From Leidyana gryllorum EB-2025a (lineage: Eukaryota; Protista; Apicomplexa): a stretch of 64,000 nucleotides of DNA. Below, in pieces: positions 1 to 64,000 of this stretch. The stretch is from positions 62,001 to 126,000 of the forward strand of contig JBLWGC010000109.1 in the NCBI GenBank assembly GCA_048772705.1, written 5' to 3'. The notes under the pieces are model-generated. The model was not told the DNA's origin and ran no database searches. It worked only from the letters and a program-made list of their open reading frames with translations. Every line of letters starts with the position of its first letter. The stretch's first letter is position 1. A program made the translations under genes and the position numbers.

Positions 1-87
1 GTGCTGACTTCTGTTGTTGTCTGTTGTTGGTGATTGGAAGATCAATCTTTTTCTTGACTTGGTGGTTCGACATTCATCGTCCGTCCA

Positions 88-825
88 ATGGCTCTGACGA
101 CTGCTGCTTTACCGCCAACGTGTTGGTTTGTGCGGGACGAAGCAGTGGCTTGGGGATACCCACCACGTAAACGTCGGGGATCAGAGCTTGGGGGTGCCAG
201 TGTGCCCCCTCGGACTCGTCGTCGCGTAATCGAAGAAGAACCTGTGGCATACCGTTTTTATGAGGATGGCAATTGGGGAACCAGTGATCCAACCCTGCAT
301 TCCCCACCCTGTTACGATGCGGGGGACCCCGTTGGGGAGGAGACCTGGCCGCCCTTCGGAACCGACCCGCTAACCTGTTTAATGGGACGAGCCGCCGGGA
401 CGGCTCCCGTGGAGGATACGACTAACTTGAGCCTCGTCGAAAGTGATGAAGAAATCGCGTGCGAAGTTGACGGGGATGACGCAGACGGTGATTGTGATTG
501 TGATTGTGATTGTGAGTGCGGCTGCGGCTGCGGTGGTGAATGCGAGAGAGACGGCAACAACAAAGAAGAACATTTACATCGCCTTCATTTACGACGAGGC
601 GTCGACCATCATCAGTTGCTCGATGATCACGATGATGACGCTCCCGTCGAAGAAGATGACGACGATGAGGATGACGAAGAAACGGATGATGGTGTTACCA
701 CATCCACACCGCGCTCTGGGATGTTTCTGGGGTCTGTGGGATTGCATTCTGTCCCAAGACTGCCTGAGGGACCTGGCCCGCTTCTGCTAAGTGCGTTGTC
801 TGGCCTGGCCGGCAGCTGCGGCTGA
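88..825 (+). CDS. Hypothetical acidic/Cys-rich low-complexity ORF (strand and reality uncertain)
   Basis: 245-aa open frame with a CDCDCDCECGCGC tract and a D/E tract. The antisense frame is Ser-rich and interrupted by stops. Confidence 0.35.
   Translation: MALTTAALPPTCWFVRDEAVAWGYPPRKRRGSELGGASVPPRTRRRVIEEEPVAYRFYEDGNWGTSDPTLHSPPCYDAGDPVGEETWPPFGTDPLTCLMGRAAGTAPVEDTTNLSLVESDEEIACEVDGDDADGDCDCDCDCECGCGCGGECERDGNNKEEHLHRLHLRRGVDHHQLLDDHDDDAPVEEDDDDEDDEETDDGVTTSTPRSGMFLGSVGLHSVPRLPEGPGPLLLSALSGLAGSCG
489..533. repeat. (GATTGT)n / (TGCGGC)n microsatellite
   Basis: gattgtgattgtgattgtgattgt followed by tgcggctgcggctgcggt. Confidence 0.9.
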
Positions 826-1240
826 AAAGGCAATGCCACAGAAGAACGAACGAACGAACATCAATCATTCAATCATCAATCAATCAGTTTGACTGGCTTT
901 GTCTATCATCGAGCGTGTGTAACTTGACTCGAGCTCGACAAGAGATGAGAAGAGTGTGCGCGACTGATGGATCGATGTGTGTTGAGCCTAGATACTTAAC
1001 ACAACAACGTGGGGGCAGGTCGAGAGGAACCGGCCATTTTTTGTTGCGTGGGGCTCAAAATACGGTTGCAAGGCGCCCCCCCGACGTGGGAAGCGTACCT
1101 GCCTCTGGAAATGGTAACCTCTATAACAAAGCGTCAATAGCTCGCCAGGATGCTCTGCACTTCTCCGGCTCAGCCGATGCTCCGGTGGGACATTTTCCGA
1201 CTCGGTCCCAAATGAATGGCTCAGCCTCTAGCCGCCGCCT

Positions 1241-4200
1241 ATGCCACCCATTCCCGCCCCGCGGAATCTGAAACTCAGTGAGCCCTCGCTCCACCGCAAA
1301 AAAGCTTCCTCCAGCAACGGCGTTCCCCTCTGGGCATATCAAGGTACATTCTCCACCTTTCCCCGTCCACAAACAAACTATTCAGGTGTCCAGCAGCCGT
1401 GCTCCAACATGGATATCGAAGGCCCCGTAGATATGGAGTCAGTTCGCCTCCCCAAAATTGACCAACCAATCATCGTTCTTCCACAGGTCCGAGGAGGAAG
1501 ACTACACCGAGTCTGCTGATGAAGGTGTTCGAGACTACAGAGTTGGTGGCTATCATCCTGTCAAAGTTGGGTAAGTCCTCAAACCACCGCCACACCGACT
1601 CTATCCGATCGCCGCCCTCACTCAACTCACAGCCGTCTCCCAATCCCTCCGCCACACACTCTCCTCGCCACACACTTTTTCATCGCAGCGATGTCTACAA
1701 CAACTGTTATCGCATTGAAGCCAAACTCGGCTGGGGACATTTCTCGACTGTTTGGCTCGCTACAGACTGGCGGTAAGCACAGTAACCGGTCTCACATGAT
1801 CGTCCCGCTTATACCTCGATCACAGCTACAATCCGCCCAAGTATGTCGCTATAAAGTTCCAAAAGTCCGCCCGACACTACTTTGAGGCTGCCCATGATGA
1901 GATCGAGCTGCTACAAGTCGCTGCACAGCCGCGCTTCGCCGAACGAGAACCAGAAATAGGCCTCGACTCGGATATAGCGGTGAGAGACGTGCGCTACCCC
2001 GTCTCCATCATTCTTCTCTCACAGGCCAAAACAGGGGGAAGATTCCCACAAGGCTGCGGGGTTGTAACTCTCCACGACTACTTCATACATAGTGGGCCAA
2101 ACGGACGTCACGTCTGCATGGTCTTCGAGGTCATGGGACCCAACCTCCTCACTCTCATCAAGCATTATAACTTCCAGGGTGTCCCGCTTGATCTAGCGCG
2201 ACGCATCGCAGTCCACATTCTCGTAGGTCTCGATCATCTCCACCGACGATGCGGTATCATCCACACTGACTTGAAACCGGAAAATGTTCTCGTATCGAGA
2301 CCACCGCTGCCCTTGCCCAAGTCGGCAGTTGAGTATTTGCAACGGCGCGCTAAACTCGGTAGGGATACAATCCACGCCTCTCCTGGAGACAAGTCAGCTG
2401 GAGAGGAGGATGAACCCTCCTCTTCTCGAACAACCCCTCAAGAGATCAAGTTGCCAAGGACTAATATCCAGAATCTCAGTGGCCCTGCCTTGCGGAAAGC
2501 AAAGGCCAAGAAAGCCAGTAAGTGCCCAAGTAATGTTGCTCGGCGGCCTAATATTCATTTGGTCGCTCCACGATGCGCGGCATGTGCGATGGTGTGCACA
2601 ATGCAGTGCCTGCTGATGCATCCGTTCGCACTGTGCCTTGCGCTGTCATGCGTGTTGAGAGAAGCTTAAGCGTTTTGCATCTGTATATGTGCTTTTTGTT
2701 GCAGAGAAGCGCCGGCAAGCGAAGAAGAAGAAGTTGAACAAGGCTAAGAATGTGATTGCTGCTAAAGAGTGTGATTCGGACGGACAAGGTGCTGGGTCAG
2801 TGGCTTCTGGCAGTCCCAGACACTCCGCAGATGCGGCGGTAGTGGTTCCTCCACCTGTGACTGGCGTGAAAAAGAGCCCGGCAGCGGCAGTCAAGCGGCG
2901 TCCTCGCCACCGTGACTTATTTACCGCCTGTTCTGAGTTGCCTACCGCCCTACGACTCGCTCCGAGTGGTTCTGAACCGGCGTTGCATCGGATACGCTTT
3001 GACGAAGAGTCTCCCACTGGCAAGTCGTTGTATCTTGAAATGCTGCTGGGCAAGCCACCCTATAATCACGCTGTGTACAAGGCCAACTATCCTGACCTGT
3101 TCGCAGTGTCTCCGAGCGGAAGTCGGGGCGTTGAGCGGTCATTGCATTGGCTCCCTCGCAATACATATGATAAGACTTCCCGCAACATAGCCCCACTAGG
3201 TCCTGAGAGGGATCCGTCGCCCGACTTTAGCCTTCCCCCACCCCACAATGCTGACGAACACCCTGGCGAATCAAAGACATTTACGATGCTGATGACGAGC
3301 GAAGGCGAAATCGATCTGAAGTGAGTTCTTGCCTAAGTGAGGGTCTTTGAGTATCAATCCCTGCTACCATCAGACCTTCCGATGCGAGCTTATTTCACTC
3401 CGAGGATGCCGAATTCAAAATTGTAGATCTTGGCAACGGGTGTTGGACCAATCGACACTTCAGCTGTGACATCCAAACCAGACAGTATCGGTCGCCAGAA
3501 GTTTTGGTATCAGCCGACTACGACACTTCTGCGGATCTTTGGTCTCTCGCATGTCTCATTTTCGAACTTGTCACAGGCGATTATCTCTTCGAGCCCAAAG
3601 GTAGCGAAGACTACTCACGAGACGAGGATCACATGGCATTGGTGAGTCACGAGAGAAACTCTACACCACCCAAGTGGACAATCGAACCCGCCGTGGGGGC
3701 AAAAGGCGATCTGTCGGACGTCTTTCAGTGGTGTATGCACTGTCCTCGTCTCTGCTCCGAGTGCGATCGCAATGATGATGATGTCTCTTCTTTTTGCAGA
3801 TAATTGAGCTGCTTGGACCATTGCCGGAAAGTTTGTTGCGAAGGGCCCGCGATGTGGATCAATATTTCCTGCCTGATGGCACTTTGAAGAACATCCAAGA
3901 TCTGAAGTTCTGGGGTATTGAAGACGTGCTGATTCATCGGTACCATTTCAGTCGCAACGAAGCCAGTTATCTGGCGGACTTTTTGCTCCCGATGCTCGCT
4001 CTGGAACCCAAGAAGCGAGCAACCGCGAAGCAAATGCTAAGTCATCCTTGGCTACAGTTGGTGGGAACCGCCACGCATCCAATCCCGGAGGAGGTGAGTT
4101 TTAAACAAAGGGGGTGGCACGACCTCTTGCTAACCTCAGGAGTGTCACGCGACGCTGGACACGAGAGCCTTCGCTCGGAGACAGCATCCCGAACTCCTGG

Positions 4201-4568
4201 GACGGGCTGACATGAATCGGGAGAATGGCGCTGAAGGCGGACGAGCAGCCTCGCTCTCCGCAATAGAAGGGGCCCGGACCGCTATGCGCTCTCGCTCGAC
4301 CTCGCGATCTGTTGTCGAGTGTACTTCCGATGTGAGGCTTGGCTGAGTTCGCGATATCCCTTAACAGTACATTTTCGGTGATCCGTCGCAGGGGGGAAGA
4401 GAAACGCCAGTTGTGCCATCCACACGGGAAGACCGAGCATGTCGAGATGAGCTGGAGGAGGATGACGAGCTGGAGCTGGTTGAAGGAGGGCACGTTGGTA
4501 TGCCTTTCCGAGTCCCATCTGACGGGTGGGGGGGTTGGGACGACGATCGGTATTACGAGGACGACTAG
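1241..4568 (+). CDS. SRPK1: SR protein kinase (SRPK/CMGC), multi-exon; start approximate
   Basis: Spliced motifs EDYTESADEGVRDYRVGGYHPV, KLGWGHFSTVWLA, HVCMVFEVMGPNLL, IIHTDLKPENVL, a long spacer, DLGN, ADLWSLACLIFELVTGDYLFEP, RDEDHMAL and FLLPMLALEPKKRATA. Last exons spliced by eye to the TAG at 4566-4568. Confidence 0.93.
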
Positions 4569-4715
4569 TGTCGCGCTTTTCCTTACCAATGACTAAATGC
4601 TTAACTTTTATGACCACCCACTACGACTGCTGACGCTGTATCTGCTGAGAACAGATTGAATGTTGGCTTAGGTTGGGCATTAATGGCAGCACACACGTAT
4701 GGACACACACGCTTT

Positions 4716-5380
4716 TCAAGCTTGCTTGGCAGCAGGTTCGGCAGCGGGCTTGGCTTCCTTGGCAGCCTTCTTCTCCTTCTTGGCAGCAGCCTTGGCCTTA
4801 CGGGCATCACGCTGTTCGGCAAGAGCGCGCTCCTTGTTCTGCTCGTTCTTGGCGTCCCAGATAGCCTCGATCAAAACACGCTTGTTTCTGAACTGGTTAC
4901 CCTTGGCACGGAGGTAGAACATATGGTAGGTCTTGCGGTCGATCTTCTTCTGCTCGCGGTACTTGCGCAACAAGCGACGGAGAACACGTTGTCTGCGCAT
5001 CCACAGAACCTTCATGGGCATACGGGCGTTCTTGGTACCACGCCTCTTGCCAAGGCCCATATGGCGACCATCGCGCTTGCCAATTTGGAATTGGGTGCAA
5101 CGGAAGCGACTCTGTCCCTTGGTGGGTTTGCGAACAATCGCTCTGGTCTTGACCAGCTTGCGGATGCCACGGCCTGTAAAGCGAAGGGACGTGTAAGACG
5201 AGTCCTGTGGGGGCAGGATGACTTACGGGAGGTGGCACCAGCAATCTCCTCGGTACACTGAGGGTCGAGGAAAAGGCGGTTCTTCCCGCACTTCAAGACA
5301 TCCTTAGCCAGACGCTTCTGGAGACGTAGGTTCTAAAAAGGTAGTGAGCTGATGTTCCAGACGATAACACTTACTGCCAT
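4716..5380 (-). CDS. RPL19: 60S ribosomal protein L19 (eL19), 3 exons
   Basis: MA|NLRLQKRLA...[11 protein letters not shown]; [18 protein letters not shown]; [18 protein letters not shown]; [11 protein letters not shown]. Confidence 0.97.
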
Positions 5381-5755
5381 TCTATCCGCCCTAAGTCCTC
5401 TAGCCAAAAGGCTCTGAATTTGTTTTCGCGCTGGCCTAAAAAAAAAGGTTGACAAAACAACATCTCAAGCACCTCAACGCAATAGTGGAGTGGTCACTTG
5501 CTCCCCAGTTGCCTTCATTTCGATCTCACACCTACCGATTGCATCGAAGCGAACTACTGTAGGCACCATTGAATACTTTGGGAACGCATCCTCGTCGTGA
5601 AATGTGGTAGTTGATGCGAGTGTACTGCTGATGGTTTGGATTGGTGGTATTTCGGGATTCCACATGGGGACGGCAAGACCACCTCCACGTCCTCCGGCTA
5701 CCTGTGTTATATACAAACTGTGTTCGCGTTGTGAATCGCTTTTTTGATTGTAAAT

Positions 5756-6709
5756 ATGGCGGCCGAGGATGCCATTATGTACTCGGTCGTAGTCCCGACT
5801 TACAATGAGAAGGACAATGTGCCAATCCTGATAAGTCTCATAGCCGAGGCTTTTTCAACTAGGTGAGGAAGATCCGTCAGCGACTCGTTTACGAGCGAAT
5901 GACAGCGGTTTCGGGCCCTACGAAGTAGTTTTGGTGGATGACAATAGCCCAGATGGCACAGCAGCTGTGAGTCGCGCGTGGGCGGACGGTCTCTATGCCC
6001 TCCTCTCAGGTCTATGAGAGTCTCATACCACTCTATCCCGAAGCTAATCTGAGGATTATCAAACGTCCGGGGAAACTTGGTTTGGGAACGGCCTACATGA
6101 CAGCTTTGGAGTCTGTGAAGGCCGACTTTGTGATTCTGATGGACGCTGATCTCAGTCATCATGTGAGACTGCTGTATGCCCGCCTACACGTGTATTGCAC
6201 TGTTACCGACAGCCGAAATATATTCCGGATATGATCAAGAAGCAACGCATAACGGGGGCTGATATAGTGAGTGGCACCAGATATGCCCATGGTGGAGGAG
6301 TCTTTGGTTGGGACCTGCGTCGGATCTTGATGAGTCGAACAGCCAATCAATTGGGTAAGAGAGTGGCGGGAGGTGATTGTAAAACATGTCCCAATGTCAG
6401 CGCATCTACTGCTGAGCCCGCACGCTTCGGACTTGACTGGGAGCTTTCGTCTGTACAAGCGGCCAGTGATCCAAGATATCATGGCCGAGATGATTTCGAA
6501 AGGATATGTGTTCCAAATGGAGGTCATCACGCGAGCTAGTCGTAAGGGATGTTCAATTGCTGAGGTTCCGATTGAATTTGTTGATCGTATATATGGGGAG
6601 TCGAAGCTAGGTGAGGCCCACAGCGCGCACTGTACACTATGGTTGGATAGGTGCTATGGAGATCGTCGGATACATCCGAGGCTTAGCTCTTCTCTTCTGG
6701 GAGCTTTGA
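5756..6709 (+). CDS. DPM1: Dolichol-phosphate mannosyltransferase subunit 1, multi-exon
   Basis: [78 protein letters not shown]|[18 protein letters not shown]. Confidence 0.96.
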
Positions 6710-7190
6710 TGTGGACTTCTCCTCCAGAGTGGCCCAGCTCTTGATGAACTCCAGGGCCTGACGGTGGAAGCCGACTTTTTCGTCTGGCCAGTGGGCGTCC
6801 TCTGGTACATTATAGAATAGAAGAACCGGTTTTGTCACCAGCGTTGCTGTGATTGGAACGAAAGTGTAGTCCAGCGAACAACAATGGTCTGCCTACCTAT
6901 CCGTCTGGCCAGCGCCTGCCCGTCTTCCAGCTCCTGACCCAGGAGCAGTGTCACAAGCTGCTCACTCTGACCACTGGGCAGAGCAACAGTCAAACTGCCC
7001 AACAAATATCTGCCCAAATCATCGGGACTGCCTATGTATATCAATGCCGAGCCTGGCAAGTCGGTAATGTGAATCAGAATCTCCACCCCTCGGTCTGAGG
7101 GAGGGAGTTTGACCTCCAGACCACTGTGAACTTGAGCGATGGGCATTCTTCGCTCAAAAATTCCTGCAGAATGACGGATGGGTCACACAT
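6683..7190 (-). CDS. PSMG4: Proteasome assembly chaperone 4 (PAC4/PSMG4)-like; first exon junction uncertain
   Basis: [16 protein letters not shown]...[10 protein letters not shown]...TLLLG...GQALARRI|[14 protein letters not shown] resembles the PAC4 consensus (LFLWVG..L.NLAVAM...TSLLG...LAQRLARKT.KQVFVSYNL). Confidence 0.6.
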
Positions 7191-7242
7191 GATTGCCTCC
7201 ACCAATCTAACTGCATCTGAGCAGACTATCCTGGACTTGTAT

Positions 7243-9779
7243 ATGGCCGAGACCACTCTTCTGAAGTACTCAAAGAAGCTACGACAACACATTCATAACT
7301 GCAAGTTTAATGCGTTGCGTCTGATGGTTTGGTCTCATTGCACCAATGCCGCGAAAAATGCAGCTAAGGCTGCTGCCGATGCCGCCCAACGGGAAAAGGA
7401 AGTTATCGAACGTGAGTGTGAGCAGTGTGTGTCTCCACATCAATTGTTCTCGATCAGGTATATACATGAAGTTACCTCTGGATGTGGGACCTGCGATGCC
7501 GCGCGGACTTACGGGACCCAGTTTGAGGCTTCGTTTAGCTCACACCAGCCGCAACTGGAAAGAACCGGACTCTGTGAGGCTTCGAAGTGTCGTTATTGAA
7601 TCCTTGGTGGTAGAGTACGTGGTCATGATGACGGACGAAGCCATTCGTGAGCGACACTTGACTGTGGGCGAGCGAGACGCGTATCGCAAGACTCTCAGAA
7701 CAGAGTTGGAGCGCAACGAGAGATCTGCCAAGAATTCTAACGATTGGGTTCGCGATCTCTTCGAGAAAGTGGAAGGGGTGCTTCAACGCCGAGAGTCTTC
7801 AGATCCCAAATTCAAACTTCGAGCCTTCTGGGGGAACTTTTGGGATCGAGTCGCTCTGGACGTCTCGACTTCGGGTTCCATCGCCCGCTCTGGTCGCGAG
7901 TGCCAACAGCACTGGATCCATTTCCACTCTCCGGATACTGTTCGAGATCGTCCCTGGACAAAAGAGGAGGAGACCAAACTCATCAATTTGGTGGTCAACG
8001 GTCTTCCAGAGGGTGGATGGCGAGAAGTGGCCCGCCAGATCGGGAACGGAAGAACTGTGTTCGCAACCTATCACCACTACCAAACGGCTCTCAACACCAG
8101 ATTGACCACAAGCGAGTGGACGCCTGAGCAGGAACAGTTGTTGGTCGAATTAGTGAACAGATACAAAGGAGAACGGAATCGTATATGGTTCAAGGTGGCG
8201 AGTCACTTTGCCAATAAATCCAATGAGCAGTGTCGAAGTAAGTACGAGAAAGGGCTCAGGACGCCCGCAGTACGCCAAGGACAATGGCTCTGCGAAGAAG
8301 ATCTGCGACTGCAAATATTGGTCCAGTACTTCGGTCGAGGGTCATGGCGACGAGTTGCCGAACATATGCCACAACGGACTGATATAAAGTGCCGGGAGCG
8401 CTACGAGAATCTGCTCGCCCCAGAACTCAATAAGAACAAATGGAGTGAGGCGGAGACTGAGAAACTGATGCAGATAGTACGACTTTTGGGCCCCGGCCAG
8501 TGGGCCCGGGTGCAGGAGAGAATGCCAGGCCGTACTGACTCGGAGTGTGCGAAGCAGTGGGCTCGTCTGGACCCTCTCGGAGCATTGCATGAAGGCGCTC
8601 TACGAGCCGTCAGAGTTATGTTTATCCCCAACCAACAACGGCAGAGGTGAGATTCGTACACTAAATCAAATGTCCCCAATCTGCTTTCTCCACAGACAGA
8701 ATCGTCCTGCGTTGGCGGAAGATGACTTTGAGCTCAGCATCGCCGGGCACTTAACCACCCTTCTGAGAAACAGCATCGGTCTGGCGCCTGGAGCCGGATC
8801 CAACGCCCTGAAGGCCCCCCCGGCAAATGAACAGACCCCACGCTCCAGTGGCTCTTTGACATCTGGACGGGAGCAGGCGAGACGGGGGCGGTTGGCGGCT
8901 CCCCACTTCACCCCTCTCGCCCTCGCGTTGAACAGCGAGTCCGATTTCCCGCCATCCCTTGGAGCCCCTGACATTATGTTGCGTCACCCGACTGCGTCAG
9001 AGATGTCGTCCCCTTCGATCACTTCGGGACAATTGGGCGATTCAGAAGGGCCAAAGACGTCGGGGGCTTCTTCGGTGTCTGAATGGCAGCCGGTGGTGAA
9101 GTTGGAACCGGAGGACAATCTTCTGACGGGTGGTCTGAGGTGTTTCAGTCAAGCGGACATTGACGATGCGAGACAGATCGCGATCCTCACGTGTTATCTG
9201 GAGAACCTGAGTACCGGACGAGTGGACGCGGACATTCAGCTGAATCAAATCAGAAGAATGATTTTGCGACGTCGAGAGCAGTTCTTTTCCCTCCCGCAAG
9301 GCATCGCAGATCTCGTCACATTGAACGAGCTGGAAACGTCCGTTATCAAAACCTTCGCTTCCCAGCGGAGACCGTTTGACCAGCTCGCTCAACTCGATAG
9401 CAATGGAGTCCTCTTAAGCGGTGTGGAGGACTTCGCCGGAGAGGAGAAACAGCGAGTCCTCCATTTACTCGCCAAAGAGATCTTCCGAGGCAGTGATCGT
9501 GACAACACCTTGCCTCTTCCGTGCCGAGCCAATACCCAGCCACCCGAGCTAAACTACCATCAGCTTTCAGAGGGTTCGGCAGCTGTGGCACAGGATTTCC
9601 CTCACTCAGCGCCCCCCCTCGATCCGTGTGGTCGTTTCCAACCCCTGCCTCTGCCTGCCGCTACCCCCACTATTCCTGTTCACGATCATAGCGGTGAGGA
9701 CTCCAGCGATGAGAATGGCCAGCCCCCACACAAGAAGAGTCGAACTTCCTCCAGTTCAGTTTGGCCTCTGTCATCTTGA
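7243..9779 (+). CDS. SNAPC4: Myb protein with about 4.5 Myb repeats, SNAPC4/SNAP190-like, multi-exon
   Basis: A half repeat (RSGRECQQHW) plus four W-spaced repeats (PWTKEEE, EWTPEQE, GQWLCEED, KWSEAET; RTDIKCRERY). This 4.5-repeat layout is the SNAP190 hallmark. Confidence 0.75.
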
Positions 9780-12661
9780 GAGATTCTCTATGCTCTGCAT
9801 GCCACTCGGCGGAGACGAAGGTGGCAGACGTTCCGTTCTCCGTCTGGTGCAGCTGGTCCAATGTCGCCGGATGACTGCGAATAGCATAACGCTCATCGCC
9901 AAGAAGAGAATTGCCAAAGCCAAGAAGCTCGATGCCAACCGAGTCTGGGTGTCAAGATTTGCAATACTGATGATTTAGGTGCTCACCCATGCTGGACCCC
10001 ACCAGTCACAGATAAAGGATTCATAAGAGTCCAATATACGACCGGCGACTTGACAGTTGTACTCTTCAAGTGGGACGGTGGCTATCGCGATAAAGTCTGT
10101 TGGAGGAGAAGTGTGTGTGATAATAAAGACTTCGCGGTATCGCTTACTTCCCACGGGGTTGATAGTGATCCCCAGATCGAGGAGTATCTTGTGGAGATCG
10201 TCGGCTGCGAAGAAATCGAACGCAGCTTCCAGACTTGACGCCAATGTCGATCGGAAGTTTGGATAACTCAGCAGCTGTAACATATTATCGTGAAAGCGAT
10301 AGAAGAGGGGGCAGGCGGCTCCAAGAGGGCAGGTGTCAAAGTATCCGGGCCAGTTCTCTGTTGTCACAGTCAGATCATTCGACTGGAGATTTGGCACTCG
10401 GAAACTCGGCTTGAGCAACTGCACTTTCAATAAGGCCCAATATATACCCAACACAGCTGCGGTGCGGGGGACCTCTCCCAACGACGCGAGACATTTCAGC
10501 ACACTTCTGGCTTGTGGTGTCCGGGCCATCGATTGACCGATGGCACCCCAGTGCCCTGGCACATCCGCCAGCAGTTTCTTGGGGGGTAAAGCGAACAGAG
10601 TATCGTCAATGAGAACGTCAGCTTCTTTGCATCCTGTATCCCCATATACACATACGGTCTTGAAGGGGCACCCTTCATCCGAAAGGGGCTCAAAGATCTT
10701 CGTTAGTTCTTGACTGATCGCAGACAACCCATATACCCTCATATGATCCCCTTTCATGTGCAACCCGAGGTCGTCTCGGAGGTCTTTCAACGCGGCGCAG
10801 ATATCCTCATTTTCCGACTGAGTACAGTCTATGACCTCTGTCTCTACTTGAATCCCACTTTCCAGAAACACAGCAGTCGTCTCGAGTAGATACGCATCTT
10901 GTTTGGGATCATCGAGTGCTGGAACCACCCAACTCAGGGGCCCTGTTCGTCGACTTAATTCTCTAAAATCATCATCGAAGTTGGGTCTGAAGACAAACTG
11001 GGCGTCAATATCATAGTTCAATGTATGGTTTGCCAAGGTTTTCAGCTCGTCGTCCAAATCAAGCAAAGCAAGTGTGTCGCCGTCTCCACCTGATCGCACA
11101 CACGTGTTGGCGAACCGGCCCATGTCCAGCGAGGCGATGCCAATATCTGTGATTGTATACGTGTCAATATTTCGTTCCCGCACGGCGTCCTCCACCATAT
11201 CCCGTATGCCGTACTCGCAACCCGCTTTCACCACCTTAAACATCAACAATAGGAACCCGCATACAATGAAGACTGAGGAAGCGAGGGTGGTTTCGTTGCT
11301 CCTATGGTTACGGCTTACGAAGTGTGGCATACAGAATGAGACTGAGACTCAGTATACCAAAGTATATGAGCACTCCGCTGCCATCGATGCACCCTTTGGC
11401 ATTGATCCAATAAGCAAACAAACCAATCACCACCAGTCCTATCAGCACCGTGGGGACAATGTAACTAAACGGCCCGATGGCAGCTCTGTGGGTCAAGATT
11501 TTCCTGTGGAGTGGCGCTCGATTGGATGAGTCGTTGATCCAATCTGACGCTTGGACCAATAACTGAACAGAACGAGCGTCACTCAGTCTCAGGCCTCCGA
11601 CAAAGCCTCACCTCGTTCACGTCTTCGACAATTCTGTCCAGATGCTCTGCAATCCTCGCCACACTCCTTCTCATTGGAAAAATGTCGAATCGCAATTGTT
11701 CTTCGGATGCATCAAGCTGCTGGTACATATACGCCATAGGGCCGGTGTCTCTGCTGTTGAATGTCCCAAGTCTGCGTAGCAAGTGATAGCCCAGCAGCGC
11801 ATGGTGGGTGGGCACTGTGGTCATCAGCCCGTGAATGTCGGGCTGCTGGATGTGGTGGTTCTCCAGCAGGGCACCGGTCCACATCAGAGGTGCGAAAGGA
11901 GCGGTCAGACTAAAAGACGCCAAGTCCAAAGCCTCAAAGTTCCTCAAATAGCCATCGTGCAAGTAGTGGACTTGCGACCGAGCCGTCTCGAGAGTCGTGG
12001 CCAATTTGTTCAAACCATTGAAAGCCTCCGTTGGGTCATCAGACACACTCAGAATCCGATTGGACACGGACTCTTGCAGTGTTCTGGGAGCCAAGCAGCG
12101 ACCAGCGTTCTCGGCTTTGTTCACTCGATAGGTGCGACTGGTTGTGGCGTACAGAACATAGGCCACACAGCCGAGGAGGACTCCTAAAACCAGCACGAAG
12201 CTCCTCGCGTGCCGCCTTCTCGGCGGGTGTTTACGTCTGCAGCACTTGCAACAGAGGCTGACAATGCCAATAATCACGAACACAGGGCACAAACACGCCA
12301 ATATAAGAGCGATGGTCGCTTGATCAAAGCGGAAAAGGTGCTTGAAATCACGAAATCTAAACGTACGAGACCCCGTCACCCACGTCGTCACCAGCTCAAA
12401 GGTAGATCGATCATGCAACCGACGCCAGACTCGGGGTGAGTTCGCTTTGGAATTCACCCCCTTTGAGCCGAATGGCGGATAAGCCTCGGCAGTATCTATA
12501 GCTACGCCCGGCGGGTTGGGCTGGAGGGAGGCAGGGCAGAGGCCGGCAGTCCAATCATGGAAGCGTGACTGGCATTTCGCCAATTCAGAAGGTGTTCGGA
12601 ATGTACAGATAGGCTCAGCCGAGACCGCGAGGGCGAGGAGGAGGGCAACTATGGATTTCAT
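9771..12661 (-). CDS. Signal-peptide, 5-TM membrane protein with two large ectodomains (prominin/Tweety-like topology), multi-exon
   Basis: ORFs 11579-12661, 11308-11559 and 9975-11330 plus a last exon (TRLASSFLALAILFLAMSVMLFAVIRRHW). TM1 is followed by a Cys/basic loop LCCKCCRRK and TM2, then a long loop, TM3-4, a long loop and TM5. Confidence 0.6.
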
Positions 12662-12697
12662 GTTCTATGTAACTAGAAGGTGCAACACGTCAGCACC

Positions 12698-13504
12698 ATG
12701 GGGCTTCGAAGATGGTTTTCGTCAAAGCGGTCTCAACGTGCAAAAACAGAGTACTGCTTTGAAAGCACTGATCCTATGGACACCTCTTCCCTCTCCCGGC
12801 GCAGTGCACCCTCCAAATCACGAAATATCTCTTTGAGTGACGGTGGAGAGTTTAGTGATTCGAATGTTTCTTCATCCGGTATGTCCAGCAGCGCCTGGAC
12901 ATACACAGAAGATGATGCCCCGATGAGTCTCCCCCCTCTTCAATTGAGACGACGAAGGAGGTGTCTCGTGTCTAGCCCCCAGCTCCCGGTGCGGCCGATC
13001 GATCTAGATGGCAGTGGGACACCCGCGGACTCGTCATCTGTATCCGCCGCCTCTGAGTACTCTGAGAATAGTCACTCATCAGACAGAAACGACTGGCAGA
13101 CTCTAAGCTTCGACGACGAGGTCGAGGAGAGCTCATCCGATGCGAGCAACAGAGAAATCAGCGGATCGTCCTTTTCAGAAGACAGCCCAGCATCATCTCG
13201 TGCTACAGAATCTGCCCGAGGCACTGCTGCTGCCATAAGGCCACTTAGACCCTGTCTCGCTGATCTACAGCGAGCATTGCTCATGACTACCAAACGGAAG
13301 GTCCCCAGCTGCTCTTCGAGTTCTCCCACTTCTGCCAACAGCAGTAGTGGTGGTGAACTCAGTCCTCTGAATAAAAGTATCTGGGACAAGTTGTTCCTCA
13401 TGTGCAGTGCTTGTGGTGACGGAATGGAAAGGCAGCAGACCCGTCAACTGCAGACCGCTATACGGAAAGCAGCTAAGCGGGAAGGTCACTTGATCCTTCA
13501 CTAA
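12698..13504 (+). CDS. Ser-rich hypothetical protein
   Basis: Single long ORF starting MGLRRWFSSK; low complexity. Confidence 0.6.
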   Translation: MGLRRWFSSKRSQRAKTEYCFESTDPMDTSSLSRRSAPSKSRNISLSDGGEFSDSNVSSSGMSSSAWTYTEDDAPMSLPPLQLRRRRRCLVSSPQLPVRPIDLDGSGTPADSSSVSAASEYSENSHSSDRNDWQTLSFDDEVEESSSDASNREISGSSFSEDSPASSRATESARGTAAAIRPLRPCLADLQRALLMTTKRKVPSCSSSSPTSANSSSGGELSPLNKSIWDKLFLMCSACGDGMERQQTRQLQTAIRKAAKREGHLILH

Positions 13505-13517
13505 TCGTCAATACCTT

Positions 13518-14060
13518 CTATTTGTCTAATTTGTCAGTGGTGGTGGTTGCATTGTCAGACACCGTAGTCGCTTCAGTGCTTTGCAGACTCTCTTTGTCCC
13601 CATCAATATTGTCATTGTCGCCTTCGTTGCTGTCGGCTGCTGCTTCTTCGTCGCTATCAGCAGCCACAATTTGTTCGTCCGCGGGCTTTTCCGTCACGTC
13701 TTGAACCGCCTCCACAGTGTCAGAGCTCACTGAATACTTTACTTCAGATACACTCTCACTGTTGTTGTTGATGTTGCTCTTGTTGTTCTCGTCGTCGTCG
13801 TCCTCCTCCTCCTCCTCCGCGACGCCGACGCCAACAGAGGATCCCGAACTCGAGGGGGAGTAACTCTCGTCATCACTATCATCGTCTTCCTCGTCCTCTT
13901 CGAGTGACAAGCGATTGTTGTCAATGTTGAACCGTCTCCGCAGAGTTTCACGGAAGACAGCCGCTTCGGCTTCCGTCATTGAAATTGCATTCCGTTTTCG
14001 GGTACTTGGGGGTCGCATGATGGCCGGAGCCGAACAAAAATGCTCAGCTTTTTTCGTCAA
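13518..14060 (-). CDS. Acidic low-complexity hypothetical protein
   Basis: 180-aa ORF with D/E tracts; true start probably at an internal ATG (MRPPSTRK). Confidence 0.55.
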   Translation of the reverse strand: MTKKAEHFCSAPAIMRPPSTRKRNAISMTEAEAAVFRETLRRRFNIDNNRLSLEEDEEDDDSDDESYSPSSSGSSVGVGVAEEEEEDDDDENNKSNINNNSESVSEVKYSVSSDTVEAVQDVTEKPADEQIVAADSDEEAAADSNEGDNDNIDGDKESLQSTEATTVSDNATTTTDKLDK

Positions 14061-14779
14061 TCCTGTTGCTGTGCTGCTAGGAACTTTTCAGTGGCGTCGT
14101 ACAGCTCCTCGAGACGCTCTGGAGCTGCATCGGGACTAAATATATCCAATTTCTCCATCGTCTGACGTCGACGATGCACTCGTTCTTGTACATCAGCAGG
14201 CAGTTCCTTCAAGTCAACGTCCTCTTCAGCGGCTGCCTTCTGAGACAATTGGTCATACTCTTTTGGTAGACGAGAACGAGTAGCCAACAAACGTAAAACG
14301 TCTCTGTCGTCGATGTGCGAGTCCCGACGGGGACCACGACGATGGCTTGGGGCAGTCGTCGAGCTTCGTGTAGGGCGGCGGACAGCGGTGACCGCAGCGG
14401 CGGCGGGGGCGGGCTCCTTGGCTGAGAGGTTTTCGTCTCCCTCCATACTCATTGATTTCCGGGTAAACTGTCTCAGCATTTGCTGGAATTCCTCCTCTGC
14501 CACCTCCTTATCATCGCTTATTGAATATGTAGTACGCGATCGTTTGACGTCTTGTGCTGCGAGGTGAGGAGCGGACCGGCTGTGCAGACCACCACCGCCT
14601 CCATTGGTGTCTTCGCTGGCTATCCGCACCCGCCGACGGGGCATGTTCTCCAATTTGCTCTCCTCAGTCTCGGGTTTTGGGGTGCTCCAGTGACTCTTGC
14701 CCGCTTGCTGTTGCTGCCGCGGGCGCCCCTCCGGAAGCGCATCCGGATTTGCTCCGATCCGCGTGCACAGATTGCCCAT
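14057..14779 (-). CDS. Hypothetical protein with predicted N-myristoylation/palmitoylation (MGNLC), possibly pellicle/IMC associated
   Basis: ATG gives MGNLCTRIG; charged and partly helical body. Confidence 0.6.
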   Translation of the reverse strand: MGNLCTRIGANPDALPEGRPRQQQQAGKSHWSTPKPETEESKLENMPRRRVRIASEDTNGGGGGLHSRSAPHLAAQDVKRSRTTYSISDDKEVAEEEFQQMLRQFTRKSMSMEGDENLSAKEPAPAAAAVTAVRRPTRSSTTAPSHRRGPRRDSHIDDRDVLRLLATRSRLPKEYDQLSQKAAAEEDVDLKELPADVQERVHRRRQTMEKLDIFSPDAAPERLEELYDATEKFLAAQQQD

Positions 14780-14853
14780 GGGCCTTTCGTCTACGCAGCT
14801 CCTCAATACGAGATCTGAATACCACATCCACTGATAATATTATCTTGTTGCCC

Positions 14854-15369
14854 CTACCTGATGTCTTCTTTCGCTGACTCTTTGGTCGCTTCTTTCAATA
14901 AAGGTTGCTTCGCCCTAAAATCCACCTGGATCGCTTCATCGTCAAGGGCTTTTTCGCCTGGTGTCAAACCTAAGCGTCTAACTGCCTCAGCCTCATCCTC
15001 TCCACCTCTCTGGCCTACAACACACTAGTAACAGACACGCCACACAGCTGTTTCACACGCACTCAGCTCATCGTAAAGCTGGACTTTTAGAGCCAGTCGT
15101 CGCTGCCGTTCGGCCTCTGCTTGTGCAGACAAGCTTTCTTCGTCCGTCCGACGTCGTTTCACTTCTCGCTTGTCGTATCCCACGATGACCGCCTCCCTTT
15201 CCTTCCTCTTTGTTAGATTTCTGGACCCAGTGGAAGTCAGGGGGCGGGTCTTGGGTTCGACCTTCCCGATAGCGAACTTCAATTTGCGGTGTGTATCATC
15301 ACGCACGCCCTCAATGGGAACGGCTGGCTGTGGGATCAATGCAGACTCTGTCAGCCATCCTTCGCTCAT
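14854..15369 (-). CDS. CCDC174-like protein, 2 exons
   Basis: N-terminal EGWLTESALIP..PIEGV, LALKVQLYDEL and later VDF resemble plant/protist CCDC174 homologues. Confidence 0.55.
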
Positions 15370-15461
15370 GCGTTTGTCGGGAAGATTTGATATAATGTGA
15401 TTGGTTTAGAAGGTACAAGTTGTCACAAAGGATTTTCAATTAGTAGAAATGGAAAAAAACA

Positions 15462-18400
15462 TCAGCCAGTGTTCTGCATACCGGCAGCGATAGCCTTAAT
15501 GGACACCTGCAACACCTCATCGAGGCGTTGCCTTTCCTCCTCGCGCTGTTTCTCAGTCCAAGCTGCCATGTCGCCTTGGCGTCCAGTCTGGCTGGCGCGC
15601 CTCTGTAGCTGTTCGGGCTTGTTGAGCAAGTCCTTAATATTCATAGATTGGATTGCCGCATCAGTTAGCATTTGGGGCGGGTCTTGAGTTTCCGGTGTCG
15701 GGACGCTGTCCGGAGTGGCGGTCGGTTGATCGCTGCTGCTCGGAGGGACGCTGTTGGCTTGAGCCTCGAGGGATGCCTGGGACATCTTTTGCAGCGACGG
15801 GTTGCTCGCGTACAGTAGCCCGCTCTGTCGGATGGGCGTGAGCTGATCCGAGCGGAGGCGGTGCAGAACCTCTGCCTGCACAATGTTAGCGGGGACAACC
15901 CACGGCATTCGGACGTCCAGCGCGCGTTGGGTGAGGCGATCGTTGTCGAGGAAGCGAGTTTCGCGTGAAACTTGTTTGAGGAGTGTCATGGTGAGTACCA
16001 TCTCCTGGCGGATCTCCTCTCCGAGGGCTCGCAGGTCCGGATCCGAGACCAATATTTCATCGTAGATTTGTGTAATCTGAGCACTGCACTTCGCGAGCAC
16101 CATACTCATCAGATCAACATAGCTTTGGAAGAAGGGCCACTCTTTGTACATGGTGGCCAGCAGCTCGGGTCCGCCGTCACGATCGACTTCTTCTTGCAGG
16201 GCGGCGCCGAGTCCAAGCCACACGGGCAACAGATTGCGAGTCTGTGTCCAGGCGAAGACCCAAGGAATGGCGCGCAGCGTTTCGACCCCGCCTTCCTTTC
16301 TCTTTGACGGACGGCTGCCGATGTTGAGCTTGCCGAGCTCTTTCTCGGGAGTGGCACTTCTGAAGTATTCGACAAACCGCGGATGTTCAAAGACAATGTT
16401 TCGATAGCGTCGCATGGAGGTGGCACTCAATCTGTCCATCGCCTCAACCCACTCATCGGCGACATTCGTGTTAGTATGCAGCAAGTCGTGCTCCAAGACA
16501 GCAGTAGTGCACGTCTCGAATGAGCGGACAGCACTTCCACTAAGGGCAAAGTTTTGGTTAATGATTTCTCCCTGCACTGTGAAACGCAGACGTCCCTTGA
16601 TGGTCCCGGGTGGTTGGCTGAGGATGGCGAGGTGTTGGGGTCCTCCACCGCGGCTGACGGAACCTCCTCGGCCATGGAAGAAAACCAGTGAGACACCATG
16701 TCGCTCAGCCACTTCATTGAGGCCCTGTTGGGCTTTGTAGAGTTCCCAAGCTGAGGTGAGTCTGCTGCCGTCCTTTCCTGAGTCTGAGTAGCCAATCATG
16801 ATCTCTTGAATGTTGTCATGTCGCGCGCGCAAACGGGTACGGTACCACTCGTTCTTGAAGAGCGTGTCGAGCATTTGACGTGAAGCTTGCAGAGCCTCAA
16901 TGGTTTCAAGCAGCGGTACCACGCGCAGACCTCCGTCCCCACAGAACTCACGCTGCAGCAGTTCCACCACCAGCACGTCGCTGGCGGTCATACACATTGA
17001 GATAATGTAGGCTCCCATACATTCGGGGTTGAAGGTGCTGGCGACCTCGAACACCTTCAGCACCTCCACGTGTTGTGCGTCCAAGTTCATCTCCCATTTC
17101 GGGATCAAAGGTCGCTTGCTGTTCAGCACAGTACTGAGGAAACGGAGTCGGTGCTCTTCGGTGAGTTCTTCGAAGGAACCCAGATCCAAGGCGGCACATA
17201 TGCCGTCCAAGCAAGCGTTATGGCGATCTGCTTCTTGGCGGAGATCAATGGAGTGCAGATGGAGACCGAAGGCCATCACTTGACGAATAACGTCTTTCAA
17301 GATGCCATCAGCCACGGCTTCATCTCCGGTAACATGCAATGACTTGCTAATCTCAATGAGATCATTGGCGAACTCTGCTGACTCCTTATACATCCATTCT
17401 GAGCTTTCGCTCGTGGGGGTTATCGTTTTGAGCAAACTCAGGTAGTATTCATGGGTTTGGGTCAACTTGTAACGTATGTAATACAGGAATCTTCGGTAAT
17501 ACTCATTGTCCTGCGGGGGTTGTAAATGGGTTCGGTAAATCGCACTCGTTCCATATGGGCTGGTGGAGAAGGGCATCGAAGGTAAGGCCTCCACCAACTC
17601 GCGGAAGTCTTTGGAACAGCTTTGCAGCGCAATTTGCGGGAACAGTTGCTCGATCTGAGAGAAGACACACACCATTTTACCACCGAAACTGAGCATGAAG
17701 CCTGCCTACCTTATTGAGGAACAACTTGGTGCCGCGAACATAGTTTGATATAATGATGTCTCGAGTTACTTGATGTGTGACAAACGGATTTCCATCACGG
17801 TCTCCGCCTGCCCACGAAGCAAACTTGAGTGGTCGGGCAGTGTAGGGCAGAGGTGGTTGACCGATCTCCATTAGTCGGAGATCGATCTGTCTCAAATAGT
17901 TCGGAACTGCCTCAAACACCATGTCCTCTATAGCATTCGCAATACCCGCTGCTTCAGTGAAGACAGTGGGCTTTCTTCGTCTGATGGGATCCGTCTCCCA
18001 CAAGACTTCGACGGCACGTCGGATTTCTTGTTGGTCCAGAGTCACCTCAGTGGGTGTCAAGTCTGGACGATCAAGGCTCAAAATCCTGTCGGCGATAGTC
18101 TTCAGCGACTTGAGAGACGCCTCACGCATCGCCTCGGTAGGGTGGGCCGTAAATACCATTTCGATTTGCTGGTTGCACAACGATTGGTAGATCTGTCGCG
18201 GGGGGTAGCCAGTATTCTGCAGTCGGTCGAAAGTCAGAAAGATGCTGTTGTCGCTGTGCTGGAACTGCTTGTCTTCGGCCACTTTGCTGCCGAGTTTTGG
18301 CAGCATGCGCTCGTACATCCGTCGACGGCGAACGCGGTGAGCCCACTCAGCAAAGTTGACCAAATGACACATCAACATGGAGATTTGCACAACCAGCTTC

Positions 18401-19346
18401 ATTTGACGGCTTGTCAAGTGTCGCACTCGGTCCACCAGCTCATCCAGTGAGCCTCGAGTTTGAATCGCATAGTAACGGTAGGCGAGTTTCTGTACCGCAA
18501 GGATAGTTTTGTACTCTTCAGGGCTGACATGAGCCCCAATGAGATTAATCGCCGTTGTTTTCAAGGCAACTATGTCTTTGATCAGAGCGTCACGGAACCC
18601 GACGTGATCCAAGTCGTGGGCCCGGATCACAGCCGTAACGGGAGAGTGATCGCTTGGACTCTCTGATTGAGTCCGCGACGCACGACCTTTCCCTTCGGTC
18701 TCTTGCGCTTCTTGCTGTCCGCCTTGAATCGAATCCTTCCCTACACAAACAGATTGAACTGAAGACGACAAAAACATGAACAAAGGAGATGATGAGGGCA
18801 CACGTGACTGACAACAACCTCTTTGCCTGTCCCAGGGACGACGGTTGGCTTGAAGTGTCATGCTACACAGGTCACAGATCATAGGTTCGAGCACATAAAG
18901 TGTGTTACGGGACCACGAGAGGATGAATGTAGGAGCCGTGGACAAGGACGAGGGCAAGGGCGAGGGTGAGGGCGAGGGTAAGGCCTCGCATCGCACCGCT
19001 GCGGGGTGCAGAGAGGTGGTTGCGAGTACTCACTTGGCCCACGGATGGCTGTCAAATCTTCTTTGGATGATTGGTGGGAGTCGTGCACGAACTGTATTTG
19101 GCTCAGGAACGTGGTGGCGATCCGAGACTTCCATTTACGGTTGCACGATTCTACGCCATCATCCACCAATTGACTGACGGATTCGTATTCCGTGCGGAAC
19201 GGATCAAGGAGGGCTGCGTAGGGCCTCTGCTCTGGAAGAGCGTCGGCTTCCCATGACTCTGCAGCCGGTGCAGCCTCCTTTTGTGAACGCAATGTCGCTT
19301 CCACAGTGGACATCGACGGCTTGATATTCTCCGTGGATGCTGACAT
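15462..19346 (-). CDS. PEPC: Phosphoenolpyruvate carboxylase, multi-exon
   Basis: VFTAHPTE, FASWAGGDRDGNP, DLRQEA, VVPLLET, EIMIGYSDSGKDG, FHGRGGSVSRGGGP, TVQGE, LRAIPWVFAWTQTR, C-terminal GMQNTG. Confidence 0.98.
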
Positions 19347-19457
19347 GTTAGGGAAAACTTAGCTGATTGAACAATTTTTTACGATTCTCGCAAGACTAAT
19401 TAGTGTTGTTGGGGACAGGCCGTCGGTCTCTAACTAAACGGGGTGCATTATCCGGGA

Positions 19458-19898
19458 CTATTTGAACCTAACAGAAGCGACTGCGCTTAGCGCTGGGTTC
19501 ACCCACAGGGCTCTCCTCGGTGAATCTAGACGCGTTCAACTCGTCCATACACTTGTCGACATCGCGAGGCAACAATTTGATCAACCAGCGGAGGAGGGCC
19601 GCTGCGTTGTTGACTGCACAGATTTGGCTTTGAGTGACTGAGAAAACCTACCCGCCTCCTCAGACAGATCCGGATTAGGAAGAGAGACAGCGTCTAACAA
19701 GTGTCCGATCTTCACAGATTGTATACGGGGAGGAAGAGTCGCCAGCAACGCCTCGTAGAACCTCCGCAGCCGACGCTCCTCCTTGAGAATGAAGAGTTCA
19801 ACAGGGATCTTTGCCCTGTGCTCTTTGATAGCTGCAACGAGACGATCACGCACTTCTGGTCCTACGATGTCCTCATCACCCATCAGAGAGTCATGCAT
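19458..19898 (-). CDS. Small protein with a Borealin/Nbl1 N-terminal-like helix
   Basis: KEERRLRRFYEALLATLPPRIQSVKIGHLL resembles the Nbl1_Borealin_N motif. A possible second exon ends at the stop at 19458. Confidence 0.45.
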
Positions 19899-19939
19899 AC
19901 TGATCAGTTCGACGAGTATTTTTTTGGGATGTGGTCGAG

Positions 19940-22210
19940 ATGTCGTTGTCGCCACCTCGACAGTTAGCCCCGATCCGACCAAAAGCACCCGGGCCGGTGC
20001 GAGATGATTCCGCCCGATCACGTTGTCCGTTGTCGGCCAGGCAGACGCAGCCACGCTTGTTGACGTCGTCGGCGTCCCGCATGAATGTTCGTCCGCCGAC
20101 TGCGGCGGCCACCACCTCTCTACTGCGAAAGTCGTATACAGCCGGATCTCCACTGTTGAGCGGCACGGAGGCGGTTAGATCGCCTCCGAGTGGTCCAAAA
20201 CTACTTCGGAAACGAGAGCTGCTCGACTTTCGGAGCGGTCGATCCGCGAGTGCATTGGACGAAGCGGCTCGCTCTGTACCACTATTGATGGAGTCAGTGG
20301 ATTCCGTCCAGTTACAACGCCCGATTCGGAGCGGAAACAAAACTCCCGGGCAAAGCCTACTCATCGCCATGCAGGTCAGCAGCAGCAAAAGGCGACAGGA
20401 GAACGGTGGCGCCCCAATTCGACAAATGCCCTCTCTAATCAGCCCGGTCAGTAACGATCTGGAACGCTTGGCGGAAGCCGAGGGAGCAGCTGCGGCTGCG
20501 GCACGGTATAGTGAGTGCCAAAAAAGACGTCGATACAGTCCCGGCGACCGTCTCGCCTACACCGCCGAGCGCGTGGACTTCCACGCCCACCGTCCAGGTC
20601 TCGCTTATTATGCTATTTGTCCCACTGGAGTGGACAATGAGGTCTTTATCCATGGTGGACAGTTGACTCCTTCCCCCGAGATTGTCGCAGACGCAGCCTC
20701 TTCATCCTGCTACAAGTGGAGCGTTTCGTCCTCCGAGCGATCTGCTGCATCCCTAACCGCCCCCACTGAGTCATTCAACCTCCCGCCCTTGGTGGGTCAC
20801 TCAATGGTCTGCTACCGGGGTTCTCGGCTTTACATCTACGGCGGCCTCGGCCCCTATGTTAGCGGGCTGTTCAGTGATCTCATTGCTGTCAACTTGGCGA
20901 CGGGAGAATCCGGCGCGGTTGTCTCGTCAACACCCCAACCAGGAGGACGCGCTCGACACGCCTGCTGCAGTGTAGGCCATTATATGTACGTACATGGCGG
21001 GCACTCTCTGCATTCAAAGAAGAGGTTGCTCGCCGATTTATGGAGACTGGACATGCGCGACGCTACCTGGGAAAGAATGCCCAGTACGCGAGTCAACGCC
21101 AAGTCCTTAGACAAGCCAGATTGGCTCTTGGAGGCCGACTGGACGCCGATGGAACGCCCAGGAGCACGGTGTGGCCACCACATCACGATTTTTGACGAAT
21201 GGCTATATCTGGCCTTTGGTGTTGACGGGGGCCCCAACGGGCTCACGGATTTCTGGGCCTATCACCTGGAGGATCATTACTGGAATCGCGTACATCCACG
21301 CGAAAAGCTATCAGAGCCACGAGTAGAGTAAGTAAATCGTGTGTTCGGGGTGTGATCTTGGCCGTGTGTGGTACGTGTGCTGGTGTCGTAATAATGTGTC
21401 TCCTGCCGGTGTGACAGACAAACGTTGTGCTGCAGCTGCGCCTCGGCCGTTCTGGGCCGAAAGTGGTTATTTCACGGCGGTATCGACTTGAGTTCCGGAG
21501 TCATGGTCAACTCGTTTTACGAGTTCGATTTTGTGACACATGAGGGTCGTCAAATGAGGGTGGAGCTGGCGATCAAGCCTCCAAAGATCCTACCAGCCCT
21601 GATGGGCCATGCAATGCTGGGGCTCGATTCGAAGCGGCTGTTTATATTCGGGGGCATCAATCGTCAAGGCACTGTAGTTCATCTTGTTTACTCTGTGACC
21701 GACAGTGGTCAAGCTCCCGGTACAGTTTGCGAGCCGGCAATCATGCCACCCCCACCCACTCCCGAGATGGGTCCCGAACCTCTGCTTGAGAGCAGCATAG
21801 GAGGAGCGCACCTCAACGATTCGCCTCGGTCGAGTGTGAGTGGGGGCGACGCTCGGAGATTGCCCGAAAGTGTTCCGCCTTCTCCGATGCTGGTGCCCGC
21901 AACTCCCAGCCAGCCCCCACCTATTGCCGACCCCACTATTCGAAAGCACTTGGAGGACGCCGCCGCTTTGGAGCTGGAAGAATTGCGAAAGGAGAATGAG
22001 AGCCTCAGAAGAGAACTTGCGGCTCTGGAGACTCGCCCCGTAGAACCTCAACTCTGCGAGAACGTGCTCGAGTTAATAGTTCGCACGGAGGAAGCTTTCC
22101 AACAGATCAAGGACCTGTCGAAGGAATGGGCCGAACTCTATCGCACAACAATGCTCTCAATGAAATCCAGTGGGGGAGGGGGCGGATCACCTTCCACAAC
22201 TGCTTCCTAA
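19940..22210 (+). CDS. Kelch-repeat protein with C-terminal coiled coil, 2 exons
   Basis: Repeated GH/HGG/YGG Kelch motifs (VFIHGG, LYIYGG, MYVHGG, WLFHGG, LFIFGG); coiled coil ELEELRKENESLRRELAAL. Confidence 0.88.
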
Positions 22211-22275
22211 TCGACTCAATTTTTCATGGTCCACGAATGCTCTCCCTCAAAGTAAGTGGGTGTGCTGGTCTCGTC

Positions 22276-22977
22276 TCACCGCTCCGCCCAGCCGTGTACT
22301 TTTGCATACAAAAACCATGTACCACCTATCAGTAGTGGAAGCCCTTGACCGAGTGCCAGTAATTGTGCCTGCTGCTCCTTGGGTAAATCCTTGAAGTACC
22401 TCGTTGGCTTGATTATCAAGAGTCTGATCAAATACTCCACTGCTTCTATCACGTACCACAACACGGCCCATCCCAGTGCCATGCCGCTCAGTAAAACCTC
22501 TGCAGAGTCTTCATCATGCTCACGGTAGACGTCGGTGTCGGGCATCGGCCAAATCGGACCCATCAACAATGGTGCCGCCTTTGGCAAATGGGATTTCACC
22601 TCACTCTCCCGCCGTGTCAGCTCAGCCTTGAGGAACTGTGTGGGGATCGTTGATAATTCCCGTGTGAGTGCACGGCATCCCAGGGAAGTCAGTCCCCGAC
22701 AAACAGGGAATAAACGGTTGTACAGATCCTGACGTAATAGCTCAGGAAGCTTCGACCGAGGGTCCTTCGGGGCTCTCAGTATTCGTATAAAATCTCGACT
22801 GTCCTGCTTTGGCAACAAGTGAGCTCGGCAAGTTGGGCATGAGGCTTTGTCTCCTAATCGGTCCAGCAACTCGTTGATACACCAGCCACAAAGGTCGTGA
22901 CCACAGGCTGACAGAACACGAGCATGGCGATGCTCCCCATACTCTTCAAAGCATATTGCACATTGAACGGAAGCCAT
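22276..22977 (-). CDS. RING-HC (C3HC4) E3 ligase with C-terminal TM segments
   Basis: CAICFEEY...CGHDLCGWC...CPTCR; hydrophobic C-terminal helices. Confidence 0.85.
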   Translation of the reverse strand: MASVQCAICFEEYGEHRHARVLSACGHDLCGWCINELLDRLGDKASCPTCRAHLLPKQDSRDFIRILRAPKDPRSKLPELLRQDLYNRLFPVCRGLTSLGCRALTRELSTIPTQFLKAELTRRESEVKSHLPKAAPLLMGPIWPMPDTDVYREHDEDSAEVLLSGMALGWAVLWYVIEAVEYLIRLLIIKPTRYFKDLPKEQQAQLLALGQGLPLLIGGTWFLYAKVHGWAER

Positions 22978-23280
22978 ACAGGCGGCTAGCGTAGGCAACG
23001 AATTGCAGACTAGGCCCTTTATAACACAGTGGCTGCCACAGAAAGTTACGTACTCAGGGCAAGGAATCAAGTGAGCCTTCAAGAGTGAAGAATGAGTGAG
23101 ATTGGCTTTAGTCTAGAAATCGGTTGATTGGGAAATTCTTCAGCGGCTTGCTTAATGATAATTCGGCGCTAACATATGCGGCCGCAGCCGAGGCAGGGTC
23201 ACTTGAGCTTGATCAAGCTGACGCTGATAAAAATATGTTAATCTTCCCACTTCGTGCTGTTGTGAGGTGGTGAAAAATCA

Positions 23281-23736
23281 TCAACTGTTGTTCTTCCCAA
23301 CTTTGGCGGGTGCGAAAGTAGTGGTGGCTACGTAAGTCAGTTTCAAGTTGGGATCGTACAAGACAGGTGACTGAACGCAGGCAAAAGCATCTCCGGATGG
23401 CTGTCCACTCCGGTCTGGGGGGAAGTTTGGGAGTGGTCCTGACTTAGCATCTTCACGACCGAAGAATCGGCCTTGCAGCTGTGCGATGTACTCCGTCAGA
23501 TCCGCATTCCGTAATTGCAGCTCGACGATTCGTTGGTCCTTATATTTGCAATGCTCACATACAATATCGTAACAAGCAAAACATCCGGCTTTGCCACACG
23601 TTTTGCGAGGCTCCCGCTCCACGAAGCGGTACCCCGGAGGCGGTACCATAAGTAATGAGTCATCATGCGGGTCCTGAGAAACGGCGGGCAATGCCCGTTT
23701 TGAATCGAACGCTCCTAAGGCAGAAGGGGAAGTCAT
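23281..23736 (-). CDS. Hypothetical protein (Cys cluster plus short coiled coil)
   Basis: 151-aa ORF; CGKAGCFACYDIVCEHC followed by heptads. Confidence 0.6.
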   Translation of the reverse strand: MTSPSALGAFDSKRALPAVSQDPHDDSLLMVPPPGYRFVEREPRKTCGKAGCFACYDIVCEHCKYKDQRIVELQLRNADLTEYIAQLQGRFFGREDAKSGPLPNFPPDRSGQPSGDAFACVQSPVLYDPNLKLTYVATTTFAPAKVGKNNS

Positions 23737-24190
23737 CGAGCGTTAAATGGAATATGAAAGCTCCCGACAATATATTGCGAATGGACTGTTCTGTTGCCGT
23801 CAACGCACCACGCTCCCACAGGCTGATGGAATAGGGTGCACGCCACCAAGTCCGAATGCGTCGAAGGCGGGTCAGCTTCATTGTGTCTCTTGTGTGTGGA
23901 CACACGTTTGGTCCAATTGAAAGATCCGCCGAGTTGTGGCGAGGACGCATGCGGATCCTTAACGCGCCATGATGTCGCAATTACAAATCACACATTTGTG
24001 GGAACGCCACAACGCGGGGATCGATGACCTTTCCGTGGTAAGGGACTACCTGAAACGTCAGCACTGAGCCACTACAGGTGCGATGTGGTATTGTCAACTG
24101 CAGCTGTGTGGTCAGCCGCTGACCTATTAGTTCAATGGGACAACTACAAGTTGTGTGGGCAGCCACTTAATATGTGGTTACTTGCTTCAT

Positions 24191-25225
24191 ATGCCATTGT
24201 GGGGGGTTACAGATGTTGTCATCACTACTGTGAGTTGCGTTGACGAAACTGGCTGATAGATCACGGGATGCAGTATTTCCCGGGTTGGAGGACTTGGAGT
24301 CAGGCATGGAAGCTTTCTCGAGCGTTATCTCTTCTCGGCATTGCTCATTGAAAGTTCTTCATTTTGGGATCACGTTACCTACAATCTTCGTGTGGACCAT
24401 CGTGGGCAGCTTGATGCTGAACGACATCATGAACCACACTCCTCATTGTGTGAGTGCACTTCCACCGCGTCTTCCCAATACCGAATTAGTTGGCCGACGC
24501 CCACCGCCCAATGTGGATCTTACAGTGGTTGTACGTCTGCTATACCTTCATATTCGTCCAGTTTTCTGTTCTGAGTGAGTGGTTTACGAATAGTCTCGAT
24601 CTACGAATCGTCTTCAATTTCAGTTCGGGGGTTGATGGTCCAGTGTCGCCAGCGTGAGTTGGACATCGCATTGAGAGCCGTCGAAACTGCGGCTCTTCGC
24701 GAGAGATGGGGAGAAGTGAGATTAAACTACTGTACCGGAGGCCTATCGGCTGAGGAAGTGATGCACCTGCCCAGTGTTGAGGTGTGTGAGCGGGATTGCA
24801 TAGTCAACGACAAGTGTTCAATCTGTTTGGAACGGTTTGGGGTGGGTGATTGATGTGTGGTCCAGCATGTGGATGGTGAAATTCAGATTGGCACACGCGT
24901 CCGGATTCTGCCCAAGTGTGGCCATAGATTCCACCAGGAATGTGCCGATTTATGGCTACTGCGACGAGCTATCTGTCCGAACTGCAATTGCGATGTCCAG
25001 GAGCCGCGCCCACGTCAGAGTCGGCGCCGCTCTCGCAGCGAGATGCTGGAGGAATTTGCATTCTGGACTAGTTGGGGGGTAGTCGAATTTGTGTTTGAAG
25101 ACTCCTCGGGTACAGAAGTTGAGGACGAGTCGGGGCAAGAGGTGAGAGTGCGTGTGAGGAACGGGCGCTCGCCTTCAGCCCGCTTGGACATTGATGGGAC
25201 TGAAGTTGAAATTGGGAACCACTGA
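24191..25225 (+). CDS. Membrane-anchored RING-H2 E3 ligase, multi-exon
   Basis: TM exons, then CSICLERFG|IGTRVRILPKCGHRFHQECADLWL...CPNC, joined across a GT-AG intron. Confidence 0.85.
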
Positions 25226-25288
25226 TTACTGTCAATTGTTCCCGTCCCAGGATTGCCGGTGGCAGCTCCAGTGCATTGAGCTTTGCAA

Positions 25289-25780
25289 ATGATGATGGTC
25301 GCGCCTTCGCAGCAGGATGTCTTGATAGTGAGGTACAAACCAGAGTACCGTGAAGCTTTTGAGGAGATCACAAGTGACTGGATCCGTGCAGCGGGGTTTG
25401 GACTAGAGCCCTGGGATGTGATTCTCTTTGCTGACCCTCAGAGCTATCTGATCGATCAGGGGGGAGACATTCTGTTCGCTCTTGACAGCGAAGGCCGAGT
25501 CCTGGGATGCGTCGGCATCGAAAAGTATACCAATGATCATTTTTCGCTTGTGAGGGTTGGTGTGCGCCCTTCCGAGAGAGGTCGAGGACTGGGAGTGAAA
25601 CTGTGCCAGGCAGCCATAGATCATTGCCGACAATTGGGTGCCAAGCGGGTGTCACTCACTACCCATACCACTCGAATGGCGACCGCCAAAAGAATTTATC
25701 TAAAGCTAGGTTTTCGCGAAGTCCCCCTGGTCCATGATGGATTACAGCGCATCAACTGTGAGATGGCCTTGATTCTCTGA
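25289..25780 (+). CDS. GNAT N-acetyltransferase, bacterial-like, intronless
   Basis: Motif A VGVRPSERGRGLG; AKRIYLKLGF; N-terminal AFEEITSDWI...FGLEPWD...DPQSYLIDQGGDILFA. Confidence 0.9.
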   Translation: MMMVAPSQQDVLIVRYKPEYREAFEEITSDWIRAAGFGLEPWDVILFADPQSYLIDQGGDILFALDSEGRVLGCVGIEKYTNDHFSLVRVGVRPSERGRGLGVKLCQAAIDHCRQLGAKRVSLTTHTTRMATAKRIYLKLGFREVPLVHDGLQRINCEMALIL

Positions 25781-26105
25781 AAGTATGAGGATCTGGCCGT
25801 GGATTGATTCGTCAACCTGATTGCATATTCGTTTTTATAGTAGAAAGTCATCAATATTTTTACACATATAAAGGCGAGATGTTATTGTTCAGACTATCAG
25901 ATAATGATGGATTGTGATGCGAACCATTCAATCTGTAGTAATTTGAGTGAGTGAATGAATAGTTGATGTGTCACAAGATTTGGGAATTTGAGCGGATTAA
26001 ACTCAACAACTAAAAAGCATTCAGATTTGCTGAATGTGTACAAGCAAAAGTCGGCAGATCTTCGTAGGATCGGGCGCGATAGTGTAGTTAGCTTGATTGA
26101 AGGAC

Positions 26106-27572
26106 TTAAGCCTTCTCCAAGACAATCTTCATGTCTTCTTGGCCTTCAGGAATGTTAATGATCACTTGGTTAGCAATATGTTGGCCACAAGGGGGAACAC
26201 AGGGAGGGGCACAGGGATCTTCAGTGGCCTCCGGGCACTCAGGCTCCGGGGCTGAACCGGTGGTGGTGGTACGGGCGGGTATGACGGTCGCGGCAGTCTT
26301 TGTAGGAAGGACCGCTTCCGTAGTCTTGGTGGGAAGTACAACCGGCGCTGTGGAAGTGGTTTGAGTTGGAATGACCACTGGTGCAGTCGTAGTGGTCTGG
26401 GTTGGCAAGATAATTGCCCATGTGGAAGTAGTGGGGGCGGTGGTAGTAGTGGCGGCAGGAGGACGCGTGATCGGGGCATCTGTTCCAACCGGAGCAAGCG
26501 TCTCTTCCACCACCAAAGTAGTGGTGACCGTAGTGGTGGTGGGTTCCTCGGTGGTCGTACTCGGCTCTGGAGTGGTAGTCGTAGTAGTAGTAGTAGTGGT
26601 GGTCGTCGTAGTGGTGGTAGTGGTCGTAGTGGTATCTTCAGTGGTCGTAGTGGGTTCCTCAGTAGTGGTGGTCGTTGTTGTTGTGGTGGTTGTCGTTGTC
26701 TCCTCGGTAGTTGTAGTAGGCGGTTCGGTGGTAGTCATACACGCGAAGGTGGAGATGTCCCTCATCAATTCAACCAATACGTGTGAGAAGTCCACCGAGT
26801 CATCTTCAATGTCCTGCACGAACCAAGAGGGCTGTCCGAGCAGGTGGTCGTTGAACCATTGCCAGGCTGCTTTGATAGTCTGATCGCCATTGTGAGGTTT
26901 GATCAGAAAGATGACTGCGATTTGTTGCTCGTCAATCGCGTCTTTGACTTGTTGGAAGGTGGGGTAATCGTAGGCGGCGCAAAAGTCGTCGAATCTATCC
27001 TGCCAGATTCCACCCGGGTTGGTGGGAAGCTGGGGGACCTGATCCGGGTATGCCTTCATGTCACCAGCCACGTGCGGTTTGGCGTCTGTGACCAGAATAA
27101 CCATTCTGGCCGCAGTCTTTGTAATGTCAACAGCTGGCTGATCAGAGAACTCTCTCCAGCCGACTCGGCTATCGTATGCAACATTGATCAAGGCTTGGTA
27201 TTGAGCCTCGGGGTAATCGCCACCCGCAGAGGCGTAAAGTTGAGCGTACGCTTTGGTGAGATCTTCGACGTCGTATGATAAAGTGTTCACCAGACGATAA
27301 CAGTAGTCGTGATCGGGATATCCGAGTGGGTAGAAAGGTTTGTCCTTGAATTCTGCAACAGCGAATTTACTCCCCACGAACATTTCTTCGATCTGCTCAA
27401 AGATCACGGGAGCTTGACCAGTGACGATCGGCAGATCGTTCGTGAATGTTTGAGTTGTATCTTGAAGGAATACAACATCAATGCCCTGTGTACACGAAGC
27501 ACCTACAGCGCGGTGCCAGCGCTGTGCCACAGCAGTACCAAAAAGAGATCCAATAAGACAGAGGGACTTCAT
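26106..27572 (-). CDS. Secreted vWA (integrin-beta I-like) domain protein with Thr-rich mucin tail
   Basis: Signal peptide; DVVFLQDTTQTF (MIDAS-like), FAVAEFKDKP, GGDYPEAQYQAL, VGWRE, ILVTDAKPH, DYPT; long poly-Thr stalk. Confidence 0.9.
   Translation of the reverse strand: MKSLCLIGSLFGTAVAQRWHRAVGASCTQGIDVVFLQDTTQTFTNDLPIVTGQAPVIFEQIEEMFVGSKFAVAEFKDKPFYPLGYPDHDYCYRLVNTLSYDVEDLTKAYAQLYASAGGDYPEAQYQALINVAYDSRVGWREFSDQPAVDITKTAARMVILVTDAKPHVAGDMKAYPDQVPQLPTNPGGIWQDRFDDFCAAYDYPTFQQVKDAIDEQQIAVIFLIKPHNGDQTIKAAWQWFNDHLLGQPSWFVQDIEDDSVDFSHVLVELMRDISTFACMTTTEPPTTTTEETTTTTTTTTTTTTEEPTTTTEDTTTTTTTTTTTTTTTTTTTTTPEPSTTTEEPTTTTVTTTLVVEETLAPVGTDAPITRPPAATTTTAPTTSTWAIILPTQTTTTAPVVIPTQTTSTAPVVLPTKTTEAVLPTKTAATVIPARTTTTGSAPEPECPEATEDPCAPPCVPPCGQHIANQVIINIPEGQEDMKIVLEKA
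26515..26737 (-). repeat. Thr-rich coding repeat (TTTEEPTTT)
   Basis: Degenerate (gta/gtg/gtc)n trinucleotide tract on the + strand. Confidence 0.9.
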
Positions 27573-27871
27573 TTTCAATCAAAGGTTGTCAATAGGGCAA
27601 CACCAATAAAGTTGAGGGATTAGAGAGTAGAAGAAGTGAATCCAGAAGCGAAAAGGATATGCTTTCCTATCCACATAGTGCAGCAAAGCCACTGTGTGCC
27701 GCACACCCGATGGGACGGGAGAAGCTTGAAGTGTCCCGTCTCCCCGTCTCCGTGACCCGACTCCCGTCTCCGTTTCCCTCAGCCGCAGGTCGGGCTTATT
27801 TTGAGCAAAGGGACTTGCTTTGCCCAGGCAACACTTTTGACGTATAAAAAGGGGTGTCAAAGGATCGCTGT

Positions 27872-28543
27872 CTAGATGATGTCCCAATAGCGCTCGGCGA
27901 ACCGTGGGCTGGTAAATACGGCAGGTTGCACAGAGAATTCATCGGGTGGCAGCTCCAAGGTTGAGCCACCACACAAACCTTTAGCTTGGGAGTCTACCAA
28001 TAGTCCCTCTTTCAACTTGAGTTTGCTGATGTGACCATCTGCTGATTGATATATACCATGTCCGTGCGGCTTATCGTTCAGCCATTCCCCTTCGTAGTAT
28101 CGCTTTTCTGCGAGCGGAAAGAACTCGAATCGACCCTTCCCTGATCGATGACCATCTTTCCATTCCCCCTCATAGACTCCGTCATGGTTTTCAAACCGCC
28201 CGTGGCCGTGTGGTTTGTCGTTATACCACATACCTTCGTACACAAGTTGACGTTCCGGTCCATCCTGATCATATAGGAGTCCGGAACCAGCTCGGTTGCC
28301 GTCTGACATCATTCCAACATACAGTTGACCATTAGGTAAGATGTATCTGAGGCAGGGACCGTTTGGTTTGCCTTCTTTGAATTCGCCTACAAAGACTTCG
28401 AGCGCGTCGCCATCGCCATACTTTTCGAGTATCAGTCCGTGTCCGTTGCGCTTGCCAAAGGAGTCTAGCGCCCCTTCGTACGCGTACCGAGCGGGATCAG
28501 CTTTGGGAGTGGAACATGAGCGCACCACACTATGAAGGTTCAT
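27872..28543 (-). CDS. MORN-repeat protein
   Basis: YEGMWYNDKPHGHG, YEGEWKDGHRSGKG, YEGEWLNDKPHGHG. Confidence 0.92.
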   Translation of the reverse strand: MNLHSVVRSCSTPKADPARYAYEGALDSFGKRNGHGLILEKYGDGDALEVFVGEFKEGKPNGPCLRYILPNGQLYVGMMSDGNRAGSGLLYDQDGPERQLVYEGMWYNDKPHGHGRFENHDGVYEGEWKDGHRSGKGRFEFFPLAEKRYYEGEWLNDKPHGHGIYQSADGHISKLKLKEGLLVDSQAKGLCGGSTLELPPDEFSVQPAVFTSPRFAERYWDII

Positions 28544-28566
28544 GTGTCAAAAAATATATTGTTTGA

Positions 28567-29708
28567 TCAAGGATTCCATTCAAAAGGGAGGAATCTAGAG
28601 CAAATGAAGTGTTGCATTACAGGGAACTTGGACAGTACTTCCCCCTCATACATCTTGACAAACCCTGAGGCCACTCGGCGCCTAACTCAGTATCTGTGAT
28701 ACAAACACAACTGGTCTGTTGTCTGCCTTACCATTCCGGGACATTGGCGATATCGCAAATGATCGGAGATGTGACAGCGAGGGCGGCCTTTTTGTTCTGA
28801 TGAGGAGGAGAAGAAGAAGATTACGACCTCTCTCTCCGCGTCGCTCGAAGGCAAAAGTCGAGCCTCACCTGAATGACAAAGTTCACGGCTTGGAAGTAGA
28901 GATACATATCAGCATACTTGGCCACCACCTCGGGTTTGATAGAATCAGCAGGGGTGAACTCGGTGTCTTTCAACTGATACCCACCCCACAAAAAGGGCAG
29001 AAACTGGTAATCGTCAATCCCCCATACGCCACGGGACCCCGCCGGTTCCAGTCGGTATGTCGTCTGCAGTCGCCGAGTGATTTTCAGATACCTGGGAGTG
29101 AATATCATATCAATATATATTGACAGTAACACAGCAATACCACTCACTCGGGGAAGAGATACAAAACCACGTCCTCACTGTCCCTCGGTATGAGGCAATA
29201 CCCACCCTCGGCGAGACAGAAGAGAAAACACGCAAAGTTCAGTTCATGCCCGCTCCCATAGTCGATTCTGGTTGCATTCCCGAACGCATTGTCAATGTAC
29301 GGCTTCACTTCCCTCACAAAGACATCCCTTTCAATGTACGGCGGCCTGTCCTCCGTTGCGGGAAGAGCTCTGGTGAGCAGACCTTCGGAGACGCGCACCA
29401 GCTCCGCGTGCCAGTCTCGGAAGGCTGGATTCCCAAACCGAGCGTCTTGACCCTCCAAGGGAGGGTGAGCATCTATGAGGCGGCCAAGTTCATCGAACAG
29501 ACAGGTCTTGAGGGATTTGCACAGTGGCGACCGAGGTTCAGTGACAATCGGGCGCTTAGCGATGGACTACACAGGAGGCGTCTTAGGCAGTTTTCTCTGT
29601 TTCTCTGTTCCTCACCTGGCCAGCGTGGACGATGAAGTTGAGCAGCCTTTTGTAGGTTTCGGAGTCACGGAAAGCCTGAAGAGCTGCCGGCGAAGGGATG
29701 TGTTTCAT
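28567..29708 (-). CDS. PTPA: PP2A phosphatase activator PTPA (Rrd1/2), multi-exon
   Basis: MKHIPSPAALQAFRDSETY..., ARFGNPAFRDW, FGNATRIDYGSGHELNF, YRLEPAGSRGVWGIDDYQFLPFLWG, KMYEGEVLSKFPVMQHF. Confidence 0.95.
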
Positions 29709-29717
29709 TTTTATGTT

Positions 29718-30317
29718 ATGAGTGAGGATTTCGAATACGTTGGAGAAGTGGTGAATGGCCAGCGGGAAGGTCGAGGACGCATTATTCGGAGCAAAGATGG
29801 GATGGAGATATTCGTTGGCGAGTTCCAGAGGGATCTCCCTTCTGGGCTATGTGAGCTGTGGGTCCTGCCTGACGAGTCTGGAACCTATGTGGGTCAAATG
29901 CGGGCTGGCTGCCGGCATGGGCTGGGTACTCTATTCGAGGGTGGCAAAGTGGTTTATGAAGGCTTTTGGTACAACGACCTGCCTGATCTACGGGGTACAT
30001 ACAACGCTGTAGACGGGCAGTTTGAAGGGGAGTGGCGTGCAGGATGCCGGCATGGAAAGGGTGTGTTCATCTTTTTGGACCAACCGGCACCCAATGGCCA
30101 AAAGCGACTGTACGAGGGCGATTGGCACCATGATTCGCCCCACGGCGTGGGGCGGTACAGGTGCGATCGCGGCTCAGATAGAACGTACACTTTCGTGTGG
30201 GGTGAGATCGTGTGGCAATCTGTATTAGCTTACAAGCGAAAGTGTCGTGGATCGCATCCTGAAGTGGGGATCCCTCCAAGAGTTTGTCGGTCGAAAGTGG
30301 CACAGATGTCGGAGTGA
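29718..30317 (+). CDS. MORN-repeat protein (paralogue of 27872-28543)
   Basis: MSEDFEYVGEVVNGQREGRG; YEGFWYND, FEGEWRAGCRHGKG, YEGDWHHDSPHGVG. Confidence 0.88.
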   Translation: MSEDFEYVGEVVNGQREGRGRIIRSKDGMEIFVGEFQRDLPSGLCELWVLPDESGTYVGQMRAGCRHGLGTLFEGGKVVYEGFWYNDLPDLRGTYNAVDGQFEGEWRAGCRHGKGVFIFLDQPAPNGQKRLYEGDWHHDSPHGVGRYRCDRGSDRTYTFVWGEIVWQSVLAYKRKCRGSHPEVGIPPRVCRSKVAQMSE

Positions 30318-30382
30318 CAATAAATAGTGCAGCACACATCTATTAAGTGATTGAATCTTTTTCGTTTTGAGCGGTGAGCATC

Positions 30383-31929
30383 ATGACTGGTGTGGGAGTG
30401 GGGATGGACGACGCGTCAATGAGTACCTCCGCACCATCTTTGACTGAGGACCGGCTGGAGGCTCAGGGCAGCTCCTCCATCATTTCTCGCTCATCATGGC
30501 GCCGCTTCGTATTTCAAGTTATGTATCTTCAGTCCAAGTTTCTCAGTCCCCAGGCCTTCCGGAACGCGTTCACTGGCTCTGAAGGAGTGGCGAATGTCTA
30601 CTTGGTGGTTTGGTTCGTTCTGAACATTGTGATAACCCTTCTTTCGAAGGCAATGTTCACGAACTTCCACTTCCCATATCCCATGATGCTGACCGCAGTT
30701 CACTTGGGAGTGACATGGCTCGGATCGCAGGGCGCATCATCCCTCAGACTCTTCAATACGGCCACTATCACGCCAGCCCAGCTCCGCGGCCTCGTGGTCT
30801 TCTCCCTAGTCTTCACGATTAACATTTGGTTGTCGAACTACGCACTGATGGTCGTTTCCGTCTCTGTTCATCAGGTCTTCCGGACGACCATCCCACTCTT
30901 CACTATGCTCCTCTCCCTTGTCCTCTACAAGGAGATATACCCCTTACGGATGCTTCCGTCGGTTCTTCTCGTGAGTGTCTGTCTAACTACTATCTGTCCA
31001 TCTGCTGCCCCCTTCCAGGTGATTGTCGGTGTGTGTGCCACTGTCTGGGGAGATCTGGGTATGACCATTTGGGGTGGTATTGTGGTGGCTCTCGGTTGCG
31101 CGTTCTCCTCGCTGAAGGGTCTAATGTCGCAGAAGGTGAGACACTTCGTCTATTCACTGTTCGCCCGCCAATTCACTGTTCGTCTCGTTACTATAGGCTC
31201 AAATTGGAGCTCAAGGCCTCGAGACTTTTGATTTGTTGCGTGCAGTATGTCCGATGGCGGTGGTGGAACTGCTCATTTGCGGCTGCATCAATGGTGAAGT
31301 TGGAAAACTGCTTCACGATAAGGAATTCACATGGACGACCGGGTGGAACCTGTTTTTGCAAGGAGTGTTGGCGTTCTCCCTCAACTTTGTGTCGTTCAAG
31401 TAAGTTACGACCCCGTCAGCTGTCCCCCCACTCGTGTGCCCACTCTGTAGGTGTGCCGCCCTCAAGAATCCGCTCACGATGAACATCGCGGGAAATGTGA
31501 AGCAAGTGATCACTCCGTTGGTCGCTATCTGGCTGGGTTTGGGAGGCTCAATCACCGCCGCCCTCATCTCAGGTGAGCCTCCAATTTGTTGCTTCAAACA
31601 CTCGAGCGCGCTCCGCTCCCGTTTTAGGTTTAGTGCTGACTTTTATTGGCGCCATCTGGTATGGTAACGAGGCGTCTCTGCGCAAACAAGCTCTGGCAAA
31701 AGCTTCGACCAAAGCGGCCAACATGGTGGTCGACGAGGAGCAACCAAAGGACACTGTCCAGATGGTGATGGCTGACGGAAATGCGAATGGTACATCTTGT
31801 GCTCTAATTCAGAACCCGCCGACCACTTCTGTCTCTGTCGGCGAGATACTCGACCGTCGGATCGAAATGAGCGGACGCAGTATTGCACCCAAGACTATCG
31901 CCCCCCCGGGACTTGCCGTTGAGCCTTGA
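30383..31929 (+). CDS. Triose-phosphate/nucleotide-sugar transporter family (SLC35E/TPT), multi-exon
   Basis: WFVLNIVITLLSK..F.FPYPMMLTAVH, NIWLSNYAL, HQVFRTTIPLFT, LAFSLNFVSF, PLTMNIAGNVKQV. Confidence 0.9.
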
Positions 31930-32189
31930 GAGACAAGTTTGATTAGCAGATAACTGACTGACTGACTGATGATGATTGATGAATTGGTGCTGCTGCCGCC
32001 GCCGCCGAGCGAGAGAAAGACAGACAGACAGCAGTTCCTCCTCCTGTCTATTCCCAAGTAGTTGATATGCGGCGATTGTGTAGTGTTTCTTGTTGGGTGG
32101 AGGACCGATCGATTGTTTTGCAGCCCCCAATGTTGCGCGCAAACATCCATCCATCCCTCCAGTGAATAGGTCAACACAAAACTGGAGTA

Positions 32190-32682
32190 TCAGACATTCT
32201 GAAACAAGGCTAGTAACTCCTTGGCAGTTGCCTCCTCCATATTCGTTGGGCTGGGATGCTTGATTAAGCCGTCTCCCTTGTTGCGGGGAATAACGTGAAA
32301 ATGAATGTGCGGCACAATTTGACCAGAAGCGGGCCCATTGTTCAGAATTACGTTGGTGCTCTCGGCCCCAACCGCCTTTTTCACCCGCTGAGACAAATCC
32401 CCCAAATCCTTCATCACCCCCGCCAACACTTCGGGACCCTCTTTGCAGAGGTCTTCGAGGTGCTGAACCGGATACTTGGGGATTAAGAGAGAATGGCCTC
32501 TCGTACATGGAAAGGCGTCAAGGACAGCCAGGCAGTGCTCAGTCTCGAATATGGCATTGGCGGGAAGCTGATGTAATGATCCGGTTGGATTAGAGAATTG
32601 ATGGCGGCGGCGTTCAGTAGACAAAGTGTATTACCTCTTTTCTCAGGATTCTGGCGAAGACGTTGGACTGGTCGTAGGACAT
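32190..32682 (-). CDS. HINT: HIT (histidine triad) family protein, HINT-like, 2 exons
   Basis: MSYDQSNVFARILRKE|LPANAIFE...DAFPCTRGHSLLIPK...NNGPASGQIVPHIHFHVIPR. Confidence 0.95.
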
Positions 32683-33399
32683 GGCGCTCGCTACTTTTTT
32701 CGTTTTCCAGCGTCAGCTGTGAGGGCGCTGTGTGCAAAGAATCTTCCCTCAGTCGCCCATTAGGCTTCAAAGCTTCTCATCCTTCAAAATCGCCAACACT
32801 TTTTACTGCGAACTGACTCAAATGCATCACTTCTGTACTCACAGCAATGACTGGGCCCACACCGAAGATGCCCACTGGATGTTGGTGAGCCCGTGTGTTT
32901 GTTTGCGTGCGTGTGTTCGAAAATGGTGTGGCAGCTGTACTCGTACGCGGCACAGATCTCGAAACTGCGGTCGCCTGCGGAGCGGGAAAGTATCAAGAAG
33001 TTCTTCACCTTGTATCCTCGACAGGATATTCTAATGGGCGTAGTGATTGACGTTGAATCGACTCGCACCGCCCTGCTCTCTCTGCAACTCGCTGAGAACC
33101 GCCGCCGACGAAGTCTGCGATCGCCTCCTAACCTGGAAACGTAAGAAGAGATAGACTGCTATACACATATATATTTTATTCGGCTCGCCAGCTGGGAGAG
33201 CATGCGCCACCGGTGGTGTGGAGACTCCCCAAGCGCTGACGAGGTTCTACACACAGAATCCGTGCGTTCAAAAACGCATCCGGTGTCTTGCGCTGGGAAG
33301 GATACAGCGAGTGCGGCCAGTGCATCCACCGACAGCTCACTCGAACCCGATGGCATGGGCCTCAGATGTGGCGAAGCACCAACTGCCACGGTATGCTAA
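32681..33399 (+). CDS. Hypothetical 4-exon protein
   Basis: Three GT-AG introns join a short first exon (ATG 32681) and ORFs 32732-, 32893- and 33202- in consistent phase. Confidence 0.5.
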
Positions 33400-35761
33400 A
33401 AATCAGCGGAGTGAGGTTGATGACTATCTCGCTGGGCGATCGAAGCCATGAAGATCTGTCGAAATTGGGCCTGATCAAACGCTTCGTTCGACTCTGTTGA
33501 GACCGGAAATATGTATTTGTCACCGGATCATTTATTCGTGTTCTGTTACTCACCGAGATCGCTTCGGGGTCAGATGCCAAAATGTGCACAACCCCATTAT
33601 CAAAGAACTCCTGGAGTTTCGATCTCTGGGGGGAGAGTTTTGTGAGACAAAGGAAGTGACATGTTGCTCCCACCTGAGACGAGTTGCAGTATCCAAACTT
33701 CGGCTCGAGAAGCAACACGGACCCAAGTTTATCCAACTGGGCCATGAGCTCCGGCCGCTGCACGGCTCGGGTAACAGCGTCACCCACACATATTATATTG
33801 AACCGCCCTGGGAAGTTTGGGAGAATACCCGACGTCTCGGGCACTAACACTGGTCCCGGATATTCGTACTCCTTGATGCTTTGTGCCAACACAATGGTCT
33901 GATGAAAAGCGTCAGTCAGTACACGAGTGCGGGAACCGCCGAACCTCTTAACACTTGCCTGCGTACCTGATAAGGGAGCATGGAGCTGCCGCCAAGTACG
34001 ACGAGCGGAGGATTGTCAGAAGAGAACTGGACGGCTTTATAGGGGTCGCAATAATGCGACACCTCGCCGCCGACTCTGTCGCCTGATCCAAATGCGCAAA
34101 GACGAACAACGGCGCAGGCGACATAGCTCGAGCCTCGAAGCACTTGAACGTCTCGACGCTCTCTGATGTCGAGTACTTCCGCCCCAATCCGGGTCTTTAG
34201 ATCCGTTATCAAAAATTCCTCTGCGCAGAAATTGAGCAGCAGGAATATCTTCCATCACATTCTCAACATCATGTGAATTAGCTATACAGCAACCACTCCC
34301 ACACATCAACAAGTGCATATCTACGTAATCACCCATAAGACCACCACACAACTCACTCTTGCTGATACGACAAGCTATCCCTCTTACACAGCCCTCGTGG
34401 CGGAGTGTGAACTTAATGTGCTTCGTAGCTTGGATCGCTTTTGTCGGAAGCCCCTTGTTATCAAACATTTCAAGATCGGCCCTTCGCTCGAGTCGTCTGG
34501 CGGTATGCAACGCCCAATCGGCAAGTCTGCGCTTGAATCCGGTTGGATTCGTTCCAGAAGTCAGTTTGGAGGCCAATGCGGCTTTCAAGTTATACATCCA
34601 GCTGCGGTACAACGGAATCACAGCAACTTGAAGTGCCCCTTTTTGCATGCCTGTTTGGGTCGGCCGAGCTCTCACGGTAGCTAGGCCAGGGAACCGGAAG
34701 TTATCCAAGTGTTTATCGCTCCTGGGTGGCCTCGCAAACAACAAATACTTAGTCAGACCACTCATCACATGGTATACGACCACGGGCACCAGCATCCAGG
34801 CGTAGATCAGCATACCCGCAATCTCGACAAGACTCATCCGGGCTTTCAATTGAACCAAAAACTTGAGAATAGGGGAGAGTATGGGGCGCACGATGCGGCT
34901 CAACGCATTGGGGGCAGCGGTCGTTGTCCCTGTGGAGGCTTCGAGTTTCTCCGCAAGGTGGTCCAGCCAGGACCCTGCCACCACACCAGGACCTGATGAT
35001 GGAAGCCAGCCTTGCACACCCGAACTGAGATGTCTCGACCCAAAATCAATCAGTTCTTTCCCCCACTGGTAGCCACGCTGCCCAAAGGCCTCCGCGGCCC
35101 ATTTCGTGTCCCCCACCGCTTGACCGATAGAGACATTGAAGGGACTGTGACCTCCCAGGAGGGAGGTGGTCAGCCCCCACAGCCACATCATGGTATCCAA
35201 CACACCACTGAGCAGAGCTACCAACAGCAGCAAGATTACCCCCATACGAATCGTCACTCGGAAGGACTTTCCCCAACCGTGAGCTCCAAAGTAGGCGAGT
35301 AAAAGCGTGCTCACGGCCGCGACTCCTTGCACAACACTATCCCTCCAGGAGGCTGTGTAGATCTCATGTATGCGCCGTCGTTGTCTATTGGCGTCTCTGG
35401 GTTGCGTGATATCACACGACATAACCCACACTCCATACAGACAGGCCACATGGACCCATGTCCACATAGACCAAAAGTATTTGCTGATAAAGGCAGGCAT
35501 TCTTTGTAGCCAGGGTTGTCCCAGCTCGTTGTAGTTCAAGAAAGTCTCGGTCGTCCTCCGACACCCCCGATATAGTCTGTGAACCAACTCACTGACTTCC
35601 TTGGCCTCCTTCTTGTCTATTCGCCCCAACCCTGTACCATCCAGTAGTCGGATGCTGTAGACGTCAGACCATTCATCTTCTGCTATGGCTTGGGAGACGT
35701 CGAACTTCATGAACCAAAAATTAGCCAATAGTGCTAGGACGACAAAGGCGTGAGTGGGCAC
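33362..35761 (-). CDS. Multi-TM protein with a possible divergent C-terminal FNR-like NAD-binding region, multi-exon; 5' end uncertain
   Basis: 574-aa ORF with several hydrophobic helices. Splices via short introns to VVLGGSSMLPYQ|TIVLAQ... and three further exons. Confidence 0.5.
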
Positions 35762-36085
35762 ACAGAATGCCGTCCCGGCCTAATCTAGCTGTCTTCAGGC
35801 GCCGGGGGGAGTGGCAGGTCGAATATATCAATGTCTCACCTCGTCCGCCCCCTACCCAACCGGTACCTAATCCCCCCCCAAATGCTTCAAGCGGCGCCCC
35901 CCCCAATCCATCGCCCTTCATTGCATACTTCGACCGAGTGATTCGATGCGTGAGAGGTGCGCAGCCGGTAGGTAACTGGCCATTATTGATGTACCCAGCA
36001 ACGACAAAAATAGCCTCAGCAAACGTCGAATGTACATGCGGGCACCCCTTCTCCAGGCGGCAGCGGTGAAGATGAGGTACTTAGC

Positions 36086-39000
36086 TTGATGGACAGGTGG
36101 AGGCAAATATTCAAAACCAAAGAACCCGATCCGTTACCCCGACGTGTAGGTGGAACGCCTCACATCATACTTGCTGCCCCCCAAAGTGACGAGGAAGAAG
36201 AGGAACAGCTGCGCAATCCCTCGTCCTTTGGATCTTCAGCGACCCCGCAACAGCTTGGAGCTAGCGCCAATCTTCTCGGCGCTGCTGAAGACCCTCCCAG
36301 CTCCTCCAATTCCTCGAGTTCCTCGTCCGAAGACGCTCCGCCCCAAGTGATAGCCCGAGAGCCGAATCATGGGCGACCGCCCCAACCCGAACCTCAGGGC
36401 TCCGATGGCCAACCTCCGGAATCTGCTGCTGCTCCACCTCAGCCCGAACCTCAGCGCTCCGATGGCCAACCTCCGGAATCTGCTGCTGCTCCACCTCAGG
36501 TGCCCGCGACTCCGGTCCCGGTTGCCGCGGCTCGGGCCCCAGTTTCCGCGACTCCGGTCCCGGTTCCCCCCACTCCGGCCCTGATCTCCACCACTCCGGC
36601 CCCAGTTCCCGGGATTCCGGGTCCAATGTCCGCGACTCCGGCTCAGGTCTCCGCTACTCCGGCTTGGATCTTTGCTGCACCGAATACAAACTTAGTGTCA
36701 CAAGAGGAGTTGGCTGGGCCCATAGGCTCGCAGACTGCCCGCAGAGCTCGGAATCGATCGTCTATCGTCCCTTATGTACTCGACACTCATCTCGGTACAC
36801 GTCCCAAGTTTAATCGACTACCGACTACGTGGGTGCAGCTGCAAAAAGACCAGTGCTATTTGTCGGCGGGGCTTCTGCATGAAGAGTTCGCTAAGCAGCA
36901 ACGACGGGTGCATGGCGGGTCCGTTGAGAGCAACATTTGGAGAGTGATTGGTCACAGTGGGAGGTCCCGAGCCCTCACGCCGCCAGTATGTCGGGGCATA
37001 GTGGATTGGTGTGACGCGAAGTTTGACAAGGAATATGACAAAGCTCATGGTGAGCGCGAGAGGAGGGCCCTGGGAAACTGGGAATATCGGTCAAAGCTAC
37101 CGAAGAATCATAATGAGGCCTGCGATTTGGTTCATGAGTTGAAGAAGGCGGCGGTGGAGTACCATCAACGTCATCAGGCGCTTTTCTCCGAGCAGGAAGA
37201 GCAGTTGCGATGTACGTTGCGCTCGCGGATCCACCAGCTGTATCACTACTATGAGCACATAGTGGATGAGCACGATGACATCGTCATGAGAGCCATGGAG
37301 CTCCGGGTGCGAGCGAGTCGGTTAGTGCAGATCAACAAAGGGAGCGAGGACCGAGCGCGCGCGGACTTGTTGCAAGACCGTCTGCAGAGATGTCACACTC
37401 GCTCCGATGAAGTTTTGGAGTCGCTGTGGCGTCATGCCAAAGCCTTCCGCGAAGCGTATCGTCTGACTGGCGATACTCAGCTCGACATTCAGACAAGTGC
37501 TGAAAGTTTAATGAAATTAGAGAGCCATCTCAAAGAGTACACCGGGTGGAAATCTGCCGCCGAAGACAGTTTACGATCGACCACCCACGCCCTATTAGCG
37601 TTCGAGAGAACTTTGATGACTCGATGGCTGCTTCTCTGGGAGATGACGCAAAAGGAGCTCGTTGGGTTACGCAACTCATTGCTGAATGAACGATCGTTGC
37701 TTTTCGCGGGTATGCATACGTACACGGCGTCTCAGAACTCCGTTCGAGCGAGTGTTTCGCAAGCCCACCAGGCGACCATTAGAATTCACGCCGGACTGTT
37801 GGATATGCAGTCTCGTTTCCGATCTCTGGCGGACTACAAGCGGCGACACGTGATCGAACTTGAGCATTTCGCAAGCCAGCGCAATGTTGTCCGCAAAGTC
37901 TCCGGGGCATACTGTGATCTCGATCTGATACAACGCTTAGCCGGACAATCGAATAATGATGTCAATGGCCGTAATATCGTCTTAGGAGGCCGAGTGCGGA
38001 GATCACAGTCTCTGGAGTGCAAAGCCGTCTCCGCGGGAACAGAGCTAAAGTTGCGGCGAGCCAAATATATTAAAGACCTCGAGGTTGTATACGACCGAGT
38101 GTCAGCATTGCATTTGAAACCCAGTCGCACCACTCGGACAGCCCTGGACCGCATGAGACAGCTTTCTTACGACAACTTGGTGTGGCTCAATGAGTATCTG
38201 ATGCGAGAAAGAATGGCAAGATTGGAAGCTTTGATAGTCAATCTGCGATCAGTGCTGATCAATGATGTATTAGACACCGAGAGGGCTGCATCAATGTGCG
38301 CCGATGCGGTGATACAATGTGTTGATGAGCATCAAATAGAATTCATTTATAATCAATTGAAAGTGGTCATGGAGGCACTTCACGGTGTTCTCGAAGCCTA
38401 CCGAGGACGAGATGAATCATTCATACGGAATCTTGTAGGCAATGTCACCCATATGAGGCATCTCAATACATACCCCTTCGATCCTGACATCCAGTCGGCC
38501 GTCGCGGGACTGACTGGTTTACTTTTGAGGTCCGATCGAACCCTCCAAAGTTTTGTGGAATTCATGGGACCCGGGCATGTACCCATGACTGGAGTTTGTG
38601 TGTACGACGTGCTGCAAGTGAACTCGTGTCCAATCTTCAATGTGTGCAACCAGATTTTACACGCGCTGGCGGATCGCTCGCGTAGTATGGTGAATGTTCC
38701 CCTTGTCTCCAACCCTGTCACTGTTCTCAACTATTTGGGAAATCTGATCGCGCAGTGCCAACAACCACCCCCTTCGGTTGATTTCAGTCAGTTATACCGC
38801 TTCTTTGTACCTGAACCCCCAGAGTTGCCTCCTGGCTATCATCTCTACCCGGTTCCACTGGAGTTTGTGGTTGATACAAATTCGAAGATTCTGGAAGAGC
38901 AACGAAGGGTGCAGCGGGACCTTGGCGTTGAAATGCTCCGGGCGCGCCAATACGATGAGCAGACCCGCTTCTGTCAGGGATTGCTTGTCTCGATGCAACA

Positions 39001-41725
39001 AGGCTTACTCCCGCACATCGCGGAGTTGATGGCACAAACGAGTAATCACGCTGTCGAGGAAATTCGGCAAAGAGTTCTCGGTGAAGCCGCTCTTTGGGCT
39101 CTGCGCGAGGGTCTTATTGCAATTCCCCATGAGCAAACACCCAATGCCCCTCAACCCGTACCTGTCATAACGCCCATGGGCCATCAAAGAATAGGCACCG
39201 TCTTCGTCAACCCCACCGACCAAGCACCGTCAGCCTCGCCCTACTCCTGTCAGCCTCCACAAAGTCAAATCGAAGCGACACCATCCGCTCTTCCCGCCAC
39301 ACAGCCACCGGTGGTGGGTGCTGAGACCCTCAACGCCGCTTCTACAGGCCCAACTTGGTCAAGCGGTACATCCTTCTTCCAATCCGTAACTCAAGCTGAG
39401 CCCCCCTCCGGAGGTGTGCCTCCCGCCACGTCACCCCAGCCGGCCACCTGGCCTGGGGTGCCTCAGGGACTGCAGCCTGAGTCCCAGACACTCCCGGCGC
39501 AAGCTGTTATCGCGATTGAGAAATCCTTCGAAGTGCTTATGGGTGGTCAAACCCTCACAGCCGGGGCTGGGAATGGCGCGCAAGCCTCGCAGACAGTGAT
39601 TGTGGGTGGACAGCCGGCTGTTCCGCCTCAACCGACTGTCAGCTCTGAGCCGATGGGAGGACGGTCGGAGGAGCCGCAGACCAAAGTGGTCACCACCACA
39701 ACGGCGGGATCGGAGGCGGTGGTCGGGCCGGGGATTGTTGTGCCTGATACCGAGATGGCAGAAATCGACACTCTGCCAGGTACAACTGCTCCTACTACAT
39801 CGACTGTGCAGCAACCTGGTCTGGTGACAAATGCAACTGATCGAGCAGTGGCCGCAACTACCGCAGCCAGTGGTGGTGTCAACGATCCGCCAACAACATC
39901 GACTCAGCAGGTACGCAACGGTTTGCCGACACCTCCGACTCGTCGACGTGCCGGCCGTCCGAGGAGCGGTGGAGACAGTCCTACCTCTGGTGCACGGACC
40001 CAGGCACAGCGAGTGATCCCTTCTGACTCAGCGGCGCCGTCCCATCCCACGATGGAGGAGGATATGGACGAAGACGCAGAGAGAGCGACTGTGGACAAGC
40101 GGAGACGGATGGCGGCGCAGGCTCCAAGTACAAAGGACCTTAAATATATACCGTACACGCAAGTCGCCCGAGGGGGCGAGAAGGAGAATGTGGCACCTTC
40201 AACCCAACTAGTGCCACAGGGAGAAAGTGAAGAGCCCACTGGCAGTTGGCTGTCGAACATACTGTATATCAACGCTGTTGGGCAAAATGCCCGTCCGACC
40301 TCAAGTAATGAGGAGACGATCGAAGTTGGAGGGAAACATGTCGACACCAAAGACGTAACTGCAGTTGAGCACACCCGCAACGCAAATGTGATGGAAGAAC
40401 CCACTGTTGTGGTCGACGATGATGATATGGACGCCGACACCGAGACGGCGACACTTCCGAGGGTCCGGCAAGAAGACCGCAAAATAAGGCCGGATTCTAC
40501 TATCCGGATAGAGCTGGAATGCACTCCGCCAGAGTCGCCGAAGGATGAAGGAGAACGTTATGTCCTTGTAGGGGGGTCCACCAGCTCGAGAGCGCCACCG
40601 CCAGCGCAGGCCACGACTCAGAGACGGCGACGGAGGCCGTCATCAGCGGAACAGTCCAGACAACGTAAAAATCGAGCAGTCGCCGATCTAGCCAACATAT
40701 GTCAAGGAGCGACGGCTGTTTCGAGTACACAGCAGCAGCAGCAGGAAGAAGAAGAAGTAGAAGTTCCGACAACCGAGGGGAAGTTGCCGCCAGCGACCGG
40801 CACCAGCAGCGTGGAGCAGTCCACAAGGCGACAACGCGTAACACCGGCTGCACGGTCACCCCGTAGAGCCGAGTATGATTTGGAGCGCGAACCCTGGATG
40901 GCCACCGTGCTCGAACAACGTGCGGATCGATTAATCGATGAACTCTTCTCTCCAGACCCACTGCCCGGCCAGGCAGTGACCACGAGACGGCACGATCCGA
41001 ATGACCTCCGCGTTAGGCGGGCTGCAATGGTTACAGAGGCTTTATATAAAGACGGCGGGCGCTTTTTGGACAAGTCAGATATGGACATGGTGAAGGAAAG
41101 GTACGGCCTCAAGCCAGAAGACTCTGTGGGACTGATCGAGCTGTTCGCAACCGGCGCAATTATCATGGAGGACGTGGAGCGCACTGACGCAGTTGCGAGG
41201 TTGGAGCGCATGAAGATGGGTATAGCCAGTGCCTTCCGGAACCACTCTGCATCGGACGAGCAAGGCTTACCCACCAAGATGGTTGATGCTGATGACGAGC
41301 CGAACGCCGAGTTCGAAACCCCCCGCGGAAATGTACCGGCTAGGCCGACTAGCAATCGGACGTCAGCCTGGGCGGATGCTCACACCCCATACAGACCTGC
41401 TGGCCTAAAACCTAAAGCGCCGGTGGTCATGAGCCCAGTCTCGATTTCGTCTGGATCTGAGGCAACTCCTCCGCTGCTTGTCCAGCGAAATGTTTCGGAT
41501 CGAGAGCCTGGGGCGCCAGAAGCCGAGTACCCGTCTGACTGGGACCGCGACTACGCTGAGGTCGCAGAGGAACGATTTGCGCACATTAATTTCCCGTGTA
41601 ATCCTCATGATCTGGAGTTGGAAGGATACGGTAGCGACCAAGCGGCCGACGACGAGCAAGAGGAAGATGAAGAGGGTACCCCTCCGCCGCTTCCTGCGAG
41701 CAGAACAGTACCGACCACAGAATGA
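36086..41725 (+). CDS. Very large intronless orphan protein (1879 aa): Pro-rich N-terminus, helical/coiled-coil core, disordered C-terminus
   Basis: 5.6-kb uninterrupted frame; no recognisable catalytic motif. Confidence 0.75.
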   Translation: MMDRWRQIFKTKEPDPLPRRVGGTPHIILAAPQSDEEEEEQLRNPSSFGSSATPQQLGASANLLGAAEDPPSSSNSSSSSSEDAPPQVIAREPNHGRPPQPEPQGSDGQPPESAAAPPQPEPQRSDGQPPESAAAPPQVPATPVPVAAARAPVSATPVPVPPTPALISTTPAPVPGIPGPMSATPAQVSATPAWIFAAPNTNLVSQEELAGPIGSQTARRARNRSSIVPYVLDTHLGTRPKFNRLPTTWVQLQKDQCYLSAGLLHEEFAKQQRRVHGGSVESNIWRVIGHSGRSRALTPPVCRGIVDWCDAKFDKEYDKAHGERERRALGNWEYRSKLPKNHNEACDLVHELKKAAVEYHQRHQALFSEQEEQLRCTLRSRIHQLYHYYEHIVDEHDDIVMRAMELRVRASRLVQINKGSEDRARADLLQDRLQRCHTRSDEVLESLWRHAKAFREAYRLTGDTQLDIQTSAESLMKLESHLKEYTGWKSAAEDSLRSTTHALLAFERTLMTRWLLLWEMTQKELVGLRNSLLNERSLLFAGMHTYTASQNSVRASVSQAHQATIRIHAGLLDMQSRFRSLADYKRRHVIELEHFASQRNVVRKVSGAYCDLDLIQRLAGQSNNDVNGRNIVLGGRVRRSQSLECKAVSAGTELKLRRAKYIKDLEVVYDRVSALHLKPSRTTRTALDRMRQLSYDNLVWLNEYLMRERMARLEALIVNLRSVLINDVLDTERAASMCADAVIQCVDEHQIEFIYNQLKVVMEALHGVLEAYRGRDESFIRNLVGNVTHMRHLNTYPFDPDIQSAVAGLTGLLLRSDRTLQSFVEFMGPGHVPMTGVCVYDVLQVNSCPIFNVCNQILHALADRSRSMVNVPLVSNPVTVLNYLGNLIAQCQQPPPSVDFSQLYRFFVPEPPELPPGYHLYPVPLEFVVDTNSKILEEQRRVQRDLGVEMLRARQYDEQTRFCQGLLVSMQQGLLPHIAELMAQTSNHAVEEIRQRVLGEAALWALREGLIAIPHEQTPNAPQPVPVITPMGHQRIGTVFVNPTDQAPSASPYSCQPPQSQIEATPSALPATQPPVVGAETLNAASTGPTWSSGTSFFQSVTQAEPPSGGVPPATSPQPATWPGVPQGLQPESQTLPAQAVIAIEKSFEVLMGGQTLTAGAGNGAQASQTVIVGGQPAVPPQPTVSSEPMGGRSEEPQTKVVTTTTAGSEAVVGPGIVVPDTEMAEIDTLPGTTAPTTSTVQQPGLVTNATDRAVAATTAASGGVNDPPTTSTQQVRNGLPTPPTRRRAGRPRSGGDSPTSGARTQAQRVIPSDSAAPSHPTMEEDMDEDAERATVDKRRRMAAQAPSTKDLKYIPYTQVARGGEKENVAPSTQLVPQGESEEPTGSWLSNILYINAVGQNARPTSSNEETIEVGGKHVDTKDVTAVEHTRNANVMEEPTVVVDDDDMDADTETATLPRVRQEDRKIRPDSTIRIELECTPPESPKDEGERYVLVGGSTSSRAPPPAQATTQRRRRRPSSAEQSRQRKNRAVADLANICQGATAVSSTQQQQQEEEEVEVPTTEGKLPPATGTSSVEQSTRRQRVTPAARSPRRAEYDLEREPWMATVLEQRADRLIDELFSPDPLPGQAVTTRRHDPNDLRVRRAAMVTEALYKDGGRFLDKSDMDMVKERYGLKPEDSVGLIELFATGAIIMEDVERTDAVARLERMKMGIASAFRNHSASDEQGLPTKMVDADDEPNAEFETPRGNVPARPTSNRTSAWADAHTPYRPAGLKPKAPVVMSPVSISSGSEATPPLLVQRNVSDREPGAPEAEYPSDWDRDYAEVAEERFAHINFPCNPHDLELEGYGSDQAADDEQEEDEEGTPPPLPASRTVPTTE
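36385..36665 (+). repeat. 57-nt direct repeat x2 followed by degenerate 21-nt repeats
   Basis: cccgaacctcag(g/c)gctccgatggccaacctccggaatctgctgctgctccacctcag twice; then ATPVPV/ATPAQV-coding units. Confidence 0.9.
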
Positions 41726-41960
41726 GGAACACTGTGGCTTATTTACGGGCAATTGAGGATGGGATCCAGAAGTTCCCACCGTCATGTCGTGCGCTGGCCG
41801 GGGACCGATTAAGGTCGCTTTGGAAGAGGGTATTTCGTCTTCTTGGTGGGCTGTCAACGCTACCGAGAGGATAAATGAGGGTCGAGCGGTCGTCAAGTCC
41901 AACGACCTGCATCTGATGGTTTTCCTCGTTGCACGAACTTAGCCAAGATACAAGGGCTCG

Positions 41961-42896
41961 GTGTGGCCTTTTCGCATTCCCATGGCTCGAAGACGATCAA
42001 CTGGTCGAAAGCTTGGCAGAAAGGGCAGGGCTGTCGCAGTCCGTGTGGGGCTCGGAGGTCGCGTAAAACTGTCCGATAATCTACTTAATTCCTATGCTCG
42101 GCCGATAAGTGGGGCCAAAGGCCTCAATAACTGGATACCCCTCTGCGTCGCAGAATCCAAGAGTTTCATGAGTGACATACAGGAGACCGCATCCGCTGTT
42201 CCCCTCCACACTTCCTCCGTTGACGGCTCTGTCAGTGGTTTCGTCGTCAATCCTGTTGGAGACGATCCTCTCTGGTCGGGCAACGCGGAACTACAGCTAC
42301 CCCAGATTGAGACACTCAGGGGCTTGCTGCTGACAACCCCCGAGGAAGACTGCCACAGCCCGATCATAAAAGACGTCTTGCTACCTAACGATAGCGACAG
42401 CTTGGCCATGCAGGCGAGCCGGAACACATTAAAGAGACGCCAGATTGACTTCGTCCTGGAAGGCTTGCGCCACCCCCAGCGTCTCCCGGACGTATCACTC
42501 GTCGAGGCGCTGGAAGATGTTTACGTCCACCTGGAGGAATATTTCGAACTCTGTACAGCGTCCAGCATTGAACCCGCACTCAGTGAGAAGGAGATATGCC
42601 ACGCCGTCCTGGGCCGGCTACCATCAGGACTAGGCACAATGTATACCAAGATGAATGACGGGGATCAGTTGGAGAATGTGTCGAGTCTCACTGACCTGGT
42701 AGAGTACATTGACTTGATTGAGCGCCACGACAGCCTCCGTCACCGTCGAGCTGCCACTCTTTTTGTGCCCCTGCGCACTGGACTTACCAGGCACGAACGT
42801 CAAATCAATGTCTGCGAGAAGCTGATCCACCTCATCAAGAGGACGGAGCAGTCGTTTGATTTACCCTACAACCCATGCAACGTGAGTTGGAGTTGA
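41961..42896 (+). CDS. Copia/Ty1 Gag capsid-like ORF (no pol nearby); probable start near 42168
   Basis: LSEKEICHAVLGRLPSGLGTMYTKMNDGDQLENVSSLTDLVEYIDLIE resembles the UBN2/Retrotran_gag_2 consensus. Confidence 0.45.
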   Translation: MWPFRIPMARRRSTGRKLGRKGRAVAVRVGLGGRVKLSDNLLNSYARPISGAKGLNNWIPLCVAESKSFMSDIQETASAVPLHTSSVDGSVSGFVVNPVGDDPLWSGNAELQLPQIETLRGLLLTTPEEDCHSPIIKDVLLPNDSDSLAMQASRNTLKRRQIDFVLEGLRHPQRLPDVSLVEALEDVYVHLEEYFELCTASSIEPALSEKEICHAVLGRLPSGLGTMYTKMNDGDQLENVSSLTDLVEYIDLIERHDSLRHRRAATLFVPLRTGLTRHERQINVCEKLIHLIKRTEQSFDLPYNPCNVSWS

Positions 42897-43193
42897 ACCA
42901 ATCCGCGCGGTCTAGAGAACAACATCTACCACCTCAACTGAACAGACACTGTGCCCACATAAACCGCAGCAGAACTCTGGTCTGTCGCGACATCGGGATA
43001 TTTGCTCCATCTGGCGAAGGGATGGCACCGAGTCGCTGAGCGGTTAGTTAGGTTTGCTTTTTGACTGTGAAGCCTCCACTGACTTTCCTTTTTCCCCACT
43101 GAGACTGAATAGGGGCGAGAGGTTACGTGTTGAATGGTAGAAGGGCGGACAGAGTGTCAAAACACGTGTGTTTTTTTTTCTGACGGGCCGAAG

Positions 43194-43617
43194 ATGTCTT
43201 ATATCCATCCGTGCCGTTCACATCCAAGGCAAATGTAACTTAGAAGAGGCACTGTATTATACCCTCCCGAACAGATTGATGTAATCCATTGTCTTTCCTC
43301 CGGCCTTTGGGCCCGGTGTTTGGGCCAGAGCCTCTGAAGGAAGTGATACATGCGACATGATCCGTGCCTTCCTCTCCACACAGTTCCTGACTAGCTACCA
43401 CGAGTTGTGCACCAAGTCTTCGCGCCTGCCAGATGTCCAAAAGATAAGCAATGTCCACTGGCTCGTCAGTGTGCTACTGCGTGGGGAGATGCTACTTTGC
43501 AGGGAGGATCTGAGTCGTCCAGCCCCCAATCTGGCTAGAATTAAAGAGTTGATGGGGATGTTGGTTCGAATGAGCGAAAAATTACACGATAACAAGACTG
43601 TTTCTGACTATCTTTGA
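43194..43617 (+). pseudogene. Frameshifted copy of ORF 44116-44523
   Basis: 1-nt loss (accctcccgaacag vs accctcgccgaacag) breaks the 5' part; the 3' part is intact (43357-43617). Confidence 0.6.
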
Positions 43618-44115
43618 ATGTGGTCGCACTCGCTCGCGGTGGTGGCGAAACGAGAGATCGCCCACCCACCTGATGAGACAAGTCGCGGTGGGCTACGAAT
43701 GCTAATTAGCACGTTATCTCTCTCTCCACCGCCGAGAAGGAGACCTCGTTGTCAGAAACCCCCAGTAACGAGCAGTCGTTTGAATTACCCTACTGCCCAT
43801 GCATCCACCCGCTCTTACGTGAGTTGGAGTTGGAGTTGAAGTAATCCGCGCAATCGAGAGAAGATCATTTATCACCGTCCACTGAAGACACACTGTGCCC
43901 ACATAACCCGCTGCAGGAAGCTGGTCTGTCGCGACATCGGGCAATTTGATCCAACAGGCCAACCCATGACACCGAGTCGCTGACCGTTTGATGAGGTTTG
44001 CTTTTGAACTGTGAACACCGGCAGTCACATGATGAATGTGTAGAAGGGCGGACAGAGTGTCAGACAGATAGCTTTCTGTAATGCAAAAGGTGTCTTTTTT
44101 TATGACGCGCCAAAG

Positions 44116-44523
44116 ATGACCATTATCAGAGCCCGTCGTGTTGCAGGGAAATGTAATTTGGAAGAGGCACTGTATTATACCCTCGCCGAACAGATTGATG
44201 TGATCCATCAAAACTGCCACAAGGTTGGATCAATCAAGTTTGAAGGAAGTGATACATGCGACATGATCCGTACCTTCCTCTCCACAAACTTCCTCACTGC
44301 CTACCACAACTTTATCACCCTGGCCTCGCGCCTGCCAGATGTCCGAAATATAAGCAATGTCCATTGGCTCGTCAGTGCGCTACTGCGTGCGGAGATGCCA
44401 CTTTGCAAGGAGGATCTGAGTCGTCCAGCCCCCAATCTGGCTAGAATTAAAGAGTTGATGGGGATATTGGTTCGAATGAGCGAAAAAGCACACCATTATG
44501 AGGATATTGTTGAGTATCTTTGA
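44116..44523 (+). CDS. Hypothetical helical protein (intact copy in tandem unit 2)
   Basis: 135-aa ORF paralogous to 43357-43617. Confidence 0.45.
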   Translation: MTIIRARRVAGKCNLEEALYYTLAEQIDVIHQNCHKVGSIKFEGSDTCDMIRTFLSTNFLTAYHNFITLASRLPDVRNISNVHWLVSALLRAEMPLCKEDLSRPAPNLARIKELMGILVRMSEKAHHYEDIVEYL

Positions 44524-44761
44524 GTGTGGTCACACTCGCTCGCGGTAGTGGAGAAGCAAGAGATTCGCGCACCCACGTGATCAGACAACTCGCGGTGGGC
44601 GCTAATTAGGATGTGATCTCTCTCTCTCAACACGCGAGAAGGAGACCTCGTTGTCAGGAACCTCAGAGTGCCCAGTAACGAGCACGAGTTTGAGGACAAG
44701 CGCAGTGGGGACAGAAACCCTCGTGTGCAGAATGCCCTGAGTTTTTCTGGGGAAAAGGATA

Positions 44762-45676
44762 GTGTCTCTGAGGTGCCCCCGTCCATTGATTATTGCGATT
44801 GAGTTGGAAGACAACATGTTGCACTCCAAGCACTCCAAACTTACTCGTGTGGCAGAGATTGATGTATGCCTAAAAGCTCTACTGTCTCCTTCTGTGAGGT
44901 ATCTTCAGGTTGCTCACGCGTTCCGTGATGTTAGCAACAAGTTCAATACCCTCATGAAGATTTGTGCTGTGCATAAGAGGAGACTCTCACTGGGGAAACT
45001 GGATTTTCTCCTGTGTATTTTGCGAGCCGTGAGAGGCTCCGTTATATGCGTGGCCAGTTGTGACTTGGCCCAACGCAATATTGATATTTTGGAAAGTTTT
45101 GATACGCTGTGCGCGGCACTGATGTCAGCCCAGATTGAGATGCGAGCAAGTCAACTTGCCGATCCCACATCACTGTGTGAATGCAGTGCACGCTTGGCCG
45201 AAAGTCGGGAGGGATCACCAAGTGCAATGGTGAGACACGCACTTTGTCTACCGCACGACCAATGCAAATCCCGACCTGGCGTTGACGCTGTAGCGCCCCA
45301 CATTGCATCAGTGGCGAATTTTGACTATTTGCCGCTCAAACAGCGTATCTTGAACAAAGTACCCGTTTCGCCTTGGCACTCTCCCCCCCACCAGCAGCGT
45401 ACGTGTTCGCCACCTTCGCCCAACGAGCCCACCTCTGAGGAGGACAGCTCCATGGTCTACCTCGCCCATGCTGCAGCCCAACTGAAGGAGACGTTCCGGA
45501 CGTTCCTCGCTCAGGTTGAGCACACCACCACCTCGCGTATGGAAGAACTGAACCGCCCCCACAAAAAAGTCAGACAGACTGCCTTTGCCCAGAAAGTCAC
45601 AACGGGTTGGCCATTGCGACGCGCGGTACTCAAACAACACCAGAAGTCGAAACCCACAGCTAGTAGCCACCAATGA
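44762..45676 (+). CDS. Hypothetical protein
   Basis: 304-aa ORF; no motif recognised. Confidence 0.5.
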   Translation: MSLRCPRPLIIAIELEDNMLHSKHSKLTRVAEIDVCLKALLSPSVRYLQVAHAFRDVSNKFNTLMKICAVHKRRLSLGKLDFLLCILRAVRGSVICVASCDLAQRNIDILESFDTLCAALMSAQIEMRASQLADPTSLCECSARLAESREGSPSAMVRHALCLPHDQCKSRPGVDAVAPHIASVANFDYLPLKQRILNKVPVSPWHSPPHQQRTCSPPSPNEPTSEEDSSMVYLAHAAAQLKETFRTFLAQVEHTTTSRMEELNRPHKKVRQTAFAQKVTTGWPLRRAVLKQHQKSKPTASSHQ

Positions 45677-46296
45677 TGTCTTTTTCCTTCGTGTCTTCTT
45701 GATATCCAAACAGCATCCCAGGAATCCCAAACCGTACAATAAGGTCCCGTGTGTGTAATCGATTGCTAAGCATGAATAGATTCCCGCTTGCTGAGCATAG
45801 ATAGATCTGGCTGGATAAACCTCTCTCTCCGCCTAGAAATGGGCGCAGGAACCACCGAGTGACCCGAGATATGGTGTTTTGGTCGGTCGGTCGGTGGCTC
45901 AGGCGGCAGGAAGGAAGATCGATCAAAATCAAACTTGGTCTGCGACAATAGAGGAGCACTGTGTCTCTGCAGAGCTTCTTCGCCTTTTACCAATGCGCAT
46001 GTCGAAAAAGAGTAACGACTACTGGTCGCATTTCGGGTATCTGACGCCCGCACCGTCGGGACTGAATAATGAATGGGTACCCCCCCGACACAGATCGCCA
46101 TTTAGAGTTCTTCATTGTATGAAGCCCCTTTTGAACTTGACTGGTGATTGGTGGTGAGCTCGCAGCGTGTGAGCGACACCCATGGCGGACATCGTAGAGG
46201 GGAGCGTGCAAGCTTCAGTCGTCGGACGAATAAAAGACATCACTCCGCAAGCACCTGCTGGCAGGAGGTGAGGGAGCATTAAAGAGTCGACGTGGA

Positions 46297-47905
46297 CTAC
46301 ACGAGCCAAGACTTGCCTGGGAGCGGGTCGTGCACATCAGCAGGAGTAGGGAGAACAGCAGTTTTGGTGAGAGGGGGACAATTCGATGTTGTCGTTAACG
46401 CAACACAGGAGGTAGGATGGGGAGGCGGACGACTTCGCGGCATAGACTTGTGAGCACTCTGAGTTACCAGCTTCTCGGTTATTCCTGTCGTAGGGGGTTG
46501 TGCGTCATGCTGTAACTGGGGAGGCTGGATGCGACTTCGCAAATTATCAACTTGACCGGGCTCAGCACTGGCGAGTCGCCCATTCTTGAGCGAAGTATGA
46601 CTGTGACCATTATTAGTATTAGTGTTGAGCTCCTGGAGTAACGGCTTCATGCCCGTCGCCGGCGTGGAATGTCGAGTAACTTGCCGGTTCACGGCTCTTC
46701 GCGCTAAATCCGACCCGAACCCTCGCGTCGGTCTGCCTTGACTTAGTTCGGAAGAGTGCGGGAGACGCGCAGAATCCGGGGCCGTTGGACCCCCACCCGT
46801 CATTGTCCGAGTCGCACCATAAGCGGTCAACGGGGGCCCGTCGTAACACCTCCTTCCAGCAGGTAACTGGGACGGGTCTCGTTTGGCCTCGGTGCGGTCC
46901 TCTCCCACGGCGCCACTCCGACCTTGCCTCAGCGCTCGTGCCACATACCGGGAGCCCGACGAAGCGTACCCATGCAGATCCGTCGTTGTGGTCGCTGTAC
47001 TGCCTTCGTTCCGCTTCAACCTCGGAGGCAGAGTGCTGCCTGCCTCGCTGCCCCCACCTCGGGTGTGAGAAGGACTCCGTGACGACTCTTTCGGCGATAA
47101 ATACTCTCCCGGGGGACTCGGCAACCCTCGTCCTTTCACCAGCACCGGCACGTCCGCTATCCGTGAATGGGTCTCGAAGACTTTCTTGGTACACTGCTCC
47201 AACCATCTGTTGAAGAACACTCGTGGATTCAAAATCCACTGTCCGCCCGCTACTCACTTGTTCTCCTTCTCCAACCGGGCCACTTCCTTCTGCAGCCCTC
47301 TGTCGATTGAGTATGATACACCCGAAACTCGCTCGTCACTCAGTCAGTCAGCCGGTAGGCAGGCTCGCTCTCAGCCGACTGTTGATCGAGCTCGCTCACC
47401 TGTGTGAGTCAATGACGGAATCCAGCTTCTGCTCAGTCAACTTCAACTGCAACCCACACATTCAGACCACCGAGACCACACCCTCACCTTCTCATAGGTC
47501 CGATGCAATTCCTTCTCTGTTATCATGATGTACCTGTCGCGGTTGTGTATTTGTTCCCGGCACCACTGCTTCTCCGCCTAATACCATCAGGAGGTGATGG
47601 AGAGCAATGGCTGGCCATACCTTGAGACTTTCGAGCATAGCAACCAAATTCTTGGGTGGACAAGCGCGGTGCTCATCCGACAACCGAAGCAAAGCAGCAC
47701 CAAACTCTTCACACTCCCCCCGAAGCTTCTCAAGATCTCGTTCTTGGCGTCCGCACCGTTCTGTCAGCACCTATATGCCCAGGCAATATGAAAGGGAGTC
47801 TAATATGTGGCTTACTTTGCATTGGGGACAGTAGTTAGAGATCTTTCGATAAGTGTTAGGGGCACTGTAAAGTACCGGAACATCAGTGGGATCTTGTCGG
47901 CTCAT
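46297..47905 (-). CDS. Hypothetical multi-exon coiled-coil/disordered protein; 3' part uncertain
   Basis: MSRQDP...CPQCK|VLTERC...ESLK|AEKQW...|LKLTEQK...|GLQKEVARLEKEN, spliced through short GT-AG introns into the 46.3-47.2 kb ORFs. Confidence 0.45.
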
Positions 47906-48039
47906 TGTGCAAAATCGCACGTTCTATCGTAAATCAGAAACTATGACTCATTCCTCAGGTGAGAATGGGCTGGTTTTGTTCTCTAATAAGAGTTCGCAAA
48001 AGGACAGTCAAAGCGAGTTGTTCACATCATACAAGTTAA

Positions 48040-51000
48040 TCAAAAGAAGGCGTCACTATATAAATTGCATTCTGGTCCTGTACAAGCGGATCCGGCGGAA
48101 GCGCCACTCAAGAAACTCGGCTGCAAAGGACTCAGACTGACGTTCACCGTCCATTGTGCCTCGCGATAATCCTTTATCAGACCCTCCCTGTTGCAATGGA
48201 GCATAAATAATGAGAAAACAGGCGGAGGACTCACGGCATGTCGAATGTGTGTTGACCATCTTGACTGGATACCACTGCTTGCAGTGGCGCTGATTCGAGA
48301 TAGCTCTTCATCCGGATGGCGGTCAACTTGGCTCCAGCAGACGCATAAAGCAGATCCAAGACAGCTGCAGACAGGGGATCGGATCCCATGATATTGCTGG
48401 AAGCCTGAGCTGCTGCCATCGGAAGACAACGCTGGATCACAGATCCCTCTTGTCCCGGTGCATAAGACGATGAAGCTTCCAATACGATTCGTGGCATGAA
48501 GGTGAACTGCGGAACCTTCAACGGCAAATCTCTCTTGGCATTGAACAACGCGATAGCAGTTGCTTCGTAATCCTGATCTTCGCTGTCCTCATCAGCGGCC
48601 ACGTCACCTGGCCCGGAGTAGTTGCTGTCAAAGTGCTTGACCTGGTCCAGAATACGCGAATAAGCAATGCGGGCTCGTTGAGGAATCCAGTTCCAGTCAT
48701 CCTCAGTGAACTCCCAAACTAGCCCCGTAGATTCCGCCGAAGCGATAACAGCATATCCTGAGACAGATGCCTCAGCGTCTCCATAGGCACTCGGGTTTGC
48801 GGCTGTGTGTGTTTGCGGCTTGGGCAGCTCGAACGCGAACAGCGGACTGCCAGTGAAGTTGGCTTTGATGTAAGCCACGGGTTTCAGCAATAGATCGTCT
48901 GTGGTCGCTTCGTCTGGAGACGTGACGGGTGTCCACTGCCCTTGCGAGGCAACACCGCGCACAACGATATGGGCTTTGGGAAGAGCAATATTCTTATTGC
49001 GCGGTACTTTCTGAGCGTTAATCACGACGCGTGCGCCCACTGCATCCTCTACAGAAGTGACACGGTTGATGGCTTCTTGGAGGACGCACATGGGCACCCA
49101 GGTGCAGCCACAGTTATGGCGGCGCTGAACTACCTGGCTCTTGTTCCAGTTGGGGGTATAGTAGCGGAATAAGTTCTCCGCATCCGTGTACACGAGGTCA
49201 ATTGCATTCAGTACTTTGTGGTCCTTCTTGGAGATCAACTCCAGCTGAGCTGTCTGGACTACGAATGAGGGCCAATCATCTTCACTTTCGGATACATCAT
49301 TTACTTCCCAGCATGCCATGAGTGGGGGGACCATTGCGGTACGAACAGTGAAGTCCCATTCGACACCCAAGTCCTCACTCGTGGCAGTGTACATGTCATT
49401 GTCACTGTTTTGGGCGAATTCCACTTCAACATCTACGTCCACGTCCACGCTCTTTGGAGTTGAAGAAGTTTCATCAGAAGAATTTGCAAAAGCCGTAGCC
49501 TCACCGCCGCTCGTCAAGACCTGTTGGCCGTAGAAATCACGCATAGCCATCGCTGACTGCCTCGCGGACGCGTCCAAATTTGCAGCTTGTAGCATTCGGC
49601 GTTGGACGCTCGCTTCGCTTACGCTCCCGATCTGCTGCTTGAGCAAAGCCGACAAGACTTCGGTCAACTGTGCAGCCTGCTGATTCAAAGCAGTGGTATT
49701 AGTAACAGAATTCAGACCCGGTAACTGAGCACCCAGAGAGTTCAGCAAGTCAGTCGCAGAAGACTCGGCACTCTGGACCATCTTGCCGGGGGAGTAGGTG
49801 GGAAGTGTCATGAAGCCAGCGATCAGCGAGCTGATCTCCGGATCGGCCAACAGAGCCGTGATGTCCGGATTGGTGAGTAGCTGGGAGACATCCATCTCTG
49901 CTCCCTGTGTCAAGAAGGCACTCGCCAGTTCAGTCAGATTGACATTGGAGGCACCAAGAGTCTTGAGGACATTGTTCAGGTCCACTGACTCGAGTGTTTC
50001 CATGACGGCGTTCAAGTCGACATTAGTTGCTACCAAATCGTCCATCAGCTTATTGAAGTCGATTTGCGAGCTGCTGACAGTGCGAGCGATTTCATTCAAG
50101 TCAAAAGGCGAGTTCGCCAGCTCGCTCGCCAGTTTCGTCAAATTCAAGTTTGATCCTCCGAGCGCCGTGGCGATCGCGTTCACATCAACTTCGGTCAAAT
50201 CTTTCTTCTCTTCAGCGAACTCACTCCCCGACGTGATTGTAGTTGAGCCTGCGACCGACTGAAGGTCTGCATCGCTCTTGGATGCAGTGTTCGATAGGCC
50301 AAGGCTGTTCAACAATGAGTTCAGATCCGAAGCCGCGCCGCCAGAAGGGGTACTCGTACCCGAAGTGGCCGTCGCCGGGGTGCCCAGTCCAAGAGAATTG
50401 AGATAGTTGTTGATTGTGTCCAGACCAGCGTTGTTTGACGTACTGGCAGACTGACCGGTCAAGCTGCCCAAGCTGTTGAGTCCATCAAGTCCTTGCTGGA
50501 AGTTGGGCAAATTCGACAGCCCGTTCAAAAGTGAACTGAGGGTGGTCGTCGTCGAACTGCTCGAAGGACTCGCAGTTGTGGTCGTAGTGGAGCTCGCAGA
50601 CAGACCCGAGAGGGCATTCTCCAATGAATTGGTCGCAGTACTCGCAGTCAGAGCGTCCAACGCGGAGTTCAGAGAGCTCAGATCGAGTCCGTTGCCGAGG
50701 TTTGATAAGGAACCCAGGTTTTCGAGACTACTCAGATTGTTGAGACCGCTCGTAAGCGACTCCAATTGCTGAGAGAGATTGTTGATGCCCAAATCCTGGG
50801 CAGTGCCACTGACGTTGTCCGTATCGGAGTCCACACTCTGCAACGCATCCTTGCCCGCGTCACTGTCCGTGGTAGTTGCCGTCGCATTGTTGGTGGTGGG
50901 AACAAGCTGTTGAGCCAAGCTGTTGAAGTCGAAACTCTGAGCCAATTGATGTGCCAAGTTGCTCAGGTCCATGCCTCCCAGCATATCGGAGAGGTTGCCC

Positions 51001-54000
51001 AAGTCCATACCGTCGGTCAACTTGGAGATGTCAAAGTTATTGGCCAAGTCGCTCAGACTGCTCATATCGAAGCCTTGAAGTTGTTCGCCGAGCTTATCGG
51101 CGTCCAGAACGTCCGCGAGGTTTCCCAAACTGCTCGCGCTGGCACCCAGATTCGACAACTGTTGGGAGAGATTGCTCGTGTTGCCCAACTGCTGAGCCAA
51201 ATTGGTCAGATTGGTGGTGCTCCCCAGACCAGCGAGCTGTTCAGTCAACGAGTTGGCATTGAGGTTACTCAGTTGAGAGGCCAAGTTGCTCAAATTGCTG
51301 TTCCCGGCCAAGCTGGATAAGCTGTCCGTGAGGGAAGAGGGGGCGAGATTTCCGAGTTGGGACGCCAGATCAGTCAGATTGGTGTTACTGGCCAGACCAG
51401 ACAGTTGCTGCGAGAGTGAACTGAGGTTGACGTTACTCAACTGTGACGCCAGATTGCTCAGGTCAGTATTGCTGGCCAAGCCAGAGAGTTGCTGGGCCAG
51501 CGATGACAAGTCGAGGTTGTTCAGCTGTGAGGCCAAGTTGCTGAGGTCCGTGGTTGTCCCCGAAGTAGCAGAGTTAGCCATTCCACTCAGGGTGGAGAGG
51601 TCGTCGTTTGTGAGGGCAGAGCTGATGGGCTCAATCCCACTCAAAGTCCCCAAATTGTTGGATAAATCTTCGGGAATGGGTACTGCAACTCCGGCCTCTT
51701 CGCTACTTTCGGCGGCCTCCAACCGGCGGAAACCCAAACCTTGCAGCGCTCCTGTGATGCCAGCCACATTAAGAGCTCCGGTTTGGGGGCCCATCAGATT
51801 CCCCAAGCCAGACGACAGCGAGTTGGCAATGTTTCCCAGTCCGCCACTGCCCAGGTTCAAGCCGGCTGCGGGTTGAGCACCTCCCAAGTTCCCAAAACCG
51901 TTAAGTAGAGGGCTGGTCAGCGTATTGATCCCTCCCATCAGAGGACTTGCAAGCGACGAGATCAGAGGAGATCCCACTTGTTGGAGATCATAGTTTGGCT
52001 CTTGGTAGATAGCCTCTTGAGAATTCTCGTAGGCAGACGGGGGCACGTCAGAGTAGCTGGCCGCTTGAGGCCAGTAGGAGCTGATGGCTTCACTGAGCTC
52101 CTGCAACCGACGCAGGAGTTTTGAAGCGGGGGTCTCGGTGTGATCTTTCTCGTCGGTGTCAGACCGATCTGTGTCGCTGGTGGCCTCAACGTCAGCATCA
52201 GACCCATCTTCGCCATCGTGTTTCTTGTTGGATTGAGCGAAGCCGGTCACGTTGGCTTTGTACTCCTGCCAGAAAGTCTCGAGTCGGTCAGGGAGCTCTC
52301 CATTCTTCAACTCGTCGACAACCTCAGAGAGAGCTTCAGCCAAACTGTTAGCGGCACTTTGCATATCCTCTTTCCAGCTGGGGTGGTTTTCGGTGATTGT
52401 TCCGACCAGTTTGTTGTAGGAGCTCTCGAGCCAGTTACTGAGACGTCGTCTCTTGGCTCCTTCCTTCTGTTCTTCCTGTAGTTTGGCCATTGCCATCAGC
52501 ACCTTCTTGGCAGAGTCGCTGAGTTGGATTTCTTTGGCGGAGAGATGACGTCGACCGTAGTCAAAGTCCATCGGTCCCATCGAACCCATCATCGGACTGC
52601 CGCCCATCATGTTGCCGTAGCTGCTGTATCCTTGGCGATGTCCCCCATAGCCTCCATATTGACGGTTCTCCCATCTTTCGGAGTTACGGTCCATTCGAGA
52701 GTCGTCGAATTCATCAGAGTCAGACGAGAAGGCACCGAACATTTGCGTTTCCTTGTTGTCCTTGGCCGCATTGGCTGCCAACTTGGCCAGCTCAGGGAAC
52801 TGACTGTTAGACGCGACCAAGTCAGAGTCATCTGCGTCATTGACGTGATGTCTGAGGTGCATATGTCCTTCACGACCACTAATGGCTGGTGCCCCCAGCA
52901 CTTCTGGCTCATCAGCGTACATCGGGCGCTTCTCCCCAGCCAGACGCATTGCGTTGGGCGATAGCGGATCCTTCGCAGGTCCACCAGTGAGGGGACCCAT
53001 CTTGTTCTGAGGGGGAGAGACGTTCCCGCCCACCCCAAGCAGAGAGCCGGAGAAGCCCATCAACTCAGCCTCTTCTGCCGACATTGGAAACTTTCCACCT
53101 CGACCGCCCATTCCGGGGTGGTCGTGCTTATTGCCACCGGGCATCATGGGAGGCGCCCCCATTGGACTGCCCATACCACCCAAACCTCCCAGGCCTCCCA
53201 GACCTCCTAGGATCCCACCGACTCCCTGATTCGAGGTAACCATAGTGTTCGGCGGACCTCTGTTCTGAGGCTGCTTGTTGCCTCCCACCAACACTTCGTA
53301 ATCGGGCTCCAACCCCGTCATCGTCTTGGCCGAGTCCCCCGACTGAGAGTTGTACCTCGGCTGGTTGGAACTGCCCTGCCCCGACATTTGAGGTGGTGGC
53401 GGAGGGGAGTTCGGAAAATTCTGCATCCCATCTCGGGAAGGAGGCGGTGGAGGAGGTGCTCCTCCCCTCATATCACGAGGGGGAGGAGGGATCTTCATGT
53501 CCGAGCGCACGTTCAGCAAGTCAGAGTTCGGTGGGAACTCGTTGCCGCCAAGAGCAAAGGTGCCCATAGGTCCATTGAGTTGGAGATTTACTTCCTCGGG
53601 GTAGACAGGATTCACACGGACACCGAAAGCTTCGATCTCGTGATGGAAGTGACGATCACCCGGAGGATGACCCCCCATTCGATGACGATCAAACATATCT
53701 CCACCGCGATGAGGCATTGGGGGCATTGGGGGTCGGCGATCGAATCCGCCGCCCATCATCGGTCGGTCATATCCTCCCCCCATCATGGGACGATCGAAAC
53801 CGCCCATCATGGGCATCCGGTCCATTGGCATCGGGCCCGGACGATAACCAAAGTTATCTCCTCGATCATAACGATCCCAAGAGTCCAGACGTCTTCTGCC
53901 GTCCTTTTGGGCTTCGAAGGCTGTCTTGAGCGCAGCGTCAAAGTCAGCCAGAGCTTGTTTGACAGATTTTGCTTCGGAGAGACGTCTACCCAAGCCTTTG

Positions 54001-55280
54001 TTGATGGCATAGGTAACCAAATCGGTGGGAACGACTGCCGATATTCCCATCTGTGCCAGGGCAGTTTGGACCGCCTGAGTCAGCTCGCCGGTGGTAGTGT
54101 CCAAACAAGGCGTCATGCCATTGAGGCAACTCGCGAGGTCAGGGTAGTTGTATGCTTCAGTGGCCATACCAGAGAGCTTGACAGCTGATTGTCCAGCCGC
54201 GTTAAGATAACCATTCGTAACAAATGCATTCACAAGTCCGGAGATTACGGCATTGTTGCCGTCTTGAGTGAGAGTAGAGAGAGAAGATGCCAGAGAATTA
54301 GTACTGCTGGACCCGAGGAGCGGATTCGAGCCAAGAAGCGGACTGGACCCAAGTGATTGAAAATCATTAACAACGTTTGATAAATCAGATAGCGATGAAA
54401 GAGAGTTTGACAGAGTGTCAGTAAGAGAAGAAGAAGTACCGGTACCCGACAGCAGCTGACTTAGAGTAGATGTCAAGTCGTTGTTGTTGAGAAGATCTGA
54501 CACACTGGTCGATCCAGTCGTGGTACCCAAAGCGTTCGACAGCGTGTTCAGGGTGTTGAGTGCGTTCGTCAAGTCAGAGATCGATGTTCCGCTGCTGCTG
54601 GCACCGGTAAGCGTATTCGCCAGATTCGACAACTGACTCAGGGAATTGAGACTGTTGGTAAGGGACGAGAGGTCAGTTAGCCCGTTGGTGAGCGAGCTGA
54701 GATCAGACAGTCCAGAGGTCAGCGAGGACAAGTCATTCAAACCACTGGTGAGTGACGAGAGGTCAGACAAACCACTGGTCAGAGATGACAAGTCGTTCAA
54801 ACCACTAGATAGAGGGTTCACGCTATTCAGCAGATTGCTGAGATCTAACGGGTTCGAGCTCGCGGTAGTAGTTGCAGTTTCACTCTCTTCGGACATCGTG
54901 GCCTTTGCGGACGCGTCTGTCGCCACAGTTCCCGAAGTAGTTGCCGAGTTAGAGTTGGTCGCTGTCGCTCCTGTCAGTGTGTTGAGCCCTTGGGTTAACG
55001 AGCCTAAGCCAGAACTCAAGTTGTTGAGGGCCGACAGTGCACTCGTGAGGTCAGACAAGTTGGCGCCATTCTTCAGTAGATCACTCAATGGGTTAGCAGC
55101 AGCTCCACTTAGGAGATTGGTAAGCGAAGAAAGGTCCAACGGATTGTTGCTGACAGCAGCTGGCGCCACTGTTGTTGTTGCCGTAGCGGCGGCTCCCAAA
55201 AGAGAATCAAGACTCAAAGCATCATCTGCTTGTGCTATACCACAAGCGAGCACAGCACACAAGAAGACAGGTTTGACCAT
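48040..55280 (-). CDS. Giant secreted modular low-complexity protein (~2400 aa) with seven RRL-type motifs and a folded C-terminal domain; 2 exons
   Basis: Signal peptide MVKPVFLCAVLACGIAQA; S/L/N/T amphipathic repeats; an M/G/P-rich module. An intron after ...FDMP gives a last exon ending ...YSDAFF*. Confidence 0.88.
54640..54815 (-). repeat. 30-nt (10-aa) tandem repeat SGL(N/S)DLSSLT
   Basis: At least five consecutive units. Confidence 0.9.
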
Positions 55281-56332
55281 GACTGTTGACACTTCGCGAA
55301 GAGGTCCCAGCAGTCACAATCTGCAAGCGACTTAGAAAATATGACTTGAAAAGAAGAGGTTATACACTTCTTCGAAATCTTCTCTGCCATGAAGGAGACA
55401 GGAGCACACACAAACTCCACTCAGCCTGGCGGAACCGATGAGGTAGAACTGCATTTTTCAGGCTATTTCAGTGATCAACGGGAGGTGTCTGTGAGTGTCG
55501 ACTTGTGACTTTGCGGTGGGCGGCTCCCACTTCTTGCTGCTTAAGAATGGTGGTGGGCTTTCTTTCCTCCACGCCGTTCCCCTGCTGAAGCTACCAACTG
55601 AAAATGTGTGTATATCGCTGACTCACGGGACCACGACAGGGCCGTTCCATACCAGCTCTGTCTGTAGCCGCAGCTCCCTTTTACCAACGATTTTACGCCC
55701 GGCCTGCGTGACCCGCTGACACGGAGGCAGTTTTTAATGTCCCGATAGACCAGTGAGCCAAAGGAGAATGTGTTACTGTCACTGTCACTAGAGCAGATCT
55801 CTACACGACTAGCCCACCATTGCCCAGCTGAAGATCCCCGTGCGACTCCCAATCAAGAGTACTAAGCGTTGATGCTGAAAGTCCGAAACGCCACGCAAAA
55901 GACAAACTGACCGAAAGACAGATTCAAGGAAGTACTTCTTTTGGACCGTTATTGGACGGGTCCGGGCAGCCCCTGGAGGGGGCGTTGTATGTCGCAATTG
56001 GTGTCTCCAGCTCCTACAAAGACTTGCATCTTGAGCCTACTTGCTTGAGCACGCGCTCTACTTTGAAATATGGCAAAGACGGAGAAGGGCGGAGACAGGA
56101 GGAGACAGTGTCTTCTGCTCCAGGGAAGCATTTGATTTTGGACAAATAACACTATATACACCGACCACCTCCTCCCTCAGAAGGGTGATTCACTGAATTG
56201 TAATATGGATTAGAACGGATGAAATCTCAACACTGGTTGGGCGCTGGAAAGTCGATTGATAGTACATCAGATGGTTTGTGGTGCTACGATTGAACTCCCG
56301 ATAACGGGTTGTACTGCTGTTTTTTGCGTTTG

Positions 56333-56433
56333 TCAGATCGTATTGGCGTCGCTCTCAACAGGCAGTGGGAGGATTCAGGGGGGTTCACCCTGAACAACAC
56401 CCGCGGCATCAGCTGGCTTTAACGATTCATCAT
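56333..56433 (-). ncRNA. Box C/D snoRNA-like RNA, copy 1
   Basis: ATGATGA (56433-56427) ... CTGA (56336-56333); terminal GCGTT/AACGC stem; internal CTGA and TGAGA (D'/C'-like). Confidence 0.72.
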
Positions 56434-56485
56434 TTGAACGCTTACGTTTCATTACTGCGTGAAAGACGAGTATCATTTACAGTAG

Positions 56486-56586
56486 TCAGATTGTATTGGC
56501 GTCAATCTCAGCATTTTATGCGTGGATTCAGGGGGGTTCACCCTGAACAACACGCACAAACTTGGCAGTCTCGGACGATTCATCAT
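56486..56586 (-). ncRNA. Box C/D snoRNA-like RNA, copy 2
   Basis: Same 101-nt C-to-D length and the same conserved blocks as copy 1. Confidence 0.72.
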
Positions 56587-56650
56587 CTCATAGAAGAACA
56601 TAAGCACTGTCCACATTGCATTATTACGAATACATATTGTCTGTTCTGTA

Positions 56651-56728
56651 TCAGATAGGAGTTTTCTAGGCTCCGCATTTCTCAACATGGCCGTGGGGCC
56701 TGTCTGAGCCCAATGCTATCCATCATCA
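56651..56728 (-). ncRNA. Third, unrelated box C/D-like RNA
   Basis: TGATGA ... CTGA with a GATAG/CTATC inner stem, CAGA (D') and TTGAGA (C'). Confidence 0.5.
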
Positions 56729-56860
56729 GAACTTTGGATTGAGACACGTGAAAAGGTAATTGAGGAATGTAATGAACGGTTGAGTTGACTGAAAATTATT
56801 TGTGGGGGATTGGAGGAATTGACAAAACGGCCCAAAATGTCTTCCACAGATGAATCGGTC

Positions 56861-59204
56861 TCATTGATCTAAAGTGTTATCGAACTGCTCTCTCATATCC
56901 TCGAAGGTCTTTAGCTGCTCTGGTGTGATTGTGGGTGTGATATTGGCCAATTCTTTCGATATGTGTGCCATAGTGATGCGAATATTCTCTGGGTGTTGTG
57001 CCAAATCACTATCAGCCTGAGTCTGCCACTCTCTAAAAGCTCTCTCGGCAGCGTTTCGAATGAGCTTATTGAGATCTGCCCCCGAGAATCCCTGGGTAGC
57101 CTCGGCCGTGGCCTTTATATCTTCGGGATCGACAGTGAACGCTGACCGAGTCTTGAGAAGAGTGGTGATAATGCTGTGCCGAGACAGCAAATCGGGCGGC
57201 GCTACGTAAACCAAATGTTCCAATCTTCCCGATCTCAACATGGCAGGGTCCAACAGGTTCGGCCTATTGGTGGCTGCCACAACAAACACTCCGTTCCTGT
57301 TGACCACTCCATCCATTTCCAACAAAAGCGCATTGACAACGCGTTTTGACACCTCGTTAGACCCTATACGAAGAAGAGAGATTATTGAGAGGGGAGATCG
57401 AAGATCTTAGCTTACCGTCTTCTTCTCTGTTCGGACAGATGGCGTCGAACTCGTCGAAGAATATCAGGCAGGGGGCATTTTTGCGGGCTCGTTCGAAGGT
57501 TCTTCGAACCTGAAGCTCACTCTCTCCAACGTATTTATTTAGAAACTCCGCTCCCCTAAGGTAGACGAACCGCGCATCACACGCATTGGCAATGGCTTTG
57601 GCCATCAGAGTCTTTCCACACCCCGGAGGGCCCCACAACAGAACTCCTGACGGATCACCCAACCCGACTTTCTGGAGAATCTCCGCATCTCGGAACCGAC
57701 TGATGATTTTGTCGTGTAACAATTGCCGCTGCGGCCCTAAGCCTCCGACTTGTGCCATTGTCGTCGTGGGAACCGCGGTGAAACCCTCCTTGAGAACTCG
57801 CGGCTCCAAGGCTTTCCAAGCCAACTCGAGATCACAGTTGCAGACTCTGACCTCGAAGACAGGAGAAACACTTTGCCTCGTGGGGCACTCCACCTCTCCC
57901 AACTCCCCCTCGGCAGCGCACTCCGACTCGACATCAATCTCCTGCGAGCTTTGGAGCTGTTCCAAGTCCACTACCGGCGTCGCAGGTATTGAAATCGGGT
58001 CCGGAGAAGCGGCAGTACTGGGAGACGCGTCCGTGGCTGCCTCTGTCTCGGCGTACCGAGTGAGCGTCTCGTGGAGCTGATCCAGACACCGGAAGCGGGC
58101 GCGGCCGGTACTGTCGTCTAAGAGTTGACGCAGCTCCTCCACAACACAACCGGCGGTCTTTTGTGCCCAAAAGTCGAGATTGACATCGGCGTCCAACAAC
58201 GTTCCGGTAGTGAGAACAATGTTCTCCATTAGCGTCAATCTCTCGGGCAGTTCCGGGATTGGCACCTGGAGGGTGCTACGAGAGAAGGCATCTGCGCCGA
58301 ATATACTGGGATCGATTTTGTCGGATCCCTCGGCCGTGGCGAGGAGGAGAACGCCCAAAGGCGCTAATCTCTGTACTTCAGACTTGAAGAGCCGAGCCAA
58401 ATTGGTTCGTGCCTGCTGTTTCTGTGTACCGACAGCGTTCTCGAATTCTTGTTTGCGATTCGACCCAGTGGCATTGGGGAACAATTGGTCAATGTCATCA
58501 AAGAGGCAGATGCAGGGAGCACTGCGGTGCAATAAATCCATCAAGGCCTTCATAGCCGTCTCAGGTTTGGCCAAAGAATTGAAGCGATGGGCGGCAACCT
58601 CAATGTATTGAAACCGGTTTTTGAAGACTTCAGGCACGCTACCGACCACGGCTCGGGCGAGGGTGGACTTTCCGCACCCTCTTGGCCCCTCCAGAATTAG
58701 AGTTTGAGATAACCTCCGACTGGGGCCACTGATGGCTTTAGGGTGGAAGGCCGAGAGACAAAAGGCAGCTATGGCCGCCGAGAGTTCCAGGCGGAGAGAG
58801 TGGAAGACGCACACACTCGGAGTCAAGGATATATCCGGTTTGGCGACACAGCAGAAGGGATGATCGCCCTCTTCAAAGTCGTCTTTCGGGGGTGAAGATG
58901 ACTCTTTATTACTGAGTTTAGCGGCCAGTTTGAGTTTCTTCTGGGGTGGCTGTTCGACAGCATCAACAGCTTTTGGGAGGGGTTCTGGCACGTCGAACTG
59001 ATAACCGCCCTTAGTCAGGATATGATCGATGGCATTCTTGAAGTCTTGGTCACGTGGAGTACGATGCCCTGCAGGAAAGGATTTCTTCGCTTCGGCCAAT
59101 AGGAGAGTGACTGAGGGTTTATAGCGTCTGCCCGGTGCCTGGGTGGCCCGAATCTCTTCTATGGCAGTGCGGATGCATCGCCGTACCACGGCGTTGTCCA
59201 CCAT
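56861..59204 (-). CDS. NVL: Nuclear VCP-like AAA+ ATPase (NVL/Rix7), 2 exons
   Basis: Two AAA domains. D2 has EGFTAVP..VGGL, GVLLWGPPGCGKTLMAKAIAN, EFLNKYVGESE, IFFDEFDA, RVVNALLLEMDG and AATNRP..LDPAMLRSGRL. Confidence 0.85.
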
Positions 59205-59343
59205 GCTGGAGTTTTTTTTGCCCAGCTTTTCGTTTAAAGCACTACGTACATACATTGCAGCAACATTTTAATATGGAGAATCACACAACAGTGAGCGCGT
59301 GGATGAGTGAGTGAATTGCTAAATATCAGATCAGATCTCTCTG

Positions 59344-60246
59344 TTAAGTGTGGCCGTCGCTGGTAGTTAGTGCTTCCGCGGACGCAGCCGGAGAATTAGG
59401 GTCCGCTTGGCTGGCCACTGCTTCTTCTCTTCGTCTCATTTCGTCGGGTAGTACGAGTGACTCATAGCGACGCACCTCCAGTGATTCCGAATCCAACTGA
59501 TAGAGCAGAGGAGACCCGCTGGGTATCTCTCGCTTGCCGATCTCTTCGTCAGATAGTTTCTCGAATATCTTGATCAAACAGCGCAGAGAGGTCCCGTGAG
59601 CCACCACCAGCACTGTCTCTCCAGCTCGGATCCGCGGGAGGAGCGTGCTGTCCACAAATGCGCGTACCCGGACAAAGCAGTCAGCTGGAGCTTCAGCAAA
59701 TGGTAGTTGTTGTTTGGTTGGCGGAGCGTCCACAACCACATTCCCAACTGGTTCAATTGGAGGGCTGGGGACTGCTTGATACAGGGGACTGTGGCCCGGA
59801 TATCGGGAGTCCTTTTCTTGTACAGGTGGAGGGCGACTATTCCAGCCTCGCCGCCATTGTTTCACTTGAGTCAAACCGAATTTGCGGCTGGTTTCGCGTT
59901 TGTTGCACCCCTCCAACGCCCCATAGTGGCGTTCGTTCAGTCGCCAGGTGCGATAAAAGGGTCCAGAATAGTCACAATGTGCAGCAACGATACGTGCAGT
60001 GGCCAGGGACCGCTGCAGCATGGAGCAGTGAACGGCGTCGAACCGCAGACCGCGCTCCGCTATCAATTCGGCGGCATCCTCTGCTTCTCCCAAACCTTCT
60101 TGTGAAAGAGGGACATCCGTCCACCCCGCAAAGCACCCTTTAGCAGTCAACTCCGATTGGCCTGTTTAGTGGTTGGTAATGGGGCCGGCCCAGCAGCACC
60201 TACCGTGTCGGAGCAAGACTACAGTCGAAAGCCCGCCCGGGTGCAT
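59344..60246 (-). CDS. gpmA: 2,3-BPG-dependent phosphoglycerate mutase, 2 exons
   Basis: VLLRHG|QSE..FAGWTDVPLS, WRLNERHYGALEG, VKQWRR, VLVVAHGTSLR. Confidence 0.93.
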
Positions 60247-60283
60247 GGTGCCTGAGTTCCTCGCAGAAGAGGAGGAGGGAGGT

Positions 60284-60803
60284 TTAGGTGGTCGCTAAAT
60301 CGTTTGGAAGCTCCCAACGGCCTGTGCCACTAGCAGCATGGTCACAAAATTCACGGAATTCTGAACACTCGAATGCAATCCCTAGAGCTGTCAGGGGATC
60401 ATTATGTGTCATCACACCTCGCACAACGTCCCGAATCGAAGCAGACTGGTAGTATTGGTGCAATTTTGGATTAGTCCCTGAGAAAGTGGCGTGCTGACTG
60501 GTCAAGGATGTCAAATCACCTACTGAGCTGCTCAATCTCCTCTGGTCGCAGATCGTCGTCATCTGAACAGCTTTCTTCGCTCTCAATCTCAGACTGTGCT
60601 TGAGGAGACCCAACCACGGGCTCTCCGACTGGGGGGGGTACCTGCTGCTGCTGTTCGTGATGCGCGGTCGCTGCGCTGCTGCTGCAGGCTGCCGGGTCGT
60701 GTTCCCCGTAGCACTTAACAGAACAGAAAGGCGCTGCGCAGCATTTGAATTTATAGCTCCCGACGTCAGGGGTGGAACAAATGGAGCATGGTGGCAAGCC
60801 CAT
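60284..60803 (-). CDS. ZNHIT3: zf-HIT protein, ZNHIT3/Hit1-like (box C/D snoRNP assembly), 2 exons
   Basis: CSIC...YKFKCCAAPFCSVKCYGEH...C; C-terminal IRDVVRGV...ALGIAFECSEFREFCD. Confidence 0.75.
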
Positions 60804-60830
60804 ACCTGAAAGTAAATTTTGCGCCACTAG

Positions 60831-63793
60831 ATGGAGGCAGAGGCCCGTAGACGGGAAGGTGCTCCTCGTAGACGACGCAGGCCGTCAAATAGACCTCGTC
60901 GGCACTATGTCAAGGTATCGGAAGGTGCAGAAGCGGTACCTAAGCCTATATGCTTTGCCAACGTCTTGAATACTCTCTGCCGTTCCTCTCAAGAAGAAGG
61001 AAAAGAATGCTGCGAGGGGAGTCTATGTGAGGTCTGCGCCTCCCCGTATACCTACTTTGGGCTGACCAATTGCCAACGCGCTAACTGCAACCAACGGTTG
61101 TGCTGGCTGTGCGCGGTACGAACGCGTTTACTCAACAACATGCGGTTCGGCGGCCACCGTGCCGACTTCCCCTGTCTCAACTGCTCCAATGTCAACAAGG
61201 AGCTCGTGCTGACGAGCGACAAGACTCTGACGTGGGCCCAAGCGGAGCAGCGGCTCGATCAGTACACCCGGATGCCAGAGTTGGGTATACATCTGTACTT
61301 TGCTGATGACGTGGTTAAAGAGGCTCTCCACAGAATCACTCAGCAGGGATGTTGGTTTCCTGAATGCAGAGAAAAAAATGTCCATTTTGAGTCATTCCAG
61401 GCGCTGAAACATCATCTGTTGAGGGTCCATAACCGCGTGCATTGCGATGTATGCTATGAACAGAGGCACGCCTATCTCTTCCCCGCCGAACACGTCCTGT
61501 ACGACCCCCACGATTTGGGTCGCCATCGTCGCTTCGGAGACAAGAGTGATCCCACAGATCAAACTGATCACGGCTTCGTCCCTCCTCATACGTGGTGCAG
61601 AATCTGCGAGAAGTATTACTACGACATTGACGAGTATGAAGGGCACTGGAGAGGGGCCGACAACCACGACTCCTGCCGTCTCTGCAAGGACAACGGAGAG
61701 CCACGCATGCTCTTCCGCAACCAAACAGAGAAACAGGAGCACTACGAGGCGGCCCACTACCCGTGTCCAGTGGAGCAATGTCAGCTTCGGGACACCTGTT
61801 TCTTCGAGAATGACGAGTTACAGCTCCACATGGCCAAGGAGCACTTCCAACAGACTGACTTTTACCACAACGTCGGGAGACGAGGTGTTCAAGTCAACTT
61901 CAATGCCATGAATCCGACTCCGCAGCAAATTCGGGCACATCAACGGAACCGGAAACAGCCCCAAAGCTATTATTCTGTCTGTTCTCGAATTCCCGCCGCT
62001 ATGGTTCTGGAAATCCCCAAAGTACTGACTTTTTACGACGAAATTAACCAAAGACACGGCACGCCCGAGGCCACCAGTGCCGCCATGATCGAACATTTCC
62101 GTCGAGAAGAGCGTACCAGATGGAAGGATGTCCCGCGGAGCGCAAAAAGCGAGGCCAATCAAAAGGTCAACTTACTCAACGACCCCACCGCCGGAGGCAC
62201 TGAAGAAGGGGTCCTGGACATCATTAACGCGTTGGCCTTGCACCTCTATACCTGGAGAGACCAAGTCGCCCCCCCAGGCGGCGACGTCGAACCTCAGATG
62301 TACCCCAAAGAGCTCTCACCGGAGACAGAGTTACTCCTCATCTACTTGACAGCCTGTAAACCAGAGTATCCCGGACGACAGTTCATCCGTCCGGCCCTGG
62401 TGGCTCTGGCAGCCAGACGGGCAGAGGCTGAAAAACAGCTCAAGGCCTCCAAAACAGGCGGCGATGACCACTCACAGCTCGGGAGAGACAATGTGGACGA
62501 AGTCCTCCGGAATGTCGGCTATCTGCCCATAAATAGCCACGTCTCCTTCCCCGAGGCGGTCGACTGGGCCATAAAGGAGTATCTGCGCTTAACCGAGGCA
62601 GACAGGCCTGCCATTCCCATGGACGATGTGACCCCCAATCGGCTCCCCAAACTCATCGGTGTCCGTCTCAAAGGTATATACACCAAGGTGAGCCTTTCCA
62701 ATCACCCCGCCTCTTCCAATCCCGCAATGCAGACCGAATTGCAAGTGTTCGAGCATATAATACGAGATCTCGGCGACTATATACCAACACCCACCTTGGA
62801 GGCTTTCCAACATTTGCGCCCCGTCTACTACCGTCTGCGAGGAGAACGTGTTGAGACTTGGGACAAAAAGTCGCCAAACGCCGAGGGGAGGTCCTCGCCC
62901 GACGACAGGGACGCCAAGGCGGACTGGGAAGCCTTAACCAAATATCGGGAGTCTATTGCGGAGTGTATGCGCGAATGGGTGAGTACAAATCAGTCGACCT
63001 CTCCATATTCCACCGCCGCACTATCTTTCACAGGGGACCGCGTGCGATAAAGTCTTTAGTCAAATGAAAGCGGTGCAACTCGTTCTCCTCCGACACTACG
63101 TCAAGGAAACTTTGGCCTGCATCCCAATGGCTGGTGAGTCCTAAAAGCTGCCCCGTCTTCCTTATGACAACCCCTTCTGTACAGCTATCGAAAGGATGTC
63201 CGATCTCCGGTCCGGTGCCGAAAGGACGCCCGTGGTTACCAGCGCCCCCATACGGCGCGGAGGATTGAGCTCAGCGGTAAGCTTAGTGTGTGTGACTGCA
63301 AGTTCAATTGGCGCAGGTTGTCGTGGCGGGTACTGGTGAAGTCCGCAGTGTTCAAGATCCCAAAATCCAGGAAGAGTTCCCCGCACTCAAATCGCCCTCC
63401 CCGATTTCCGGGGGCGCCTGGGTACGATTGGCGGGCAGTGCATCGGCTTCCTCATCCGTAAGTTGAGCCATAATGTGTGCTTCTCCTTCATGTTCGCTCC
63501 AGAGCCGGCCACCAACCGGAAACTCTACCTCCGCCGCTGCTGCTGGTCGCCCAAGACGGATTGTCTGCCGCGGTTGTTCCTATTCTAATCGGCCGGGGAG
63601 AAACACTTGTGAAGCCTGCCACCGCTCACTGAGTGATCAGATCGCAGACATGGAGCAATTCCCGTCTTTGGGTACTCAACACATCGCCGCTCTGGCCGAG
63701 AATCGCAGGGAGCGGTATGGACCTGCCGCGGATAGCAACACCATCCACGGCATTCCCATTACCTTCAAAGAGCCACGAAGAAGGAAAAAGTGA
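60831..63793 (+). CDS. ZNF598: ZNF598/Hel2-like RING and C2H2 E3 ligase (ribosome quality control), multi-exon
   Basis: N-terminal RING-like CEVC...CWLCAVRTR...CLNC; LKHHL..VH..CDVC, L.RH..GD....GF..H.WC..C; C-terminal RanBP2-type finger and EQFPSL. Confidence 0.8.
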
Positions 63794-63796
63794 ACT

Positions 63797-63877
63797 GCGG
63801 GGATGCCCGAGAGGTTAAGGGGGTGGCCTTAAGATCCACTGGCTCTGTCCGCGTGGGTTCGAACCCCACTCCCCGCA
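63797..63877 (+). tRNA. tRNA-Leu(TAA)
   Basis: Acceptor GCGGGGA/TCCCCGC-A; D arm GCCCGAGAGGTTAAGGGG; anticodon loop CT-TAA-GA; long variable arm; T loop GTGGG-TTCGAAC-CCCAC. Confidence 0.95.
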
Positions 63878-64000
63878 AACCCAAAATCGTGTTACTTCTT
63901 GCTGCCTCTGGAGCACTTAGCTGTCTGATGGACAGACGTCAACTTATCAAGTCATGCGTCGGTCCCATCATCTAATATGTGATTGCATCGCTATCTACGA

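Follow-up and report, generated by a model that had tools for sequence, protein, structure and literature searches.

The Toxoplasma protease ASP5 has substrates with the TEXEL motif RRL, among them GRA44, GRA46, LCAT, MYR1, WNG2 and IST, and N-terminomics demonstrated that the chains start with Ser, Asp, Ala, Gln or Thr after the cut (PMC6212819). One of these substrates, GRA44, is functional when uncut. In Plasmodium, PEXEL and plasmepsin V also serve proteins that are not exported (10.1101/2023.07.12.548774). In the Eimeria proteins GAM56 and GAM82, RxL and RRL flank Tyr/Gly/Pro/Ser-rich pieces and have been linked to the processing of oocyst-wall precursors (PMC5718062). Diatom wall precursors (silaffin Sil1p, silacidins, cingulins and frustulins) are cut at repeated RXL motifs, and mature silaffins lack the RRIL/RRNL ends (PMC4557024); the role of RXL in diatom precursors has itself been described as hypothesised (PMC5647440). 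A literature search yielded no paper on RRL- or PEXEL-type processing in gregarines, nor did it turn up a description of their coat, mucus or gametocyst wall at the protein level.

Here, we analysed a gene for a giant secreted protein in a 64,000-nucleotide stretch (the window) from the genome of Leidyana gryllorum, a gregarine gut parasite (contig JBLWGC010000109.1, positions 62,001 to 126,000). The protein carries seven marks of the Arg-Arg-Leu type, six of which are kept in distant relatives, and is therefore probably cut into several pieces.

Gene Structure and Homologues

The gene extends from 55280 to 48040 on the minus strand of the window and encodes approximately 2397 aa with a single 47-nt intron (Table 1). 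The initial annotation had placed the gene end at 48040, which proved to be correct, as the intron (48234-48188) leads to a last exon whose 48 codons match the C-termini of the orthologues. It had also proposed a signal peptide, and the hydrophobic core (a heuristic call) together with a conserved junction agrees with this proposal: in both full-length orthologues, too, Ala followed by Asp-Asp is found after 17-19 residues. No transmembrane helix was detected in the protein, and a Pfam search gave nothing significant.

Homologue searches with the spliced model were run exon by exon. Homologues were obtained from the insect gregarines Gregarina, Blabericola and Protomagalhaensia (trophozoite transcriptomes) and from three further samples; the orthologue sequences derive from hand-picked trophozoites (PMC8051059). 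No paralogues were found in the genome for the three regions of the protein searched, and the gene is single-copy in its genome. Synteny with L003 was not seen.

Table 1: Positions of the gene parts, sites and pieces within the window.
Feature	Coordinates	Strand	Remarks
Exon 1	48235..55280	-	aa1-2349; single open frame, 2360 codons; first Met at 55280
Intron, 47 nt, GT..AG	48188..48234	-	From sequence; homologues continue where exon 1 stops
Last exon	48040..48187	-	48 codons + stop; conserved beta-strand, two Cys; profile positions 393-436 matched, E=8e-10
Predicted signal peptide, aa1-18	55227..55280	-	Hydrophobic core; mature start Asp-Asp, heuristic call
Piece 1, ~415 aa	53979..55226	-	Ser/Leu/Thr/Asn-rich amphipathic 10-residue repeats, then conserved ~90-aa domain just before site 1
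Site 1, RRL, aa432	53987-53979	-	RRL in both distant full-length orthologues (P0001, P0003)
Piece 2, 31 aa	53886..53978	-	Short basic helical spacer, ends with site 2; 29 and 41 aa in orthologues
Site 2, RRRL, aa462	53897-53886	-	RRL in P0001, RML in P0003
Piece 3, 448 aa	52542..53885	-	Gly/Pro/Met/Arg-rich disordered module, ends with site 3
Site 3, RRHL, aa910	52553-52542	-	Kept only in close relative L002; absent from distant orthologues
Piece 4, 34 aa	52440..52541	-	Basic helical spacer, ends with site 4
Site 4, RRRL, aa944	52451-52440	-	RRL in all four sequences compared
Piece 5, 112 aa	52104..52439	-	Conserved three-helix module + acidic linker, ends with site 5
Site 5, RRL, aa1057	52112-52104	-	RRL in all four sequences compared
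Piece 6, 128 aa	51720..52103	-	Tyr-containing head + Gly/Leu-rich part, ends with site 6
Site 6, RRL, aa1185	51728-51720	-	RML, RQL or RRL in orthologues, after conserved Gly-Leu-Gly
Piece 7, 710 aa	49590..51719	-	Ser/Leu/Asn-rich amphipathic repeats, conserved helical block aa1710-1830, ends with site 7
Site 7, RRML, aa1894	49601-49590	-	RML/RKL in 3/4 relatives; lost in P0001
Folded C-terminal domain, exon-1 part	48235..49451	-	Beta-sandwich (jelly-roll-like) lobes, four invariant Cys

Enrichment and Conservation of the Sites

Checking the sequence located all seven RRL-type motifs at the positions given in the initial annotation, and its expectation of enrichment over composition-shuffled sequence held as well: seven RR(x)L were observed where 0.33-0.42 were expected (~20-fold), a number reached in 0/5000 shuffles regardless of whether shuffling was global or within windows of 30-200 aa. 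Strict RRL occurred five times (~0.2 expected; 0/5000 shuffles), and plain RxL was not globally enriched in the protein (10 vs 8.3, p=0.31). In a ~0.3-Mb sample of the genome, RRL reached only ~1.4 times the expected number and never exceeded two per ORF; other signal-peptide ORFs of this sample showed no RRL enrichment (3 vs 2.5). Since the motif codons differ, an origin from DNA repeats was ruled out.

The modules had been described as bounded by the motifs, and those of the S/L/N/T type as otherwise nearly free of Arg. Accordingly, 16 of the 19 Arg of aa1-465 and 910-1897 lie inside motifs, and the sites coincide with composition change points of the protein (p=0.001-0.004); the boundary position of sites across the query, P0001 and P0003 gave p values of 0.0002-0.03. 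Within the family, Leu came next after 27 of 41 Arg-Arg runs compared to 10% in the background, whereas dibasic sites without Leu (KK, KR, RRP) were not favoured. Directly after RRL, Ser, Gln, Glu or Asp was found in 23/27 vs 13/31 cases, the sites not being independent.

Aligning the orthologues, as the initial annotation had suggested, demonstrated conservation of six of the seven sites as R-x-L amid a background identity of 20-50% (21-48% around the sites). The full-length orthologues possess nine and seven RR(x)L sites, including additional ones, the excess being evident in each long orthologue (0/1000 shuffles) and the family range being 7-12. At aligned positions R-M/K/Q/S/T-L variants occur, among them single-Arg forms (A-R-M-L, H-R-M-L, Q-R-M-L, A-R-T/S-L) in which Arg and Leu are kept and the pair is lost. 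With P3 Arg and P1 Leu constant and P2 loose and drifting, the pattern is more in keeping with plasmepsin V/ASP5 than with furin. The order of modules is conserved among orthologues with indels just upstream of the sites, residues directly downstream are partly conserved as well, and sites have been gained and lost between orthologues. Together with its orthologues, the giant protein forms a family of gregarine proteins, carrying 7-12 sites, that has not been described before.

Pieces between the Sites and the C-Terminal Domain

Piece 1 shows a period of 10 and a raised hydrophobic moment, with a 30-bp tandem repeat at 54717-54806. Its end (aa345-431) falls within a block 40-48% identical in orthologues; a homologue search with aa340-470 gave no match owing to a word-index limit, though BLAST shows the region in P0001. 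An ESM Atlas match of this domain to bacterial clusters (0.94) was distrusted, as only 127-153 features were shared. In piece 3, Gly, Pro, Met and Tyr make up 41%, and a shorter Gly/Pro/Met/Tyr module follows the same site in the orthologues. Homology between the two ~30-aa spacers (pieces 2 and 4) was unsupported by sequence (p=0.31). The Trp/Pro/Leu pattern of piece 5 is invariant in all four sequences, its helices being taken from a low-confidence model (aa901-1197, pLDDT 42, unusable), and piece 7 contains 14 N-glycosylation sequons. In the orthologues, Tyr occurs almost exclusively in pieces bounded by RRL (5-10% vs 0-1.4% in other non-terminal pieces), recalling Eimeria GAM56/82; in the query pieces it is low, at most 3.9%, in contrast to coccidian wall peptides.

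The folded C-terminal domain had likewise been anticipated and was recovered, being conserved in six homologues (30-81% identity) and modelled by AlphaFold as a beta-sandwich (pLDDT 63, pTM 0.65). It fits no known family, and fold searches returned generic jelly-roll or beta-sandwich matches only (best VIA Z 6.3; Foldseek and Atlas TM <=0.28 by query). The best ESM Atlas match (0.84), a phage FNIII-like protein, is a lead only.

Candidate Proteases and Proposed Cleavage Model

Two genes for plasmepsin V/ASP5-like proteases were located in the genome, on C33 (G000:C33) and C177. The C33 protease matches plasmepsin V with E=8e-53 and has all ASP5 pocket residues checked (flap Tyr-Ser-Glu, S3 Gln, S1 Ile and Phe, S2 Tyr), as judged from a modelling preprint on RRL-binding residues and pairwise alignment; its own pro-region contains two RRL. 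As for an ASP5/plasmepsin V substrate, the giant protein combines a heuristically called signal peptide, conserved RRL/RxL (five strict RRL plus RHL and RML) and a candidate enzyme. A furin-type cutter, the alternative named in the initial annotation, is disfavoured by single-Arg variants at aligned orthologue sites; moreover, no kexin/furin P-domain was found in the genome assembly searched, although absence from an assembly is no proof.

The initial annotation had read the gene as a polyprotein yielding about eight secreted products. With conserved sites and enzymes of the ASP5/plasmepsin V type present, the polyprotein reading stands in part, whereas eight separate products are less secure, as pieces 2 and 4 look like spacers and site 3 occurs in only one close relative. 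We consider it likely on these sequence features that an ASP5-type enzyme cuts the protein at multiple sites. After removal of the signal peptide from the secreted ~2400-aa precursor, an aspartyl protease of the secretory pathway would cut most R-x-L sites on the C-terminal side of Leu. Predicted to result are two large pieces of amphipathic Ser/Leu/Asn repeats, one disordered piece rich in Gly, Pro and Met (and Tyr), small helical pieces, of which the two of ~30 aa are probably spacers, and the beta-sandwich domain with its disulphide bonds. Produced at a constant ratio and secreted jointly, these products would most probably build up a structural layer outside the cell in the large feeding and gamont stage, either a surface coat or mucus or stored gametocyst-wall material. 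Such a structural role appears somewhat more plausible than not, with wall and coat or trail about equally probable. Toxoplasma ASP5 was reported to need Arg at P2, so that His in site 3 and Met in site 7 would count against the model. Against it also stand the absence of site 3 from distant orthologues and the loss of site 7 in one, the low Tyr of the query pieces, and the Toxoplasma substrates described, which have one or two sites, re-associate as fragments (MYR1, LCAT) or work uncut (GRA44); nor are other signal-peptide ORFs of the small genome sample enriched in RRL.

Among other explanations, Arg and Leu might be clustered by chance alone, as the protein is of low complexity, 13% of it is Leu and the RR(x)L definition was picked after inspection, but this is refuted by the shuffling results even for strict RRL, by positional conservation and by the excess in each long orthologue, and is practically out of the question. 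Cleavage after paired Arg by a subtilisin-like serine protease, with Leu conserved as first residue of a following amphipathic helix, would agree with RR in all seven query sites, with 36 peptidase S8 matches in the genome and with helices after several sites in the low-confidence model, and for Eimeria GAM proteins, too, processing by subtilisins has been proposed. We nevertheless regard it as unlikely, in view of the P-domain not found in the assembly, the disfavoured dibasic sites and the aligned single-Arg sites, which retain Arg and Leu and not the pair. Slightly less likely still are uncut motifs, serving in sorting or binding (e.g., granule packaging) or as helix-start elements of a full-length fibrous protein. 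The partly conserved downstream residues and the fact that an ASP5 substrate can work uncut speak for such a function; gain and loss of sites between orthologues, their location at module boundaries with linker-like indels upstream, and the exact agreement with a motif that is a proven protease target in the same phylum and whose enzyme is present speak against it.

A stronger competitor, still rather doubtful, is that efficient cutting is restricted to one or two sites, or that all sites are cut while the fragments remain in one complex, cleavage being a maturation switch for assembly and not the release of eight products. MYR1 and LCAT fragments re-associate (PMC6212819), and the two ~30-aa pieces and conserved module order would be compatible with this. 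However, the conservation of seven to twelve sites points to selection on every one of them, and upstream of the C-terminal domain only two Cys are present, so the fragments cannot be widely disulphide-linked. This alternative overlaps the multi-site ASP5-type model in enzyme and motif.

Implications and Comparison with Known Systems

The locus is a conserved candidate in single copy, and in relatives it is transcribed in trophozoites. As exact cut sites and fragment sizes are predicted and the enzyme is named, both material and processing are directly testable from it. It bears on the role of plasmepsin V/ASP5 before host-cell export, a question left by work showing a general secretory maturase. 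Tentatively, ASP5/plasmepsin V could serve insect gregarines as a genuine convertase of polyproteins, with 7-12 cuts turning the product of one gene into a fixed-ratio kit of distinct structural proteins that builds the gliding trail, coat or gametocyst wall. The kit may consist of amphipathic film-formers, a Gly/Pro/Met/Tyr glue-like peptide and a new beta-sandwich domain. If true, RxL processing would seem to have its origin in a matrix-building system, with a logic common to diatom and coccidian wall precursors, and to have been taken up for effector export later.

With Toxoplasma ASP5 substrates the protein shares a signal peptide, RRL at any internal position of the chain, a small or polar residue after Leu similar to the product starts, and a matching pocket in the C33 protease; that those substrates are matured rather than exported is a further likeness (PMC6212819). 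In contrast, they have one or two sites and not 7-12, the gregarine P2 tolerates Met, His, Gln or Lys, and there is no sequence homology. Unlike Toxoplasma, the gregarine feeding stage lives mostly outside host cells. Plasmodium PEXEL sites similarly combine fixed Arg and Leu with a loose P2, but a PEXEL protein was ruled out, as it needs a single N-terminal RxLxE/Q/D, while the first site here lies at aa432 and Glu occupies the fifth position in only 2/7 sites. The RRIL/RRNL of silaffins corresponds to the RRxL form of sites 3 and 7; silaffin pieces are short repeats for silica deposition without homology to the giant protein, and a silaffin-type precursor with short Lys/Ser-rich repeats between RXL was rejected because the pieces are dissimilar, 31-710 aa long and Lys-poor. 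Like GAM56/82, the protein is a secreted apicomplexan precursor. As to a Tyr-rich domain between RxL/RRL motifs, RRL-bounded pieces hold 5-10% Tyr in its orthologues and at most 3.9% in the query. Homology to GAM56/82 was not detected (no Pfam family, no coccidian name among the matches), and the giant protein differs in being several-fold longer, in consisting mainly of Ser/Leu/Asn amphipathic repeats, in being Tyr-poor in the query, in its folded C-terminal domain and in transcription of its orthologues in trophozoites. Multi-cut RxL wall precursors are thus already known from Eimeria GAM56/82 and diatom silaffins; the gregarine family with 7-12 sites is new.

Motifs and Gene Structure of the Giant Secreted Protein

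All seven RRL-type motifs of the initial annotation were found at their assigned positions, and the seven-motif feature is real. The protein carries seven RR(x)L motifs versus 0.33-0.42 expected and five strict RRL versus ~0.2; none of 5000 shuffles attained either count, also when shuffling within 30-residue windows, and plain RxL was not globally enriched. Among ~100 other long ORFs of the source genome, RRL occurred at ~1.4x expectation with a maximum of two per ORF; in this small sample, proteins with a signal peptide showed no overall RRL enrichment. When the Gly/Pro/Met module and the C-terminal domain are set aside, the motifs account for 16 of the 19 Arg. The further proposal that the motifs bound distinct modules held overall, as sites coincided with composition changes more than random positions did (p = 0.001-0.004; p = 0.0002-0.03 in two orthologues), but sites 4, 6 and 7 were weak boundaries at the shorter window size.

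Homologues run ~45 residues beyond the end of the first-exon frame. Because a canonical 47-nt intron leads to a 48-codon last exon matched by the family profile (E = 8e-10), which ends where originally annotated, the product is predicted to comprise about 2397 aa. Homology searches were run on the two exons separately rather than on the joined model. The N-terminus is a signal-like peptide of 18 residues, and in the whole protein no later 19-residue window has a hydropathy as high as 1.3; therefore, a soluble, secreted protein should be expected. Three regions of the gene were tested against the source genome (15.5 Mb, 237 contigs), and for each of them it is single-copy. The neighbouring 111-nt repeats, which gave no Rfam match at gathering score, are possibly lineage-specific snoRNAs. 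The C230 series probably represents either a tandem array or a mobile element.

Positions of the motifs, genes and other features in the window and in further contigs
Feature	Position	Strand	Observation
First-exon frame	55280-48231	-	open for 2349 codons from first Met
Intron	48234-48188	-	47 nt
Last exon	ends 48040	-	48 codons
Site 1, RRL	aa432		RRL in each of the two distant full-length orthologues
Site 2, RRRL	aa462		RRL and RML in orthologues
Site 3, RRHL	aa910		kept only in close relative (L002)
Site 4, RRRL	aa944		RRL in 4/4 sequences
Site 5, RRL	aa1057		RRL in 4/4 sequences
Site 6, RRL	aa1185		RML, RQL, RRL in orthologues
Site 7, RRML	aa1894		RML, RML, RKL in relatives; lost in full-length orthologue P0001
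Direct repeats	56323-56433, 56476-56586		111 nt each, 75% identical, box C/D-like ends; between AAA ATPase and giant-protein genes
Tandem duplication	42846-44662		decaying; period ~900-940 bp, blocks 82-93% identical
Intronless ORF	36089-41725	+	~1880 aa; coiled-coil middle, Pro/Thr/Gln-rich ends, no signal peptide
tRNA gene	63797-63877	+
C33 protease	L009:1054-2232	-	plasmepsin V/ASP5 orthologue; plasmepsin V match, E=8e-53
C177 protease	L025:about 1780-4185	+	plasmepsin V-like
Subtilisin (S8) clusters	C35 276-292 kb, C43 348-359 kb		tandem
ORF series	C230:1-20000 (L026-L027)		four near-identical ORFs, ~1170 aa, every 6.6-8 kb at contig start
Frameshifts	L002:3083-3114, L004:590-647		start of C-terminal domain; L002 also lacks ~20 codons there

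Conservation of the Sites

Searching 1.84 billion representatives with the C-terminal domain yielded six homologues. Two are full-length, a 2161-aa protein of Gregarina sp. Poly and one of 2648 aa from a sequencing run; Blabericola migrator and Protomagalhaensia wolfi contributed fragments; the remaining two are a close relative (contig L002, 81% identity in this domain) and a distant one (~30%). Every named homologue is a gregarine; the sequences were obtained from trophozoites of gregarines of cockroaches, picked by hand (PMC8051059), in which the orthologues are transcribed. The suggested alignment of orthologues showed six of seven sites kept in distant relatives, at 21-48% identity in the surrounding blocks. 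Distant orthologues hold extra sites common to each other, up to ~12 in all, for example RRL/RKL directly before the C-terminal domain and RRL/RML and RTL/RSL farther upstream; the most distant relative also has RRL just ahead of this domain. The frameshifts in L002 and L004, both of them metagenomic or transcript contigs, are probably assembly errors, but they nearly coincide in two unrelated samples.

Candidate Proteases

ASP5 cuts after RRL at any place in the chain (PMC6212819), and plasmepsin V after RxL. In the alignment, the first Arg and the Leu of the sites do not change and the residue between them varies, and this pattern is the signature of these enzymes. The source genome encodes two such enzymes. 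The C33 protease has DSG at both catalytic motifs, flap Tyr-Ser-Glu, S3 Gln, S1 Ile and Phe, and Tyr seven residues past the second catalytic Asp; according to a modelling preprint, the flap Ser and this Tyr are the ASP5 residues favouring Arg at P2. Two RRL in its very short pro-region suggest self-maturation. The C177 protease shares Glu, Gln, Phe and Tyr with the C33 enzyme and differs in having Ala in place of the flap Ser; it has short introns, a long insert containing two RRL and, in the open frame, no obvious C-terminal transmembrane helix. Subtilisins are numerous (36 peptidase S8 matches genome-wide), and no kexin/furin P-domain was found in the source genome. Several aligned orthologue sites carry a single Arg and would not serve a dibasic cutter. 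Most likely, an ASP5-type enzyme would cut the precursor at most of its sites in the secretory pathway.

Predicted Products and Comparison with Known Systems

Cleavage after each Leu would yield pieces of 415, 31, 448, 34, 112, 128, 710 and ~500 residues. Pieces 1 and 7 consist of acidic Ser/Leu/Asn/Thr repeats whose hydrophobic moment lies well above that of shuffled sequence, piece 3 is Gly/Pro/Met-rich, and the C-terminal domain was modelled as beta-sandwich lobes (pLDDT 63), with no Pfam family and only generic jelly-roll matches in fold searches. Piece 7 has 14 N-glycosylation sequons, and the helical module that makes up piece 5 is conserved. Pieces 2 and 4, short and basic, without homology to each other detectable by sequence comparison, may be spacers.

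Motifs, conservation and enzyme argue for the polyprotein proposed initially; its eight separate products call for caution, since in Toxoplasma MYR1 and LCAT fragments re-associate (PMC6212819) and GRA44 is functional when uncut. Most likely the pieces would be secreted together, forming an extracellular layer. Trophozoite expression fits a coat or the mucus mentioned in the literature on gliding, and also stockpiling for the gametocyst wall; the evidence favours none of wall, coat or trail over the others.

No account of RRL processing in gregarines turned up in literature searches. RRL is followed by Ser/Gln/Glu/Asp at 23/27 family sites versus 13/31 background sites, homologous sites not being independent, and this lies close to the fragment starts in Toxoplasma ASP5 N-terminomics (PMC6212819). 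Eimeria GAM56/82 contain Tyr-rich wall peptides flanked by RxL and RRL (PMC5718062); similarly, Tyr (5-10%) is concentrated in two RRL-bounded pieces of the two full-length orthologues, whereas the protein studied here is far poorer in Tyr. Already known were the motif and the class of enzyme, as well as wall precursors cut at multiple RxL (Toxoplasma, PMC6212819; Eimeria, PMC5718062; diatoms, PMC4557024, PMC5647440; also 10.1101/2023.07.12.548774); new here are the protein family, the number of sites, the C-terminal domain without known family and the lineage.
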